Below are positions 1 to 13,781 of a stretch of 13,781 bases of DNA, one piece after another. How positions within the stretch are numbered: the first letter of the stretch is position 1; every line of letters begins with the position of its first letter. This stretch comes from a virus. Its lineage: Duplodnaviria; Heunggongvirae; Uroviricota; Caudoviricetes. The notes beneath the pieces are model-generated. The model did not search any database and was not told where the DNA came from. It worked only from the letters and a program-made list of their open reading frames with translations. The position numbers were made by a program, and so were the translations under genes. Location: positions 1-13,781 of the IMG/VR virus record IMGVR_UViG_2531839665_000026, one strand, 5' to 3'.

Positions 1-294
1 GGACATCATGCGAGCGGTCGGCTCAATTTCGGCATACAGTGCCGTGCGGCCTGCCAGCGGGCCATCGGTTATGTCTTCGGTGCTCAACCCCACAACATCG
101 CCCATAGCGGAAAACTCGCTACCGGGGAGTGGTGACAGGATGTGCTCAATATTCACACGTGCACCATAAACGGACGGGTTATAACTGGTGGCGGCAGCTT
201 TCAGCATGTCGCCGTTGATTTCGCGCCCGTCTGCCGTTACACCGGAGACAGCCACGCGAAACTTTTTGCGGGATGTCTTTTTTTCATTAGCCAT
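1..294 (-). CDS. O: Capsid scaffolding protein gpO-like, N-terminal 98 codons only (gene continues beyond left edge)
   Basis: Minus-strand frame is open from ATG at 292-294 to position 1, so it is absent from the ORF track. GAGGGG lies 8 nt upstream of the ATG. Translation begins MANEKKTSRKKFRVAVSGVTADGREINGDMLKAAATSYNPSVYGARVNIEHI..., which resembles the P2 gpO N-terminus as I recall it. It is divergent from P, as in P2. Confidence 0.75.
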   Translation of the reverse strand, partial: MANEKKTSRKKFRVAVSGVTADGREINGDMLKAAATSYNPSVYGARVNIEHILSPLPGSEFSAMGDVVGLSTEDITDGPLAGRTALYAEIEPTARMMS

Positions 295-448
295 AGTTTT
301 TGCCCCTCTGACTGGTTCTTCAGTCATGATGGCAAAGCGTAACAGGCTGATACAAAGGGCTTTTGTTGTAAGAAAACGGCCAGAACAGGGGGTTAAGGAG
401 AACAGTTTCGCGCGCGGGTAATCTTCCTGTAATTACTCAGGGGGAGCA
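295..448. promoter_or_regulatory. Divergent O/P intergenic region, expected site of the late promoters
   Basis: 154-bp gap between divergent start codons (O at 294, P at 449). This is positional inference only: I could not find a clean TGT-N12-ACA activator dyad of the kind described for P2 late promoters. Confidence 0.3.
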
Positions 449-2200
449 ATGATTCAGGACGCTTTTGTGCGCCAGCGTGCGCGGCAACTTTACTGGCAGG
501 GTTATCCGCCCGCAGAAATATCACGTCTGATGGGAATAAACCCGAACACGATTTATGCGTGGAAAAAACGCGACCAGTGGGATGAAACGCCACCCGTGCA
601 GCGTGTCACGCAGTCCATCGATGCGCGCCTCATCCAGCTCACTGAAAAACAGAATAAAACAGGTGGTGACTTCAAGGAAATAGACCTGCTGACCCGGCAG
701 CTTAAAAAACTGCATGATGGCCAGCCGGATGCGACGGCCACAGGAAAGAAAGGCCGGGCGAAAAAACTCAAAAATCATTTCACGCCGGAACAGATTGCCG
801 CACTGCGGGAAAAAATCATCAGCAGGCTGGAGTGGCATCAGCGGGGCTGGTTTGACTCCCTGACCCTTTGCAGGGAAGCCGGGATACGTAACAGGATGAT
901 CCTGAAATCCCGACAGATTGGGGCGACCTGGTATTTTGCACAGGAAGCACTGCTGATGGCGCTGCGTGACGATGTGGCGCAACCTTACCAGCGTAACCAG
1001 ATTTTTTTGTCTGCGTCGCGTCGTCAGGCGTTCCAGTTTAAAAGCATTATTCAGAAGGCCGCGGCTGAAGTTGATGTGGAGCTGAAAGGGGGCGATAAAA
1101 TCATCCTCTCAAACGGCGCAGAGCTGCATTTTCTCGGCACTTCTGCTGCGTCGGCACAGTCCTATACGGGCAATTTTTATTTTGATGAATTTTTCTGGGT
1201 CAGTCGCTTTGCCGAACTGCGCAAGGTGGCTGGCGCTATGGCAACCCTCAGCGGACTGCGGCGCACCTACTTCTCCACGCCATCCACCGAAACGCACGAG
1301 GCATACGCCTACTGGAACGGCGACCGCTGGAACGAGAAAAAGGCCTCGCATAAACGCCAGCGTTTTTCTGTGGACTGGAAAACGCTGCATAACGGGCTTA
1401 TCTGCCCTGACCGGACGTGGCGGCAAATTGTCACGCTGGAAGATGTGGTTAATCACGGCTGGAAACACACCGATATTGACGAAATCCGTGATGAAAACAC
1501 CGAAGACGAGTTCCTCAATCTCTATATGTGTGAGTTTGTTCGCGAAGGGGAATCGGCATTTAACCTGAATATCCTGATTGGCTGCGGTGTTGACGGATAC
1601 GACGACTGGAAAGACTGGAAACCTTTTGCTCCCCGCCCGATGGGGAATCGTCCGGTATGGATTGGGTATGACGCAAACGGCAGCAGTGGCAACGGGGACA
1701 GCGGCGCTGTGTCCGTGGTGGTTCCTCCGGCTGTTCCTGGTGGCCGTTTTCGAACGGTGGAGACGCGACGCGTTCAGGGGCTGGAGTTTGAAGAACAGGC
1801 CAGAGTCATTGAAGAGTTCACGTGTCGCTACAACGTGGAACACATCGGCATTGATGTGACGGGCGGGAACGGGGAGGCTGTTTATCAGATAGTGAAACGG
1901 TTTTTCCCTGCCGCTATTCCGTACACCTTCACGCTGTCATCCAAACGGTCGCTGGTACTGAAAATGCAGCAAATAATGCGTGCCGGACGGTGGGAATACG
2001 ATCGCGCCGAACGCGAGCTGGTCGCGGCCTTTAACGCCGTGCGTAAGGTGAAAACACCGGGTGGCTTTATCACTTACGAAACGGACCGCGCGAGGGGGAT
2101 CAGCCACGGCGACCTTGCGTGGGCAACCATGCTTGCTGTCATTAACGAACCAATTGGCGGCGAAGGAGAAAAACGAGCGTTTCACGGTTATGGAGTTCTG
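449..2200 (+). CDS. P: Terminase large (ATPase/nuclease) subunit gpP-like; no in-frame stop, frame continues into the portal
   Basis: N-terminal HTH-like segment (YWQGYPPAEISRLMGINPNTIYAWKKRDQWDE), Walker A-like KSRQIGATWYF, Walker B-like FYFDEFFW, and acidic nuclease-domain motifs (WIGYDANGSSGNGDSGAVSVV, HGDLAWATMLAV). The 584 codons before the internal ATG at 2201 compare with about 590 aa for P2 gpP. AGGGGG lies 4 nt before the ATG at 449. Confidence 0.85.
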
Positions 2201-3247
2201 ATGAGCAGAAAAAATAAAAAAGTGCGCATGAGTTCACGCATTGATCTCGCTGATGCGCTCAGGAAAGAATCATCGCTCAGTGCATTCACATTTGATGGTC
2301 CTTATCGCCTGACCGGGCATGACCTGCTGGACAATATGTACTGTGCTGATAACGGGCGGTGGTATGAAACCCCGGTGGACTGGTACGGTCTGGCAAGAGC
2401 CGCCCGGCAAACGTCCTGGCATCAGTCTGCGCTTTACTTTAAGCGCAATGTATTGCTCGGTTGCTACATCCCGCACCCGCTGCTTTCCCGGCAGGATTTC
2501 TCGGCGCTGGCGCTGGACTGGTTTGTGTTCGGTAACGCATTCCTTGAGCTTCGGAGCAATATGCTCGGCGAACCACTTAAATTACGGCACGCACTGGCGA
2601 AATACATGCGACGCGGAAGCGATCTTGAATCATGGTGGTATGTGCAGGATGGCAAGGACGCGTTTCAGTTTCGCCCTGGCAAAGTGTGCCACCTGATGAA
2701 TCCGGACATTAACCAGGAAATTTACGGCATGCCGGAATATCTCGGCGCATTACTCTCGGCCAGCCTGTCTCATTCGGCGGACATGTTCAGAAAACTGTAT
2801 TACGACAATGGATCCCACGCCGGGTGCATCATCTACATCGGTGCAGCGCAGGTAAACCGCGAAAGCATGGACTCCCTGAAAGAAACGCTACAGGGTGCGC
2901 GTGGTGGTGGTGCGTTTAAAAACGTGCTCATTCATGCGCCCAACGGGGGCAAAGAGGGGGTGCAAATTTTGCCGTTCCAGCAGATCACCGCAAAGGATGA
3001 GTTCATGAATGTTAAGGCGGCATCCCGTGATGATGTGCTGGCTGCGCACCGCGTTCCGCCGCAACTGATGGGGGCGATGCCGGGTGAAAAAAGTGCGTTT
3101 GGTGATGTGGAGAAGGCCGCGCGGGTTTACGCAATTAACGAGCTGATGCCCGTCATGGAGGCCATGAAGCATATCAATGACTGGCTTGGCGAAGAGGTGA
3201 TCCGATTTAACCCTTACGCACTGCTGGACACCCAGCCCACATCCTGA
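2201..3247 (+). CDS. Q: Portal protein gpQ-like (348 aa if initiated at the internal ATG at 2201)
   Basis: Follows P on the same strand as in P2. ATG at 2201 is preceded by GGAG at 2192-2195 (5-nt spacer). Length of 348 aa compares with about 344 aa for P2 gpQ. It has a basic N-terminus (MSRKNKKVRMSSR) followed by a conserved-looking core. Stop codon TGA at 3245-3247. Confidence 0.7.
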   Translation: MSRKNKKVRMSSRIDLADALRKESSLSAFTFDGPYRLTGHDLLDNMYCADNGRWYETPVDWYGLARAARQTSWHQSALYFKRNVLLGCYIPHPLLSRQDFSALALDWFVFGNAFLELRSNMLGEPLKLRHALAKYMRRGSDLESWWYVQDGKDAFQFRPGKVCHLMNPDINQEIYGMPEYLGALLSASLSHSADMFRKLYYDNGSHAGCIIYIGAAQVNRESMDSLKETLQGARGGGAFKNVLIHAPNGGKEGVQILPFQQITAKDEFMNVKAASRDDVLAAHRVPPQLMGAMPGEKSAFGDVEKAARVYAINELMPVMEAMKHINDWLGEEVIRFNPYALLDTQPTS

Positions 3248-3272
3248 CGCGCTTCGCTTGTCTGCTGCTTCG

Positions 3273-3297
3273 CCGGGGCATAAAAAATTTATGCCCC
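3273..3297. other. Perfect 11-bp-stem hairpin (CGGGGCATAAA / TTTATGCCCCG, loop AAA) 26 nt after the Q stop
   Basis: Inverted repeat read directly. There is no U tract on either side, so it is not a canonical intrinsic terminator. It could be an RNA-stabilising stem or a protein-binding palindrome in the cos-proximal region. Confidence 0.6.
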
Positions 3298-3575
3298 GAC
3301 TCTCCAGCTCCTGTATCAATCAGATAATTTCACGACGTCTTCCAGCTTATCGCCATCATCGACGGTCAGGCTCTTACGCAATCCCACTGCGCTGACTGCA
3401 TGTTCTCGCCGCCTCAGTGCGATTTTGACGGCCTTATCTGCTACCCCATCAAATCAAAAGTCCTCACGTCTTTTTCATGCTCAGCGTGAGAAATACAGCC
3501 ATTCTGTTGTGTCGCTGCGACATCGTTCAGGGGATGCTATTTACCCCCTGAAACGCGGGCTGTTCCCCCGTCACC

Positions 3576-3601
3576 TGCGCGCAGAAAAAGCGCGTTTTTT
3601 T
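3576..3601 (+). terminator. Intrinsic terminator for the P-Q transcript
   Basis: GC stem CGCGC (3578-3582) / GCGCG (3590-3594), loop AGAAAAA, followed by T7 (3595-3601). Confidence 0.6.
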
Positions 3602-3609
3602 GTGCACGC

Positions 3610-3628
3610 ACGGATCCTTGACGGATCC
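3610..3628. repeat. Direct repeat ACGGATCC x2 separated by 3 bp
   Basis: ACGGATCC at 3610-3617 and 3621-3628, immediately after the T-run of the plus-strand terminator. Confidence 0.5.
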
Positions 3629-3671
3629 AACTGCCACGCGGGCCGGAAGGGCAAAAATTCGTTCAAAAAAA

Positions 3672-3698
3672 TTGTGCAAATTTGTGCACTATTGTGCA
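3672..3698. repeat. Three helically phased direct repeats TTGTGCA at exact 10-bp spacing
   Basis: TTGTGCA at 3672-3678, 3682-3688 and 3692-3698. The middle copy contains the palindrome GTGCAC. They lie in the non-coding cos-expected region between Q and the cargo operon. Confidence 0.6.
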
Positions 3699-3705
3699 TT
3701 GAAAT

Positions 3706-3728
3706 AAACGCCCTGGAAGAGGGCGTTT
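3706..3728 (-). terminator. Stem-loop terminator ending the minus-strand cargo operon (partly bidirectional)
   Basis: AAACGCCCT (3706-3714) / AGGGCGTTT (3720-3728), loop GGAAG, 10 nt past the stop of the 112-aa gene. On the minus-strand RNA the stem is followed by AUUUC. Confidence 0.6.
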
Positions 3729-3738
3729 TGGCTCATTT

Positions 3739-4077
3739 CTATAGCTTTGATGCAGGCTGGGCTAGGTCTCCTTTGATGCCAGTGTTTACAACCTGACAAG
3801 CCTCTTTGAGTACCCAGTCAACAGCGTCTTTCCATGCTCCGGTTTCGGCTGGCGGATTCTCACGCTTTACCAGTTCATAGAATCGTACTGCTCTAACCAG
3901 TCCATCTGACGGTTTTGCCTGTAGTGCAGCCTGAGCTATGCGGTATGCCTGGAGCATACGGGCGTCGTTGATATCCATTCCGAACGGAATTTCTGATGAT
4001 TGTGATTCTGCATCTTCAAGCCTGGCAATTTCTTTACGTAAAAAGTATTTCAACTCTTGTTTTTGTTTTCTGTTCAT
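3739..4077 (-). CDS. Hypothetical protein, 112 aa, last gene of the cargo operon
   Basis: ORF with AGGGAA-type SD 6 nt upstream of ATG at 4077. Charged and probably helical ([26 protein letters not shown]...). No family recognised. AT-rich relative to the phage backbone. Confidence 0.55.
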
Positions 4078-4405
4078 GCGTTTTTCCCTTTTTGTCTGTC
4101 ACTTCTCTCCTGATAATTTCATTGCACAAATCCACGCACTCATTGCAGATGCAAACAGACGGTCCGGCAATCACCTTTGTGACTTCGTACTGAGATTTAT
4201 TGCAGAAGCTGCAATAAATCGTCTCCTCGCCTGAAGTCCATGTTTTGCTGGTTTCGCCAGACATCAGTTGTTTGAGGTCTTTTTCACGACGAAGAACTAT
4301 CTGGCCACATTCAGCTATTTTTTGGATGTTGACATTTTCTTCTTTCGCCAGCGCTTCCATCCGCTCAATCAGTCGCTGCGCTTTTTCTCTGTCAATGTGT
4401 TGCAT
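4034..4405 (-). CDS. Small protein (123 aa) with a ClpX-type C4 zinc-ribbon domain
   Basis: Residues around 62-100, [39 protein letters not shown], align almost position for position with the N-terminal zinc-binding domain of E. coli ClpX as I recall it ([40 protein letters not shown]). GGGGG SD lies 5 nt before ATG at 4405. The last 44 nt overlap the next gene. Confidence 0.65.
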
Positions 4406-4439
4406 TGTGTCCCCCTTGTTTATGTTCCCGGATTAAAGT

Positions 4440-4463
4440 CATCAGGGCGGATGCGCCCTGATG
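4440..4463. other. Intra-operon perfect hairpin between the parR-like and zinc-ribbon genes
   Basis: CATCAGGGCG (4440-4449) / CGCCCTGATG (4454-4463), loop GATG. A third copy of CGCCCTGAT follows at 4484-4492. Confidence 0.5.
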
Positions 4464-4468
4464 TTGTG

Positions 4469-4780
4469 TTATTCGGGAAATAACGCCCTGATATTTCCGG
4501 CCATCCGACTGGTTATCTGTGTGGTTGGTACTGGCTGTGACGCGGGGCGTTCTGTCCTGGTTTGTGTCACTGATAACGCCTCATCGTCAGCCCATGCAGC
4601 CAGTCGGTAAGCCTCTGCCGGATTCATTTTCAGAAGTGCCAGCCCGGCCAGAAAAGCCACACGTTGGCCGCTTTTGCGGGCTTCTGGTGTAAGGCTGTCC
4701 AGCCAGGCGCATGCTTCGCCTTCGTTCTTGACGGCGGCGGGCTTCAGATAGAAACTTATCCGTCTGGTTGGTGTCGTCAT
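4469..4780 (-). CDS. parR: ParR-like small DNA-binding protein (103 aa from internal ATG)
   Basis: Translation from ATG at 4780 (MTTPTRRISFYLKPAAVKNEGEACAWLDSLTPEARKSGQRVAFLAGLALLKMNP...NIRALFPE) parallels plasmid R1 ParR as I recall it (..RTIAFKLNP...CDTLDSIPQGERSRLNRAALTAGLALYRQDP...NILRSLFPKE). GGAG lies 7 nt upstream, inside the end of parM. There is a 4-nt gap after the parM stop. The upstream 45 codons of the ORF-track entry overlap parM and are not used. Confidence 0.65.
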   Translation of the reverse strand: MTTPTRRISFYLKPAAVKNEGEACAWLDSLTPEARKSGQRVAFLAGLALLKMNPAEAYRLAAWADDEALSVTQTRTERPASQPVPTTQITSRMAGNIRALFPE

Positions 4781-4784
4781 TGGT

Positions 4785-5744
4785 TTACTCCTTGTCCATT
4801 GCGTACAGCCCATTAACCAGAGCAAACTGTGGCACCCCGTCCGCGATGAAAGTCGCATTAACTCCGCAGGCTTCGCGGATAGCGGGTGCCGCAATCTCCG
4901 CCCCGCCACCGACAACCATCACCCGCCCGTAACCCGAAAAACCCGCCAGCGCGCGGATCACTCGTTGTTTCAGTGTTTCTTCCTTTTCACGAATAACCGC
5001 CATCAGGCTGTCGTAATGCGCGTCATTGTGGATGTGCTGGCGCAGCCAGGCTTCATCGTGGCGATGTTCGATAATGGTATTGGCGATATGGTGACTGGTA
5101 CGCATACCGTTAGTGGCCATCACCGACAGTACGGCATCGGCTATCAGGGAAACGCCTACGTGTGGATCGCAAAACACCTGGCTGATACCTGCCAGTTGTC
5201 CCTGGACCTTTGCCACATCCAGCGTGGTTCCGCCTAAATCCACAATCAGCAGGGATTCAAACGGACTCATGTCAGCCAGAGCCTTAAAGCCAGCCGGAAT
5301 GGATTCAGGCATAACCCGCACGTTACGGATAGTGAATGCTTCGCCGTTCTGGTACTCCACCGGGCGCATAACGTTCGCTTTTTTGCGGTTGATGTTGGCC
5401 ATGTCCGGCTGTGCGTTTGTGTCGAAATACTCGCTCAGTGGCAGGGTGACAACCACATCCACCTCCTGTGGCGTGATGCCTGATTTGACCAGTGCGTGAT
5501 GAATGGCAATGACATTCACATCGCTGTATTGGTATTGCGTGTCGGTCGTCTGGACAAAGCGATCGCTGACCGGATCAAAACCGTAGCGCACGCCATCAAG
5601 CATGTAGTTCGCGGGCTGCGTGCCACTGAACGGCGCAGACCATTCCGACTTGAAGCTGTTCGGGCTGATGGCGTTGCGGCGTTCGCCGTTCTCAGTCCAT
5701 GCCAGCTTGATGTTGGTGGAGCCGTCGTCGATACAAATTTTCAT
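4785..5744 (-). CDS. parM: ParM/StbA-like actin-fold segregation ATPase (319 aa)
   Basis: Alignable along its whole length to plasmid R1 ParM (StbA) as I recall it. Shared blocks include IDDGSTNIKL, YSDVNVIAIHHAL, VMPESIPAG, DLGGTTLD and VVGGGAE. Length of 319 aa compares with about 320 aa for R1 ParM. Confidence 0.8.
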   Translation of the reverse strand: MKICIDDGSTNIKLAWTENGERRNAISPNSFKSEWSAPFSGTQPANYMLDGVRYGFDPVSDRFVQTTDTQYQYSDVNVIAIHHALVKSGITPQEVDVVVTLPLSEYFDTNAQPDMANINRKKANVMRPVEYQNGEAFTIRNVRVMPESIPAGFKALADMSPFESLLIVDLGGTTLDVAKVQGQLAGISQVFCDPHVGVSLIADAVLSVMATNGMRTSHHIANTIIEHRHDEAWLRQHIHNDAHYDSLMAVIREKEETLKQRVIRALAGFSGYGRVMVVGGGAEIAAPAIREACGVNATFIADGVPQFALVNGLYAMDKE

Positions 5745-5776
5745 GTCGCTTTTCCTTATGTTGATTAATTAATCGT

Positions 5777-5811
5777 TTACGGGATTCTGAAATCCCGTTT
5801 TTGCCTGTTTT
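5777..5811. repeat. Repeat R1: 35-bp hairpin-containing unit in the A/parM intergenic space (candidate parC-like site or promoter)
   Basis: TTACGGGATTCTGAAATCCCGTTTTTGCCTGTTTT. The internal stem ACGGGAT/ATCCCGT is followed by a T-rich tail on the plus strand. Confidence 0.6.
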
Positions 5812-5820
5812 GTGCGCGCT

Positions 5821-8643
5821 TCATATATCGCTGCGCGTTTTTTGCTCATTTACGGGATTCGTGAGTCCCGTTTCTGTCTGTTTTTTGTTTCCACTGGTCA
5901 GGCCACCCTGCAGCAGGTCTGCTTTGCGGTTGGCGCGTTCAGTGGTTTCACTGATTCTCTGTGCGTGCTCTGCGTCACGGATGGCGCGCAGCATGTCAGA
6001 AAGCACGGTAACGGGGGTTTTCATGGTGTTCTGGTCCTGCTGAAGTGTGGATGCCAGACGTGCGGCGGCTTCGGGGTCTGATGCCCCCAGTTGTTCCAGA
6101 TAGCTGGCGACCGGGTTATGGCGGATCTCTGTGCTGCTTACGCCGTGATTACGGCTCAGGCGCTGCCAGAGCTGCGTGATTCGGCTGTCCGGGCGGGTAT
6201 CCGGTTTGCGTACAATTTCAAATCCCTGCGGTGCAATGATGCTGCCGTCAACGTACAGGCTGCCGCCCCGTAGCAGGTGCTGCATCTGCTGTTCACCGAT
6301 ATGCAGGCCGAGAGATTCGGCAGACTCCCGCCATTCTTTAGCGAGTAATTCGTGGTTATCAGGCAAAGGCCGCTGCTGTTTGCGGCTCTGTGTCCAGCTC
6401 TGCATTTCATCACTGCTGTTTTTTGCCTGTTTGTCACGAAGCGAACGCATCAGCGCCCGGCGTTCGTGCCGTTTCAGTGAGCGCATCCATTCGTTCACTT
6501 CAACGCCATCAGGGAGCTGCGGCCACGGTGCTGGCTGTTCTTCCGGCTGTTCTGTCCCGTTGTTGTTCGTTTCCTGTACACGGGGACAGTTATTGCCACG
6601 AGTCCAAGGGGCGGCAGGGCCGCCCTGAAGGTCAAAACCATTTTCGCGGGCGCTGTCTTCCGCTTCCGGTTTACGTCTTACCAGCTTCCAGTTATCCGGA
6701 TGTGTGCACACACGGGAAGACTCCCCGATGAGTGGTGACCAGATCCCGTAAATCTGTACGCTCTGTTCGCCGTAATCGTTCAGCTCATCTGCGAGGTCGT
6801 AGGCGGTGCGAATCAGGTAGTCTTTGCGTGGAACAAGTACGCCGCCCTGTTTCTCAATGTAGGAGGCAAAACATCCGGCATCAGCGGCAGCGAGCACTGC
6901 ATCCATTGCGTCATCCTTCAGCCGTTGCGGGCCTTCCGGGTTGCGTGCCATCTGGCTGGCAAGGCGACGCAGTTCACGCCACACCTGACGGGAGGGGATG
7001 CCAAAGAACTGGAACTGGCGGACCCGGTGAAGGCGCGCCCAGCCAATGGCGCGTTCCACGCTCTCGGTCATTGATTTTCCGGTTTCGTGGTCAACGCGTG
7101 GTTTGCCTGTTTTCGGGTCGATGCCATCCACGGCGCGGCTGTCCAGGTTCTTTCCGATGTAGGTGGCGATGTAGCTGGTTGGCGTGCCTTTTGAGCCGTC
7201 GACGTACTCCGCTTTAAAACGCGGAGTTATGTCATCGCCCAGCTCGTGGCGGTCTTCCTGAATGGCAATATCGCAGACGTGGGACACGATGGTTTCAATC
7301 TCGTCCGGATGTGCAAAGACCATCATATGCCAGTGCACGGTGCCGTCATGGTGAGGCTCCACCGTGCGGATGCCATACCAGCGCAGGCCGTCGCGGTTCA
7401 GTTTCTTGCGGACCGCCGCAAAAAACGTGTTAACCAGGTAATCGCTGGAGTCGCGCATGGTGGCCCCGTTCCATTTGGGATTCGGATGACCGTTCTCTGT
7501 TGTAGCGTGGTATTTTGACGGGCAGGTGACAGTCAGAAACACCGCTCTGTCGCCACGGGCTTCGGCCAGAAGTTCCAGTCCCTTCATGGTGGCCATCATT
7601 TCTGCCTTACGGTGAACCGGGTTACTTACTCCCGCGTAATACACTGTCTCGAGATCAATCGTGAACCCGTCTTCATTTTCCAGCATGAAACTTTTCAGGA
7701 AATCGCGTGTTTTCTCGCGCTGTGCGCGAAACTCGCTTAACGCGTCCTGGCTCAGATAGGGTGATGTTTTTCTGGAAACCAGACAGGCGGCGCGGAGTTG
7801 TTCTTCTCTCCACTCGCAACGTAACAGCCACAATTTGCGTTTCCACCAGTCCGCACAGGTCAGGCGAAGGATTGCACCCGGCAGCAGTTCTGTGTCCGGT
7901 TCGTTCCTCCGGTCTTTGTCTGTTGTCAGTGCGTCATAATGTGGAGGCATGGTGTGCAGATGTAACGCCATGCGAGCCAGCAGCTGATACGCCTTCAGCG
8001 TTATATCCATGGTCAGCTCGCCATCGGTCGCGCCAAAGCCATCGCAGAGTTTTTCGAAGGTGCTGCTGAACATTGCCGCCGTCATGACGGCCAGTGTCTG
8101 TATCTGGTGTTTGTTGAGCTGCGGCAGGTAAAGTAAATCGTCCAGACGTTCACGTCCGGCAAGGGAGCGATAACCCGGAGTCAGCCAGCGTCCGTCAGTG
8201 CGGGCCAGACGTTCCAATATTTTGCGCAGGGTTCCGCGTGCATAGCGTTCCGCCTGCCAGCTCTTTTTGCCTTTCCGGCGATCGGCTTCCTGCTTTTTGC
8301 GCAGGAAGGAGAGGTGGCGAATAAGCGGATCGCGCAGATAGGACGGCAGCAGGCGCAGCGAGGCCATGGCTTCATCCACCGCACCGCGTGCCTGTTTTCT
8401 GGCGTCTCTGGCCAGTGTGATGGTTTTGTCCTGCTTTTCCTGTGCGTCCAGGCTTTTATTAATCAGGTTGCCCAGCGGCGTTGCGGAGAACGCCGCATCA
8501 GCCATTTCCTGGCGTCGCTCGTTCTCTACCCGGTAAGCATCCAGCCAGGAGGAAAGCGCGGATTCAGGTGCGGGGATCCCCGTACCTTCACGCCCTACTG
8601 CGTGGCGCGGTTGTTGCCAGTCCCTGATGTACTCTGTCGTCAT
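5821..8643 (-). CDS. A: Rolling-circle replication initiator gpA-like (HUH endonuclease), 940 aa
   Basis: Long minus-strand ORF with an HUH-type motif (TVHWHMMVF) and paired tyrosines (TSYIATYIGK), as in the P2 gene A protein. It sits downstream of cox and the small early genes, as in P2. It is longer than P2 gpA (about 761 aa) because of a C-terminal extension. Confidence 0.85.
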   Translation of the reverse strand: MTTEYIRDWQQPRHAVGREGTGIPAPESALSSWLDAYRVENERRQEMADAAFSATPLGNLINKSLDAQEKQDKTITLARDARKQARGAVDEAMASLRLLPSYLRDPLIRHLSFLRKKQEADRRKGKKSWQAERYARGTLRKILERLARTDGRWLTPGYRSLAGRERLDDLLYLPQLNKHQIQTLAVMTAAMFSSTFEKLCDGFGATDGELTMDITLKAYQLLARMALHLHTMPPHYDALTTDKDRRNEPDTELLPGAILRLTCADWWKRKLWLLRCEWREEQLRAACLVSRKTSPYLSQDALSEFRAQREKTRDFLKSFMLENEDGFTIDLETVYYAGVSNPVHRKAEMMATMKGLELLAEARGDRAVFLTVTCPSKYHATTENGHPNPKWNGATMRDSSDYLVNTFFAAVRKKLNRDGLRWYGIRTVEPHHDGTVHWHMMVFAHPDEIETIVSHVCDIAIQEDRHELGDDITPRFKAEYVDGSKGTPTSYIATYIGKNLDSRAVDGIDPKTGKPRVDHETGKSMTESVERAIGWARLHRVRQFQFFGIPSRQVWRELRRLASQMARNPEGPQRLKDDAMDAVLAAADAGCFASYIEKQGGVLVPRKDYLIRTAYDLADELNDYGEQSVQIYGIWSPLIGESSRVCTHPDNWKLVRRKPEAEDSARENGFDLQGGPAAPWTRGNNCPRVQETNNNGTEQPEEQPAPWPQLPDGVEVNEWMRSLKRHERRALMRSLRDKQAKNSSDEMQSWTQSRKQQRPLPDNHELLAKEWRESAESLGLHIGEQQMQHLLRGGSLYVDGSIIAPQGFEIVRKPDTRPDSRITQLWQRLSRNHGVSSTEIRHNPVASYLEQLGASDPEAAARLASTLQQDQNTMKTPVTVLSDMLRAIRDAEHAQRISETTERANRKADLLQGGLTSGNKKQTETGLTNPVNEQKTRSDI
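5849..5883. repeat. Repeat R2: second copy of the 35-bp unit, lying inside the last codons of gene A
   Basis: TTACGGGATTCGTGAGTCCCGTTTCTGTCTGTTTT. 29 of 35 positions match R1, with most differences in the hairpin loop. It sits 72 bp to the right of R1. Confidence 0.6.
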
Positions 8644-8649
8644 ACTGAT

Positions 8650-9015
8650 TTACTTCGTCATGCCATTCAGGGTGTCACGGCAAACGGCAGCCAGACGCTG
8701 AATTTCCAGCACGGTGTCTTCTGTGTCGGCATGGCGATGTGTGATGCGGATGCTGTCGGCAATCACATCGACGATTGCAGAGGATGGGCGCTGGTAAATG
8801 CCAATAACGGACGGGGTGCCACCTTCAATGCGGTAAAGCCTGTAATTTCCCTCGTGGCTGTCAATCATGTAGCGACCATCAATAACAATCTTTCCGTCAG
8901 CGAGCTGCGGTACAGGCAGGGATTTCAGGTACATGTCATAACGATCACGCACGCGAGCGGCAAGATCACGCTCTGTGTTGAGCAGGTATTCAAGAAAGTC
9001 GTTGGCGAGAATCAT
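8650..9015 (-). CDS. Hypothetical early protein, 121 aa
   Basis: ORF with AAGAGGA SD 8 nt before ATG at 9015. Its stop is 7 nt before the A start. No family recognised. Confidence 0.6.
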   Translation of the reverse strand: MILANDFLEYLLNTERDLAARVRDRYDMYLKSLPVPQLADGKIVIDGRYMIDSHEGNYRLYRIEGGTPSVIGIYQRPSSAIVDVIADSIRITHRHADTEDTVLEIQRLAAVCRDTLNGMTK

Positions 9016-9087
9016 TGCGGCAATCCTCTTGTTACAGATGTGCGAAGGCCTCCCGCCGCAAGGTGCAGGAAAGGCCCGGAACAGGAA

Positions 9088-9318
9088 TTAATGGAGTTTG
9101 TTTTGCTGCTGGATGAGCTGTTGAAGCTCGTGCAGATCATCCGCCAGATAACTGAAAACAGAGGCGGAATAAATGTTTGATAGTGCGTGGCTGCGCTCAT
9201 GCAGCATATTGATGTGCATGATTTGCGCGACGCGTGATGCGCGGAAAAGTCTACGGTTGATTTCAGTCTGGATGTGACGACGCGCAGCGTATGCGCGCTG
9301 TTGTTTGCGGTTTGCCAT
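9088..9318 (-). CDS. Hypothetical early protein, 76 aa
   Basis: ORF with AGAGG SD 7 nt before ATG at 9318. Basic N-terminus (MANRKQQRAYAARRHIQTEINRR). Confidence 0.55.
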   Translation of the reverse strand: MANRKQQRAYAARRHIQTEINRRLFRASRVAQIMHINMLHERSHALSNIYSASVFSYLADDLHELQQLIQQQNKLH

Positions 9319-9361
9319 GGTGTGGCCTCTTTGCTCGGTGATAGAAATAGCTCACCATCCA

Positions 9362-9404
9362 GAGTTGAGAATCTCGGGGTGGCGAGACGTACAGGGTTCT
9401 CAAC
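9362..9404. repeat. Inverted repeat GTTGAGAA ... TTCTCAAC (25-nt loop), with a third direct copy of GTTGAGAATC at 9540-9549
   Basis: GTTGAGAATC at 9364-9373, its inverse TTCTCAAC at 9397-9404, and GTTGAGAATC again at 9540-9549. Both direct copies are preceded by CTTTGCTC. Confidence 0.55.
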
Positions 9405-9495
9405 ACCGGAGAGCAAAGAATCCGGCCCGACCGAAGTCGGCCCCGTACGCCCCGCCATAATTCTGACGCGAAAAAGACGTGGCAATACAGTACGC

Positions 9496-9518
9496 ACAAA
9501 AAAACCGCTGGCGCGGTT
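9496..9518 (-). terminator. Intrinsic terminator on the minus strand, downstream of the 67/88/99-aa gene block
   Basis: Stem AACCGC (9503-9508) / GCGGTT (9513-9518), loop TGGC. The plus-strand A7 run (9498-9504) becomes the U tract of a minus-strand transcript. Confidence 0.6.
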
Positions 9519-9590
9519 ATGCGCTTTGCTCTGTATCGGGTTGAGAATCCCGGCACCCGTTTTATGAGGTGCAGCGGAAATGTAACCTGA

Positions 9591-9619
9591 CCGATTGCGG
9601 CATGGCAAGCGGTTTTTTT
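9591..9619 (+). terminator. Intrinsic terminator on the plus strand, ending an unannotated plus-strand transcript
   Basis: CCGATTGC (9591-9598) / GCAAGCGG (9605-9612) with one A-G mismatch, loop GGCATG, followed by T7 (9613-9619). Confidence 0.5.
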
Positions 9620-9640
9620 GTGTGTGCATGTTCTGGTTTC

Positions 9641-9940
9641 TTACTGGTTCAGAAAAAAATCAAAAACCTTGTCAATGCGTTGCAGCAGCTCTTGCTGTAT
9701 TGCTTCCGGCGTTTCCGGTTCGCCGGGTGCCTCCAACGTCGCGCAGAAATCAGCGATTTCATGATGGAGTGTCAGGCGAATGGCAGGAGCCGTGGTTCTG
9801 GCGTGCTCCAGCTCATCCAGCAGTGCCAGCACAGCAGACGGCGAGAGCATTGCGCGAAACGCCAGTAATTTTTGAGGCGTTGCCATTCGTTGCAGGGCAA
9901 ATGCCAGTTCGCGTAGCTTCTGGTGGTTGATGGTGCTCAT
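9641..9940 (-). CDS. Hypothetical protein, 99 aa
   Basis: ORF whose ATG overlaps the upstream stop as ATGA (9937-9940). No family recognised. Confidence 0.55.
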   Translation of the reverse strand: MSTINHQKLRELAFALQRMATPQKLLAFRAMLSPSAVLALLDELEHARTTAPAIRLTLHHEIADFCATLEAPGEPETPEAIQQELLQRIDKVFDFFLNQ

Positions 9941-10203
9941 GTTCTGGCTTCCTTCAGTAGCTGGTTAAACATGTGAGTAAGTGGATTGCTACACCCGAAC
10001 GGCATCGGGTTTACGTGGTAAGAAGCCTGGCCTCCAGTTTTGCGAGCGCGACCACCTGTGCTGCGGTTTGTTCTGATGACTAAGCCGCCGCGCCAAAGTT
10101 GGCGTAACTCAGCATTAATGGCTGTGGTTGGAGTATTCAGTGCTGCGGCGATCTCTCCGCCGCTACAACCCGGATGAGTAGCGATGTAGTCCAGAATGGT
10201 CAT
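9937..10203 (-). CDS. Putative winged-helix DNA-binding protein, 88 aa
   Basis: ATGA overlap with the upstream gene (10200-10203). The N-terminal LDYIATHPGCSGGEIAAALNTPTTAINAELRQL is typical of a wHTH recognition segment. This is a weak fold-level inference. Confidence 0.5.
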   Translation of the reverse strand: MTILDYIATHPGCSGGEIAAALNTPTTAINAELRQLWRGGLVIRTNRSTGGRARKTGGQASYHVNPMPFGCSNPLTHMFNQLLKEART

Positions 10204-10403
10204 CTGCGTGGCTCCTGTACCTGTCGGATAAGATTCACCCGCGCCACGTTGGTGGCGCAGAAGTAAGTGCCGTCAGTGAGGTAGATGTGGTGTGCATCCT
10301 TTTCCGAACGATGTTTGTCGATAGTGGTAATCAGGCGTTCGTCGACCTCGTATTCGCGCCCTCTGGAGGTAAAGCGAACGACGGGAAAATGCTTAATTGC
10401 CAT
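10200..10403 (-). CDS. Hypothetical protein, 67 aa
   Basis: Strong AAGGAGG SD 5 nt before ATG at 10403. First gene of a three-gene translationally coupled block. Confidence 0.55.
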   Translation of the reverse strand: MAIKHFPVVRFTSRGREYEVDERLITTIDKHRSEKDAHHIYLTDGTYFCATNVARVNLIRQVQEPRR

Positions 10404-10489
10404 TACGCCTCCTTGGCGTGTGCGAATACCTCCGCGAATGCGGATTGTTTTTACATTTTCTTATTTAATCTGTGGTTTTATTTGCTCTG

Positions 10490-10603
10490 TTATTCGCCAG
10501 TGAAAAAGCGTTCAATCTTTTTTATTGAATGAATAATTCGCATAATCCCAATAGCGCAGGCCACCGAAATAATCAGAACAAGCCATGAGATAAATATACT
10601 CAT
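10490..10603 (-). CDS. Small hydrophobic peptide, 37 aa (below the ORF-track cutoff)
   Basis: ATG at 10601-10603 overlaps the stop of the upstream 80-aa gene as ATGA. Translation MSIFISWLVLIISVACAIGIMRIIHSIKKIERFFTGE has one predicted transmembrane helix and a basic tail. Confidence 0.45.
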   Translation of the reverse strand: MSIFISWLVLIISVACAIGIMRIIHSIKKIERFFTGE

Positions 10604-10842
10604 GCGATATTCCCCAGCTCATACGGTTCAATATGTTCCCCGCATTCTGCGGCACAGATCAGCTCGGAAAGTTCGTTAAGTGCATCCAGATCATCAGCGT
10701 AAAAAGCCACGTCATACAGACTTCGGATTGCTCTGGTCAATGAGTCACGGGCCGCACGTTCAGCATGAGCGCCTGATGCACTTAAGCGAAAATAAAAGCG
10801 CTCAAGTGCTTTGTTAATGAGAGTTTTATATTCTTTGCCCAT
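10600..10842 (-). CDS. Hypothetical protein, 80 aa
   Basis: ORF starting 11 nt after the stop of the upstream gene. No family recognised. Confidence 0.5.
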   Translation of the reverse strand: MGKEYKTLINKALERFYFRLSASGAHAERAARDSLTRAIRSLYDVAFYADDLDALNELSELICAAECGEHIEPYELGNIA

Positions 10843-10853
10843 CGCAACGCCCT

Positions 10854-11141
10854 TTAATCTGCTTTCTGAATTTCAGTTTCTGAATCCATACAGATAATTT
10901 CGATATAGGGTTTATCGCCATTAACCTGACGAGCCTTTTCAGCTTCGCTAATGATTTCGCGTACGGTCTGGTACGGAAGTTCCACGATCAGTCGCGTGCC
11001 GTTCAGATAAACGTAAGTGGCTTCGGCGGCTCCGTTTTTCCCCGCCGGAGCCACTCCATCAATAGCGGATGCGCGTAATAACAGTTCACCGCGAAAATCA
11101 ATAAAGCGGATAAATACACCTTGAGTATGGTCTTTAGTCAT
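10854..11141 (-). CDS. Hypothetical protein, 95 aa (internal start of the 115-codon ORF-track entry)
   Basis: ATG at 11141 is preceded by AGGTG (5-nt spacer) and avoids overlap with the upstream gene. The longer start at 11201 would overlap that gene by 50 nt. Confidence 0.5.
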   Translation of the reverse strand: MTKDHTQGVFIRFIDFRGELLLRASAIDGVAPAGKNGAAEATYVYLNGTRLIVELPYQTVREIISEAEKARQVNGDKPYIEIICMDSETEIQKAD

Positions 11142-11151
11142 AAAGCACCTG

Positions 11152-11493
11152 TTATAAATCAGCCTGTTTAATAAAACTCTGTCCACGCAGCAGACGATCA
11201 ACCGTGCGAAGCGCTTCGTATAATGTGAAATCCTGCCCGAACTGATTGTCGCCGCTGCTCAGAGCAAAAATGCGGTTTCCGGTAAACGGATTGCGCGGGC
11301 ATTTGTGGACCACGATTCCAGCTTTCTCAATCAGCCAGGCATGCTCGCCGATTTGTTTTACTGGGTAGCCATCCGGCGTTGCGTGTGTATCACTCAGGCT
11401 GTAGCGGATGTTGCTGCGTGATGCACTGGTAGCAAAACGGTTAGCGTGGCGTTCTGCACCATTGCGAAAGCGTGAATTACGTTGCTGTTTCAT
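11152..11493 (-). CDS. Hypothetical early protein, 113 aa
   Basis: ORF in the early operon between cox and A. It may correspond positionally to one of the P2 early genes (B region), but I cannot confirm this by sequence. Confidence 0.5.
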   Translation of the reverse strand: MKQQRNSRFRNGAERHANRFATSASRSNIRYSLSDTHATPDGYPVKQIGEHAWLIEKAGIVVHKCPRNPFTGNRIFALSSGDNQFGQDFTLYEALRTVDRLLRGQSFIKQADL

Positions 11494-11494
11494 G

Positions 11495-11602
11495 TTAAAG
11501 ACTCTGTACAGATTTAATTATTCCGGCATAGAGGCCGAACTCAAAATATTTGCGATTAAATCGCATCGCATTGTTTTCACGTTTTGCGGACTGCTGGTTC
11601 AT
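11495..11602 (-). CDS. Small ORF, 35 aa (below the ORF-track cutoff)
   Basis: GGAGG lies 8 nt before ATG at 11602. Its stop TAA is 1 nt before the ATG of the 113-aa gene. Translation MNQQSAKRENNAMRFNRKYFEFGLYAGIIKSVQSL. Confidence 0.4.
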   Translation of the reverse strand: MNQQSAKRENNAMRFNRKYFEFGLYAGIIKSVQSL

Positions 11603-11653
11603 TTTCGTTTGCCTCCGCACATGAGAATTGCGCCGCTTAAGAGGTAACCGAAG

Positions 11654-11676
11654 TTAATTGATAGTATTACAATTAA
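11654..11676. repeat. Inverted repeat TTAATTG-N9-CAATTAA in an intergenic gap of the early operon
   Basis: Read directly. It lies between the 68-aa membrane protein gene and the 35-aa ORF. It may be an operator or an internal promoter element. Confidence 0.4.
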
Positions 11677-11745
11677 CATAAGGTCCAATTTGTCCATGCC
11701 ACACATAATTACCCTCATTGCAGTAGTTGTGGGTTGTCAGGTTTC

Positions 11746-11952
11746 TCACCCGATAAACCAGATAACAAACGCTATCAACATCGCCCCAATAGCTGCCGGG
11801 AAAAGTCCTTTGGTATAAGCGGCGATATATTCAATGCTGAGTTCAATAAAGCGTTCTTTATGTCCCGTTAACTTGCGAAACAAATAGATCTCTATTACGC
11901 CTATCTCAATAAAAACAAGGGTCAGAATGGCGCTGATGATATGGCTGGTCAT
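11746..11952 (-). CDS. Small membrane protein, 68 aa, two predicted transmembrane helices
   Basis: Starts 6 nt after the cox stop. Two hydrophobic stretches (IISAILTLVFIEIGVIEIYLF and AAIGAMLIAFVIWFIG). Confidence 0.5.
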   Translation of the reverse strand: MTSHIISAILTLVFIEIGVIEIYLFRKLTGHKERFIELSIEYIAAYTKGLFPAAIGAMLIAFVIWFIG

Positions 11953-11958
11953 TTATGA

Positions 11959-12246
11959 CTAAAGTCCCAGCCACAACAACCATGCGTCGCGGCGTTCTTT
12001 CGGTTGCTCAAAAAACGCTTTGCGCATGCCTTCGTTAAATGCTGGCAGATATACCCAGTTTTCTGATGCACGCGTCTTTACTGAACCTGGTTTCACAAAG
12101 TCAATTGTTGGTAGCTTTGCTGCGTCAATCATGGTTCTGACTGTGGATTCCTTGCGGCCGATCATCTTGGCGAATAGTTGATATGGCACCGCTTCAAGTG
12201 GATATGGTGCTACCTGAATGAACCCCCCAAGCTCTGATTCGCTCAT
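11959..12246 (-). CDS. cox: Cox-like excisionase / early-operon regulator (95 aa)
   Basis: Matches P2 Cox as I recall it (VPYQLFAKMIGRKESTVRTMIDAAKLPTIDF...ENWVYLPAFNEGMRKAFFEQPKERRDAWLLWLGL against ...IPYQEFAKLIGKSTGAVRRMIDKGKLPVIDM...EYWVYLPAWNNGLKLAYESRPKEIRDGWLMWLGL). AGGGAGA SD. Divergent from C. Confidence 0.85.
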   Translation of the reverse strand: MSESELGGFIQVAPYPLEAVPYQLFAKMIGRKESTVRTMIDAAKLPTIDFVKPGSVKTRASENWVYLPAFNEGMRKAFFEQPKERRDAWLLWLGL

Positions 12247-12320
12247 TGTGGTAATCTCCCTAATTCGTTCGAATGGCTCAAAATGGCTTATATCGGCTTA
12301 TTTGAGTGTTTTTATGTTTG

Positions 12321-12366
12321 TGCCCGATGTGGCATGTTGTGATGGAGGACATGCCCGATATGGCAT
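12321..12366. promoter_or_regulatory. Putative immunity operator: two 15-bp direct repeats in the cox/C switch region
   Basis: TGCCCGATGTGGCAT (12321-12335) and TGCCCGATATGGCAT (12352-12366), 31 bp apart. The second overlaps the likely C start. A consensus TTGACA on the minus strand at 12370-12375 abuts the second repeat. P2 C is known to bind a pair of direct repeats at the early promoter. Confidence 0.5.
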
Positions 12367-12680
12367 CTTTGTCAAGCATGGGTGAAAAATTTCGCCTGAT
12401 TCGTGAAGCAGAAGGTATGACCCGCCAGGAGTTTGCGGATTGTGTTGGGCTGCCTTATGGGACGGTAACTAACTATGAGGTGAGGGGGAAGCAAGTAACA
12501 GAGGGTGCCTTACTTAAGGTTACGAAACACCCTAAATTTAAGAAGTATGCTTATTGGTTATCAACAGATGAAACGATGCCGGAGGTCGGGCAAATTTCTC
12601 CGGCTCTCTCTCTTGATGGTTCCTGCAATTCGGAGGGAGATCGCGTTTCAACCGAAACAATCCAAAAATTATCCCGCTGA
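12360..12680 (+). CDS. C: C repressor-like immunity repressor (106 aa from ATG at 12360)
   Basis: MGEKFRLIREAEGMTRQEFADCVGLPYGTVTNYE...KFKKYAYWLSTDETMPEVGQISPALS parallels P2 C as I recall it (ISEKIVLMRKSEYLSRQQLADLTGVPYGTLSYYE...QFTKYTLWFMTNQIAPESGQIAPALA). The start is ambiguous between 12342, 12360 and 12378; the ORF-track start at 12306 is unlikely. Confidence 0.8.
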   Translation: MASLSSMGEKFRLIREAEGMTRQEFADCVGLPYGTVTNYEVRGKQVTEGALLKVTKHPKFKKYAYWLSTDETMPEVGQISPALSLDGSCNSEGDRVSTETIQKLSR

Positions 12681-12776
12681 GGCCAGAAAACTGGTTAGAC
12701 CTGCTTTTTGTCTGGTCTGATTATTGCTGGAAAGAGGCTGGAGAAATTGTAGAGCGGTTCATTGGAGGGCTTCGTA

Positions 12777-13781
12777 ATGTCGATTAAGAAGCTCGAAGAT
12801 GGTCGTTATTTGCTGGACATCAGGCCGAACGGACGCAAGGGAAAGCGCGTGCGTAAGGTATTTGACAAAAAATCGGTAGCGGTGGCCACTGAACGCTACA
12901 TCATGGCGAACGCTGAAAAGCGGGAATATATACAGGGCTACCGTGATCGTCGAACGCTAAATGATTTGCTTGAGTTGTGGTGGATGTATCACGGCCAGCA
13001 CAGGCGTAAGGCGGAAGAAGACCGAAAACAACTGCGCAACATAATCAATGAGCTTGGCGCTGATATGCAGGCTGTGGATCTTGATAAGCTGAAAATTATC
13101 GCGTGGCGTTCTCAAAAGATAGCTGATGGATTGAAACCGTCATCTGCTAACAGGTACATGAATCGGTTATCCGGAATGTTTACCGTGCTGAAAAAAATAG
13201 GTCTTTGGGATGCAGAACATCCAGTAAGGGGAATTTCTATTCTTTATGTATCTCCACGAGAAATGGCGTTCCTGTCACAGAAGGAAGTGGCGCTATTGCT
13301 CGATACACTGGAGGGCGACTACTGGCGTGTTGCGCTTTTGTGTTTAAGCACAGGGGCGCGCTGGAGTGAAGCTTGTAAGCTTCGTGGTGAACAGATAGTT
13401 CATAACCGTGTAACGTTTCTTGAAACCAAAAATGGCCGGAAGAGAACAGTGCCAATTTCGCAGGCAGTTTGTGAGGCGATCAAAACCAGAGAAACAGGCG
13501 GCTTGTTTGAGGTGAAGTACCGGGAATTCTGCCTGGCGCTGAAAAGAGTTAAGCCCGATTTACCAAAAGGCCAGGCTGCACATGTGCTGCGGCATACGTT
13601 CGCCAGCCATTTTGTGATGAACGGAGGAAACATTATTGCGCTTCAGAAGATTCTTGGTCACGCAACCATTCAGCAAACAATGGCATATGCGCATTTTGCA
13701 CCGGATTACCTGCAGGATGCGGTGGCCCTTAATCCGCTGAAAGGTGGCGTAAGTGTCCACGCAGTGTCCACGGGGGATTAA
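12777..13781 (+). CDS. int: P2-type tyrosine integrase (334 aa)
   Basis: From ATG at 12777 (GGAGGG SD with 7-nt spacer): MSIKKLEDGRYLLDIRPNGRKGKRVRKVFDKKS..., with the catalytic region ...LRHTFASHF...LGHATIQQTMAYAHFAPDYLQDAVALNP. This closely parallels P2 Int as I recall it. Stop codon at 13779-13781, the window edge. Confidence 0.9.
   Translation: MSIKKLEDGRYLLDIRPNGRKGKRVRKVFDKKSVAVATERYIMANAEKREYIQGYRDRRTLNDLLELWWMYHGQHRRKAEEDRKQLRNIINELGADMQAVDLDKLKIIAWRSQKIADGLKPSSANRYMNRLSGMFTVLKKIGLWDAEHPVRGISILYVSPREMAFLSQKEVALLLDTLEGDYWRVALLCLSTGARWSEACKLRGEQIVHNRVTFLETKNGRKRTVPISQAVCEAIKTRETGGLFEVKYREFCLALKRVKPDLPKGQAAHVLRHTFASHFVMNGGNIIALQKILGHATIQQTMAYAHFAPDYLQDAVALNPLKGGVSVHAVSTGD

Follow-up and report, generated by a model that had tools for sequence, protein, structure and literature searches.

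The single 932-codon frame that joins a large terminase to a portal protein in an Escherichia coli prophage is, on the evidence of sequence alignment, the by-product of one extra A, which turns a run of four A residues (A4) into a run of five (A5) at positions 2169-2173. The window, that is, the whole stretch of 13,781 nucleotides that was analysed, begins with the first base of contig AFAA02000036.1 (682 kb) in the draft WGS assembly GCA_000194495.2 of Escherichia coli 4.0967. The genes concerned are the well-known terminase/portal pair of P88-like prophages, which in this draft assembly carries a one-base homopolymer insertion seen only once. A private one-base insertion without designed function, be it a sequencing error or a recent mutation, is very probably all that lies behind the fused frame. 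The fusion does not represent a novel type of protein, and there is nothing unusual about its biology.

A preliminary description of this DNA had reported an uninterrupted terminase-portal frame at 449-3247, and an ORF check together with Pfam and PHROGs profile searches confirmed this. The ORF lies on the plus strand, starts with ATG, is free of stop codons throughout and encodes 932 aa. In GenBank, its product is deposited as EII32132.1 (932 aa, AFAA02000036.1 449-3247) and annotated as “phage portal protein, PBSX family”. We found that the ORF consists of a large terminase of the P2 gpP type (aa 1-574) and a portal protein (aa 585-932), both of them complete. The terminase part matched the Pfam domains Terminase_5 (aa 6-63, 1e-26), Terminase_6N (aa 150-374, 2e-49) and Terminase_6C (aa 405-566, 2e-31), and thus shows the gpP-type order of an HTH/gpP-like domain, the ATPase (Terminase_6N) and the RNaseH-like nuclease (Terminase_6C). 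Residues 1-577 were likewise assigned to the large-terminase families phrog_5751, phrog_5909 and phrog_3746. The portal part, from aa 585 to about aa 929, matched PF04860 (Phage_portal) and phrog_68, the latter with an E value of 4e-152 and over positions 1-342 of the 344 profile positions. Since the phrog_68 match starts at aa 585, the portal part begins exactly at M585, which corresponds to the ATG at 2201. Besides this full-length profile match, the portal gene has its own GGAG (2192) and its own ATG (2201), and its protein has the same sequence as the portals of P88 and of strains 4238 and TW10573. The computed mass of the fusion is 106.0 kDa, compared to 66.8 kDa for a separate terminase and 39.3 kDa for a separate portal. 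A stand-alone terminase of about 576-584 aa with the conserved ...(V/A)MEF/Y tail is absent from the window, where the tail is replaced and the frame enters the portal. The features of this region are as follows:

1-294, minus strand: gpO capsid-scaffold gene, 5' part only, truncated by the contig end (PF05929, Phage_GPO_N; range in the record, 1-13247).
449-2168, plus strand: part of the large terminase gene (P2 gpP type) that is in the normal frame, recognised by Pfam and PHROGs; the 583-aa terminases of P88-like prophages share 98-99% of its aa sequence.
2169-2173, plus strand: the lesion, a homopolymer of five A where the relatives have four (alignment).
2171-2200, plus strand: ten out-of-frame codons, KRAFHGYGVL (aa 575-584), an accidental linker that replaces the terminase C-terminus NERFTVMEF* (translation).
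2192-2195, plus strand: GGAG, the Shine-Dalgarno sequence of the portal gene, 5 nt 5' of the ATG at 2201; the junction is the same in relatives.
2199-2203, plus strand: TGATG, the normal terminase stop and portal start, which share one base (annotation of relatives); the TGA is out of frame in the window.
2201-3247, plus strand: portal gene (gpQ type, 348 aa), intact and predicted to be independently translatable (Pfam and PHROGs; 0 of 1047 nt different from E. coli 4238).

The terminase part also carries a substitution in the nuclease domain. Codon 507 (1967-1969) is Gln (CAG) in the window and Leu in five relatives and in the cluster representative P0003, and is therefore a second change in the terminase gene that is absent from all six compared sequences.

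Alignment of the terminase-portal region of the window with P88, E. coli 4238, vB_EcoM-569R5, R1 and TW10573 revealed exactly one gap, namely the A5 versus A4 difference. The window reads GAG-AAAAA-CGAG, while every relative examined reads GAG-AAAA-CGAG. When one A is deleted, the 583-aa terminase is restored and ends ...GGEGENERFTVMEF (...GENERFTVMEF) at the TGATG overlap. The extra A sits 28 nt before this normal terminase stop. The TGA at 2199-2201 overlaps the portal ATG (2201) as TGATG and lies, in the window, in frame +1 relative to position 449. Sequence inspection showed that the ATG at 2201, the TGATG at 2199-2203, the GGAG at 2192-2195 and the +1 frame of the TGA are all as the preliminary description had them. 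Its suggestion that a single indel within roughly 2145-2198 would explain the fusion also held, the junction alignment to P88 and others identifying this indel as the extra A at 2169-2173.

The reading frames upstream of the junction needed correction in two respects. A TAA bounding the open stretch does exist, but it is found at 2143-2145 in frame +2 and not, as had been proposed, at 2142-2144 in frame +1. Furthermore, the +1 frame is not open from a TAA only, but extends from a TGA at 2049-2051 to the TGA at 2199. Frame +2, which contains the TAA at 2143-2145, is the portal's own frame in the A4 sequence, so that the fusion-prone stretch reaches back no further than this TAA (about 54 nt). 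Relative to the terminase, the portal of an A4 sequence is read in the -1 frame, in which the 54 nt between the TAA and the ATG contain no stop. Because of this open stretch and the TGATG overlap, any one-base insertion within the 54 nt, and only there, reads through into the portal. The extra A lies inside the stretch and, consequently, the terminase frame is shifted into the portal frame at the portal's own ATG. Where a stop/start overlap of the TGATG type is preceded by a short open stretch, a single inserted base is thus enough to fuse neighboring genes by accident.

The closest relatives of the prophage are P88-like Peduoviridae, including Escherichia phage P88, vB_EcoM-569R5 and others, with 97.5-98.8% nucleotide identity, and related prophages were found in 1,069 of the 5,426 complete E. 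coli genomes. The gene order is that of a P88-like (Xuanwuvirus-type) Peduoviridae prophage, with gpO, terminase-portal, cargo, ParM/StbB-like genes and gpA, and further on cox, C and int. The integration site next to pdxB was seen in relatives only, as the junction lies just outside the window. In P88, E. coli 4238, vB_EcoM-569R5, R1 and TW10573, the 583-aa terminase and the 348-aa portal have a gene each, and the two genes share the A of TGA/ATG; this two-gene TGATG junction is conserved in three Peduoviridae genera. The junction, ATGGAGT(T/A)CTGATG, is alike in P88, Enterobacter phage phiT5282H and Klebsiella phage 3LV2017; the terminase ends with ...FAMEF* in phiT5282H and with ...TVMEY* in 3LV2017, each followed by TGATG. 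Three readings of the fused frame had been offered at the outset: a real translational fusion that might be normal for the lineage, a disabling frameshift and a sequencing error. The latter two are supported by our data, whereas a fusion normal for the lineage is refuted, since the relatives all have two separate genes. Two genes with the TGATG overlap are present in relatives deposited as phages (P88, vB_EcoM-569R5, phiT5282H and 3LV2017) and in over 1,000 prophage copies of E. coli (60 of 60 sampled).

The distribution of the two alleles was analyzed in several sequence collections. Among the 1,054 matching records of complete E. coli genomes, an 81-mer carrying A5 had no perfect match and none of at least 99% identity, while the repaired 80-mer carrying A4 was found exactly in 214 E. 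coli records. In these 81- and 80-mer searches, a record combining A5 with a nearby SNP would not be recognizable from its identity value, and we relied on 60 records that were sampled evenly from the best to the weakest match of the A4 80-mer; all 60 span the full 80 nt, are free of indels and have two annotated genes. A shorter probe for A5 (24-mer) had no exact match in viral, species-representative genome and metagenome collections. The corresponding A4 23-mer, which served as positive control, matched at least 120 viral contigs. At the protein level, no 932-aa homologue was found among 5.8 billion protein clusters, and the product of the window is one sequence from one contig inside a cluster whose 7,319 sequences are otherwise ordinary terminases. 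Recurrence of the fused architecture in independent relatives was thus not seen in the genome, viral, metagenome or protein-cluster searches. A literature search on natural terminase-portal fusions, the accession and strain E. coli 4.0967 likewise returned nothing. Judged from these collections, the draft assembly of E. coli 4.0967 is alone in carrying the extra A.

Whether the extra A is a miscall or a very recent inactivating mutation is a nearly even choice. We slightly favor a sequencing or assembly error, either in homopolymer base-calling or in the consensus, and give it an even chance of being correct. The A run would then have been miscalled in the draft of E. coli 4.0967, resulting in a spurious A5, and the real genome would contain two ordinary genes encoding a 583-aa terminase and a 348-aa portal. 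The repaired terminase gene differs from that of E. coli 4238 at 8 of 1752 nt (3 aa), and the portal gene at 0 of 1047 nt. Comparison with the relatives did not reveal any other isolated single-base coding indel or a second lesion in the 13.8 kb, and the remaining prophage genes of the window are full length, with lengths as in the relatives, apart from gpO, which is cut by the contig end. Pristine genes with a lone indel fit a consensus miscall as well as a very recent, private slippage mutation. The indel, its uniqueness and an ancestral state with two genes are established by the comparisons, and an error is what we infer from them; single-base indel errors do occur in public records of the same phage family (NC_049343). 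On the other hand, the lack of other isolated coding indels means that the assembly is not obviously error-prone locally, and a run of 4-5 A is a less typical site of consensus errors than longer homopolymers.

That the prophage of E. coli 4.0967 truly acquired the extra A by a +1 slippage mutation a very short time ago, and hence is at an early stage of decay, has a probability somewhat below one half. The cell would in this case have no free large terminase, but a predicted 106-kDa protein made of terminase residues 1-574, the 10-aa out-of-frame linker and the whole portal. The deposited sequence does carry A5, and short homopolymers are natural sites of slippage. Moreover, A5 is a singleton on a terminal branch with genes otherwise pristine, which is what a recent neutral hit in a resident prophage should look like. 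Public assemblies contain further singleton disruptions of this gene pair (proteins P0001 and P0002, discussed below), and the contig end inside gpO leaves room for damage elsewhere in the prophage. However, every one of these observations is equally expected under a miscall, and the lack of a second lesion in the window also speaks against this reading.

With respect to gpO, the gene is 837 nt long in the relatives, and the structural half of the prophage (the rest of gpO, gpN, gpM, gpL and the tail genes) is located on another contig or is absent. The contig break inside gpO suggests a repeat at this position, such as a second P2-like prophage or an IS element.

In tailed phages, docking of the terminase on the portal ring is transient: once packaging is over, the enzyme must depart before the head can be completed and the tail joined. 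Terminase and portal ring also differ in copy number. A terminase bound covalently to the portal should be unable to depart from the filled head, and its copy number should not fit that of the portal ring. If A5 were real, a 106.0-kDa chimera would replace the free terminase, while free portal would probably still be made from the internal GGAG and ATG. With such a link in place and the conserved ...MEF tail lost, packaging would presumably be abolished or poisoned, which would make the prophage packaging-defective and an unremarkable case of early decay. The finding matters mainly for annotation: we conclude that EII32132.1 should be corrected to a frameshifted terminase plus a normal portal and that it provides no evidence for natural terminase-portal fusions.

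A selected, functional terminase-portal fusion, as a new packaging-motor architecture or in another role such as interference with related phages, is very improbable. The frame is open, both domains are complete and the portal start is retained, but the arrangement is not conserved: a 932-aa homologue is missing among the 5.8 billion clusters and A5 is missing from the collections searched, the relatives in three genera have two genes, and the linker is out-of-frame sequence in place of the conserved ...MEF C-terminus. Just as little weight is given to the idea that A5 is real and that the 106-kDa fusion would be made, be stable and co-assemble with free portal from the internal start, either as a tethered motor with some packaging or as a dominant-negative product that would poison the packaging of P2-like phages or satellites in E. 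coli 4.0967. Least credible of all is programmed recoding, in which the ribosome would shift frame, or transcription would slip, at the A run and yield separate and fused products throughout the lineage, because the -1 portal frame of the A4 sequence, although open for 54 nt before the ATG, is short and TAA-bounded, no relative gives evidence of a fused product, and 4-5 A fall short of the run length that a polymerase needs to slip efficiently. A programmed -1 frameshift site was also rejected as a candidate, as no zero-frame slippery heptamer (X_XXY_YYZ) occurs in the final 54 nt of the terminase gene of P88 and the nearest one lies about 300 nt upstream.

Several further features of the window were recorded. 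A perfect 7-bp inverted repeat, GGGGCAT...ATGCCCC, is located at 3275-3297, 28 nt past the portal stop; it is not followed by a T-run and was therefore not called by the terminator scan. The segment between portal and partition genes (3698-4470) could not be aligned to the nearest relatives, and its content varies by genome. At the equivalent position, strain R1 has a Phd/Doc toxin-antitoxin, strain 4238 an S8 peptidase, and other genomes have DUF4760 or Ead/Ea22 genes. In the window, it contains a 112-aa ORF (phrog_26213/660) and a 123-aa ORF with a ClpX-type zinc finger (phrog_6797). This segment looks like a cargo hotspot, and PADLOC defence models gave no match to the small cargo ORFs downstream of the portal. 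On the minus strand, at 4469-5744, the integrated P2-like prophage encodes a plasmid-type partition pair, a ParM/StbA-like actin ATPase (319 aa) and a StbB-like protein (103 aa), which is conserved across the P88-like family. In the early region, two stretches (9290-9535 and 10026-10056) are strongly diverged from R1 and TW10573 amid sequence that is 96-97% identical. One of the two lies inside a MarR-like gene (9937-10203), and the divergence suggests mosaic replacement. The prophage integrase and the C-like protein are very widespread, with 13,380 and 21,326 index blocks, respectively.

Compared to known systems, the gene pair of the window is like that of P88 and P88-like prophages (Xuanwuvirus) and like the gpP/gpQ pair of P2 in gene order, domains and the GGAG...TGATG junction, with 97-99% nucleotide identity. 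The neighbors are also those of P88-like prophages, with gpO and gpN upstream on the other strand, ParM/StbB-like genes, gpA, cox, C and int downstream, and attachment at pdxB. Unlike in the P88-like pair, the extra A takes the terminase stop out of frame and replaces the last 9 residues, which converts two genes into one ORF. Two other proteins, P0001 (708 aa, MDX5553496.1) and P0002 (698 aa), come from two other E. coli assemblies and resemble the product of the window in that the same gene pair of this prophage family is joined, in a single assembly each. They connect the terminase ATPase domain (to about aa 367-371) with the portal from about residue 12-17, and the nuclease domain is gone. 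In contrast to the window, which loses the terminase tail only, P0001 and P0002 have each lost about 225-235 codons by an in-frame deletion, and with them the nuclease domain and the portal N-terminus. They are singleton, independent disruptions of the same gene pair and unrelated to the fusion in the window. Another parallel is NC_049343 (Escherichia phage 500465-2), where single-base length differences also alter the gene calls in near-identical sequence. In this RefSeq record (NC_049343.1/CP025901.1), which looks error-ridden, the terminase is annotated as three CDS and the portal as three CDS, with eight single-base indels relative to all relatives. Thus, eight 1-nt indels split two genes into six CDS there, whereas in the window one indel fuses two genes into one.

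Follow-up and report, generated by a model that had tools for sequence, protein, structure and literature searches.

Phages P2 and 186 and the satellite P4 carry cos sites with 19-nt 5' cohesive ends (Ziermann and Calendar 1990, as cited in PMC9122126). In P2-like phages, cos lies between gpQ and gpA, beside a hotspot of variable genes, and for P4 and P2 it is "the only homologous region" (PMC9122126). The 19-bp cohesive end of the family is close to GGCG(A/T)GGCGGGGAAAGCA(C/T). As references for spacing, we used the records of P2, P4 and 186, in which the termini carry a cohesive-end annotation. All three have one proximal and three distal ATGCA boxes at equal distances from the 19-mer (+25, +97, +107 and +117 to +120). 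For Salmonella phage SEN4 (Senquatrovirus), the published sticky end is GGCGAGGCGGGGGAACGAG (PMC5261728), and the SEN4 record begins there. That end may have been assigned by its likeness to P2 instead of being measured; the SEN4 19-mer is identical to that of P2 at 15 of 19 positions. Where is the corresponding site in a P88-like prophage? The literature that we searched yielded no P88-type cos, not even its sequence, and no mapped virion ends for the P88-like lineage.

The window and its intergenic interval

The window, by which we mean the whole stretch of 13,781 nt analyzed here, is a P88-like (Xuanwuvirus, P2 family) prophage. Gene families were assigned by Pfam and PHROG scans of its open reading frames (ORFs). 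On the + strand, ORF 449-3247 joins the terminase large subunit to the portal (Pfam Terminase_5, Terminase_6N, Terminase_6C and Phage_portal; the PHROG terminase and portal families likewise match). An intergenic region and cargo genes follow, and then the gene for the replication protein gpA (5821-8643, - strand) and that for the integrase (12762-13781, + strand). This order runs in reverse of the usual P2 map and corresponds to that map followed across cos. The preliminary description of this DNA had reasoned from synteny that the packaging site should lie just past Q, and the location indeed matches that given for P2-like phages (PMC9122126). A cognate P2-type terminase (gpP, with a gpP-like N-terminal domain) and a portal are encoded beside the interval, while the gpM gene falls outside the window. 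The 490-bp interval (3248-3738) is 91-95% identical to phage P88 and to 15 other P88-like records (Xuanwuvirus).

The cargo (3739-5744, - strand) encodes a PHROG-660 protein (function unknown), a ClpX-type zinc-finger protein and a ParR/ParM-like (StbA) partition pair. In an integrating P2-like prophage, a segregation system of plasmid type is notable; the P88 annotation has the same cargo genes.

As had been stated from the letters alone, the interval contains no convincing ORF: none in it has a family match or is conserved. The longest, 3425-3796 (+ strand, 123 aa, TTG start), crosses the point where the homology of relatives stops and matched nothing in Pfam or PHROG. Small ORFs are annotated within the interval in P88 and P88_4B11. 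They are not intact in the window and one of them overlaps the cos core, and we regard them as spurious.

All six sequence features that had been listed for the interval exist, two of them displaced by 1-2 nt. Three lie outside the region that concerns us most. The perfect 11-bp hairpin is real, with a 3-nt loop, and its coordinates are 3274-3298 (+ strand) rather than 3273-3297. It begins 27 nt past the portal stop codon, outside the cos core, and folds at -17.6 kcal/mol (z = -4.9), as well as which none of 200 shuffles folded. It occupies the position of the P2 tQ terminator, which is annotated just after Q, and is absent from the satellite-like element described below. No T-run follows its stem, and a terminator scan made no call there. 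Rfam gave one sub-threshold match, to this same hairpin (22 bits vs a gathering score of 45), and no tRNA was found. The palindrome TGTCGC-T-GCGACA is present at 3510-3522, not at 3508-3520, and is at chance level (z = -0.64; 51 of 200 shuffles). The hairpin that had been called the operon terminator is present as described, with a 9-bp stem (3706-3714 and 3720-3728; + strand z about -3.8, - strand z about -3.9). It can form on both strands just past the stop codon of the - strand cargo ORF 3739-4077, and it is not kept in relatives that carry other cargo. It probably terminates the cargo operon and lies outside the conserved cos.

The stretch 3391-3441 (+ strand) resembles P2 nt 36-88, which lie between the P2 cos and Q, in the opposite orientation relative to the portal (local score 35, shuffle mean 19, z = 6.8; 0 of 300 shuffles). 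It may be the remnant of an inversion. The stretch is absent from the satellite-like element and hence is not needed for packaging.

A predicted cohesive end and the boxes beside it

No P2- or 186-type cohesive end had been found by eye, and a search of the whole window for near-identical P2 or 186 19-mers agrees, with 0 matches at ≤3 mismatches. The preliminary description had proposed such a mismatch-tolerant search as a check; at this divergence, it is unable to settle the question. The best ungapped match in the interval to any known 19-mer is 13/19, at 3557-3575. Taken alone, this is chance level: ten other sites in the window likewise have 13 or more matches. Hence, only the flanking architecture identifies the site.

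Of the relatives with a stated end, SEN4 is the nearest in sequence. Local alignment puts its cos junction on window 3545-3606 at a score of 49; the 300 dinucleotide shuffles averaged 19.9, and none of them reached that score (z = 12.3). Read in portal sense, the SEN4 junction is ...CCCCTCAGCGCGCG / CTCGTTCCCCCGCCTCGCC / CGCACGCAGAAACCCCGCTTTTTTGTGCAA... and the window junction is ...CCCCTGAAACGCGG / GCTGTTCCCCCGTCACCTG / CGCGCAGAAAAAGCGCGTTTTTTTGTGCAC.... About 62 nt around the 19-mer align, and the two sites have the TTTTTTGTGCA proximal box and the box spacing in common; some distal boxes of SEN4 are of the GTGCA type, as in the window. MAFFT placed the P2, P4, 186 and SEN4 junctions, the window and diverse relatives in one register. 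Pairwise local alignments of P2, P4 or 186 alone against the interval were not significant, and so the link to the P2 cos runs through SEN4 and the spacing pattern. A separate candidate placement, with the P2 portal-side flank CCACCGTCAGCGCGCAG on window 3565-3584, was at chance level (score 20, z = 0.2) and was replaced by the SEN4-based register.

In this register, the predicted cohesive-end 19-mer lies at 3559-3577 on the - strand. The + strand reads GCTGTTCCCCCGTCACCTG and the - strand, in the P2 convention, CAGGTGACGGGGGAACAGC. The aligned segment is identical to SEN4 at 11 of 19 positions and to P2 at 10, thus differing from P2 at 9; in the register shifted by 2 nt (3557-3575), 13 positions agree with P2 and 6 differ. 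That degree of divergence is why the site was missed both by eye and by the search at ≤3 mismatches. The register is uncertain by these 2 nt, and we fixed it at 3559-3577 because of the spacing rule +25/+97/+107/+117. The packaging proteins are themselves distant, with the window portal 47% identical to P2 gpQ and 53% identical to that of SEN4, which fits a diverged 19-mer. While the homology and the register can be read directly from these alignments, the cut positions, by homology, would be at the edges of 3559-3577.

What flanks the 19-mer? On the portal side is TTACCCCCTGAAACGCGG (3541-3558, + strand). Its first nucleotide is the left limit of the sequence common to the satellite-like element, and the SEN4 alignment begins within it, at 3545. 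On the other side, directly after the 19-mer, stands the GC hairpin GCGCGC-AGAAAAA-GCGCGT with its T7 run (3577-3601, + strand). The stem spans 3577-3595 and the T-run 3595-3601, and the folding energy alone is unremarkable (z = -1.25). This element had been described as a GC-stem/T7 terminator. It does exist, and a scan finds it terminator-like; however, it is not an unrelated structure but a conserved part of cos, matched in P2 and P4 by the hairpin CGCCCGC..GGGGCGG and its TTTT.

The proximal box, GTGCA at 3602-3606 (+ strand), is +25 from the 19-mer end and is ATGCA in P2, P4 and 186. Beyond it lies a variable spacer of ~65 bp (3607-3671, + strand), conserved in length and mostly not in sequence. 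The spacer holds the tandem ACGGATCC pair, found exactly where first reported (3610-3617 and 3621-3628) and giving two GATC sites. Further on are GGGCCGGAAGGGCAAAAA (3640-3657), which is semi-conserved, and an A7 tract (3665-3671). It is unrelated to the P2/186/P4 spacer. Finally, three phased TTGTGCA boxes (3672-3698, + strand) occupy 3672-3678, 3682-3688 and 3692-3698, placing GTGCA at +97, +107 and +117. They are spaced by exactly 10 nt, one helical turn, and had earlier been described as phased repeats; here too, the repeats turn out not to be unrelated elements but a conserved part of cos. In P2, P4 and 186, three ATGCA boxes align with them. The three boxes are likely the terminase-binding part of the site.

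The layout agrees with the P2/186/P4 cos in several respects. The site lies between the portal gene and a variable region beside gene A, its 19-mer has the same orientation relative to the portal gene, a GC hairpin and T-run come directly after the 19-mer, and the cos is shared with a satellite-like element. The site is also asymmetric in the same way: a few base pairs suffice toward the portal, compared with about 120 bp in the opposite direction. Measured from the 19-mer end (window 3577), (A/G)TGCA boxes stand at +25, +97, +107 and +117 in P2, P4, 186, SEN4, the window and the satellite-like element, the third distal box being at +119 or +120 in P2 and P4. The spacing is kept in 8 of 10 diverse IMG/VR relatives; in the other two, L031 is off by 1 nt and L136 is without the +117 box. 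The difference from P2/186/P4 lies in the 19-mer, in the spacer with its two GATC sites and in the box consensus, which is TTGTGCA in the window and CATGCA in the reference phages. We conclude that window 3541-3698 is probably the cos of a P88-like P2-family phage, an orthologue of the P2, 186 and P4 sites that has drifted in sequence while keeping its layout. The preliminary description had left three options, namely, a divergent cos, a packaging site elsewhere and a packaging site that had been lost; our analysis supports the first and neither of the other two.

Could these structured elements instead be terminators and operator-like repeats serving the cargo genes, with the packaging site elsewhere or packaging by headful? 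The 3577-3601 hairpin is terminator-like on the + strand, the interval lies between two convergent transcription units, and the annotated old-tin transcript of P2 starts about 150 nt from cos. However, the boxes stand at equal spacing in P4 and in the satellite-like element, whose neighboring genes are unrelated; the cargo genes vary and the boxes do not. Moreover, no sigma-70-like promoter was found in 3200-3800, and the P2 family, according to annotated ends, packages from cos. We therefore consider the transcription-signal reading very improbable.

How might a cos of this layout work? By analogy with P2, terminase (the small subunit gpM plus the large subunit gpP) would recognize the boxes, which lie across the 19-mer from the portal, and nick the two strands in a staggered manner, one at either edge of the 19-bp segment; the packaged DNA would then carry 19-nt 5' cohesive ends. 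Where the nicks fall (±2 nt), how long the overhang is and of which polarity, and which protein binds the boxes are all predictions from P2 homology. The lambda cos consists of the nicking site cosN and of cosB, which has R boxes and an IHF-induced bend. As an analogy only, lambda would share its working logic with the window, a nicking site with short, one-sided boxes for the small terminase subunit. In both, one box is proximal and the others are distal, and the segment between them, which in the window has the A7 tract, probably bends. The ~65-bp spacer ending in that tract could bring the proximal and distal boxes together as in cosB. Unlike the window site, lambda cos has a 12-nt overhang, a different terminase family and no sequence homology.

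Do virion DNA records point to another cut? The record LR595891.1 (P88_4B11), assembled from virion DNA, begins exactly at window 3653/3654, in the spacer and 76 nt from the predicted 19-mer, and it is the only public record linearized inside the interval. The region could thus be a cos region that is cleaved at or near 3653/3654, within GGGCCGGAAGGGCA/AAAA, with 3559-3577 kept only as a binding or architectural element. The motif there, GGGCCGGA(A/T)GGGCAAAAA, is the same in the phage as in the satellite and semi-conserved in other genera, and its G-rich strand loosely resembles the P2 19-mer. However, the authors of LR595891.1 removed end repeats and set nt 1 "relative to reference genomes" (PMC6969025). 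Among the sister P2-like records of the same study, three begin at P2 nt 1 and two about 22 nt off; hence, the record starts in that study are editorial choices. In addition, the motif is missing in the most distant of the relatives that keep the 19-mer and boxes (e.g., L096 and L122), as a cleavage motif it would be inverted relative to the portal when compared with P2, and at its offset no similar element exists in P2, P4 or 186. Cleavage at 3653/3654 thus seems unlikely to us, and we favor the 19-mer at 3559-3577 as the nicked segment. The contig ends of IMG/VR loci, taken as a proxy for virion ends in two pattern scans of mostly prophage-derived loci, were not clustered.

Conservation, mosaic phages and a satellite-like element

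To what extent are these parts kept among relatives? Two pattern scans of IMG/VR gave ~160 loci with portals 68-100% identical to that of the window, and we measured conservation in loci selected only on the distal boxes. Within the 19-mer, conservation in these loci is about 90% or more at 18 positions and about 80% at the single other position. The T-run reaches 98% or more, the hairpin stem and the spacer only 50-70%, and conservation collapses past 3698. The proximal box TTTTTTGTGCA at +25, on which these loci were not selected, likewise reaches 98% or more. The cargo begins at 3698, and that position marks the end of conservation on the right. With 3540-3710 as query, blastn matched 1140 of 5426 complete E. 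coli genomes, the homology stopping at 3698-3705.

Four mosaic phages in IMG/VR (L149, L135, L137 and L153) have portals 70-78% identical to that of the window and become nearly identical to P88 from the 19-mer rightward. Since near-identity starts at the 19-mer, the mosaic junction is at cos. These phages fit cos as a recombination joint.

In one respect, this copy of the prophage departs from its relatives. The preliminary description had treated Q as a separate gene. A portal does precede the interval, but here it is the C-terminal part of one 932-aa terminase-portal ORF. The window has an A5 run at 2165-2169, vs A4 in P88, in 77 of 77 related IMG/VR loci and in 1068 of 1068 complete E. coli genomes with the segment. 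This +1 frameshift lies 31 nt ahead of the terminase stop codon; it changes the final ~14 residues of gpP and fuses gpP in frame to the portal. Two origins are considered for the A5 run, an inactivating mutation private to this copy and a sequencing error in the homopolymer. Given the terminase-portal fusion in this copy, the prophage may not package at all. Perhaps, then, the element is defective and its cos a non-functional relic? The private frameshift, which alters the terminase C terminus as well as joining it to the portal, points that way. However, the cos region is intact, with about 95% identity to the one in P88, an active phage, the portal gene still has an ATG of its own, and the extra A sits in a homopolymer and could be a sequencing error. 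We hold it highly unlikely that this cos is a relic. Moreover, such a reading concerns the activity of one copy and not the identity of the sequence as the cos of a P88-like phage.

One hit of the blastn search above lies in a small satellite-like element of E. coli C25 (L007, NZ_CP127314.1, about 4156-13700). This element shares only window 3541-3698 with the phage, at 80% identity. Its 19-mer and boxes are identical to those of the window, and its spacer has diverged. The element encodes an integrase, an 891-aa Toprim primase-like protein, an Icd-like protein and an Ogr/Delta zinc finger. It encodes neither a portal nor a terminase. Elements of this type recur in IMG/VR (L143, L158 and L164), each sharing only 3541-3698, and the satellite version of cos occurs at ≥90% identity in about 56 complete E. 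coli genomes. The C25 element and P88-like phages thus mirror P4 and P2, with cos alone in common. By this parallel, we infer that C25-type elements would be packaged by a P88-like helper.

C25-type elements also encode a homologue of the P2-family major capsid protein (423 aa, with an N-terminal extension of ~120 aa; PF05125, 2e-72). A capsid gene in a P4-style satellite is unusual. The capsid gene adjoins one for a 236-aa protein with no family match.

One further locus, L154, has a P88-type cos and no portal gene, and we considered it as a second satellite. Its cos adjoins a tail-tube gene and a truncated gpD, without head genes, followed by an AAA ATPase and a Dam-type methylase. We regard it as a degraded or rearranged prophage instead.

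The P88-type cos in the biology of P2-family phages

By its layout, the window site belongs to the known P2/186/P4 cos family, and the finding is largely ordinary; it leaves the understanding of cos packaging unchanged. It does give a prophage lineage that is very common in E. coli (1140/5426 complete genomes) a cos annotation that can be tested. It also indicates that, in distant P2-family phages, the P2 19-mer is the wrong sequence to search for and the box spacing +25/+97/+107/+117 a better signature. That P2, P4 and 186 have this spacing in common points to the parts of cos that terminase reads. Such knowledge is useful for DNA-delivery particles built on P2/P4 and in predicting the satellites that can be mobilized by a given helper.

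The P88-type cos is found in about a fifth of complete E. coli genomes. We tentatively suggest, at somewhat less than even chances, that this cos, with its own 19-mer and with TTGTGCA rather than CATGCA boxes, marks a separate packaging-specificity class of the P2 family, served by dedicated integrase/primase satellites that carry a capsid gene. If that is true, then cos sequence, and not only late-gene activation, sorts helper-satellite pairs.

Follow-up and report, generated by a model that had tools for sequence, protein, structure and literature searches.

The window analysed here, the whole 13,781-nt stretch of DNA from virus record IMGVR_UViG_2531839665_000026, is a P88-like prophage (genus Xuanwuvirus, family Peduoviridae, the P2 family), to which phage P88 is 97% identical over positions 3300-4100 with the same gene order. 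The homologues of the large terminase subunit gpP and the portal protein gpQ form a single ORF in the window, with Pfam matches to Terminase_6N/6C/5 at residues 6-566 and to Phage_portal at residues 676-929, where the P88 annotation has two genes. The two are fused through one additional A in the run at 2168-2172 (five A's against four in P88, Shae_phiSM and Chuche), 11 codons short of the P stop codon. The added base is either a sequencing error in the homopolymer or a frameshift by which P acquires a different C-terminus and is joined to Q. Cargo genes follow on the opposite strand, including those for ParM and ParR (StbA/StbB; 4469-5744, 0.8-2 kb from the repeats described below), and beyond them lies replication gene A (Table 1). 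Upstream of parM, positions 5761-5860 hold inverted repeats (ACGGGATT/AATCCCGT) and direct repeats (TCRTTTACGGGATTC, 73 bp apart), likely the parC centromere for ParM/ParR and unrelated to the TTGTGCA motif.

Table 1. Features of the window around the TTGTGCA repeats. Identity is the mean column identity among 68 distinct cos regions located through their portal protein.
Feature	Position	Strand	Basis or remark	Identity
Fused 932-aa ORF, terminase large subunit (gpP homologue) and portal (gpQ homologue)	449..3247	+	Pfam	
Hairpin directly after the portal stop codon	about 3272-3298		Separate from the hairpin next to the cos core	
Putative cos module	about 3554-3698		Suggested by sequence comparison	
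Predicted 19-nt cohesive-end core (cosN equivalent), GGGCTGTTCCCCCGTCACC	3557..3575	+	Homology	0.89
Short GC hairpin (GCGCGC-AGAAAAA-GCGCGT), then T-run	3577..3595	+	Terminator-like match	0.69 (hairpin)
Box 1 (TTGTGCA)	3600..3606	+	T7 run directly before; invariant among 10 relatives	0.92 (T-run and box 1)
Box 1-box 2 spacer	3607..3671	+	Sequence variable, length fixed (65 bp)	0.63
A7 run within the spacer	3665-3671		Conserved	0.84 (A-run)
Box 2 (TTGTGCA)	3672..3678	+		0.95
Box 3 (TTGTGCA)	3682..3688	+		0.93
Box 4 (TTGTGCA)	3692..3698	+	Last conserved element	0.87
Sequence past box 4	after 3698			0.38
Hairpin AAACGCCCT/AGGGCGTTT	3706..3728		Inverted repeat, end of the minus-strand cargo genes	
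Cargo genes: 112-aa ORF, ClpX zinc-finger protein, ParR/StbB, ParM	3739-5744	-	Pfam	
Replication gene A	5821-8643		Beyond the variable cargo, >2 kb from the repeats	

The repeats are perfect plus-strand copies of TTGTGCA. A preliminary description of this DNA had reported three of them with exact 10-bp phasing, and these are indeed found, starting at 3672, 3682 and 3692, with a start-to-start step of exactly 10 bp; Tandem Repeats Finder returns a 10-bp period with 3.1 copies over 3668-3698. A fourth perfect copy, which had gone unnoticed, stands exactly 72 bp 5' of the 3672 copy, and the four are numbered here as boxes 1-4. The window has five matches to the 7-mer, with 3.8 expected, so the motif alone is not in excess, but its phased triple is: of 2000 dinucleotide-preserving shuffles of the window, just one contained any non-trivial 7-mer three times in 10-bp steps, and the expectation calculated analytically is approximately 5e-5. 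Phased TTGTGCA triples also occur in unrelated contexts, including an unrelated phage (L089, at 8387-8413, and L072) and many Bryobacteraceae loci, so that the triple alone is not diagnostic of a cos site. In the L089/L072 phage the triple adjoins a 104-aa ORF and an integrase-family gene; a placement beside terminase genes was considered there and rejected, the adjoining 499-aa protein being of the integrase family.

The array lies 310-450 bp 3' of the portal gene, and since the cohesive-end site of P2 sits just past the 3' end of portal gene Q, the repeats fall in cos territory. Directly before the array, just past the 3' end of the portal gene, the window has a GC-rich 19-nt core homologous to GGCGAGGCGGGGAAAGCAC; read by eye, GGGCTGTTCCCCCGTCACC and the P2 core (in reverse complement, GTGCTTTCCCCGCCTCGCC) are identical at 13/19 positions. 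An intermediate core, GCTTGCTCCCCCGCCTCGCC, accompanies TTGTGCA boxes in phages of the L021 and L330 types and bridges the P2 and P88 forms. A different alignment, of window GCGCGCAG with the P2 left flank, was rejected, as it breaks the core-to-box-1 distance and conflicts with the intermediate sequences.

To the right of the core the window reads TGCGCGCAGAAAAAGCGCG, a T7 run and GTGCA, the last of these in the box 1 segment TTTTTTTGTGCA, and the full order is core, short hairpin, T-run, box 1, 72 bp, box 2, 10 bp, box 3, 10 bp and box 4. The P2 counterpart of this flank is CGCCCGCTTCACGGGGCGG, TTTTAA and TGCA, the P2 junction, read from the portal through cos towards the other arm, running from the 19-nt core through CGCCCGCTTCACGGGGCGG and TTTTAATGCA to AATGCAATCTCATGCACCCTTGAATGCA 72 bp further on, and the junctions of 186 and of satellite P4 follow the same plan. 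Counted from the core, P2, 186 and P4 have TGCA boxes at +26, +98, +108 and +117 to +121, and their box 1-box 2 distance of 72 bp is that of the window (TGCA at 3603 and 3675). Because the P2 hairpin stands immediately to the right of its core, the hairpin at 3577-3595 belongs to the cos region, where it takes the place of the hairpin that P2 and P4 have within their 55-bp conserved cos core. The triple had been placed between two terminators in the preliminary description; the hairpin on the cargo side is present, whilst the supposed 'P-Q terminator' is this hairpin adjoining the cos core. Its stem is not kept in the phiT5282H-type lineage. The cargo-side hairpin is the start of the variable cargo hotspot, outside the conserved module, and the sequence there varies between relatives.

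The terminase cut in P88-like phages would be expected within the predicted core. As a weak hint on the cut site, the satellite contig QAKE01000006.1 (see below) begins 3 nt inside this core. The linear record of phage P88_4B11 (LR595891.1, represented by two of our loci) is broken elsewhere, at 3653|3654, between GGAAGGGCA and AAAATTCG in the spacer and 18 nt before box 2, which could be an arbitrary assembly break or a true genome end. Two further repeats were noted in this part of the window. The T7 run before box 1 and the A7 run before box 2 (TTTTTTTG, 3595-3602, and CAAAAAAA, 3664-3671) are perfectly complementary and 61 nt apart, and the two tracts may be intrinsic bends flanking the spacer. 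A direct repeat, CTGAAACGCGGGC (3548-3560) and CTGCCACGCGGGC (3631-3643), partly duplicates the left edge of the core in the spacer at a distance of 83 bp, adjoining the LR595891 record break.

Conservation of the motif and of its spacing in related phages had been proposed as a check on the repeats, and both the boxes and the 72 (±1) bp distance proved to be kept. In an alignment of ten close and distant phages, including the distant Enterobacter phage phiT5282H (~74% identical in this region), TCAAAAAAATTGTGCAAATTTGTGCACTATYGTGCA, box 1 and the GC-rich block (GGGCTGTTCCCCCGTCACCTGCGC) are almost invariant. Similarity ends within a few bases of the third repeat of the triple, after which the cargo differs from phage to phage, and for 11 phage records the megablast match ends at query position 399, that is at window position 3698. 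Two larger sets were assembled blind to the boxes, one through the portal protein (68 distinct cos regions; Table 1) and one through the P2-type core alone (107 distinct regions). In the core-selected set TGCA follows the core at +26 in 103/107 regions, at +98 in 76/107, at +108 in 66/107 and at +117 or +121 in 77/107, and at other offsets it has a mean of 0.85 occurrences per 104 sequences. A considerable minority of the relatives have a degenerate box 4. Where both elements were detectable, box 1 and the box 2/3 doublet are 71-73 bp apart in 57/58 portal-selected and 83/88 core-selected regions, and exactly 72 bp apart in 51/58 and 65/88, respectively. The sequence of the spacer is much freer, with a mean pairwise identity in the P2-type set of 0.45 against 0.38 for unrelated flank, and a fixed length combined with a free sequence points to a geometric constraint.

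The arrangement recurs well beyond these sets. Among 120 viral contigs with the P88-type triple pattern the full architecture was found in 117, and in 107 of the 120 pattern matches a portal homologue lies 350-1100 bp upstream of the triple. The same pattern scanned against genome contigs gave at least 16 relevant loci among the 120 matches listed, in Kluyvera, Erwinia, Pantoea, Mixta, Citrobacter, Symbiopectobacterium, Enterobacter, Trabulsiella and Arsenophonus, most of the others being unrelated repeats such as those of Bryobacteraceae. Of 5426 complete E. coli genomes, 1106 carry the module (3540-3700) at 90% identity or more, at 1254 places and up to four times per genome; no annotated feature was found under it among the eight E. 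coli matches listed from RefSeq. Judged by sequence, boxes 1-4 are the P88-lineage version of a cos-flanking array common to P2, 186, P4 and many relatives.

The same signal is found in satellites that rely on a helper terminase. Sixteen distinct elements of the P4 type, each with a psu homologue (62-99% identity), all have TGCA at +26, +98, +108 and +121 (16/16). A further element is represented by QAKE01000006.1, a 12,723-bp contig with ends that overlap by 516 bp, giving a 12,207-bp circle. It encodes integrases, a Toprim primase, AlpA and a P2-family major capsid protein of its own, no terminase or portal homologue was found in its 12,207 bp, and this gene content suggests that it depends on a helper. 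All that the element and its Kluyvera and Erwinia relatives have in common with the window is 3554-3709 and the integrase gene; as the satellite homology begins at 3554 and spans the core to box 4, the shared DNA corresponds to the core-box 4 interval (roughly 150 bp). Relatives of the element were found in Kluyvera, Erwinia dacicola and Arsenophonus, with one further possible case (L137), and in the Arsenophonus variant the TTGTGCA boxes go with a core closer to that of P2. A weak E. coli match also considered as a satellite was rejected, being a complete P2-like prophage.

On this comparative evidence the three repeats are quite likely boxes 2-4 in an array of four that makes up the cosB-like, outer half of the prophage cos site, and the array is probably a terminase recognition array with the small subunit gpM as its binder. 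As in a cosB-type site, several copies of one motif stand on one side of the predicted nick at conserved distances (72, 10 and 10 bp). The known functions common to helpers and satellites here are only the helper packaging proteins. In the P88-type set TGCA is preceded by G at all or most of the four boxes, in the P2-type set by A, and four separated boxes that change together suggest one reader protein that differs between the lineages. The gpM homologues of P88 (266 aa) and P2 (247 aa) both match PF05944 and are 37% identical; a search for a solved structure related to gpM found none. Because the G/A difference tracks phylogeny it does not prove gpM as the reader, and gpP, the portal or another helper protein could read the boxes instead. 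Cargo proteins, which the preliminary description had also offered as binders, are excluded since the cargo varies between relatives beside identical boxes. Of the other options raised there, terminase sites near cos are strongly favoured by the comparisons, whilst iterons and nucleoid-protein sites are disfavoured.

We propose that an oligomeric phage protein, most likely gpM (encoded outside the window), binds the four boxes. The 10-bp phasing and the 72-bp gap (about seven helical turns) would place them on roughly one face of the DNA, so that box 1 near the cut site and boxes 2-4 could be joined by looping or wrapping; a helix of 10.5 bp per turn makes 6.9 turns in 72 bp, and 'same face' is therefore approximate. 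The looped or wrapped complex would then present the core to gpP for nicking and the start of packaging.

The boxes might instead be sites for host nucleoid proteins (IHF, Fis or H-NS) that shape the cos DNA or silence the cargo, with no phage reader involved, which we consider unlikely. The region is AT-rich, A7 and T7 tracts flank boxes 1 and 2, and there is a precedent in lambda cos, where IHF acts between the terminase sites. The concerted change from GTGCA to ATGCA, however, separates lineages whose enterobacterial hosts overlap and so speaks against a host protein as the reader, since a single host protein would not demand such a change; moreover, inspection of the window and its relatives by eye gave no match to the IHF consensus at a consistent place.

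We see little likelihood, too, that the repeats serve recombination rather than packaging, as an anchor at which cargo cassettes are exchanged by crossover at the cos-proximal hotspot. Homology does halt within a few bases of box 4 in every relative, with unrelated cargo beyond, and the locus is a known cos-adjacent hotspot (PMC9122126). A sharp break in homology is nevertheless to be expected at the edge of any essential element, an anchor leaves unexplained why box 1 stays strictly 72 bp away when the spacer sequence has diverged, and P4-like satellites keep the boxes although their own hotspot is on the other side of cos (PMC9122126).

A role in transcription, whether as a site for the late activator Ogr/Delta or as a promoter or terminator of the flanking operons, is very unlikely, even though the third box of the triple in P2 overlaps an apparent -35 element of the old/tin promoter (from the sequence and the annotated starts) and a weak terminator-like hairpin can be drawn across boxes 2-3 on the minus strand. 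The Ogr/Delta activator motif of P2 late promoters is TGT-N12-ACA, which does not occur in the boxes, the TGT at 3673 and at 3683 being followed 12 nt on by ACT and ATT. A promoter scan over the repeats gave no match, and the boxes are the same whether the cargo converges on them, as in the window, or runs away from them, as in Chuche and Shae_phiSM.

The least credible reading is a plasmid-type cis site, either a parC for ParM/ParR, replication iterons or the operator of a cargo protein, which would suit the proximity of parMR and the fact that centromeres and iterons typically contain short direct repeats in phase, but the array occurs without neighbouring parMR in phiT5282H, P2, 186 and P4 as well as in satellites, the region upstream of parM has distinct repeats of its own, the cargo beside identical boxes differs between relatives, and iterons are disfavoured because the array follows cos and not a replication gene.

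Returning to a terminase recognition array, we tentatively suggest a broader claim, which we hold as possible rather than probable: that the four boxes and their fixed 72-bp gap are the real determinant of packaging specificity in enterobacterial P2-family phages, an unrecognised cosB beyond the 55-bp conserved core, occurring in two satellite-matched classes, ATGCA (P2/186/P4) and GTGCA (P88-like). Were this so, a 12-kb type of satellite, undescribed and with its own capsid protein, would have copied the P88-type signal. The array would also let the box type (ATGCA or GTGCA) predict which helper lineage packages which satellites, and it shows precisely where the hotspot of defence and cargo genes beside cos begins on its inner side. 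P2/P4 cosmids and helper strains are under engineering as antibacterial delivery particles, for which the array offers a design rule, a packaging signal that would need no more than about 150 bp. Transduction by P4 cosmids rises more than 1000-fold when the flanks of the 55-bp core are lengthened (PMC9594776; cosmid sequences not given), which fits the four-box model, and an array with fixed spacing would be a testable explanation of this effect, the cause of which was not known in that study.

That core is part of what is established for the cos sites of P2, 186 and P4, in which 19-nt cohesive ends lie within 55 conserved bp (Ziermann and Calendar, 1990, as cited in PMC3931495, PMC5694545 and PMC9594776). 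As the 55-bp core ends at about box 1, boxes 2-4 fall outside it, and the papers on P2/P4 cos that we consulted describe the 55-bp core alone; the deletion analysis of the 1990 paper may already cover the boxes, and their novelty is to that extent uncertain. The window resembles these cos sites in its place beside the portal gene, in its homologous core, in the order of core, hairpin, T-run and box 1 and in the TGCA triple 72 bp further on. It differs from them in having TTGTGCA boxes where they have (A/C)ATGCA and at 6/19 positions of the core, and from P2 in that the TGCA of box 1 lies 28 nt past the core rather than 26.

The resemblance to lambda cosB is one of layout. In both, a short motif is repeated several times to one side of the nick, with one copy near it and the rest, after a gap, ~100-130 bp away, and in both the small terminase subunit is the expected reader. 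In lambda the gpNu1 sites R3, R2 and R1 and the IHF site I1 lie on one side of cosN. The sequences are unrelated, and the repeats of the window are direct, 7 bp long and set at exact 10-bp steps; gpM, a member of PF05944, is set beside gpNu1 here by its expected role. The parallel is incomplete in that no match to the IHF consensus (WATCAANNNNTTR) was seen by eye in the window spacer, the nearest sequence, GTTCAAAAAAATTG, being one base out of register. P2 also packages monomeric circles and not concatemers, unlike lambda.

Finally, P2-like phages have a variable hotspot close to cos, between gpA and gpQ, known as the old/tin locus (Rousset et al., 2022; PMC9122126). The cargo of the window (ParM, ParR, the ClpX zinc-finger protein and the 112-aa ORF) fills this hotspot in the same way, whereas the repeats are not cargo but the last conserved element at its border.

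What the first reader, a model, noticed from the sequence alone, without database searches (positions are those of the whole stretch)
3739..5811. Unrecognised four-gene cargo operon (ParM-like, ParR-like, ClpX-zinc-ribbon protein, unknown) at the P2 tin/old accessory locus
P2 itself carries its non-essential tin and old exclusion genes between A and the cos/portal end. At that position this element carries a different co-directional cassette: parM-like (4785-5744), parR-like (4469-4780), a 123-aa protein whose C-terminal half is a ClpX-type C4 zinc ribbon (4034-4405), and a 112-aa protein I cannot place (3739-4077). The genes are tightly packed (a 4-nt gap, a 63-nt gap with a hairpin, a 44-nt overlap). 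They are preceded by a duplicated 35-bp hairpin repeat and end at a stem-loop at 3706-3728, so they look like one transcription unit. By eye the distal part (about 3740-4440) is more AT-rich than the phage backbone, which fits imported cargo. I do not recognise this gene combination as any exclusion or defence system known from this locus. It could be a new exclusion or defence module, a plasmid-like maintenance module, or a module that manipulates the host ClpXP protease.
Basis: partly seen in the sequence, partly recalled or inferred. Interest (0 to 1): 0.85.

Follow-up and report, generated by a model that had tools for sequence, protein, structure and literature searches.

The report
Known P88 partition and accessory genes
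This stretch is the already catalogued end of the early operon of the common E. coli P2-like phage P88: a plasmid-type ParM/ParR DNA-segregation pair that is fixed in that phage lineage, followed by two small swappable accessory genes (a free-standing copy of the ClpX protease's zinc-finger docking domain and an Ea22-associated protein) whose functions have not been tested.

Summary
The four ORFs, their spacing, the hairpins and the AT-rich distal part are all real. The ParM, ParR and ClpX-zinc-finger calls hold under HMM, PDB and structure searches. They do not form an unrecognised four-gene system. The window is 98% identical to Escherichia phage P88 (Xuanwuvirus). RefSeq annotates the same four genes, and Rousset et al. 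2022 list this arrangement in Table S5 with the same protein accessions. They note that about a quarter of P2-like phages carry a putative partition system.

Comparison splits the interval in two. parM-parR (4469-5744) is a lineage-fixed backbone module. It occurs in 1303 of 5426 complete E. coli genomes, almost always on the chromosome, and is under strong purifying selection. Only 3699-4443 is a variable slot; 67% of sampled P88-like loci carry neither ORF3 nor ORF4 there.

ORF3 and ORF4 also assort independently of each other and of parMR. ORF3 has an orphan helical hairpin fused to a domain 72-78% identical to the E. coli ClpX N-domain. The best untested idea is that it acts as a decoy for ClpX adaptors and substrates. 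ORF4 is a minimal member of an Ea22-associated mosaic prophage family. No protein matches a known defence system. The 123-aa length and 44-nt overlap come from a one-base homopolymer indel.

The parts
5846..5887 (-). Upstream repeat copy 1, inside the last codons of gene A. It contains the imperfect palindrome at 5852-5871.
   Evidence: Direct repeat family D2 and inverted repeat I1. Motif search. RNA fold -9.0 kcal/mol, z -3.2. Copy and 73-nt spacing conserved across P88-like loci.
5773..5814 (-). Upstream repeat copy 2, in the 76-nt gpA-parM spacer. It contains the perfect palindrome ACGGGATT-N4-AATCCCGT at 5779-5798. It is a candidate ParR operator/parC half (inferred). On the + strand it reads as a terminator.
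   Evidence: RNA fold -11.4 kcal/mol, z -4.0. Stems conserved and loops variable among loci.
4785..5744 (-). parM, encoding an actin-like segregation ATPase of 319 aa.
   Evidence: StbA_N 3.5e-82 and ParM_N 6.7e-68. phrog_691 partition protein 4.9e-90. Full-length match to R1 ParM 1mwk, E 1.8e-91. 87 of 88 homologous loci intact, pN/pS 0.09.
4469..4780 (-). parR (stbB-type adaptor), 103 aa.
   Evidence: Plasmid_stab_B 1.6e-24. phrog_2515 3.2e-58. RefSeq start agrees. 57 of 57 full-length copies intact, pN/pS 0.24.
4440..4463 (.). 10-bp GC-rich hairpin that marks the end of the conserved parMR block and the proximal edge of the variable slot.
   Evidence: Inverted repeat I10. Fold -18.4 kcal/mol, z -4.4. 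Matches in P88-like phages with other cargo stop here (query position 1144 = window 4443).
3699..4443 (.). Variable accessory slot of the P88-like A-Q hotspot. In this window it is occupied by ORF3 and ORF4.
   Evidence: 51 IMG/VR P88-like loci with both anchors show 25 lengths (512-1911 bp) and 40 unique sequences. Alternative contents include Ead_Ea22, DUF4760, DUF3800, AAA_15 + OLD-like TOPRIM, Phd/Doc and Mom-like genes. GC 0.42-0.45.
4034..4405 (-). ORF3: an orphan N-terminal helical hairpin (aa 6-48), a linker, and a ClpX-type C4 zinc-binding domain (aa 64-99). The canonical length is 110 aa. It reads 123 aa here because of a 1-nt homopolymer deletion near 4080.
   Evidence: zf-C4_ClpX 3.6e-16. 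phrog_6797 1.6e-57. E. coli ClpX ZBD 1ovx 3.8e-18. AF2 model pLDDT 74.5. Foldseek to 2ds5/2ds6/2ds7/2ds8/1ovx: rmsd 0.6-1.6 A at 71-78% identity. Indel.
3739..4077 (-). ORF4: a 112-aa all-helical protein and a minimal member of a mosaic prophage family. The C-terminal module (aa ~57-104, nt 3767-3908) is shared with ead/Ea22-like proteins.
   Evidence: phrog_26213 2.6e-28 and phrog_660 4.4e-28. 591 homologues, some carrying PF13935. Alignment A2. DNA of the C-module matches lambdoid prophage genes at ~90%. pN/pS 0.18. No fold match.
3706..3728 (-). Stem-loop followed by UUUAUUUC. It is the probable intrinsic terminator of the early-operon tail.
   Evidence: Sequence. Fold -16.6 kcal/mol, z -4.0. 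No other sense-strand terminator-like site lies between about 9420 and here.
5821..8643 (-). Context: gene A (replication endonuclease, 940 aa). parM follows it directly.
   Evidence: Phage_GPA 3.8e-128. In the phage database, its 3' 650 nt occur only in the 14 parMR-carrying records.

Best explanation
The interval is the distal tail of the early operon (cox to A) of a P88-like P2-family temperate phage. It consists of two unrelated parts.

(1) parM-parR is a type II (actin-like) partition module that is a fixed backbone feature of this phage lineage. The likely mechanism is that ParR binds the two conserved 20-bp palindromes at the gpA/parM junction, and ParM-ATP filaments captured by ParR push sister copies of the circular, non-integrated phage genome apart. 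Phage circles present after infection, or after excision and replication, would then be distributed to both daughter cells. The binding site and the timing are inferred. The protein identities are shown.

(2) Downstream of a hairpin lies a swappable accessory slot. In this phage it holds two small 'ea-type' genes.
- ORF3 is a free-standing paralogue of the ClpX N-terminal zinc-binding domain fused to an orphan helical hairpin. It most likely acts as a competitor or decoy for proteins that dock on the ClpX N-domain (SspB, RssB, lambda-O-like and MuA-like substrates, labile antitoxins). That would change which proteins ClpXP degrades while the early operon is on. This role is inferred and I put it at roughly 0.35.
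- ORF4 is a minimal member of an Ea22-associated mosaic family with no assignable activity.

The four genes are probably co-transcribed, but they are not one functional system.
For: Identity and context:
- 98.3% identity to phage P88 over 3300-5900, with the same four genes annotated in P88 and RefSeq.
- Integrase, C-like HTH and Cox upstream, and Phage_GPA immediately upstream.

parMR identity and maintenance:
- Pfam, PHROG and PDB matches, with ParM aligning end to end to R1 ParM at E 1.8e-91.
- Present in 1303 of 5426 complete E. coli genomes.
- Perfect co-occurrence with this gpA 3' end in phage records, 14 of 14.
- 87 of 88 parM and 57 of 57 parR copies intact, with pN/pS 0.09 and 0.24.
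- Nearest plasmid ParMs are only ~52-53% identical, so this is not a recent pickup.

Centromere candidate: two palindromes at a fixed 73-nt spacing, with conserved stems and variable loops, across the fetched P88-like loci.

Variable slot:
- Boundaries at 3698 and 4443.
- 25 length classes among 51 loci. ORF3 is in 15, ORF3 plus complete ORF4 in 11, and neither in 34.
- The first co-directional cargo gene always starts at position 38-39 after the flank, leaving no room for its own promoter.

Independence of the parts:
- ORF3 occurs alone with Phd/Doc.
- An ORF4-like gene occurs alone.
- ORF3 homologues sit in Salmonella P2-likes without parMR and in ea-gene arrays of phage-plasmids D6 and PhiR41_1. 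Their neighbours there are unrelated to ORF4.

ORF3 as a ClpX N-domain copy:
- 71-78% identity and rmsd 0.6-1.6 A to the solved E. coli ZBD structures.
- The equivalents of F16 and I46 (F67, I97) are kept. These lie in the hydrophobic patch that binds lambda O, SspB, RssB and trigger factor (PMC7804408; alignment).
- The ClpX N-domain dimerises independently and is needed for MuA, FtsZ and adaptor recognition (PMC5415555).

Prior description: Rousset 2022 text and Table S5.
Against: - 1449 of 1451 parMR places are chromosomal, so a partition system has no obvious job in the stable lysogen.
- The candidate centromere has only two sites rather than an iteron array. Phage D6 shows repeated ATTCTCA-type motifs upstream of its parM (my reading of the sequence).
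- No sigma-70-like promoter was found upstream of parM, so the timing of expression is unknown.
- On the + strand the same palindromes read as intrinsic terminators. They may only insulate gene A from antisense transcription.
- For ORF3, nothing shows binding to any ClpX partner. This sub-lineage has Cys where ClpX and most relatives have Tyr (Y34 equivalent). The pN/pS of 0.45 rests on very few substitutions. A zinc ribbon plus helical hairpin could equally be a nucleic-acid-binding regulator.
- Two homopolymer frameshifts in this window could mean this copy is decaying.
Confidence: 0.7

Rival explanations
1. ORF3 and ORF4 together (or ORF3 alone) form a new superinfection-exclusion or anti-phage defence module carried in the P2 hotspot. 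For example, they might block phages that need ClpX, such as Mu-like phages.
For: - The slot is a documented defence hotspot (PMC9122126).
- Other occupants in P88-like phages include OLD-like TOPRIM + AAA_15, DUF3800, DUF4760 and Phd/Doc.
- A 2026 preprint predicts an antiviral association for 15-32% of unknown proteins in P2 loci. In the same study, 6 of 8 unknown P4 loci protected when tested.
- ORF3 and the ORF4 N-module are linked by an ATGA overlap in 13 of 15 ORF3-positive IMG/VR loci.
Against: - No PADLOC hit. The best is 12 bits at E 0.013.
- Most defence-like occupants I could identify (DUF4760, DUF3800, AAA_15 + OLD-TOPRIM, Phd/Doc) lie on the opposite strand. ORF3 and ORF4 continue the early lytic operon with no room for their own promoter, so they are probably silent in the lysogen.
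- ORF3 homologues sit in 'ea' arrays of phage-plasmids with unrelated neighbours.
- The pair was not among the systems tested by Rousset et al.; ClpX appears only in their locus table.
Confidence: 0.15
2. parMR exists to let P88-like phages persist as true plasmid prophages (a phage-plasmid lifestyle). This would apply for instance when attB is absent or occupied.
For: - Rousset et al. suggest this.
- One complete 34,461-bp circular record of a P88-like genome is deposited as plasmid pZ1323PEC0009-2.
- The only other phage with a related ParM (47% identity) is the P1-like phage-plasmid D6.
- Full-length ORF3 homologues also occur in phage-plasmids.
Against: - 1449 of 1451 places in complete E. 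coli genomes are chromosomal.
- The phages carry an integrase, and phiSM integrates at attB (PMC6456863).
- A single circular contig could simply be an excised replicating form.
- gpA-type replication is not known to give copy-controlled plasmid maintenance (general knowledge of P2).
Confidence: 0.15
3. All four genes form one novel functional system, as the first reader proposed (defence, maintenance plus ClpXP manipulation acting together).
For: The genes are co-directional, tightly packed and probably co-transcribed.
Against: - parMR occurs without ORF3 and ORF4 in 34 of 51 sampled loci, and in about 1230 of 1303 E. coli genomes.
- ORF3 occurs without parMR.
- ORF4 modules occur in lambdoid prophages.
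Confidence: 0.03
4. ORF3 has nothing to do with ClpXP. Its zinc ribbon and helical hairpin form a small DNA- or RNA-binding regulator of phage or cargo genes.
For: - Many small phage regulators are zinc ribbons, such as Ogr/Delta and Com family members (annotated).
- Actinobacterial small proteins join the same ClpX-type finger to an HTH-like C-terminal region (alignment).
- ORF3 sits first in the slot, ahead of changing cargo.
Against: - 71-78% identity to the host ClpX domain, including the adaptor-binding patch residues. That is more conservation than a generic zinc ribbon needs.
- No HTH or other nucleic-acid-binding domain was detected.
Confidence: 0.15

Closest known systems
ParMRC (type II) partition system of plasmid R1/NR1 (stbA/stbB)
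   Same: ParM aligns end to end with R1 ParM (E 1.8e-91), including the DDGSTNIK and DLGGTTLD nucleotide-binding motifs. A Plasmid_stab_B ParR gene follows 4 nt downstream. The gene order is upstream site, parM, parR.
   Different: The module sits in an integrating phage and is almost always chromosomal. ParM is only ~52-53% identical to any plasmid ParM. The candidate centromere is two 20-bp palindromes 73 nt apart, one of them inside gene A, rather than two blocks of short direct repeats flanking a promoter (the R1 description is from general knowledge). No promoter was recognised.
Escherichia phage P88 gp17-gp20 and the 'StbA + Plasmid_stab_B + zf-C4_ClpX + hypothetical' arrangement in Rousset et al. 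2022, Table S5
   Same: Same genes in the same order at 98% nucleotide identity. The table lists WP_001163776 + WP_001080490, the accessions RefSeq gives the ORF3 and ORF4 homologues in E. coli E143.
   Different: This window has two single-base homopolymer indels, one fusing P to Q and one extending ORF3. The published work catalogues the genes but does not test them.
N-terminal zinc-binding domain (ZBD) of E. coli ClpX
   Same: C4 zinc ribbon at 71-78% identity and rmsd 0.6-1.6 A. The F16 and I46 equivalents of the adaptor/substrate patch are conserved.
   Different: There is no AAA+ module (110 aa in total). It is preceded by an orphan helical hairpin found in only 11 cluster representatives out of 1.84 billion. 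This sub-lineage has Cys at the Y34 equivalent.
Ead/Ea22-like early accessory proteins of lambdoid phages
   Same: ORF4's C-terminal 48 aa are near-identical to the C-termini of proteins that carry PF13935 or are named ead/Ea22-like. It has the same mosaic, module-swapping behaviour and sits in an early operon.
   Different: ORF4 itself gives no PF13935 hit. It lacks the middle module of its relatives.
P2 old/tin exclusion genes and other P2 A-Q hotspot cargo
   Same: Same genomic slot between gpA and gpQ next to cos. Sister phages carry an OLD-like TOPRIM + AAA_15 pair there.
   Different: No sequence or domain similarity between ORF3/ORF4 and Old, Tin or any PADLOC model. ORF3 and ORF4 are co-directional with the early operon.
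Phage-encoded inhibitors of host AAA+ proteases (T4 PinA and T7 Gp4.5 against Lon). Recalled from general knowledge and not checked here.
   Same: These are small early phage proteins that change host proteolysis. That is the role proposed for ORF3.
   Different: The target is different (Lon), the folds are unrelated, and the ORF3 activity is untested.

Membership tests
Type II ParMRC partition system | Actin-fold ATPase ParM with both ParM domains and nucleotide-binding motifs | tested here: met
   StbA_N 1-157 and ParM_N 159-316. Full-length alignment to 1mwk at E 1.8e-91, with the DDGSTNIK, PESIPAG and DLGGTTLD motifs conserved.
Type II ParMRC partition system | ParR adaptor gene immediately downstream of parM | tested here: met
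   Plasmid_stab_B 1.6e-24 over the full profile, with a 4-nt gap from parM. phrog_2515 partition protein.
Type II ParMRC partition system | Upstream parC centromere made of repeated ParR-binding sites | tested here: inconclusive
   Two conserved 20-bp palindromes 73 nt apart. There is no iteron array like the repeated ATTCTCA-type motifs I read upstream of D6 parM. Binding cannot be tested here. The same hairpins read as + strand terminators.
Type II ParMRC partition system | Resides on, and stabilises, an extrachromosomal replicon | tested here: not met
   Location: 1449 of 1451 places in complete E. coli genomes are chromosomal, with one phage-sized circular plasmid record. Stabilisation itself is not testable with these tools.
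P2-like A-Q hotspot cargo (Rousset 2022) | Lies between gpA and gpQ next to cos | tested here: met
   gpA at 5821-8643 and the P-Q genes at 449-3247 flank the interval. Definition from PMC9122126.
P2-like A-Q hotspot cargo (Rousset 2022) | Content varies between otherwise near-identical phages | tested here: met
   Met for 3699-4443 only: 25 length classes among 51 loci. Not met for parMR, which is present in every record sharing this gpA.
Known anti-phage defence systems (PADLOC-DB 2.0) | At least one protein matches a defence-system model | tested here: not met
   No hits for ParM, ParR or ORF3. ORF4 gives only PDC-M28C at E 0.013 and 12 bits.
ClpX (AAA+ unfoldase) | N-terminal C4 zinc-binding domain | tested here: met
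   zf-C4_ClpX 3.6e-16. 1ovx 3.8e-18. Foldseek rmsd 0.6-1.6 A.
ClpX (AAA+ unfoldase) | AAA+ ATPase module with ClpP-binding loop | tested here: not met
   The protein is 110 aa (123 aa here). The NCBIfam clpX equivalog scores 48.5 bits against a cutoff of 370.75, and only positions 6-52 of the model are matched. ORF3 is therefore a ZBD paralogue, not a ClpX.
Ead/Ea22-like family (PF13935) | Match to the Ead_Ea22 profile | tested here: not met
   No Pfam hit for ORF4 even at E 0.1. It shares only the C-terminal module with some PF13935-containing proteins such as P0157, P0161 and P0180.
Phage-plasmid | Prophage maintained extrachromosomally rather than integrated | tested here: not met
   A tyrosine integrase is present. 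Copies are overwhelmingly chromosomal. phiSM integrates at attB. One circular 34.5-kb record is the exception.

The most novel reading that the evidence does not exclude
ORF3 could be a phage-made decoy of the ClpX N-domain. As a free zinc-binding-domain dimer, held together or targeted by its orphan helical hairpin, it would soak up ClpX adaptors and N-domain-dependent substrates, or cap ClpX's own N-domains. This would protect labile phage proteins or antitoxins, or deny ClpX to competitors such as Mu, while the early operon is on. It would be the first described phage protein that targets ClpXP substrate selection by copying the enzyme's own docking domain. A second open point is why about 24% of complete E. 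coli genomes keep an intact, strongly constrained actin-like DNA-segregation machine inside an integrated prophage.
Probability: 0.3. Interest if true: 0.6.

Novelty: already known. Interest (0 to 1): 0.3.

Why it matters
As a discovery, the finding adds little. The element is phage P88, the genes are annotated, and the arrangement is already published as one of many in the P2 hotspot.

Two real gaps remain, and this analysis sharpens both. First, an actin-like ParMRC module is conserved under strong purifying selection in an integrating phage found in roughly a quarter of complete E. coli genomes, and no experiment explains what it does there. Second, a small protein family copies the ClpX adaptor-docking domain and travels among P2-like phages and phage-plasmids. 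If it does retune ClpXP, it would be a new way for phages to control host proteolysis and a handy tool. Splitting the 'operon' into a fixed module and a swappable slot also tells anyone cloning the locus which pieces to test separately.

Tried and rejected
- PADLOC scan of all four proteins gave nothing usable.
- Pfam at E 0.1 and NCBIfam gave nothing for ORF4 or the ORF3 N-terminal domain.
- PDB sequence search for ORF4 and ParR gave no meaningful hit.
- Foldseek of the ORF4 model (pLDDT 68) against PDB and BFVD gave no match below E 0.3.
- Exhaustive phmmer search with the ORF3 N-terminal 58 aa found only 11 cluster representatives, all small relatives plus one likely coiled-coil artefact. 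The domain stays an orphan.
- I looked for a conserved ORF3 partner by comparing ORF4 with the genes flanking ORF3 homologues in D6 and PhiR41_1. There was no similarity, so I rejected an obligate two-gene system.
- I looked at substitutions in the upstream hairpin stems to decide between an RNA structure and a protein-binding site. The pattern is mixed and not decisive.
- The P2 cos sequence as I recalled it gave no match within 3 mismatches, so cos is not mapped here.
- Literature searches for P88, Xuanwuvirus, zf-C4_ClpX and phage ClpX-domain proteins found no functional study.
- I considered that the whole region is a decaying remnant because of the two frameshifts. I rejected this for the family because of the intact, constrained copies elsewhere. 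It remains possible for this particular copy.


Full report
**What is in the sequence**

The window has the layout of a P2-family temperate phage:
- a tyrosine integrase (12762-end, +) and a C-like HTH gene (+);
- Cox (11959-12246, -), followed by a long run of - strand early genes that ends in gene A (5821-8643, Phage_GPA 3.8e-128);
- on the + strand at the other end, terminase P and portal Q (449-3247).

HMM searches confirm three of the four assignments:
- ParM: StbA_N 3.5e-82 and ParM_N 6.7e-68.
- ParR: Plasmid_stab_B 1.6e-24.
- ORF3: zf-C4_ClpX 3.6e-16.
- ORF4: no Pfam hit, but it matches PHROG families of unknown function.

The duplicated upstream repeat is 42 nt long, at 5773-5814 and 5846-5887. 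Each copy carries ACGGGATT-N4-AATCCCGT (2 matches against 0.07 expected). The hairpins at 4440-4463 and 3706-3728 fold far better than shuffled controls. GC falls to 0.42-0.45 across ORF3 and ORF4.

**Two details are artefacts of this copy**

Alignment to phage P88 and to an E. coli chromosome shows two single-base differences, both in A-runs:
- An extra A at 2169 fuses P and Q into one 932-aa ORF.
- A missing base near 4080 extends ORF3 from 110 to 123 aa and creates the 44-nt overlap.

In relatives, ORF3 ends in an ATGA overlap with ORF4.

**It is a known element**

The region 3300-5900 is 98.3% identical to Escherichia phage P88 (Xuanwuvirus, Peduoviridae), where these genes are gp17-gp20. 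RefSeq annotates them as ParM, partitioning/stability protein, ClpX C4-type zinc finger protein and hypothetical protein.

Rousset et al. 2022 defined the gpA-gpQ interval as the P2 hotspot that holds old and tin. [quoted passage not shown] Their Table S5 lists 'StbA + Plasmid_stab_B + zf-C4_ClpX + hypothetical' with WP_001163776 and WP_001080490. These are the accessions RefSeq gives the ORF3 and ORF4 homologues in E. coli E143, to which this window is 98.7% identical over 3300-5900. The pair was not among the systems they tested. I found no functional study of it.

**The interval is two modules, not one**

Separate searches of complete E. coli genomes give different distributions:
- parMR (4444-5820) is in 1303 of 5426 genomes, and 1449 of 1451 places are chromosomal.
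- At least 80% of the distal part (3699-4443) is in only 72 genomes.

In the phage database, ParM and the 3' end of this long (940-aa) gpA occur in exactly the same 14 P88-like records. parMR is therefore a lineage trait rather than cargo. It is maintained by selection: 87 of 88 parM and 57 of 57 full-length parR copies are intact, with pN/pS of 0.09 and 0.24. These are comparisons to one reference, so the copies are not independent. The nearest plasmid ParMs are only ~52-53% identical, and that of phage-plasmid D6 is 47%.

I sampled 80 IMG/VR loci with near-identical ParM. The 51 that retain both flanks show 25 different lengths (512-1911 bp) and 40 unique sequences between the parR hairpin and the cos-side flank. 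ORF3 is present in 15, ORF3 plus complete ORF4 in 11, and neither in 34. Other occupants are:
- Ead/Ea22-like genes (the commonest);
- DUF4760;
- DUF3800;
- an AAA_15 + OLD-like TOPRIM pair;
- Phd/Doc;
- a Mom-like protein.

The variable slot is 3699-4443.

**ORF3 and ORF4 are not an obligate pair**

- ORF3 occurs alone next to a convergent Phd/Doc pair.
- An ORF4-type gene occurs alone.
- A 43%-identical ORF3 homologue sits in the same A-Q slot of Salmonella P2-likes that lack parMR.
- 48-51%-identical full-length homologues sit inside arrays of ea22/eaA-type genes in the phage-plasmids D6 and PhiR41_1/CMS-2020a. Their neighbours there have no similarity to ORF4.

ORF4 is a real gene (pN/pS 0.18) with 591 detected homologues. 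Its N-module and especially its C-terminal 48 residues recur in a mosaic family of Escherichia prophage proteins, some of which carry the Ead_Ea22 domain. ORF4 is a short member lacking the middle module. Its predicted four-helix structure matches nothing.

**What ORF3 is**

The AF2 model (pLDDT 74.5) shows a helical hairpin (aa 6-48), a disordered linker, and a zinc ribbon plus helix. The ribbon superposes on the solved E. coli ClpX zinc-binding domain at 0.6-1.6 A with 71-78% identity. E. coli ClpX is the best PDB hit, ahead of ClpX from other bacteria.

The equivalents of ClpX F16 and I46 (F67, I97) are kept. These residues lie in the hydrophobic patch that binds lambda O, SspB, RssB and trigger factor. 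The ClpX N-domain dimerises independently and is needed for MuA, FtsZ and adaptor recognition.

The N-terminal hairpin is an orphan: only 11 cluster representatives among 1.84 billion proteins. The most economical reading is a free N-domain that competes for ClpX clients and adaptors. Its adjacency to Phd/Doc in some phages is suggestive, because P1 Phd is a ClpXP substrate (general knowledge), but this is circumstantial. No binding has been shown, so I put this reading at about 0.35.

**How the tail is probably expressed**

- No sigma-70-like promoter is detected upstream of parM or ORF3.
- The first co-directional cargo gene always begins 38-39 nt after the conserved flank.
- No sense-strand terminator-like site lies between about 9420 and the stem-loop at 3706-3728.

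I infer that parMR, ORF3 and ORF4 are read as the tail of the early operon. They would be on during infection or induction and probably off in the lysogen. This fits an establishment or replication-phase role better than a lysogen-expressed defence. The defence-like occupants I could identify (DUF4760, DUF3800, AAA_15 + OLD-TOPRIM, Phd/Doc) lie on the opposite strand. This step is inference only.

**The palindromes**

Their stems and the 73-nt spacing are conserved across the fetched P88-like loci, while the loops vary. This suits a ParR operator or centromere. It also suits RNA hairpins, and on the + strand they score as terminators. Membership in ParMRC is met for ParM and ParR, inconclusive for parC, and not met for 'resides on a plasmid'. 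One 34,461-bp circular record of a whole P88-like genome, deposited as a plasmid, is the only hint of episomal life.

**Verdict**

It is wrong that this is an unrecognised four-gene unit. The interval is a known composite: a lineage-fixed ParMR module plus two independent accessory genes in a swappable slot.

Interest is low to moderate (0.3). The residual novelty is the untested ClpX-decoy idea, and the unexplained conservation of an actin-like segregation machine in an integrating prophage.

Noticed in passing
window 9375-9462 (-) and 9498-9572 (-): Rfam gathering-level matches to C4 antisense RNA (RF01695, 78.5 bits) and isrK (RF01394, 62.8 bits). They lie just upstream of a 76-aa 'Derepression' family ORF (9088-9318), and promoter-like and terminator-like sites flank them. 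This resembles a P1 immI-type antisense-RNA/antirepressor module placed ahead of gene A in the early region.
   Followed up: partly
window 449-3247 (+), position 2169: Terminase P and portal Q are fused into one 932-aa ORF by an extra A in an A-run, relative to P88 and E. coli E143. In those two, the genes overlap by 1 nt in different frames. This is either a sequencing error or an inactivating frameshift.
   Followed up: partly
L010 (NZ_CP148288.1, 1-34461): A complete P88-like genome, with integrase, parMR and an ORF4-like gene but no ORF3, is deposited as a circular 34.5-kb E. coli 'plasmid', pZ1323PEC0009-2. It could be an episomal prophage or an excised replicating form. I did not check whether the same strain's chromosome also carries it.
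   Followed up: no
In the phage database, the 3' 650 nt of the gene are found only in the parMR-carrying phages. The long C-terminal extension and parMR may therefore be functionally linked.
   Followed up: no
protein P0075: A 191-aa fusion of the ParM N-terminal part (PF06406) with the ORF4 C-terminal module is recorded on 143 contigs. It is a widespread deletion derivative that removes parR and ORF3.
   Followed up: no
L020 cargo region (IMGVR_UViG_2623620505_000004); also L023, L037, L070: Some P88-like phages carry, in the same slot and on the opposite strand, a GC-poor (0.35) pair: a 399-aa AAA_15 ATPase and a 172-aa OLD-like TOPRIM protein. This is a compact OLD-family-like candidate defence pair at the position of P2 old.
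   Followed up: partly
window 3274-3298 and 3577-3595 (+): A perfect 11-bp inverted repeat lies right after the portal stop. A strong + strand terminator-like hairpin (GCGCGC...GCGCGT followed by T7) lies in the cos-proximal spacer. Together with the + strand terminator readings at 4440-4463, 5779-5798 and 5852-5871, these form a series that could stop late P-Q transcription from running antisense into the early-operon tail.
   Followed up: no
window 9641-9940 (-): A 99-aa early-region ORF gives a weak, below-cutoff Ead_Ea22 match (E 1.5e-4, 22.8 bits against a cutoff of 27). Ea22-type modules may therefore also occur elsewhere in this phage's early operon.
   Followed up: no

Follow-up and report, generated by a model that had tools for sequence, protein, structure and literature searches.

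A phage-encoded ClpX-type zinc-binding domain in the P2 cargo hotspot, a putative mimic of the ClpX docking domain

What would a temperate phage gain from carrying the small docking domain of ClpX on its own, apart from the unfoldase that it normally serves? The question is raised by a short minus-strand gene in the stretch of DNA analysed here, a viral sequence of 13,781 nucleotides that we refer to as the window. A sequence-only reading had described its product as a small ClpX-type zinc-ribbon protein encoded in a cargo operon. The window represents an E. coli prophage of the P2 type, from the lineage of phage P88 (Peduoviridae, Xuanwuvirus), whose early genes include a C4 antisense RNA and isrK. 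The features of the prophage and of its cargo region are, in descending coordinates:

12762-13781: integrase
12306-12680: C-type repressor
11959-12246: Cox
5821-8643, minus strand: replication endonuclease of the P2 gene A type; it is the last of the core early genes, and the cargo region has its left border here
4785-5744, minus strand: parM, an actin-like plasmid segregation ATPase
4469-4780, minus strand: stbB, a ParR-like partition adaptor (Pfam Plasmid_stab_B), immediately upstream of the zinc-ribbon gene
4440-4463, minus strand: 10-bp GC-rich RNA hairpin (-19.6 kcal/mol, z = -3.8, with 4406-4475 folded)
4034-4405, minus strand: zinc-ribbon gene, 123 residues as read in the window; P88 gp19, RefSeq 'ClpX C4-type zinc finger protein', PHROG 6797
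3739-4077, minus strand: gene for a 112-residue protein, coupled to the zinc-ribbon gene by an ATGA overlap in relatives (translational coupling)
3701-3729, minus strand: stem-loop with U-tract (-14.8 kcal/mol, z = -3.8, with 3695-3742 folded)

The gene order A-parM-stbB-[zinc-ribbon gene-112-residue gene]-terminator-cos, followed by portal and terminase on the opposite strand, confirms that the gene is phage-encoded and lies in a cargo position, as had been proposed. It falls between the replication gene A and cos/portal, a region identified as a hotspot of variable cargo in P2-like phages, about a quarter of which carry a putative partition system there; the zinc-ribbon gene goes unmentioned in that study (Rousset et al., 2022; PMC9122126). 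Other prophages hold defence or addiction cargo in the variable slot of this hotspot.

The zinc-ribbon gene starts with ATG, about 6 nt downstream of a GGGGGA Shine-Dalgarno sequence, and no sigma-70-like promoter was found before it. The 63-nt spacer that separates it from stbB contains the GC-rich RNA hairpin at 4440-4463, which is not a canonical terminator, as it has no U-tract on the coding strand. At the other end, the stem-loop at 3701-3729 lies 3' of the 112-residue gene, is followed by UUUAUUU and likely marks the end of the transcription unit before cos. In the simplest reading, the zinc-ribbon and 112-residue genes close a transcription unit with parM-stbB, and possibly gene A. At the end of the early operon, the zinc-ribbon gene probably shares its transcript with parM-stbB.

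The existence of the gene is not new, as it is already catalogued. Its product is 99% identical to P88 gp19 over the full length and about 50% identical to D6 orf93 and the p09EL50 protein, and it is a full-length member of PHROG 6797, a family of unknown function (E=1.6e-57, with residues 1-106 aligned to profile positions 5-107 of 107). The name 'carboxylate--amine ligase', found in older records of the gene, is without support, and a search of the open-access literature found no study of the protein.

At the protein level, three segments and the individual residues discussed below can be distinguished:

4259-4405, minus strand: helical hairpin, residues 1-49 (helices 6-23 and 27-49, pLDDT about 82-93)
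4220-4258, minus strand: linker, residues 50-62, of low model confidence, variable length and roughly neutral evolution
4100-4219, minus strand: ClpX-type C4 zinc-binding domain (ZBD), residues 63-102, from Pfam, PDB matches, alignments and an AlphaFold2 model
4211-4213, minus strand: C65, predicted zinc ligand
4202-4204, minus strand: C68, predicted zinc ligand
4151-4153, minus strand: C85, in place of ClpX Y34 (alignment)
4145-4147, minus strand: C87, predicted zinc ligand
4136-4138, minus strand: C90, predicted zinc ligand
4034-4084, minus strand: C-terminal tail, residues 108-123, produced by the loss of 1 nt from the T-run at 4081-4085

The ZBD is the part of the protein whose kinship is clearest. 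Its cysteines are arranged as CxxC-(18)-CxxC, and residues 64-99 match the Pfam family zf-C4_ClpX (PF06689) with E=3.6e-16 and 59.2 bits, against a cut-off of 27 bits, over profile positions 2-38 of 39. Residues 57-104 match the E. coli ClpX ZBD structures 1ovx and 2ds5 (E=4e-18 and 1.6e-17, respectively), and 30 of 42 residues (71%) are identical to residues 12-53 of K-12 ClpX, including the four cysteines and the stretch IAGPSV.IC.ECVDLCN.II. The near-copy of the ClpX domain that had been placed at residues 62-100 or thereabouts was therefore recovered at 63-102, and, judged by these scores, its identity as a ClpX ZBD is real, with a similarity far beyond chance. The two residues corresponding to ClpX F16 and I46 in the alignment are F67 and I97.

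The rest of ClpX is missing, in agreement with what had been read from the letters. The ClpX equivalogs score far below their cut-offs (51.1 bits against 370.75 for TIGR00382, 48.7 against 359 for PRK05342), and the equivalog alignment covers only residues 60-114 of the protein and positions 6-61 of the model. Since they align only to this N-terminal piece of ClpX, the zinc-ribbon protein has no AAA+ module; it is predicted to be incapable of unfoldase activity and is not ClpX proper.

An AlphaFold2 model built from an 11-sequence family alignment (mean pLDDT 78) bears out both the short helical segment that had been proposed ahead of the ZBD, which is predicted as a two-helix hairpin, and the ClpX-like fold of the ZBD itself. 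The predicted ZBD superposes on the crystal forms 2ds5, 2ds6 and 2ds8 with an rmsd of 0.6-0.9 Å, target TM scores of 0.88-0.92 and 69-76% identity, and in a Foldseek search of the PDB the only significant matches were to ClpX ZBDs (2ds5, 2ds6, 2ds8 and 1ovx, at 69-78% identity), so that its modelled fold is that of the solved ClpX N-domain. The helix that follows the ZBD is predicted to continue into the frameshifted tail. The pTM of the model is low (0.39), which indicates that the helical hairpin and the ZBD have no fixed orientation relative to each other.

Unlike the ZBD, the helical hairpin matches no known domain. Its conserved hydrophobic residues are spaced in heptads, as read from the alignments; a Pfam search with it returned nothing better than E=0.04, and the Foldseek search of the PDB gave no significant match to it. 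An exhaustive HMMER search with residues 1-58 against 1.84 billion representative proteins found only 11 proteins, ten of which are short proteins or fragments of the zinc-ribbon family itself; the exception is a weak match to a protein of 1,212 residues (P0065). These searches give no known domain for the hairpin and indicate that the combination of hairpin and ZBD defines a narrow, self-contained family, with the hairpin always placed ahead of a ZBD. Candidate motifs in the hairpin resembling the XB docking motif (e.g., DLKQL and IVLRR) were also considered and rejected, as their positions vary across the family in alignments read by eye.

Loss of the four cysteines in homologs had been set beforehand as the observation that would speak against a ClpX-type zinc ribbon. 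C65, C68, C87 and C90 are invariant in our alignments and in about 70 IMG/VR homologs, all of which have intact open reading frames. F67 is likewise invariant, and I97 is isoleucine in most homologs and valine or phenylalanine in a few. Nei-Gojobori estimates of dN/dS, made on small samples, are about 0.1-0.5 for the hairpin, 0.2-0.5 for the ZBD and close to neutral for the linker; by these estimates, the hairpin and the ZBD are both under purifying selection. For the ZBD, this has to be read with care: in a zinc domain of 40 residues nearly every position is structural, so that conservation is expected from fold and dimerisation alone, and unrelated stand-alone ZBD proteins of actinobacteria are equally conserved. 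Conservation therefore does not prove that the binding of adaptors or other ligands has been retained.

The resemblance to ClpX is not that of a gene recently captured from the host. A blastn search (word size 11) with the 136 nt of ZBD-coding DNA against 5,426 genomes returned family members only, with clpX absent from the matches. Where the protein and K-12 ClpX share a residue, at 30 positions, the codon is the same as in clpX at 12 and different at 18, with switches that include AGC/TCT for serine and AGG/CGC for arginine. The absence of a DNA-level match to clpX, together with the scrambled codons, indicates that the resemblance is old and has been maintained at the level of the protein, and rules out recent capture of the host gene.

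Copies of the P88 type, with a nucleotide identity of 90% or more, occur in 112 of the 5,426 complete E. coli genomes; with the phage-plasmid type of about 50% identity included, the family occurs in 221 (about 4%), at 128 chromosomal and 105 plasmid places. Carriers include the O55:H7, O145, ST131 and UTI89 lineages as well as SSU5-like phage-plasmids of O104:H4 and Shigella sonnei. A scan of genome contigs for taxonomic spread gave only genuine clpX genes among the matches listed.

We also surveyed the genomic context of the family in IMG/VR, where 72 of the 80 loci kept are family loci. Forty are P88-like, with the order A-parM-stbB-zinc-ribbon and, before cos, either a variable Ea22-like gene or none. 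Two (L049 and L050) come from a different P2-like lineage that lacks ParM and StbB and has no further gene between the zinc-ribbon gene and cos. A further two, from other P2-like settings, encode homologs that have diverged to 35-45% identity, and gave no match to ParM or StbB. Another 28 are phage-plasmid fragments in which the gene stands between an Ea22-like gene and genes for a 173-residue protein and a DUF4752 protein, with no homolog of the window ParM or StbB within 4 kb; the annotated phage-plasmids D6 (P1-like) and p09EL50 (SSU5-like) share this Ea22-flanked arrangement. The slot after stbB varies as well: the cargo found there is a DUF4760 pair in ST131 and, in STEC711, an Rrf2 regulator; UTI89 has extra genes, and in strain R1 a phd/doc pair adjoins the zinc-ribbon gene.

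The gene downstream varies as well. The C-terminal module of the 112-residue protein is common to ead/Ea22-like mosaic phage proteins, and BLASTP found no similarity between this protein and the products of the genes downstream of the D6 and p09EL50 homologs, which rules out a conserved two-gene module. The 112-residue gene and the downstream genes of D6 and p09EL50 both come from the mosaic Ea22-like pool. The zinc-ribbon gene is thus a mobile accessory gene of temperate enterobacterial phages, carried by P2-like prophages and by P1-like and SSU5-like phage-plasmids, and is neither a fixed partition component nor one half of a conserved pair.

What, then, could such a protein do? The N-domain of ClpX is a dimer on which SspB, RssB and the substrates that depend on this domain, such as lambda O, MuA and FtsZ, dock (PMC5415555); its hydrophobic pocket, with F16 and I46, serves lambda O, SspB, RssB and also trigger factor (PMC7804408), and purified ZBD added in trans inhibits the RssB-dependent degradation of sigma-S by ClpXP in vitro (PMC7226468). 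With neither an AAA+ motor nor ClpP-docking loops, the zinc-ribbon protein could bind N-domain ligands without delivering them, and for a naturally free ZBD with its pocket intact, a competitor for these ligands would be the simplest role. A role as decoy or adaptor, as the sequence-only reading had suggested, is made plausible by the retention of the F16 and I46 residues, the in-trans precedent, the purifying selection and the location in the P2 cargo hotspot. We therefore propose, tentatively and as a quite possible rather than an established function, that the protein mimics the ClpX N-domain in trans and titrates the adaptors and substrates that depend on this domain.

In this proposal, the C-terminal 40 residues would fold as a zinc-bound ClpX ZBD, which would dimerise like the host domain and present the same hydrophobic pocket, while the helical hairpin might supply oligomerisation or target specificity. 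The free ZBD would then bind SspB or RssB, or substrates such as lambda O, MuA, FtsZ or Dps, without handing them on, and the bound proteins would escape ClpXP or be kept from remodelling by ClpX, much as under an anti-adaptor. The position of the phage-plasmid copies in early accessory arrays is context that we count in favour of such a mimic. Against it we count that no sigma-70-like promoter was found, that the window allele has cysteine at the Y34 position and a frameshifted tail, and that known defence models gave no match: no PADLOC model matched the zinc-ribbon protein, and the only match of the neighbouring gene (E 0.013) is at chance level. The further step, that a phage mimic of the docking domain in fact switches off N-domain-dependent ClpX pathways, is putative and, as it stands, somewhat doubtful.

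Two other functions fit part of the same evidence. In the first, the protein would be a built-in adaptor or tether, with the phage ZBD forming heterodimers with the ClpX N-domain or the hairpin docking on ClpX; a hairpin held on the hexamer in this way might bring in a specific protein, of the phage or of the host, to be degraded or remodelled, or might block the pore for others. The 30 of 42 residues in common with the host domain, which include its C-terminal helix, make mixed dimers conceivable; a hairpin that is specific to the family and under purifying selection, with dN/dS put at about 0.1-0.3, is what one would expect of a partner-binding module, and the flexible linker of the model resembles the architecture of adaptors. 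However, no partner can be identified, as the neighbours are parM/stbB in P88-like prophages, neither of these in L049 and Ea22-like genes in phage-plasmids, and the monomer model shows no fixed geometry between the domains. ClpX ZBD dimers are, moreover, very stable, with three preformed dimers per hexamer, which disfavours the exchange of subunits. On balance, we regard a tether as unlikely.

In the second, the ZBD would be a zinc-stabilised dimerisation scaffold and nothing more, with the activity residing in the hairpin and independent of ClpXP, for example in a small regulator of the lysis-lysogeny decision or of host physiology as in Ea22/exo-xis-type arrays. Such a reading would suit a gene that always lies among or beside ead/Ea22-like mosaic genes of unknown function, and it has a parallel in actinobacteria, where the same domain is reused together with a helix-turn-helix-like C-terminus; it would also suit the circulating allele in which the aromatic residue at the Y34 position is replaced by cysteine. 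On the other hand, many simpler dimerisation modules exist, and generic needs of a zinc scaffold do not extend to the 71% identity with enterobacterial ClpX (30 of 42 residues) that has been kept despite saturated synonymous change, nor to the retained pocket positions, with F67 invariant and I97 replaced only by valine or phenylalanine. We consider a mere scaffold to be about as improbable as a tether.

Two features of the copy in the window need comment. The first is its C-terminus. In the T-run at 4081-4085, the window has five T where all close relatives have six, so that 16 unrelated residues replace the normal ...KKGKNA ending and the open reading frame runs 44 nt into the next gene. The usual product has 110-111 residues, ends in ...KKGKNA or ...HEEKTHE and shares an ATGA stop/start overlap with the next gene; this form is seen in O55:H7 CB9615, ETEC1738, phage P88 and most IMG/VR copies. 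The open reading frame at 4034-4405 that had been reported is accordingly a real minus-strand gene, whereas its 3' end at 4034 is a frameshift product private to the window sequence. The second is C85, at a position that in the family is tyrosine in 37 copies, phenylalanine in 28, tryptophan in two and cysteine in six, the last including the window, phage P88 and O55:H7 CB9615.

With its cysteine at the Y34 position and its frameshifted tail, the copy in the window may be impaired, and one could go further and regard it as decaying or mis-sequenced and devoid of function. The private deletion alters the C-terminus and, by removing the ATGA overlap, uncouples the gene from its downstream neighbour, the same window contains a second homopolymer indel (an extra A near 2169, in the A-run at about 2169-2173, which fuses terminase and portal into one open reading frame of 932 residues), and the cysteine sits at an otherwise aromatic position. 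But the frameshift falls 3' of the ZBD and leaves residues 1-107 intact, an independent IMG/VR record (L009) carries the identical 123-residue form, the cysteine allele circulates with an intact 110-residue open reading frame in several genomes, including P88 and O55:H7 CB9615, and both homopolymer indels may be either sequencing errors or private mutations. A functionless copy is in our view very unlikely.

Least probable of all is that the protein is an accessory of ParM/StbB partition that helps the phage genome to persist like a plasmid: the gene does share a strand with parM-stbB and lies directly 3' of it, without an intervening canonical terminator, in 40 loci from IMG/VR and 112 genomes of E. 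coli, and in one locus (L083) a divergent zinc-ribbon protein (35% identity) accompanies a divergent StbB (54%) behind a ParM that is 98% identical, but most P2-like prophages with parM-stbB lack the gene (a match to the parM region is seen in about 1,700 E. coli genomes, the gene in 112) and carry other cargo in the slot, and the gene occurs without ParM/StbB in L049, L050 and the 28 Ea22-flanked phage-plasmid loci, which together rule out an obligatory link.

The interest of a ClpX N-domain mimic lies in the reach of its target. ClpXP controls RpoS, SOS proteins, cell-division proteins, several antitoxins, lambda O and MuA, and many of these routes go through the small N-terminal domain of ClpX. 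If the proposed mimicry were true, a prophage or phage-plasmid could exclude ClpX-dependent competitors (e.g., Mu-like transposable phages), prevent antitoxin loss or abortive infection triggered through ClpXP, or stabilise RpoS or the replication proteins of phages and plasmids. It would be the first example from nature of a virus that uses a copy of an AAA+ protease's substrate-recognition domain to inhibit that protease, would make domain mimicry a new class of protease modulator and a compact, easily transferable way of rewiring host proteolysis, and would provide a natural tool for the selective block of N-domain-dependent ClpX functions. Any influence on stress tolerance or on susceptibility to phages would matter epidemiologically, given that about 4% of complete E. 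coli genomes carry the family. Should the protein have no effect on ClpXP, it would simply join the small accessory proteins of phages whose function is unknown. The decoy hypothesis is clean and inexpensive to test, and pathogenic E. coli lineages commonly carry the family.

Compared with the N-domain of E. coli ClpX (residues 1-60; 1OVX, 2DS5-2DS8), the ZBD of the phage protein has the same predicted C4 fold, zinc ligands and F16/I46 residues. It differs in its C-terminal position behind a helical hairpin, in the absence of the AAA+ ATPase, in being encoded by phages in DNA that has long diverged, and, in the window allele, in the cysteine at Y34. Small proteins that redirect or block proteolysis without being proteases themselves are well known, among them the anti-adaptors IraP, IraM and IraD and the phage inhibitors T4 PinA and T7 Gp4.5 (both acting on Lon) and lambda RexB (acting on ClpXP). 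The zinc-ribbon protein is likewise small and, like several of these, phage-encoded, but it is unrelated to them in sequence and fold, and none of them is known to copy the docking domain of the protease that it affects. The actinobacterial stand-alone ZBD proteins (125-136 residues) also contain PF06689 without an AAA+ module; they carry the ZBD at the N-terminus, followed by a helix-turn-helix-like segment at the C-terminus, and thus combine it in the opposite order with an unrelated partner domain, in other taxa. The isolated recombinant ZBD of ClpX (PMC7226468) is, like the phage protein, a ZBD free of its motor, but its inhibition of proteolysis in vitro is a feature of a laboratory construct, whereas the domain of the zinc-ribbon protein is encoded by a natural gene, together with an additional, conserved hairpin, and may by analogy act in the same way.

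The partition genes of the prophage form a complete actin-type pair, ParM and the ParR-like StbB (4469-5744, minus strand), lying within an integrated P2-like prophage, in agreement with the remark that a putative partition system is present in about a quarter of P2-like phages (Rousset et al., 2022, PMC9122126). Of 5,426 E. coli genomes, about 1,700 match the parM region. A direct repeat straddles the end of gene A and the spacer of 76 nt that precedes parM:

5773-5814 and 5846-5887: 42-nt direct repeat in two copies, 73 nt apart and 81% identical

Both copies contain the palindromic core ACGGGAnTC...GAnTCCCGT. The pair may represent a parC/StbB binding site or, alternatively, paired terminators serving the opposite strand.

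In a related locus carrying a homolog of the zinc-ribbon gene (L083, 2651-4372), ParM is 98% identical to that of the window, but StbB only 54% and the zinc-ribbon protein only 35%; the drop in identity after ParM therefore places a recombination breakpoint between parM and stbB, with stbB and the zinc-ribbon gene swapped as one block. The 112-aa protein encoded on the other side of the zinc-ribbon gene (3739-4077, minus strand) is itself a mosaic, whose C-terminal module it shares with ead/Ea22-like proteins (PF13935). Some database entries (P0078-P0084, 91-191 aa) have the module annotated alongside an N-terminal fragment of ParM, a pairing that suggests that recombination or fusion is frequent at this position.

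In another prophage with the zinc-ribbon gene (locus L006, E. coli strain R1, 2578-3329), a phd/doc toxin-antitoxin pair directly adjoins that gene in convergent orientation. Phd of phage P1 is a ClpXP substrate, and given this tie the proximity may or may not be meaningful.

Within the zinc-ribbon coding sequence itself, the codons for IYCSFCNKS contain an inverted repeat:

4194-4220: perfect inverted repeat, 12-nt arms around a loop of 3 nt, GATTTATTGCAG aag CTGCAATAAATC

Its core, TGCAGCTTCTGCA, is shared with the homolog in phage D6. The repeat is probably a by-product of codon choice for C-S-F-C; an mRNA or DNA hairpin could also form here. In GenBank and RefSeq, members of the zinc-ribbon family widely carry the label 'carboxylate--amine ligase', both in phages P88 and D6 and on many E. 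coli plasmids, a misannotation with no ligase support in the sequence. Stand-alone ClpX-ZBD proteins of 124-182 aa also make up a second, distinct and well-populated family (P0022, P0037, P0042, P0044, P0048, P0058), collected from metagenomes, including one MAG labelled Streptosporangiaceae, with an N-terminal ZBD and a conserved C-terminal segment ending in ...GVSWTRIGEALGVSKQAAWERFSGED that looks like a helix-turn-helix.

The 932-aa ORF at 449-3247 (plus strand) joins a gpP-like terminase large subunit to a gpQ-like portal, which in close relatives are separate genes overlapping by 1 nt. The single ORF results from one A more than in these relatives in a homopolymer A-run at about 2169-2173, reflecting either a sequencing error or a prophage-inactivating mutation.

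Two Rfam matches, both above the gathering score, fall within the early operon:

9375-9462, minus strand: C4 antisense RNA (78.5 bits)
9498-9572, minus strand: isrK Hfq-binding sRNA (62.8 bits)

The stretch that holds them (about 9127-9926) is absent from ETEC1738, otherwise the closest prophage, and suggests an antisense immunity or derepression module of the P1/P7 type.

Follow-up and report, generated by a model that had tools for sequence, protein, structure and literature searches.

Why should a phage that integrates into the chromosome carry the segregation genes of a low-copy plasmid? This question is raised by positions 4469-5744 of a viral DNA stretch of 13,781 nucleotides (IMGVR_UViG_2531839665_000026:1-13781), the whole of which is called the window here. 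A previous reading of this DNA from its sequence (the sequence-only reading) had placed a ParM/ParR pair of the plasmid R1 type on an integrase-bearing P2-like phage with int, C and cox, and had seen no obvious need for it there. The host element was recognized correctly. The window belongs to a P2-family temperate phage, a P88-like (Xuanwuvirus) prophage of Escherichia coli, and across positions 3200-5900 it shared 98.3% identity with Escherichia phage P88 (Peduoviridae, Xuanwuvirus). Pfam searches located the integrase gene int (12762-13781, plus strand), a C-type repressor gene (12306-12680, plus strand), the Cox gene (11959-12246, minus strand; PF10743), and the terminase and portal genes (449-3247, plus strand). 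Directly upstream of parM lies the gene for gpA (5821-8643, minus strand), a rolling-circle replication endonuclease of 940 aa (PF05840 Phage_GPA, 3.8e-128). The genes from cox to A follow the order of the P2 family, gpA was the sole replication function found by Pfam in the window, and a plasmid-type replicon was absent from the window in the Pfam search. P88-like phages measure 34-37 kb, encode an integrase and occur integrated.

The parM gene (4785-5744, minus strand) encodes an actin-like ATPase of 319 aa that was assigned to the R1 ParM/StbA family by Pfam and PDB searches. Residues 1-157 matched StbA_N (PF06406, 3.5e-82) and residues 159-316 the ParM C-terminal domain (PF21523, 6.7e-68). 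Residues 2-316 aligned with R1 ParM structures (PDB 1MWK and others) at E=1.8e-91, which bears out the claim that the protein follows R1 ParM along its length. The window ParM shared 46% identity with an IncF StbA, 53% with an IncI1/B/O ParM and 47% with D6 StbA, which comes from a phage-plasmid. The ATP-binding residues, the conservation of which had been left to a structure-guided alignment, were examined in an alignment with three plasmid and phage-plasmid ParMs and in a HMMER alignment to 1MWK. In both, the phosphate-1 motif D6-D7-G8-S9-T10, the catalytic glutamate E147, the phosphate-2 motif D169-x-G171-G172-T173-T174 and the adenosine motif G279-G280-G281-A282 were invariant. In R1 numbering, E147 corresponds to E148 and the phosphate-2 aspartate to D170. 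Hsp70 and the sugar kinases, named by the sequence-only reading as competing assignments, were both absent from the Pfam match list for ParM, and the next matches on it (ALP_N, Hydantoinase_A and MutL) all fell below their own cut-offs.

The parR gene (4469-4780, minus strand) starts 5 nt past the parM stop codon, is preceded by the ribosome-binding site AAGGAG and encodes an adaptor of 103 aa (PF10784, Plasmid_stab_B, 1.6e-24). All three profiles of the ParM/StbA and ParR families, PF06406, PF21523 and PF10784, were thus matched by the pair. In BLASTP, ParR residues 1-61 showed 33% identity to the R1-type StbB (E=2e-8). A PDB search with the single ParR sequence gave zero matches; the solved structure of pB171 ParR (2JD3) was reached only by a profile that included the window ParR (2.8e-13). 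Three parts make up the protein: a predicted ribbon-helix-helix N-domain (residues ~1-65), a linker that is hypervariable (~66-92) and, at the C terminus, a conserved tail ending in GNIRALFPE. Two ParR alleles occur in the lineage, identical in residues 1-14 and entirely different in the linker, and the tail NI(R/Q)xxFP(E/K/D) was kept in every full-length variant of both. The family relationship to R1 ParR claimed for the 103-aa protein therefore stood, but the claimed match of its C-terminal NIRALFPE with the R1 motif NILRSLFPKE did not: the R1 motif is internal (residues 75-84 of 117) and was unaligned with the window motif in both MAFFT and BLASTP. The window motif aligned instead with the C terminus of the IncI-type ParR, NNIKNLFPDDE. 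Taken together, the matches support the assignment of the pair as a bona fide R1-family ParM/ParR, with no competing actin-fold family.

The feature is real and was correctly identified, but it is not new. The P88 RefSeq record, and PGAP throughout E. coli, name the products of the locus 'plasmid segregation protein ParM' and 'partition protein', and the proteins of the cassette fall into PHROGs 691 and 2515, each of which carries the label 'partition protein'. The locus is also common, and the same hypothesis, an episomal state, was put in print for it in 2022 (Rousset et al. 2022, PMC9122126). As a sequence finding, the pair therefore offers nothing beyond the current annotation and the 2022 remark. 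A literature search found no functional study of the P88-like parMR locus. How a phage that integrates and replicates by rolling circle profits from an actin-like segregation machine, one carried by roughly every fourth E. coli genome, is a genuine question of moderate interest.

The arrangement of the cassette was compared with that of the plasmid ParMRC systems (StbA/StbB/parC) of R1, IncF, IncI1/B/O and IncL. The order repeats-parM-parR is shared. ParM is 46-53% identical to the plasmid proteins over the full length with every nucleotide-binding motif present, and ParR belongs to the same Pfam family with a predicted ribbon-helix-helix N-domain; the C-terminal tail NIxxLFP(D/E) is common to the window protein and the IncI-type ParR. 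Unlike the plasmid systems, which serve low-copy plasmids, the window cassette resides on an integrating phage. The centromeres also differ. Whereas parC of R1 consists of ten 11-bp iterons, the candidate parC of the window consists of only two 42-nt units with palindromic cores, which have no sequence similarity to the R1 iterons, and no promoter was detected in this region by a consensus scan.

The two units are direct repeats (family D1) on the minus strand upstream of parM, 81% identical to each other and spaced by 73 bp. Repeat 1 (5846-5887) comprises an A/C-rich stretch and a 20-bp palindrome (5852-5871) and overlaps the last gpA codons. Repeat 2 (5773-5814), with the palindrome ACGGGATTTCAGAATCCCGT at 5779-5798, lies inside the 76-bp spacer between gpA and parM. 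The 20-bp palindrome held by each repeat has the form ACGGGAyT....AATCCCGT, and this motif was confined to the two repeats, both within the window and across the P88 genome as a whole. Among 59 distinct variants of the upstream region, almost all had retained its core GGGAT-N-ATCC. However, the repeats showed no excess conservation, with a nucleotide diversity of 0.02-0.10 versus 0.054 at parM third codon positions; because this is similar to the neutral level, their conservation alone proves nothing. Two related loci with a replaced or diverged gpA were also compared. In one (L013), gpA is swapped for a 31%-identical one, and the homology to P88 restarts precisely at the left boundary of repeat 1. 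In the other (L051), which has a diverged gpA 3' end, the homology boundary is identical. Both repeats and parMR therefore travel as one unit, and the two repeats are a natural and plausible candidate for parC. Both ParR alleles were found with the same repeat variants. Because the alleles share these variants as well as residues 1-14, a test for covariation between ParR allele and palindrome is powerless. Several further properties of the repeats were noted. They are also terminator-like on the plus strand. The peptides encoded by the two repeats are similar, so the repeats could be the leftover of a duplication of the gpA tail. The leader RNA had a folding z-score of -3.5, which is expected given two similar palindromes.

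The expression of the cassette was assessed from the interval between gpA and parM. On its minus strand, no sigma-70-like promoter was found by a simple consensus scan, which a weak or atypical promoter would escape, and no terminator-like site was found. An autoregulated promoter inside the candidate parC was likewise not found by the consensus scan of the minus strand. Because neither a promoter nor a minus-strand terminator separates gpA from parM, parMR probably forms the last part of the early lytic operon, and co-transcription with gpA is probable. In P2 lysogens, gpA is repressed by C. At the other end, a G+C-rich hairpin with perfect 10-bp arms (4440-4463) was located just 3' of the parR stop codon, with a T-rich tail on the plus strand only. 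Homology between relatives stops near parR, and the sequence past the hairpin varies. The hairpin is likely the 3' boundary of the cassette, a terminator-like element. The cargo between the cassette and the portal gene ranges from 989 to 4167 bp and is variable among relatives; the edge occupied by the cassette is conserved beside gpA.

Selection was analyzed in 86 P88-like loci with 71 distinct parM alleles. The cassette is under strong purifying selection: the parM reading frame was intact (319 aa) in all but one of the loci (85/86), and dN/dS over the distinct alleles was 0.057. For ParR, dN/dS was 0.14 in the N-domain, 0.034 in the C-terminal tail (allele A) and about 0.5-0.7 in the linker. 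A working adaptor would be expected to show just this combination of a constrained N-domain and tail with a drifting linker. The phage ParM forms a separate clade with no true plasmid relative above ~53% identity, so that protein divergence from every true plasmid ParM is at least 47%. Closer matches in plasmid records were limited to prophage-bearing records and one partial match (L132) with 61% identity in its best segment, for which tblastn gave 43% over 159 aa. Phage-type ParR was not found on true plasmids and has no close plasmid relatives. The divergence from plasmid ParMs and the absence of phage-type ParR from plasmids therefore point to long residence in phages rather than recent capture. 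In a scan of one genome per species, gpA-parM linkage was limited to E. albertii, Salmonella and one probable contaminant, and was not found beyond Escherichia, Salmonella and Citrobacter. The remaining matches of that scan were plasmid-type ParMs without gpA, at most 53% identical over the full length, apart from the one partial match with the 61% best segment.

The distribution of the cassette was determined in 5426 complete E. coli genomes. The parC-parMR locus was present at 1452 places (1450 chromosomal and 2 plasmid) in 1304 of the genomes (24%). P88-type gpA occurred at 1621 places, with any match in 1433 genomes and a match of at least 80% coverage in 1323. The corresponding values for the P88-type terminase were 1249 places, 1115 genomes and 1095 genomes. 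Because the places of gpA and of parMRC are nearly one to one, the cassette is nearly a core part of the replication module.

The most plausible role of the cassette is the support of a transient episome or DNA positioning in the replicative phase. Specifically, we give a probability of about 0.5 to the reading that parMRC is a functional type II DNA-segregation system of the P88-like replication module and stabilizes a transient episomal stage. With parM and parR as the probable last genes of the early lytic operon, next after gpA and with no recognizable promoter of their own, ParM and ParR would be made when gpA is made. This would be the time, after infection or after derepression and excision, at which the phage genome is an extrachromosomal circle. 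ParR dimers would then bind the two palindrome-bearing repeats of the candidate parC upstream of parM, ATP-bound ParM filaments would be captured by the conserved C-terminal tail of ParR, and the growing filaments would push sister circles apart. Replicating phage circles could in this way spread through the cell and pass to each daughter; otherwise, they might clump or disappear before they are integrated or packaged. A fitness pay-off may lie in this spread. The stabilized stage would be transient, like the one that SrpMRC supports in excised SXT/R391 integrative and conjugative elements (ICEs), and would involve no permanent plasmid state.

SrpMRC is the precedent on which this comparison draws. 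It is an actin-type partition locus of the SXT/R391 ICEs that is made only on induction, and its 5'UTR contains the centromere srpC, made up of four direct and inverted repeats. With the system, the excised circle, for which the relaxase TraI drives replication from oriT, is lost less often (Carraro et al. 2015, PMC4489591). Like the window cassette, SrpMRC belongs to a normally integrated element and has a centromere, in the window a candidate one, of few repeats upstream of the ATPase gene, and it adjoins mobility genes (PMC4489591). The SrpMRC-like features seen in the phage are the integrated element, the adjacent gpA initiator and a cassette for which neither a promoter of its own nor a terminator between it and gpA was found; expression on induction only would complete the parallel. 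The proteins differ, since SrpM and SrpR are distant from R1 ParM and ParR and SrpR has no recognizable ParR homology, whereas the window proteins are close members of the R1 family. The hosts differ as well, an ICE there versus a tailed phage here, for which the role is a proposal.

The closest rival of transient-episome partition is a replication role like that of AlpAC, which we regard as unlikely. ParM filaments would in this case tether replicating DNA at, or transport it to, a favorable site and serve lytic replication or packaging rather than the inheritance of phage circles by daughter cells. The model for it is the AlpAC/alpS system of the Corynebacterium glutamicum prophage CGP3, where efficient replication of the phage DNA depends on AlpAC (Donovan et al. 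2015, PMC4446434). As in the window, an actin-like protein and a DNA-binding adaptor are encoded by an integrated prophage; both are induced early, the adaptor binds the region upstream of the operon, and circular phage DNA is the target (PMC4446434). However, AlpAC represents another Alp family in another phylum, and its reported role is in replication and transport, not in segregation (PMC4446434). The placement in the early operon beside gpA would be the same for an organizer of this kind. P2-type packaging uses monomeric circles, and keeping circles apart could therefore matter to it, too. On the other hand, the window protein is a close R1-family ParM (46-53% identity), to which AlpC is only distantly related, and the majority of P2-like phages achieve good replication with no system of this kind. 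The activity of R1-family ParM is the bipolar pushing of paired centromeres. That most P2-like phages do without a system of the parMR type was also counted against the preferred segregation role. With SrpMRC and AlpAC as experimental precedents, the presence of the locus in 24% of complete E. coli genomes and the annotation in P88, the remark that an integrating phage has no obvious need for such a pair was overstated. If the cassette stabilizes a transient circle, the SrpMRC/AlpAC principle, cytoskeletal protection of an excised form, would extend to very common tailed phages and would bear on how efficiently lysogens form, on prophage loss and on where phages end and plasmids begin.

A more permanent episome, with P88-like phages as facultative phage-plasmids whose prophage is a stable low-copy plasmid, for instance when attB is absent or already taken, is improbable. 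The idea was suggested by Rousset et al. 2022 (PMC9122126), and PLSDB holds one clean circular P88-like record, a 'plasmid' of 34.4 kb that contains the complete phage (NZ_CP148288.1). This record retains int, however, and P2-like phages without parMR have also been deposited as circular 'plasmids' (pENTAS02 and pOSUCZ140_3). A further point in favor of the idea is the 47%-identical ParM used by phage-plasmid D6 (P1-like, MF356679), where StbA is likewise phage-borne with a StbB-type ParR downstream; in the D6 annotation, a similarity to 'phage P88 StbA' is recorded. D6, of the circular plasmid-prophage type, measures 91 kb, and its record shows circular topology and P1-like gene notes, in contrast to the integrating P88-like phages of 34-37 kb. 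The prophage of a phage-plasmid is maintained extrachromosomally in lysogens, whereas 1450 of the 1452 places in complete E. coli genomes were chromosomal. Neither plasmid-type replication control nor a missing integrase was seen: int is present, the rolling-circle gpA is the only replication function found, and no plasmid-type replicon or promoter of the cassette's own was found. The persistent episome considered by the sequence-only reading is not favored, in view of the chromosomal places and the parMR-free circles. We also doubt that there is a third state beside lysis and integration, a partition-stabilized, gpA-replicated episomal carrier state held for generations. If such a state did exist, preceding integration or lysis or entered when no attB is available, P88-like phages would be facultative phage-plasmids with rolling-circle replication. 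An enrichment of parMR carriers among phage-sized 'plasmid' records was considered and rejected. It came down to the single clean circle, next to the P2-like circles without parMR; the Shigella record was a linear fragment, and one E. coli 'plasmid' record contained chromosomal genes.

The sequence-only reading had also offered the exclusion of incoming replicons. ParR/parC or ParM would then hinder incoming plasmids or phages, either by partition incompatibility or as an antiviral system, and this we hold to be very unlikely. The interval between gpA and the portal gene is a defense hotspot in P2-like phages (PMC9122126), and the divergent ParR alleles with their fast-evolving linker would also suit such a function. 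Yet PADLOC gave zero matches for ParM, ParR and the two downstream proteins, and the cassette is not part of the variable cargo of the hotspot, which lies downstream of parR; it forms the conserved edge of the interval, roughly one to one with gpA. As in segregation systems, all motifs for polymerization and ATPase activity are kept, and so is the ParR tail; the phage-type ParR is without close true-plasmid relatives to interfere with. Exclusion is thus unsupported. Avoidance of incompatibility through differing ParR alleles in co-resident prophages was considered as well and dropped, with only three informative pairs, 1 different and 2 the same. That the cassette is a functionless passenger, captured from a plasmid and hitch-hiking with the phage, would fit its absence from most P2-like phages but is hardly credible for a gene with a dN/dS of 0.057 and an intact frame in 85/86 loci, a divergence from true plasmid ParMs (at least 47%) that speaks for long residence in the phage lineage, and a cassette that is kept even where gpA is swapped.

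The linkage to the replication module extends to remnant prophages, which have lost head genes but retain gpA-parMR. A related element, the P2-like remnant Sp13 of strain Sakai, behaves as the preferred role would predict: it excises, circularizes and amplifies ~30-fold with mitomycin C (PMC2669165). In the O157:H7 strain 1130 a matching remnant was found, and it is in this strain that the composition of int, early region, gpA and parMR was seen.

In the window (parR, 4469-4780) and 86 related loci, ParR occurred as two alleles of 103 and 104 amino acids that are ~50% identical. Residues 1-14 were identical between them, and the linker could not be aligned. Over the same loci in which ParR splits into these two alleles, ParM was at least 97% identical. 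Upstream of parM, both candidate parC repeats (5773-5887) were found to encode similar peptides. One repeat of the pair encodes the tail peptide of gpA, KQTETGLTNPVNE, and the second peptide, KQAKTGFQNPVND, lies past the gpA stop and one frame off. A duplicated gpA 3' end may be the origin of the repeat pair.

The gpA protein itself (5821-8643, 940 amino acids) matches the Pfam GPA domain only at residues 179-503. Its last 300 codons gave a dN/dS of ~0.69 and are apparently fast-evolving, a figure to be treated with caution because the alignment was not gap-aware. A replacement of gpA was observed in the related locus L013 (IMGVR_UViG_3300029762_000213, 3059-6000), which has a P88 backbone but carries a 768-amino acid gpA instead of that of P88. 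This protein was 45% identical to the gpA of pENTAS02, a P2-like phage without parMR deposited as a circular plasmid, and 31% identical to that of P88. The locus also has an additional 159-amino acid open reading frame, and homology to P88 restarts precisely with the par cassette, at its repeat 1.

Among the E. coli complete genomes, the number of parMRC places exceeded that of P88-type terminase places by ~200. In remnant prophages, exemplified by the O157:H7 element of locus L147, head genes have been lost through IS elements, and int, the early genes, gpA, and parMR are retained. A P88-like prophage was also found on a 226-kb contig labeled Vagococcus (NZ_JBQPOM010000071.1, "Vagococcus sp. 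WN89Y"). Its ParM was 97% identical to the E. coli counterpart, and the assembly is most likely contaminated or mislabeled.

In the terminase region, sequence comparison revealed five A residues at 2169-2173 in the window versus four in P88 and pZ1323PEC0009-2. The fifth A brings the terminase end in frame with the portal gene, and the two are read as a single 932-amino acid open reading frame (449-3247). The extra residue reflects either a sequencing error in the homopolymer or a genuine frameshift of this prophage.

Directly after the par cassette, the minus strand encodes a stand-alone 123-amino acid protein (4034-4405) with a zinc finger of the ClpX C4 type (PF06689, 3.6e-16). Only 17 of 70 related loci carry this protein, and PADLOC returned no match for it. 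The protein could act as a decoy or modulator of adaptor or substrate binding by ClpX. The end of its gene is overlapped by a 112-amino acid open reading frame of unassigned function on the same strand (3739-4077). Lambdoid phages, T7-like phages, and ~90-kb plasmids contain segments with ~90% DNA identity to the 3' half of this frame, especially ~3767-3909; it represents a mobile gene fragment with a wide distribution.

Follow-up and report, generated by a model that had tools for sequence, protein, structure and literature searches.

Two dyad-symmetric repeat units upstream of parM-parR in P88-like prophages form a putative parC-like site

Introduction

What is the function of the duplicated hairpin repeat that straddles the end of replication gene A, upstream of parM, in a P88-like prophage? 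To our knowledge, every ParMRC system requires a centromere, and known parC sites are repeats located upstream of parM. The parC of a type II (ParMRC) system lies in cis to parM-parR, usually upstream, and is bound by ParR specifically and cooperatively; it gives ParMR-dependent stabilization and incompatibility in cis and overlaps the par promoter as an operator. For the P88-like (Xuanwuvirus) prophages no centromere has been defined hitherto, despite the occurrence of the region in 1371 of the 5426 complete E. coli genomes, O157:H7, O104:H4, and ST131 strains among them. In the literature on P88, Xuanwuvirus, or P2-like ParMRC we found no study of the present system, and none on binding, stability, or incompatibility.

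Results

The window, i.e., the whole stretch of 13,781 nt analyzed here, is a P88-like prophage (Xuanwuvirus, P2-family) with a plasmid R1-type parM-parR cassette after gene A, and the parMR module is cargo just downstream of this replication gene. The features referred to below are as follows, R1 and R2 being the two repeat units.

4469..4780, minus strand: parR, 103 aa, Pfam Plasmid_stab_B (1.6e-24), conserved N-terminal strand TRRISFYLKP
4785..5744, minus strand: parM, 319 aa, actin-like ATPase, Pfam StbA_N and ParM
5745..5886, minus strand: entire parMR leader, putative parC region, 142 nt, left module boundary at ~5885-5886
5749..5757, minus strand: parM ribosome-binding site, AAGGAAAAG
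5763..5774, unstranded: perfect palindrome GATTAATTAATC, between R1 and the parM ribosome-binding site
5769..5849, minus strand: 26-aa open reading frame (MSKKRAAIYEARTKQAKTGFQNPVND, then stop), probably no gene, reading R1 in the frame by which A reads R2
5773..5814, minus strand: R1, proximal repeat unit in the A-parM gap, parM-sense strand CACAAAACAGGCAAAAACGGGATTTCAGAATCCCGTAAACGA
5781..5796, unstranded: R1 core dyad GGGATTTCAGAATCCC, GGG-N10-CCC, 52 nt upstream of the parM ATG
5815..5845, minus strand: spacer between R1 and R2, with a third A-tract box (AAAAAACGCGC) and an AT-rich center (GATATATGAAG)
5821..5886, minus strand: last 21 codons and stop of gene A (KQTETGLTNPVNEQKTRSDI, then stop), P88 lineage-specific, the coding sequence being DNA of the module
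5846..5887, minus strand: R2, distal repeat unit within the last 21 codons of gene A, parM-sense strand CAAAAAACAGACAGAAACGGGACTCACGAATCCCGTAAATGA, conserved in 83 unique leaders
5854..5869, unstranded: R2 core dyad GGGACTCACGAATCCC, GGG-N10-CCC

The initial annotation had named A and parM correctly, the parM product matching Pfam StbA_N (3.5e-82) and ParM (6.7e-68). A family profile of ParR retrieved the pB171 ParR structure 2JD3 from the PDB (6.5e-10, aligned from residue 6, at the N-terminal strand), while ParR used as a single-sequence query gave no PDB match. With the stop codon of A at 5823-5821 and the parM ATG at 5744-5742, the gap is indeed 76 nt long and harbors R1, whereas R2 falls within the final 21 codons of A, whose C-terminal tail is, as had been proposed, partly encoded by the repeat. 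The end of a replication gene is overlapped by the undescribed, putative parC-like site.

A repeat search of the window returned R1 and R2 as one direct-repeat family of two 42-nt copies, 81% identical to each other. The 35-mers at 5777-5811 and 5850-5884 agree at 29 of 35 positions, as first described, which makes them the best pair within 200 bp across the whole window and puts the duplication beyond all of 100 dinucleotide-preserving shuffles (best pair 22.5 on average, 25 at most), so that it is real. Start to start, the units are spaced by 73 bp, one base more than the 72 bp initially given, and the statement that they differ mostly in the hairpin loop holds for four of the six differences if the loop-closing pair is counted with the loop. 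Each unit folds into an 8-bp stem with a 4-nt loop, at -10.2 to -10.4 kcal/mol on the plus strand and -9.0 to -10.7 kcal/mol on the minus strand (z-scores -2.4 to -3.6). R1 and R2 each contain one core dyad, GGGAYT-N4-ARTCCC; these two are all that the window has (expected 0.10), and the entire 35.8-kb P88 genome likewise has exactly two. The locus thus possesses repeated sequence units like a parC, flanked by AAAAC boxes, in cis and adjoining parM-parR, 52 and 125 nt upstream of the parM ATG. Alternative parC repeats elsewhere were considered and rejected, the sequences 3' of parR being context-specific and the dyad being found nowhere else in P88; helical phasing of the A-tracts as a sign of bent DNA was not significant (p ~0.26).

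Comparison of related genomes, by which the initial annotation had proposed to see whether the repeat always marks the A-proximal boundary of variable cargo, found it with the cassette in every context and absent from the same A gene with other cargo. In IMG/VR the repeat unit has 119 matches, each immediately upstream of parM or else at the end of a contig, which would cut parM off. P88-type A genes carrying other cargo have no repeats, and their homology to the window stops at ~5921-5937; in cassettes separated by 400-560 bp from an unrelated A gene, the two repeats occur unchanged and homology sets in at ~5885. Three independent junctions place the start of module homology at ~5885. Judged from these comparisons, the repeats share the inheritance of parM-parR, not that of A. 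Because the DNA 3' of the parR stop diverges immediately between contexts, the leader is the sole non-coding DNA common to all of them, and since the boundary of the cargo-exchange hotspot lies within the last codons of gene A, the tail of A varies with the cargo.

Among E. coli-type sequences, the R1-R2 spacing is 73 in 79 of 83 variants. In 67-83 variants, the core arms have a diversity of 0.025 and the A-rich boxes one of 0.023, compared with 0.154 for the loops and 0.05 for third codon positions of parM; the spacer, of which one alternative allele is known, varies more than the units. As the diversity of the whole leader (0.05) equals the synonymous-site diversity of parM, the signal of constraint at the population level is modest. 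ParR is a mosaic with 48 to 98% identity, yet its first 28 residues and the leader are constant.

More distant cassettes were found in Hafnia and Plesiomonas, with ParM identities down to 61-62%. A ParM search of GTDB genomes gave three loci only, near-identical, and in viral contigs the Plesiomonas ParM yielded one locus and the Hafnia-2 ParM zero. The leaders of Hafnia-2 and Plesiomonas align to that of E. coli no better than shuffled sequence. The pattern GGG-N10-CCC, derived from the E. coli and Hafnia-1 copies and then tested on the other lineages, nevertheless occurs as exactly two units per cassette in E. coli (-125/-52 from the parM ATG), Hafnia-1 (-124/-51), Hafnia-2 (-128/-55), and Plesiomonas (-131/-59), spaced by 72-73 bp throughout, the chance of such a pair being <=5e-5 per lineage. 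These four share the ParR strand TRR[IV]SFYL, whereas a Serratia/Enterobacter clade with the strand NRKISFYL keeps the half-site AAAAACGGGA in a different arrangement. The repeats thus go with the DNA-binding residues of ParR as well as with parM-parR, and the conservation of core and spacing in leaders that cannot be aligned argues for a protein site at the DNA level.

A promoter search of both strands, in and between the units, revealed no convincing sigma-70 promoter, and a consensus scan passed none. The best candidates, TTCAGA-16-ATTAAT overlapping R1 and TGAGCA-15-TATATG in the spacer, are weak; the Hafnia-1 spacer has a better one (TGAACA-16-TATAAG). An operator role at the units is weak for this reason, and parM may be transcribed simply by read-through from the early operon. 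The palindrome GATTAATTAATC, whose ATTAAT is retained in the Hafnia and Plesiomonas leaders, is a candidate for a weak -10 element or an additional protein site.

Discussion

Of the roles proposed initially, that of a ParR-binding centromere or operator is the one favored by the comparisons, since the repeats follow parM-parR and their core and 72-73-bp spacing survive in distant cassettes. We therefore regard R1 and R2 as probably a parC-like centromere or operator bound by ParR, of which they most likely represent the two halves. In the mechanism that we propose, R1, R2, and the adjoining A-rich boxes would form the cis-acting parC of a plasmid R1-type ParMRC module. At both half-sites of each GGGAYT-N4-ARTCCC, the N-terminal strand TRRISFYLKP of ribbon-helix-helix ParR dimers would enter the major groove, and it would probably do so at the neighboring AAAAC(A/G)G(G/A)C boxes as well. 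As 73 bp correspond to about seven helical turns, both units would lie on one face of the DNA, which could let two ParR clusters cooperate in one nucleoprotein complex. ParM filaments, captured at their growing ends by the conserved C-terminal tails of ParR (NIRALFPE), might then push DNA copies apart. ParR probably also represses parM-parR, given that R1 precedes the parM ribosome-binding site by 20-50 bp. The analysis shows the identities of the genes, the anatomy of the repeat, its co-inheritance with parMR, and the conservation of core and spacing over deep divergence; binding by ParR, cooperativity, and autoregulation are what we infer.

Most likely, the site is an ordinary, hitherto undescribed part of a known type of system. 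A bolder reading, which we consider doubtful, sees in it a novel centromere architecture of two dyad-symmetric units exactly seven helical turns apart, partly within the coding end of a rolling-circle replication gene; the integrating P2-family phage would use it to position or separate replicating or excised genomes, or for occasional episomal maintenance, as suggested by a 34.5-kb circular “plasmid” record, and not for plasmid inheritance. If this were true, the system would be among the commonest actin-based DNA-moving systems of E. coli, as about a quarter of the complete genomes carry the site.

It is improbable that the units bind a protein other than ParR, be it a nucleoid protein of the host or some other regulator of the phage, or that they serve as a recombination site that moves the cassette. 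Dyad symmetry would fit many dimeric DNA-binding proteins, the palindrome beside R1 hints at more than one factor, and R2 coincides with the module edge in three different junctions. Yet ParR is the sole DNA-binding protein encoded in every module context, a ClpX-zinc-finger gene and other neighbors coming and going, and the half-site arrangement shifts along with the clade of the ParR strand. The module has no integrase or recombinase and, because both copies are on one side of the cargo, they are not flanking target duplications. Of the proposal that the repeat is a recombination scar or boundary of the cargo insertion, the boundary part stands in so far as R2 marks the A-proximal module edge, but a scar it is not, since both copies travel with the module.

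Terminators would be the obvious annotation of R1 and R2, and the initial one had remarked that they look like plus-strand terminators in a region where the genes are on the minus strand. A scan flags both copies accordingly (8-bp stem, four G-C pairs, T-rich tail, folding energy near -10 kcal/mol), and in the window and its E. coli-type relatives they do resemble Rho-independent terminators, with a stable G+C-containing stem-loop followed by a T-rich run. Tandem plus-strand terminators could stop antisense transcripts, e.g., read-through from the terminase-portal late operon (449-3247), which converges on the repeat region, before they reach gene A. We hold this role, also suggested at the outset, to be very unlikely. 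The units do not end any plus-strand transcription unit, all neighbors being on the minus strand and the closest plus-strand gene end lying at 3247, and the late operon has a hairpin and T-run of its own at ~3268-3295, 2.5 kb off. Neither do they follow A, being absent from A genes with other cargo. In Hafnia-2 and Plesiomonas the stem shrinks to 3-4 bp with a 10-nt loop and the T-tail is gone, yet core and spacing are kept; moreover, the stems show no compensatory changes, and the tolerated transitions favor opposite strands, sense in R1 and antisense in R2. The appearance of hairpins and terminators is probably incidental, a by-product, as we would explain it, of two head-to-head half-sites placed beside A-tracts.

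Similarly small is the probability that the hairpins work at the RNA level, within the minus-strand A-parM mRNA, as a processing site, stabilizer, attenuator, or translational control that sets the level of parM versus A. Such a role would suit the folding of the sense strand (-9.0 to -10.7 kcal/mol per unit; z-score -5.0 for a 146-nt leader), the position of R1 20 nt upstream of the parM ribosome-binding site, and the G-U wobble pairs that frequent R1 variants retain in the sense strand. However, the strong z-score is expected from any two palindrome copies, R2 variants unpair the sense strand (C-A mismatches in 19 of 83), the G-U asymmetry is inconsistent, pointing to opposite strands in R1 and R2, and none of the 16 + 16 stem variants among the 83 leaders is a double-sided compensatory change. 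The stems are not conserved in Hafnia-2 and Plesiomonas, and an Rfam search gave no match at E <= 1.

That the A tail KQTETGLTNPVNE and a 26-aa peptide ending in KQAKTGFQNPVND share a motif docking on ParM, ParR, or a host factor has next to no probability: R1 and R2 are read in one frame, and 64 of 67 unique sequences, like Hafnia-1, have the 26-aa frame intact, but in Hafnia-1 A ends inside the R2 loop in another frame, the distal unit of Hafnia-2 lies in a different ORF, Plesiomonas has no such ORF, both lack the 26-aa ORF, the frame has no Shine-Dalgarno sequence and a flat diversity by codon position (0.056, 0.067, 0.077) in place of a coding substitution pattern, A6-run indels swap frames freely, and unrelated upstream ORFs gain the same tail. 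A programmed frameshift at the A6 run joining A to the 26-aa ORF was likewise considered; one natural variant fuses both by loss of one A, but we found no support for a programmed event.

Reading R1 and R2 as a putative parC also sets right a mis-annotation that is easily made, as they resemble terminators but probably are none. The 142-bp leader with its two 16-bp dyads provides a direct handle for experiments, from which it could be learned for what purpose a P2-family phage that integrates has retained actin-like partition machinery.

The structure of parC varies among plasmids; characterized ParR proteins bind arrays of short direct repeats, and dyad-symmetric units are unusual for parC (PMC9426499). 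Against the parC reading stands that the present locus has two long units only, and that these show dyad symmetry. In plasmid R1, parC comprises two iteron clusters around a 39-bp region (PMC2241845). Our site resembles it in lying immediately upstream of parM-parR, in having two repeat clusters around a center of ~37-39 bp and A-rich boxes of the AAAAC type, and in its ParR belonging to Pfam Plasmid_stab_B. It differs in that the plasmid site is built of 2 x 5 direct 11-bp iterons (AAAAC-AACCC type) over 159 bp with a mapped promoter between them, whereas here two 36-42-bp units with the internal dyad GGGAYT-N4-ARTCCC are seen, with no clear promoter and with the distal unit overlapping coding sequence; the ParM proteins are only ~46% identical.

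[quoted passage not shown] Common to pB171 par1 and our locus are few repeats upstream of parM and a ribbon-helix-helix ParR (2JD3) whose N-terminal strand aligns with TRRISFYLKP; the pB171 repeats, however, are short, direct, different in sequence, and devoid of a dyad, and its recognition strand is KKYTLYL. The closest plasmid relatives of ParM, with 50-52% identity, are encoded on IncI-gamma/K and IncF plasmids (pM217_I1, CP054717), in which parM is likewise preceded by two T/G-rich (A/C-rich) repeat clusters with 43-61 bp between them. Their box GGTTTTTGTCTGTGTTTTT resembles CGTTTCTGTCTGTTTTTT of the window in opposite orientation relative to parM, but GGG-N10-CCC dyads are missing and the ParR strand is RKCSFYI or RKITFYL.

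With regard to an integrated prophage, the AlpC/AlpA/alpS system of Corynebacterium prophage CGP3 offers a parallel, although proteins and sites are unrelated and host phylum and phage type differ, so that the likeness would be functional only. There, an actin-like filament protein, a DNA-binding adaptor, and cis sites serve phage DNA transport and replication, not plasmid inheritance (PMC4446434, PMC5539076).

Genomic setting and anatomy of the repeats

The window is a prophage of the P88 type (genus Xuanwuvirus, P2 family); phage P88 has the same gene order and is 97.7% identical over 701 bases around the repeats. Gene A, parM and parR lie on the minus strand, as does an accompanying ClpX-zinc-finger gene.

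Features around the repeats (window coordinates)
8643..5821, minus strand: gene A, 940 aa (Phage_GPA, 3.8e-128)
5846-5887: R2, distal repeat unit
5773-5814: R1, proximal repeat unit
5769-5849, minus strand: 26-aa ORF MSKKRAAIYEARTKQAKTGFQNPVND, reading R1 in the frame in which A reads R2
5763-5774: perfect 12-bp palindrome GATTAATTAATC, between R1 and the parM ribosome-binding site
5744..4785, minus strand: parM (StbA_N and ParM)
4780..4469, minus strand: parR (Plasmid_stab_B)

The duplication described in the initial annotation is real: R1 and R2 are direct repeats of 42 nt each with 81% identity and a spacing of 73 bp, and the 35-mers originally compared match at 29 of 35 positions; across 100 dinucleotide shuffles of the window, no pair matched at more than 25. 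R1 lies within the 76-nt gap between A and parM and R2 within the final 21 codons of A. Both units carry the dyad GGGAYT-N4-ARTCCC, extendable to ACGGGATT and AATCCCGT; the window contains only two instances of this dyad, as does the entire P88 genome. Each unit folds with about -10 kcal/mol on both strands and is followed by a T-rich run on the plus strand.

We consider it likely, on sequence grounds, that the repeats form a parC, the centromere or operator to which ParR binds, in a ParMRC module carried by the prophage. Of the roles first proposed, this one is favoured by position, by the repeats themselves and by co-inheritance and co-variation with ParR, and as far as membership can be computed from these properties the element qualifies as a putative parC. 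No good sigma-70 promoter was seen on either strand, so an operator role is uncertain. The palindrome at 5763-5774, which shows a symmetric double change (GGTTAATTAACC) in some E. coli variants and whose ATTAAT is retained in Hafnia and Plesiomonas leaders, may be a -10 element or a further site of protein binding.

At 449-3247 (plus strand), terminase large subunit and portal form a single fused 932-aa ORF, with an extra A near 2169, roughly 30 nt ahead of the terminase stop, relative to P88, where they are two overlapping but distinct genes. Either a sequencing error in a homopolymer or a true frameshift crippling the prophage could account for the extra base.

Co-inheritance with parMR

Of 5426 complete E. 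coli genomes, 1371 contain the region, in as many as three copies; 1531 of the 1533 places are chromosomal. In two genomes with the same A gene and other cargo, similarity to the window ends at about 5921-5937 and the repeats are absent. In strain 2014EL-1345-2 and several IMG/VR contigs, an unrelated A (32% identity) is followed 400-560 bp later by the parMR cassette; both repeats are present, and similarity begins at AAAAACAGACAG (window ~5885), an end base shared by three different left junctions. Past the parR stop codon the DNA diverges immediately between contexts. Together, these edges define a mobile module of leader, parM and parR, and, as the DNA beyond parR is context-specific, the 142-nt leader is its sole shared non-coding DNA. 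Scanning IMG/VR with the repeat unit returned 119 stretches, each placed just upstream of a parM of 94-100% identity or, where parM would be truncated, at the end of the contig.

The idea that the repeats bound the cargo thus stands in part. Across related genomes they mark the A-proximal edge where the cargo is parMR, the module ending with R2, and are absent with other cargo; a recombination scar is rejected, both copies lying on one flank of the cargo and moving with it.

The final 20-35 codons of A vary with the downstream cargo, be it parMR, a methylase and AAA ATPase pair or others (window 5887-5940; compared loci L010 3898-4080 and L011 3960-4064), which places a cargo-exchange breakpoint inside the 3' end of A. 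Between the unrelated A and the cassette of locus L009 (4190-4585, minus strand) lies an ORF of roughly 130 aa, unannotated and with a Cys-rich N-terminus, whose GTG start overlaps the A stop and which extends into the module, ending in the same tail KQTETGFTNPVNEQKTRRDI. A hairpin directly 3' of the parR stop (4405-4468, CATCAGGGCG-gat-CGCCCTGATG region) probably serves as minus-strand terminator for the par operon in the window's context; other contexts have unrelated sequences in its place. A circular record of 34,461 bp (NZ_CP148288.1, pZ1323PEC0009-2; L145), classed on deposition as a non-mobilizable plasmid, proves to be an entire P88-like phage with A-parM-parR, which hints at an episomal state.

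Co-variation with ParR in distant lineages

P2-like prophages of Hafnia, Plesiomonas, Serratia and Enterobacter carry distant cassettes, in every case after gene A.

Repeat units by lineage (ParM identity; distal unit; proximal unit; positions from the parM ATG; spacing)
E. coli (window): GGGACTCACGAATCCC; GGGATTTCAGAATCCC; -125/-52; 73
Hafnia-1: 95%; GGGATTCATGAATCCC; GGGATTTGAAAATCCC; -124/-51; 73
Hafnia-2: 61%; GGGATTGAGGAAACCC; GGGTTCATTAAATCCC; -128/-55; 73
Plesiomonas: 62%; GGGACAACAAAAACCC; GGGACAACACTAACCC; -131/-59; 72

Alignment to the E. coli leader is no better for those of Hafnia-2 and Plesiomonas than for shuffled sequence (88-90 of 140 positions identical, shuffled 80-82), and a GGG-N10-CCC pair at 70-75 bp arose in each lineage at a frequency of <=5e-5 in 20,000 shuffles. 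Both have lost the inner stem and T-tail, leaving 3-4-bp stems with 10-nt loops, and the distal unit of Hafnia-2 lies inside another ORF, outside A. All four lineages share the ParR strand TRR[IV]SFYL. In the Serratia/Enterobacter clade the strand reads NRKISFYL; the half-site AAAAACGGGA is retained, with 17 nt that match the flank of E. coli R1 exactly, but in the form of a long inverted repeat. A short core, its spacing and its distance from parM are thus conserved and change in step with the ParR recognition strand, a signature which, judged from the sequences, is that of a protein-binding DNA site and not of a hairpin, terminator or coding motif.

Leaders of the NRKISFYLKP clade (L230 2870-2990, L231, L232, L233) show the inverted repeat GGGAACGAAATAGAAAAAT ... 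ATTTTTCTATTTC.T..CC, a second palindrome GCCGTTTAAACGGC and two CAAAAAC boxes still spaced by 72 bp; the two local dyads are absent.

In E. coli-type phages, ParR identity ranges from 48 to 98%; residues 1-28 (TRRISFYLKP...) and the final 8 (NIRALFPE) do not vary, and the leader hardly changes. The variation is mosaic, the middle part of ParR diverging while ParM stays at 94-99% and the leader near-identical (window 4469-4780; loci L012-L024 and L105-L143); the points of recombination appear to fall within parR.

Variation within the leader and other readings

Of the 83 unique E. coli-type leaders, 79 have a spacing of 73. The core arms (0.025) and A-rich boxes (0.023) show the least diversity and the loops the most (0.154), against 0.05 both over the whole leader and at parM third codon positions.

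Terminators blocking antisense transcription, suggested initially from the stem and T-rich tail, are rejected, being in the wrong location and without conserved stem or tail in Hafnia-2 and Plesiomonas. An mRNA structure is judged unlikely for lack of covariation: single transitions do yield G-U pairs, on the sense strand in R1 and the antisense strand in R2, but compensatory double changes occur at no stem pair in the 83 leaders. Rfam gave no match. A peptide motif, suggested by the same-frame repeats, is dismissed: the 26-aa ORF lacks a ribosome-binding site and a coding pattern and is unlikely to be a gene, the frames are swapped by indels in the A6 run (5838-5843), A of Hafnia-1 uses another frame, and unrelated upstream ORFs have acquired the same tail. 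This ORF is unbroken in 64 of 67 unique sequences and in Hafnia-1, and in one natural variant the loss of a single A from the A6 run fuses it to A.

Comparison with known partition sites

The element would be of somewhat greater interest if ParMRC turned out to serve genome positioning of the phage in this very common prophage family. The phage ParR family profile matches pB171 ParR (2JD3), aligning from the N-terminal strand onward. In plasmid R1, parC spans 159 bp, with two sets of five 11-bp iterons around a 39-bp promoter region; each set is bound by ParR dimers, and ParR represses the promoter (PMC2241845). These iterons are visible in the R1-type locus used for comparison. As a rule, parC consists of direct repeats upstream of parM in a layout that varies among plasmids (PMC9426499), and the closest plasmid relatives of the window's ParM (50-52% identity) likewise have two repeat clusters there. 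Unlike described parC sites, the putative phage site has only two long units, each with an internal dyad, and its distal unit overlaps the end of A. The kind of system, ParMRC, is already known; the two-dyad layout of the putative site is unusual.

Follow-up and report, generated by a model that had tools for sequence, protein, structure and literature searches.

A previously unannotated isrK-C4 RNA module, very probably serving immunity, in the early operon of P88-type P2-like prophages

In the immI region of phages P1 and P7 the elements are arranged in the order a1 b1, c4, a2 b2, icd, ant. There, expression of ant is blocked by c4 RNA, which acts on the ribosome-binding site and accounts for the heteroimmunity of P1 and P7 (PMC12197685). 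The immunity region of satellite phage P4 carries on a single strand PLE, seqA, the CI RNA with seqB, seqC, epsilon and, further downstream, alpha. In prophage Gifsy-1 of Salmonella, the terminator of IsrK is partly read through, the short IsrK RNA activates translation of the downstream anti-repressor by acting in trans on the read-through transcript, and STnc1160, which lies downstream of IsrK, has been likened to P4 CI (PMC4825925). Lysogens transcribe both IsrK and STnc1160 at a high level (PMC7067206).

Based on the results of this study, the interval 9319-9640 of the window (the whole 13,781-nt stretch of viral DNA that was analysed, IMG/VR record IMGVR_UViG_2531839665_000026) is very probably an antisense-RNA immunity module of the P1/P4 type, lying on the minus strand in the early operon of a P2-like (P88/Xuanwuvirus-type) prophage. 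The minus strand of the interval encodes first an RNA of the isrK kind, a presumed decoy, and then an antisense RNA of the C4 type, and the module most likely blocks translation of the 76-aa anti-repressor-like gene downstream. The initial annotation had described a structured non-coding island with terminators on both strands and a repeated motif; all of the sequence features it listed are present, to within 1 nt. The features considered here are as follows.

9579 to 9619, minus strand: putative promoter PisrK, with an A7 tract (9619..9613, UP-element-like), -35 TTGCCA (9608..9603), an 18-nt spacer and -10 TACATT (9584..9579)
9498 to 9572, minus strand: IsrK-like RNA (Rfam RF01394), with two 5' hairpins, a single-stranded a1 box and an intrinsic terminator
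9540 to 9549, minus strand: b1 box GAUUCUCAAC, which the second IsrK hairpin presents in its loop, complementary to C4 b'
9524 to 9531, minus strand: a1 box GAGCAAAG, complementary to the C4 a' loop
9496 to 9518, minus strand: IsrK intrinsic terminator (stem AACCGC/GCGGUU, loop GCCA, U7), found by the terminator scan and part of the isrK model
9375 to 9462, minus strand: C4-type antisense RNA (Rfam RF01695), with a 17-bp closing stem, a UUCG hairpin, an a'-loop hairpin and a single-stranded b' segment
9411 to 9418, minus strand: a' box CUUUGCUC, which C4 presents in a 12-nt loop
9396 to 9404, minus strand: b' box GUUGAGAAC, in a single-stranded stretch of C4; the inverted copy of the initial annotation
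9364 to 9373, minus strand: b2 target box GAUUCUCAAC, part of the leader that precedes the 76-aa gene
9336 to 9329, minus strand: a2 target box GAGCAAAG, which runs into GAGG (9329..9326), box and Shine-Dalgarno together covering 9326..9336; ATG at 9318..9316
9088 to 9318, minus strand: 76-aa gene, the regulated cargo, by sequence a homologue of P4 epsilon and presumed anti-repressor
9629 to 9012, minus strand: 205-aa ORF, spanning the whole interval
9492 to 9512 and 9605 to 9625: 21-nt inverted repeat, 19 of 21 positions complementary, bracketing the IsrK element
9591 to 9619, plus strand: imperfect hairpin (9591-9612, with an internal mismatch) followed by T7 (9613-9619)

Both RNAs were recognised on the minus strand over the full length of their Rfam models. 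The isrK model (RF01394) matched 9572..9498 with 62.8 bits (gathering score 50; E 1e-11; model positions 1-77 of 77) and the C4 model (RF01695) matched 9462..9375 with 78.5 bits (gathering score 45; E 2e-14; model positions 1-87 of 87). The suspected small regulatory RNA is thus encoded here, but on the operon strand, as both the IsrK-like RNA and C4, and not on the plus strand. The stable bulged hairpin noted at 9424-9442 exists but is simply one internal helix of C4, namely the UUCG hairpin. A check by covariation across related prophages had been suggested. In C4 helices 4-6 (alignment A2, 13 loci), 27 pairs were 99-100% paired and 13 of them had changed on both sides, and the helices of the IsrK-like RNA are also supported by covariation in the 13-locus alignment. 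Over the whole module, 99.6% of the cells were paired and 18 pairs had changed on both sides, a value as high being found in 0 of 500 shuffles and slid controls giving at most 2. The initial annotation was right in describing the interval as structured and regulatory.

The minus-strand terminator at 9496-9518 was recovered by the terminator scan (stem 9518..9503, T-run to 9496), and its stem (helix 3) covaries in the lambdoid and P4 relatives. The initial annotation had argued that a terminator within the operon implies read-through or a separate promoter, and both seem to go with it, the putative promoter PisrK lying just upstream of the IsrK-like RNA. The start predicted by the promoter scan, near 9572, coincides with the 5' end of the isrK match. 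The hexamer pair is found at the same distance in the P88-type, lambdoid and P4 modules, with the -10 ending 7-8 nt ahead of the isrK 5' end, and among the relatives the -35, the A-tract and the -10 hardly change, unlike the spacer, which is variable. With 2 sites reported in the region where 1.2 would be expected, the promoter scan is not significant by itself; judged by the conservation of its elements, PisrK may function as a promoter. The other promoter-like site, TTGCCA(9485)-17-AATTAT(9457), was rejected as a promoter of C4: transcription from it would begin within the stem of C4, and the relatives do not conserve its -35. The half-site TACTGTAT in the isrK-C4 spacer, which is like half a LexA box, was also discarded, the second half being absent. 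With the c4-a1b1 model (RF03163) the region scored below the gathering score (15.9 bits at 9585..9533 vs 46.7), and P4 itself was also under that threshold (44.1 bits); the element missed by this model is captured by the overlapping isrK model.

The motif GTTGAGAAYC occurs three times in the 13.8-kb window and always in the interval, at 9364-9373 and 9540-9549 on the plus strand and inverted at 9395-9404 (chance expectation 0.06; three copies reached in 0 of 200 shuffles). The companion motif CTTTGCTC likewise has exactly three copies in the window, at 9329-9336 and 9524-9531 on the plus strand and inverted at 9411-9418 (0.61 expected). Two direct copies and one inverted copy of the repeat, each direct copy with the companion before it, had been reported correctly, but the inverted copy of the companion had been overlooked. 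The a' and b' segments of C4 are exposed and are complementary to a1/b1 upstream and to a2/b2 downstream on one and the same transcript. In the window, the C4 loops match all four target sites perfectly over 8-9 nt. Among the 13 loci, cognate C4 loops matched their own a1, a2, b1 and b2 boxes over 7-11 nt as compared with about 4 nt in non-cognate pairs, and the duplex energies were -32.7 kcal/mol for cognate and -22.9 +/- 3.7 kcal/mol for non-cognate pairs. The three-way co-change of the boxes was seen in the 13 loci and then in at least 238 IMG/VR loci. The C4 scaffold of the window was found in at least 120 IMG/VR loci with 21 (a', b') combinations, the target boxes matching in each, and the P4/Stx scaffold in at least 118 IMG/VR loci with 58 box combinations. 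The boxes of P88, for example, are UUUCCAC / AACUACAG. No (a', b') combination and no a core was shared by the P88-type and the P4/Stx-type modules among the matches listed (at least 120 vs at least 118 loci), and cross-talk between the two types, which had been considered, is unsupported on this ground.

That the three copies of each box change together across loci fits recognition of RNA by RNA and not of a site by a protein; by their pattern of variation, the repeat GTTGAGAATC and its companion are RNA-RNA pairing boxes. The initial annotation had proposed that the repeats are bound by a replication or regulatory protein and that a plus-strand small RNA ends at 9591-9619, an explanation which is now extremely improbable. 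A plus-strand hairpin followed by T7 does exist there, with a folding energy of -11.4 kcal/mol, and several variants retain its pairing, if only as G-U. However, the direct copies and the inverted copy of each motif vary together, as complementary RNA boxes do, on fixed scaffolds, both Rfam matches are on the minus strand, and the plus strand has neither a credible Rfam RNA match nor a promoter reported by the scan, nor a gene upstream of 9591-9619. The terminator scan does not list the hairpin. The half of it that is conserved falls on the -35 and the A-tract of the promoter of the minus strand, and in the relatives its 5' arm, which is the promoter spacer, is variable and the pairing is often weakened or lost. 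To go by this overlap, the hairpin is most likely a by-product of the promoter on the opposite strand, and the plus-strand terminator of the initial annotation was not upheld. A weak plus-strand promoter noticed by eye (CTGACG-17-TACAGT) was dismissed, as the scan does not report it and its -35 is lost in P88.

The interval had been taken to be non-coding, although the 205-aa ORF is open across it. It could be argued that the product of this ORF is a protein of the Ash family or a 'transcriptional regulator': in 94 of 96 related loci its frame has no stop within the interval, and it continues through the 76-aa gene. There are also a weak match to Pfam Phage_ASH (19.2 bits) and PHROG 'transcriptional regulator' matches, and a CDS is annotated here in some records. 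However, the shared openness of the frame is largely inherited because the loci are closely related, and it was dropped as evidence for coding after the periodicity test. The variation in the interval has no codon periodicity (33/29/30), as against the 37/35/60 of the overlapped 76-aa gene in its own frame, and the variable positions are those of the RNA boxes, changing in a complementary way. The Phage_ASH score (PF10554) is under the Pfam cutoff of 26, and the same model also strongly matches two sequences that are located on isrK/C4 DNA, the obsolete 'cI' ORF of P4 and the wrongly extended N-terminus of an antirepressor. Moreover, the ATG at 9629 has no Shine-Dalgarno sequence. A coding function of the 205-aa ORF is considered very unlikely, and the non-coding reading of the interval stands.

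In its own frame the 76-aa gene has an excess of third-codon-position variation (37/35/60). Its product matches Pfam PF25738 Derepression with 32 bits (cutoff 27) and P4 epsilon in BLASTP with E 5e-9 (33% identity over 51 aa), and is named 'derepression protein' in RefSeq. As far as sequence comparison can tell, the 76-aa protein is a homologue of the epsilon derepression protein of phage P4, and by this kinship it probably inactivates a P2-type C repressor. Icd and Ant domains were found neither in the 76-aa nor in the 121-aa protein, and the 121-aa protein has no homology to P4 orf151. The replication gene further downstream is of the gpA type (Pfam Phage_GPA, E 4e-128).

The order of elements on the single strand is the same in the window as in the P4 immunity region. 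Common to both are a promoter-like site, an isrK/seqA-type element, a C4/CI-type RNA, boxes on the ribosome-binding site of the first ORF, an epsilon-family gene, one or more small ORFs and a replication gene; in both, the two RNAs pass the Rfam isrK and C4 models, and the 76-aa protein is homologous to epsilon. However, P4 is a satellite with an alpha primase, whereas the window belongs to a full P2-like phage in which the operon has no alpha primase-helicase but a gpA-type gene instead. The gap from C4 to the epsilon-type gene is 57 nt in the window and about 245 nt in P4, the isrK-C4 spacer is 35 nt as compared with 107 nt, and the box sequences differ. With P1/P7 immI, taken here from its description in the literature, the window shares a C4 RNA that comes from the transcript of its own target, boxes both up- and downstream with the downstream pair at the ribosome-binding site, and an anti-repressor cargo (a presumed one in the window), but the cargo is icd/ant in P1 and an epsilon-family protein here. 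In P1/P7 it is the sequence of the boxes that sets heteroimmunity. The IsrK-like RNA of the window is the counterpart of the P1 a1b1 element and of P4 seqA. Like the isrK - orf45/STnc1160 - anrP region of Gifsy-1, in which IsrK is transcribed from a promoter of its own and has a leaky terminator, the window has an IsrK-type RNA followed by a second RNA (a processed, stable one in Gifsy-1) and an anti-repressor gene (a presumed one in the window). In Gifsy-1, however, the cargo is a Rha/Ant-type anti-repressor reached via the translated orf45, whereas in the window the epsilon-like gene is the first ORF after the boxes.

On the model of these systems, transcription would begin near 9572 from the promoter-like TTGCCA-18-TACATT with its upstream A7 tract, and the intrinsic terminator (9518..9496) would stop most transcripts, giving an IsrK-like RNA of about 77 nt that displays b1 and a1. 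Transcripts reading through would contain C4 (9462..9375), presumably released by processing, which in this RNA family involves RNase P at the 5' end, then the leader with b2 and a2 and then the 76-aa gene. C4 would present a' in a hairpin loop and b' single-stranded, and their pairing with a2 and b2 would cover the edge of the Shine-Dalgarno sequence of the 76-aa gene and so block its translation. The a2 box adjoins the Shine-Dalgarno GAGG in 13 of 13 loci; in the window the GAGG lies 8 nt ahead of the ATG at 9318, and the a':a2 duplex (-18 kcal/mol) reaches just its 5' edge. By analogy with P1 and P4, the untranslated RNA would then terminate early, and through this polarity the 121-aa gene and replication gene A would be expressed less as well. 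The IsrK-like RNA, which has identical boxes, could titrate C4 as a decoy or act as an activator, and activation as in Gifsy-1 is suggested by the parallel with that prophage. The 76-aa protein would probably inactivate the P2-type C repressor, and the whole module would form a second lock on prophage derepression, RNA-based and sequence-specific.

The same RNAs could also work mainly as in P4, where CI has been summarised as a termination factor acting via seqA and seqC (PMC4825925): pairing of C4 with the boxes would chiefly terminate transcription and so keep gene A silent during lysogeny, and control over translation of the 76-aa gene would come second. The parallel gene order, with the CI RNA of P4 upstream of epsilon and the replication gene, and the position of gene A downstream in the same orientation agree with this. 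However, between C4 and the ATG of the 76-aa gene there are just weak consensus matches and no terminator-like site, and a2 lies directly on the ribosome-binding site in every locus, as translational control predicts. Moreover, the module is dispensable for expression of A, because a natural deletion variant (L003) that lacks both the module and the epsilon-like gene still has gene A. Termination as the main mode is possible but rather unlikely; P4-style termination and a translational block are not mutually exclusive and can both operate.

The 21-nt inverted repeat around the IsrK element is unaccounted for by the antisense-module model. It is invariant in all of the epsilon-linked loci and absent from the lambdoid and P4 versions. 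The repeat could possibly give transcripts from the upstream early promoter another fate than those from the module promoter, if a long-range helix hid the 3' arm and U-tract of the terminator and so allowed read-through, or if it made an RNase III site. Besides the restriction of the repeat to the epsilon-linked loci, the extent of complementarity (19 of 21 nt, and 12 of 14 outside the A/T runs) favours such a role, and in the MFE fold of the 9640..9490 transcript (-51.4 kcal/mol) the long-range helix closes the structure and takes the place of the terminator hairpin. On the other hand, both arms are invariant and hence offer no covariation, and the -35 and the UP-like A-tract account for the upstream arm too. 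An antiterminator of this kind would also be kinetically unfavourable, as the local hairpin forms earlier and, when termination takes place, the U-tract is part of the RNA-DNA hybrid. This addition to the antisense module is regarded as improbable.

The isrK-C4 module described here is a previously unannotated representative of an established type of phage RNA switch, and it is widespread in the P2-like (P88-type) prophages of E. coli. The element that carries it in the window is a complete P2-like phage, which has a C/Cox switch of its own and whose replication initiator is of the gpA type. The tandem of isrK and then C4 was also found in P88, in a Citrobacter Xuanwuvirus, in lambdoid and Stx phages, in P4 and in 8 more enterobacterial loci, and 1298 of the 5426 complete genomes of E. 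coli carried the region around the module, O157:H7 and ST131 strains among them. A scan for epsilon-like genes in species-representative genomes gave 3 loci only, and the diversity was drawn instead from the E. coli genomes and IMG/VR. The module was not found described in the literature on C4 antisense RNA in P2-like phages, on CP-933T sRNAs and on Xuanwuvirus; a paper on EHEC anti-sRNAs mentions neither isrK nor C4, and the Gifsy-1 paper was the only match in the literature on seqA/seqB/seqC. In RefSeq the module is unannotated, and elsewhere its DNA is wrongly given as coding for a protein named 'hypothetical', 'Ash family' or 'transcriptional regulator'.

Recognising the module accounts for the presence of a terminator within the early operon. 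An epsilon-like anti-repressor under predicted C4 control is, as far as the literature was found, new for this phage family. It may tentatively be proposed, as a doubtful generalisation, that in the P2-like prophages of the P88 type, which occur in about a quarter of the complete genomes of E. coli, the module forms a second and purely RNA-based layer of immunity, in which the two boxes reassort independently to give dozens of mutually insulated specificities, that it gates the epsilon-type anti-repressor together with gene A, and that it was the source of the immunity/epsilon cassette of the P4 satellites. If this were true, whether P2-like phages that reside together or superinfect can derepress one another would depend on the identity of the boxes and not on the C repressor alone. 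The 21 box combinations found on one invariant scaffold in at least 120 loci are a natural set of orthogonal RNA-RNA specificities, and the module connects the P2-like phages of the helper type with their P4 satellites in the way they are regulated.

No feature is annotated by RefSeq in 9319-9640, and the nearest phages to this interval are P88 and other Xuanwuvirus members, with 85-89% identity. Of 5426 complete E. coli genomes, 1298 carry the surrounding 1.55-kb region. The genes of the window are as follows:

449-3247, plus strand, terminase and portal genes (P2-like prophage segment)
4785-5744, minus strand, ParM-type gene, annotated in P88 too
5821-8643, minus strand, replication gene A (Pfam Phage_GPA, E 4e-128)
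8650-9015, minus strand, 121-aa ORF
9088-9318, minus strand, 76-aa ORF
9641-9940, minus strand, 99-aa Ead/Ea22-like ORF
9937-10203, minus strand, MarR-type HTH gene

The ParM-type plasmid-segregation gene adjoins gene A, where P2 has accessory genes. The terminase and portal genes form one 932-aa ORF, with terminase large-subunit domains at aa 1-575 and a portal domain at aa 585-929; in related phages these are two annotated genes, 300 bases of which align to 301 window bases. This appears to be a terminase-portal fusion with its junction near 2195-2205, arising from a 1-nt indel, either a sequencing error or a genuine frameshift.

Within the interval, full-length matches on the minus strand were obtained with two Rfam covariance models, isrK (RF01394; 9572..9498, 62.8 bits) and the C4 antisense RNA (RF01695; 9462..9375, 78.5 bits), the gathering scores being 50 and 45 bits, respectively. 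The minus-strand terminator proposed in the initial annotation (stem 9518..9503, then a T-run) was recovered by the terminator scan and forms the 3' end of the isrK element. The 'bulged hairpin' at 9424-9442 is also present; it is an inner helix of C4, capped by UUCG. The same tandem, isrK then C4 on one strand, was found in P88, Citrobacter phage Shae_phiSM, the lambdoid phage ASU11, two Stx-type phages and the satellite phage P4, and at eight further enterobacterial loci. In an alignment of 13 sequences (A2), 99.6% of the cells in the isrK and C4 helices were paired and 18 pairs were changed on both sides; none of 500 shuffles reached the observed values, and slid controls gave at most two both-side-changed pairs. 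The Stx2 phage locus also has an ALIL pseudoknot ahead of its RNA module (RF01497, 120.9 bits; L007 537-653, plus strand), which is unrelated to the module.

All three copies of the repeat GTTGAGAAYC in the 13.8-kb window lie in the interval, two of them direct and one inverted, as first described; the chance expectation for the window is 0.06 copies. Its companion CTTTGCTC likewise has two direct copies and one inverted copy (chance expectation 0.61), the inverted one, at 9411-9418, having been overlooked at first. The copies are distributed over the two RNAs and the leader of the 76-aa gene:

minus strand, hairpin loop of the IsrK-like RNA: b1, GAUUCUCAAC
minus strand, single-stranded stretch of the IsrK-like RNA: a1, GAGCAAAG
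minus strand, 12-nt loop of C4: a', CUUUGCUC
minus strand, unpaired segment of C4: b', GUUGAGAAC
minus strand, leader 3' of C4: b2, GAUUCUCAAC, then a2, GAGCAAAG

The Shine-Dalgarno sequence of the 76-aa gene, GAGG, directly continues the a2 box (GAGCAAAGAGGCCACACCAUG). Among 13 loci the scaffold is near-constant and the boxes differ, with all three copies changing together within each locus, e.g.:

P88: UUUCCAC / GUGGAAA and AACUACAG / CUGUAGUU
Citrobacter: UUGGAAC / GUUCCAA and AACCAAAG / CUUUGGUU
P4: GUGAGAA / UUCUCAC and UUCACAGG / CCUGUGAA

The longest Watson-Crick match of a C4 loop to its cognate targets measured 8.4-9.5 nt (a box) or 7.2-7.3 nt (b box), compared with about 4 nt for non-cognate pairs, and the summed duplex energy was -32.7 kcal/mol for cognate against -22.9 +/- 3.7 kcal/mol for non-cognate pairs. 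The repeats had been suggested as binding sites for a replication or regulatory protein; however, a protein site would not require the inverted RNA copy to change in step. This copy lies within a structured RNA and changes together with the direct copies, a pattern that is the signature of antisense recognition; the repeats are RNA-RNA pairing boxes.

IMG/VR was scanned with the invariant C4 scaffold as query and the boxes left free. The P88-type scaffold was found in at least 120 loci (L016-L135) with at least 21 (a', b') combinations, drawn from at least 15 a' loops and at least seven b' boxes; among the P88-type matches listed, every combination had matching a1, a2, b1 and b2 sites, and 21 of the 120 had the box type of the window. 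At least 58 combinations occurred with the P4/Stx-type scaffold in at least 118 loci (L136 onward), and the two scaffold types had no combination in common among the IMG/VR matches listed. The a and b boxes reassort independently among loci: the window and the 'Vagococcus sp. WN89Y' contig (L010) have the same b and different a boxes, while P88 and E. albertii have the same a and different b boxes. Hypervariable boxes are thus a feature of the C4 family in general. The L010 contig (NZ_JBQPOM010000071.1) comes from a Firmicute assembly and holds an E. coli-type P88-like prophage with the isrK/C4 module and a 93% identical epsilon-like gene, which is probably the result of contamination or a mislabelled assembly.

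A sigma-70-like site was located by the promoter scan 7 nt 5' of the isrK start:

minus strand, TTGCCA 9608..9603, 18-nt spacer, TACATT 9584..9579

The scan found two sites against 1.2 expected, which by itself is not significant. In every lineage, however, a hexamer pair lies equally far upstream, in P4 ahead of seqA. Among about 100 epsilon-linked loci (relatives with an epsilon-like gene beside the RNA pair), the -35 and -10 hexamers and an A-tract at about -47 to -41 hardly vary, unlike the spacer. We infer promoter activity for the module at the TTGCCA/TACATT site. The terminator claimed on the plus strand, a hairpin followed by T7, does fold (-11.4 kcal/mol), but has a mismatch and was not reported by the terminator scan. 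Its 3' arm and T7 are complementary to the A-tract and the -35, and its 5' arm corresponds to the variable spacer; several variants keep only G-U pairing, pair more weakly or do not pair at all. The plus-strand transcript that it was thought to imply found no supporting plus-strand promoter, gene or RNA family in the scans. We therefore read the hairpin as incidental; a functional hairpin is a minor residual possibility, since two unrelated spacer types each still form a small hairpin beside the T-run.

The IsrK element is bracketed by a 21-nt inverted repeat (9492-9512 / 9605-9625), complementary at 19 of 21 positions and at 12 of 14 outside the A/T runs, which does not vary among epsilon-linked loci and is missing from the lambdoid and P4 versions. 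In the minimum free energy fold of a transcript that comes in from the early genes upstream (-51.4 kcal/mol), this repeat replaces the terminator hairpin as a closing helix. It could distinguish early-promoter transcripts via read-through or an RNase III site; its arms are without covariation, and kinetics argue against simple antitermination.

The initial annotation saw no convincing ORF in the interval. A 205-aa ORF (9629..9012, minus strand) does span it, but the coding tests go against its being a gene. In 94 of 96 related loci no stop codon interrupts this frame within the interval, and the frame continues through the 76-aa gene; this openness is largely inherited, because the scaffold hardly varies among these loci. 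Common variants in the interval showed no codon periodicity (33/29/30 by codon position), and the 76-aa gene in its own frame showed the expected third-position excess (37/35/60). The ORF scored 19.2 bits with Pfam Phage_ASH, below the cutoff of 26. That family, the 'Ash protein family' (PF10554), strongly matched the obsolete P4 'cI' CDS (L008 8171-8584, minus strand; 59.7 bits) and the N-terminal extension of the mis-started ASU11 'antirepressor' CDS (L005 2134-2793, minus strand; 67.8 bits), in which the real Rha domain begins 3' of the RNA boxes. Both are translations of isrK/C4 DNA. On these results the 205-aa ORF was rejected as a gene. PF10554 may largely model translated non-coding RNA, and several PHROG 'transcriptional regulator' families likewise match translated isrK/C4 DNA.

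The 76-aa protein, named 'derepression protein' in RefSeq, scored 32 bits with Pfam PF25738 ('Derepression'), above the cutoff of 27, and aligned to P4 epsilon (E 5e-9, 33% identity), which inactivates the P2 C repressor. In lambdoid relatives, a Rha-type anti-repressor gene is downstream of the same RNA pair. E. coli AVS0533 (L003 2863-3008) has a prophage of this type that is a natural deletion variant, without isrK, C4 and the epsilon-like and 99-aa genes; there, a remnant annotated as an 'ash family protein' pseudogene comes after the 121-aa gene, and then the MarR gene. As gene A is kept (annotated as frameshifted), the module behaves as an accessory cassette.

This kind of system is well known from P1/P7 immI, P4 immunity and Gifsy-1 isrK, and curated models recognise both RNAs. 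In P4, the C4 model hits the CI RNA, and the seqA region is hit by isrK / c4-a1b1; the order seqA/isrK, CI/C4, epsilon, small ORFs and replication gene is the same as in the window, although the replication gene is alpha in P4 and gpA-type in the window. The C4 and CI RNAs are processed by RNase P. In Gifsy-1, translation of the downstream anti-repressor is activated by the short IsrK, the terminator of which is leaky (PMC4825925), and lysogens express IsrK and a downstream stable RNA, STnc1160 (PMC7067206). The c4 RNA stops ant expression by acting at the ribosome-binding site, and it is the basis of P1/P7 heteroimmunity (PMC12197685).

Based on the locus anatomy and these experiments on homologous loci, the module's own promoter would give mostly the short IsrK-like RNA, and C4 would be derived from read-through transcripts. 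Pairing of C4 with a2/b2 would block initiation on the epsilon-like gene; the 121-aa gene and gene A would then be expressed less, likely through polarity. The IsrK-like RNA, having the same boxes, would titrate C4 and tip the switch. RNA processing, repression and the decoy role, like the target that the 76-aa protein would have, are presumed for this locus. No paper describing the module in P2-like phages was found in a search that mostly did not reach the older P1 and P4 literature. Three aspects seem to be new: the setting, in which a complete P2-like phage has the module within the cox-to-A operon and with a P4-epsilon-type cargo; the absence of any annotation; and how diverse the boxes are.

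Follow-up and report, generated by a model that had tools for sequence, protein, structure and literature searches.

A small membrane protein gene next to DUF4754 in the early lytic operon of P88-like prophages

Small membrane proteins of bacteria and their phages

Type I toxins, which are often encoded on mobile elements including prophages, have fewer than 60 amino acids, a single transmembrane (TM) helix, and a short extension that carries charge (PMC12648545). The subject of this work, a 37-residue peptide that a P2-like prophage encodes in its early operon, resembles the members of this group (for example, Fst/Ldr, TisB, Hok, Ibs, ShoB, ZorO, and DinQ) in its size, its TM helix, and its charged extension. 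It shows, however, no sequence similarity to them, and no antisense or adjacent small RNA (sRNA) was detected at its locus. Unlike the type I toxin genes, the gene of the peptide has neither an independent promoter nor a long structured 5' untranslated region and is instead joined through an ATGA to its upstream neighbor in a long operon.

A second group of comparable size consists of the small membrane regulators AcrZ, MgrB, MgtS, MgtR, CydX, and KdpF, which are host-encoded and stress-regulated. Regulators of the AcrZ/MgrB/MgtS type belong to the same size class as the peptide (<50 amino acids) and have a single TM helix (PMC12648545). By analogy, the mode of action proposed below for the peptide would be similar to theirs, namely the binding of a larger membrane protein. 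The peptide has no homology to these regulators and is instead encoded by a phage, within an early lytic operon. Searches for similarity to a described family of small regulators gave no hit below E = 0.04 in any library.

Among phage proteins, lambda CIII is a 54-residue amphipathic inhibitor of the membrane protease FtsH. CIII, too, is small, made early by its phage, and active at the inner membrane, and the peptide may, by analogy, also have a host protein as its target. CIII is amphipathic rather than transmembrane and has no homology to the peptide, which makes this comparison a pure analogy, and no CII-like regulator was identified in the operon of the peptide. The CII protein of phage 186 is described as being degraded by the membrane proteases FtsH and RseP (PMC7708051), and a target of this kind is thus conceivable in the P2 family.

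The closest positional comparison is provided by fil and dhr of phage 186 and orf78 of phage P2. These small, non-essential genes end the first block of the early operon and occupy the same position as the peptide gene, after cox/apl and before the break to the replication block. According to the record annotations, 186 Fil blocks cell division when it is overexpressed and Dhr depresses host replication, which suggests that this operon position holds small host-takeover genes. Orf78, Fil, and Dhr themselves were rejected as counterparts of the peptide as they have no homology to it and lack a hydrophobic helix.

The peptide gene, its operon, and its family

The window (the whole analyzed stretch of viral DNA, 13,781 nucleotides, IMGVR_UViG_2531839665_000026) is the early region of a P88-like prophage (Xuanwuvirus, Peduoviridae, P2-like). 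The 751 bases around the open reading frame (ORF) of the peptide match phage P88 and its relatives with 89-96% identity. The same bases match 1367 of 5426 complete E. coli genomes (about a quarter), and carriers of P88-type prophages include O157:H7 and ST131 strains. The peptide thus ranks among the most widespread uncharacterised small membrane proteins of the species.

The features of the window that bear on the peptide are listed in Table 1. The C repressor and int genes run divergently on the plus strand and thereby define the minus-strand operon as the early lytic one. On the minus strand, cox is followed by the 68-amino acid gene, DUF4761, phrog_3800, DUF4754, the 37-amino acid ORF, the 86-nt spacer, and the 67-amino acid gene, after which come genes for a MarR-type wHTH protein, an Ead/Ea22-like protein, a Derepression-family protein, a 121-amino acid protein, and gpA. 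This order equals the layout of the P2/186 early lytic operon, and the original prediction was therefore correct in placing the peptide in a phage early operon. The peptide gene is the last gene of a conserved block consisting of DUF4761, phrog_3800, DUF4754, and the peptide.

Table 1. Features of the window around the peptide gene (positions in nucleotides unless residues are stated; a dot marks a feature without assigned strand)
Feature	Position	Strand	Evidence
Integrase int	12762-13781	+	
C-type immunity repressor (HTH)	12306-12680	+	family hits
cox, first gene of the early lytic operon	11959-12246	-	Phage_Cox 1.3e-22; phrog_272
Small membrane protein, 68 aa, directly after cox	11746-11952	-	phrog_14475; hydropathy
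DUF4754 protein (PF15946, phrog_2549), 80 aa, all-helical	10600-10842	-	family hits; AF2 pLDDT 89
GGGGAA Shine-Dalgarno-like purine run within the DUF4754 3' end	10610-10615	-	sequence; 99 loci
ATGA overlap, peptide ATG / DUF4754 TGA stop	10600-10603	-	sequence; 99/99 loci
Small membrane protein gene, 37 aa (P88 gp07 / WP_000021652.1 family)	10490-10603	-	ORF, annotation, conservation, hydropathy
Peptide parts: TM helix; amphipathic basic juxtamembrane helix; C-terminal FTGE motif	residues 3-21; residues 22-34; C-terminal end		
A-rich (operon strand) intergenic spacer, 86 nt, after the peptide gene	10404-10489	-	
5-bp hairpin/inverted repeat TCCGC-N4-GCGGA(GG)	10431-10444	.	conserved; fold
67-aa gene, phrog_3459, next in operon	10200-10403	-	ORF, PHROG match
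Derepression-family gene	9088-9318	-	PF25738
gpA replication endonuclease	5821-8643	-	

The original prediction also mentioned a second small membrane protein of 68 amino acids with two helices. Its ORF is present directly after cox, and the product has two hydrophobic segments (residues 5-23 and 49-68); it was found on at least 1000 contigs. The first of these segments carries two glutamates (E16 and E21). The gene is conserved in some of the relatives, for instance in Citrobacter phage Shae_phiSM, where it also follows cox, but it sits in a variable, immunity-proximal region.

An ORF of 37 codons is unremarkable on its own because the window contains 154 ORFs of at least 30 amino acids. Translation of the peptide ORF yields MSIFISWLVLIISVACAIGIMRIIHSIKKIERFFTGE. 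Residues 3-21 form a single strongly hydrophobic segment (Kyte-Doolittle 19-residue mean of 2.68), whereas the tail (residues 22-37) contains four K/R and two E residues and is amphipathic (muH 0.74). AlphaFold2 (AF2), run with an alignment of 21 sequences, predicts one continuous helix for residues 2-34 (pLDDT 87). Hydropathy and AF2 thus agree with the one TM helix and the basic C-terminal tail that had been predicted, and the product falls among the small (<60 amino acids) hydrophobic peptides with one TM helix.

The start of the gene is embedded in the end of DUF4754. The plus strand reads tcat at the overlap, that is, ATGA on the coding strand, and the ATG of the peptide therefore overlaps the TGA of the 80-amino acid gene, just as was claimed at the outset. 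The ATGA is retained in all 99 related loci. The last G of the Shine-Dalgarno (SD)-like run, which is read from 10615 to 10610, is separated from the ATG by 8 nt, and a GGGG, GGGA, GAGG, or GGAG run is present at SD distance in each of the 99 loci although the encoded C-terminus of DUF4754 varies between lineages. The arrangement is kept even where DUF4754 has diverged to 26% identity. An ATGA combined with an SD-like run is the classic arrangement for translational coupling. With both elements conserved in the relatives, and the SD-like run lying inside the upstream gene, the two genes have the form of a coupled pair, as originally proposed; the peptide is probably translated, and its translation would be coupled to that of DUF4754.

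The conservation of the ORF was assessed in 99 loci with a DUF4754-type gene, which were collected from IMG/VR, GenBank phages, E. coli genomes, and assemblies and are mostly close E. coli relatives (88-98% identical DNA). The ORF is intact in 98 of them, encoding 37 amino acids in 81 loci, 41 in 10, and 45 in 7. The single broken copy belongs to the phage 503458 record, in which DUF4754 is truncated as well and which looks error-ridden. Conservation in relatives was one of the points on which the original prediction had staked itself, and the frame is indeed kept.

For the close set, the ORF frame has a mean pN/pS of 0.25, against values of 0.9-1.3 for three of the remaining five frames. One antisense frame also reaches 0.27, but it contains stops and shares its third positions with the ORF frame. 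It was further found that 19 of the 38 distinct single-site variants are synonymous, whereas simulations using an identical transition/transversion mix predict 10.2 (P about 1.5e-4). Between divergent lineages, pS lies at 0.5-0.8 (near saturation) and pN at 0.10-0.31, and the peptide retains 51-76% identity where the adjoining DUF4754 shows only 26-44%. In the close E. coli set, the pN/pS of the peptide (0.25) compared with that of DUF4754 (0.06) indicates weaker selection on the peptide; this comparison is biased because the loci were picked by DUF4754 identity. On these comparative grounds, the intact ORF, the synonymous bias, and the divergent relatives together mark the 37-codon ORF as a genuine protein-coding gene under purifying selection. 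That the ORF is instead no functional protein gene, its frame being held open by a spacer or regulatory RNA role or simply by the close kinship of most loci, is highly improbable: its short length, the conserved hairpin just 3' of it, and a second frame that is also open over most of the region would fit such a view, but the synonymous excess is frame-specific and significant, the second frame has the pN/pS given below, the lineages near synonymous saturation keep the ORF, its start, the SD-like run, and the hydrophobic pattern, and a variant with an in-frame insertion of one codon exists (P0007).

The second open frame (47 amino acids, 10512-10655, minus strand) crosses the peptide gene. It was rejected as coding with a pN/pS of about 1.3, and in databases it appears only within frameshift chimeras with DUF4754.

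The gene has been annotated before. In phage P88, gp07 (YP_009113050.1) is annotated as a 'membrane protein' at exactly the same position, and in E. coli chromosomes the PGAP call is WP_000021652.1, a 'hypothetical protein'. The peptide is identical to WP_000021652.1 (locus L002) and differs from P88 gp07 in one residue (I27V). It is the same gene in every respect, with 37 residues and the same slot after DUF4754, and it belongs to this cluster both by its near-identical sequence and by its position, as a gene in the early operon that follows DUF4754 with a 4-nt overlap in 99 of 99 loci. The existing entries consist of a name only, with no function, family, or experiment attached. The exact 37-residue sequence occurs on at least 999 contigs of the protein collection, within a 183-member 90% cluster, under names that include 'Membrane protein' and 'Prophage membrane protein' and in E. 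coli, Shigella, and Salmonella. The original prediction had described the peptide as hidden below the ORF cutoff. This holds for some phage records, from which the gene is omitted (Shae_phiSM and phage 520873), but not for P88 and the PGAP-annotated chromosomes. Because many records already annotate it, it is not an overlooked gene; it has been missed by some pipelines but is not new. The peptide gene is thus an ordinary, already annotated hypothetical gene of a well-known kind, the small phage membrane proteins. Beyond the annotation, the present work gives evidence for coding, recognises two subfamilies (37 and 41 amino acids), and excludes a type I toxin-antitoxin layout.

Homologues were searched for with the peptide plus three in-frame upstream residues as the query. 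When 1.84 billion representatives were scanned exhaustively with an HMM, 18 hits were obtained, all of which belong to the peptide's own family, and this family is restricted to P88-type prophages of Enterobacteriaceae. Among the hits is a divergent 41-amino acid subfamily (for example, MNILISWLILILAIICAVGTMRIINGIKTIESLFTGDKRHK), whose genes lie in E. coli prophages after an 80-amino acid DUF4754-type gene, with the ATGA overlap and the SD-like run; in one such locus (L090), the neighboring glsA gene matches that of E. coli with 100% identity. The invariant or nearly invariant positions include F4, W7, L10, G19, R/K22, I23, I24, and K28. The juxtamembrane motif R-I-I-x-x-[IVL]-K-x-I-E-x-[FL]-F-T-G-[ED] is conserved, and its cytoplasmic part, I-E/D-x-[FL]-F-T-G-[ED], is common to both subfamilies. 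The 45-amino acid variants arise from a 1-nt deletion in a T-run at codons 33-34, by which FTGE is replaced with a 12-residue polar tail. This form was found in 7 of the 99 loci and in several database clusters. The C-terminal end is therefore either dispensable or these copies are decaying.

The A-rich spacer behind the peptide gene contains a short hairpin that is kept in every locus with a peptide gene (99), including divergent lineages with changed flanks. In the alignment of the hairpin, 98.9% of the cells are paired, and one compensatory pair (C:G to U:A) occurs in four distinct sequences. A T-run follows the hairpin on the plus strand only, antisense to the operon; the hairpin thus resembles an intrinsic terminator for antisense transcription and not for the operon. 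In P2 and 186, the first early block ends in a canonical intrinsic terminator, whereas here it ends in a short hairpin without a T-run on the operon strand. The gene content right after the hairpin varies and comprises the 67-amino acid gene, a 136-amino acid gene, or others. This slot is a point of cassette exchange, where extra genes (the 136-amino acid gene or others) separate the peptide gene from the 67-amino acid gene in about half of the relatives, among them loci L087, L088, L004, and L013.

Candidate roles of the peptide

We propose that the peptide is a 37-residue single-pass protein of the inner membrane. Following the positive-inside rule, its N-terminus would face outward and its basic amphipathic tail would lie in the cytoplasm. 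Removal of the C repressor would allow transcription of the gene from the early promoter, and ribosomes terminating at the TGA of DUF4754 would restart at the overlapping ATG, aided by the SD-like run. Such coupling would tie the output of the peptide to that of DUF4754. The role of the peptide would be an accessory, non-structural early function at the inner membrane, in which the TM helix and the conserved juxtamembrane motif would bind a partner, either a host membrane protein or DUF4754. In the latter case, the peptide would tether DUF4754 to the membrane. For this reading as a whole, that is, a genuine single-pass membrane protein gene that is coupled to DUF4754 and has an early accessory, partner-binding role, we estimate a probability of roughly 0.6.

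Generalised membrane damage by the peptide is considered less likely. Important to note here is that the architecture cannot separate the two kinds of role, since a TM helix with a short charged tail is also the design of type I toxins (Fst and Ldr). Two observations were counted in favor of a modulator over a pore: the cytoplasmic motif is kept across both subfamilies, and the gene belongs to a coupled operon in which its SD is accessible, and lacks the tight control by antisense RNA or SD sequestration that is typical of type I toxins (PMC12648545). The peptide gave only chance-level matches in Pfam and PHROGs (best E of 0.043-0.2, far below the curated cut-offs) and no hit in NCBIfam, PADLOC, or PDB sequences at E up to 10. 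Neither a paper nor a dataset on the peptide or its accession was found, and the literature on P88 and Xuanwuvirus yielded nothing functional. Neither homology nor a structural match nor a paper was found that points to a modulator or to a toxin role.

A narrower version of partner binding is that the peptide serves as the membrane anchor of a two-subunit module, its tail recruiting the soluble DUF4754 protein through coupled 1:1 synthesis. We regard this as possible but doubtful. The two genes are adjacent and joined by the ATGA in all 99 loci, down to 26% identity of DUF4754; DUF4754 is small, acidic, helical, and without recognisable activity of its own, and the tail of the peptide is basic and amphipathic. 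On the other hand, co-variation would be expected of an interface, but conservation is higher in the peptide than in DUF4754. Locus L099, which has the most divergent DUF4754-like gene recovered (33% identity), contains no peptide gene behind it, and DUF4754 can therefore exist without the peptide. Database entries of 103-128 amino acids labeled 'DUF4754' were considered as fusions of DUF4754 with the peptide but were rejected. They are frameshift chimeras in which mostly the alternative frame is read, and almost all of them form small clusters from read assemblies, most with a single member and the largest with 17; as chimeras, they were discarded as Rosetta-stone evidence.

Comparison of the DUF4754 model with the PDB (Foldseek) returned generic helical bundles only, with E above 1, and the structure thus provides no functional lead. 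No paper mentioning DUF4754 was found. A scan of genome contigs with DUF4754 gave two loci only. One locus (L003, NZ_JBQPOM010000071.1) is assigned to 'Vagococcus sp. WN89Y', a member of the Firmicutes, and carries a P88-type early region with a DUF4754 that is 96% identical, on a 226-kb contig; it is most likely a contamination or mis-binning.

The main rival to the proposed modulator is a membrane-damaging small toxin. Here, the peptide would resemble a type I toxin or a holin, oligomerise, and depolarise or permeabilise the inner membrane, with a shutdown of host metabolism, phage exclusion, or altered lysis timing as the consequence. With its 37 amino acids, one TM helix, and short charged tail, the peptide follows the general type I toxin design, and small membrane toxins borne on prophages are known (PMC12648545). 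The hydrophobic core is its best-conserved part, and the extreme C-terminus tolerates replacement by frameshift. The setting of the gene speaks against a toxin, which we consider unlikely: the gene lacks both its own promoter and an antisense RNA, and it is joined to DUF4754 by the ATGA, with an SD, in the early operon. Moreover, killing the host early would presumably cost the phage its burst, as a depolarising toxin made at this stage would work against a phage that still needs to replicate.

The two hallmarks of a type I toxin-antitoxin system were looked for separately. No adjacent or overlapping antisense RNA antitoxin was found. A consensus scan, which an unconventional sRNA could escape, detected no promoter-like site on the antisense (plus) strand in 9000-12800, and no Rfam family was found at the peptide locus. 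The terminator-like hairpin of the plus strand is located 3' of the ORF, and an RNA that ended at it would thus have no overlap with the ORF. An antisense sRNA in a type I arrangement was therefore rejected for want of an antisense promoter-like site, an Rfam hit, and an overlapping hairpin. The second hallmark, an independent mRNA with 5' structure or SD sequestration, was not found either. A hairpin that sequesters the SD and AUG is predicted in the window and in locus L090, but it does not exceed shuffled controls (z of -0.6 to -1.3), and some lineages lack it (locus L094). As to holins and antiholins, whose genes sit beside that of an endolysin in the lysis cassette and are expressed late, the peptide gene lies between cox and gpA, far from lysis genes, and no lysis genes were found in the window. 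The holin layout is thus absent from this early operon locus.

Exclusion is a common role among the small inner-membrane proteins of temperate phages. The peptide could accordingly be a factor of lysogenic conversion or superinfection exclusion that is expressed in the lysogen from an internal promoter and prevents the DNA of other phages from entering at the inner membrane. One promoter-like site is indeed located inside DUF4754 (10817-10789, operon strand), but it matches at only 9 of 12 positions, and such sites occur at chance level (5 found vs 4.5 expected). Furthermore, the gene lies inside a repressed early operon and is coupled to its upstream gene in arrangement, and PADLOC returned no hit. 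We therefore hold an exclusion factor to be very unlikely.

Returning to the partner-binding modulator, a bolder form of it may be formulated. DUF4754 and the peptide would constitute a dedicated two-gene early module of P88-type phages. The peptide, as the half with the higher conservation, would insert into the inner membrane and, by means of its conserved juxtamembrane motif, capture or inhibit one specific membrane machine of the host. Candidate targets may be a component of the divisome or the proteases FtsH and RseP, which control lysis-lysogeny regulators of the P2 family. This form is speculative and, in our estimate, rather improbable. If it were true, the module would represent the transmembrane equivalent of lambda CIII or 186 Fil, and the conserved hairpin would mark its functional end. 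Small phage membrane peptides have often proved to be precise inhibitors of host machines, and the conserved DUF4754-peptide pair, with its coupled arrangement, is thus a reasonable candidate for a targeted experiment.

Further features of the window

Several observations were made elsewhere in the window. An ORF of 932 amino acids (449-3247, plus strand) encodes the gpP terminase (Terminase_5/6N/6C) fused to the gpQ portal protein (Phage_portal). Relative to phage PhiR44_2, the window carries an additional A in GGAGAAAAACG, with the indel near 2169-2173, some 30 nt ahead of the site (CTGATGA) at which the terminase normally stops and the portal protein starts. The fusion stems either from a sequencing error in the homopolymer or from a true frameshift, the prophage then being in decay.

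Just upstream of the Derepression-family gene, strong Rfam matches to the C4 antisense RNA (RF01695, 78.5 bits) and isrK (RF01394, 62.8 bits) lie in tandem on the minus strand, at 9375-9462 and 9498-9572. Together with the Derepression gene, they look like an RNA control module in the style of the P1/P7 c4-ant system, placed in a P2-like early operon.

For a protein of 123 amino acids (4034-4405, minus strand), the match is confined to the N-terminal zinc-binding domain of ClpX (TIGR00382, residues 60-114, E of 1e-13); the protein could be a phage decoy or an adaptor for ClpX substrates. Finally, a ParM-like actin-type ATPase (4785-5744, minus strand) adjoins a Plasmid_stab_B protein (4469-4915, minus strand), and this integrated P2-like prophage thus carries a plasmid-style partition pair downstream of gpA.
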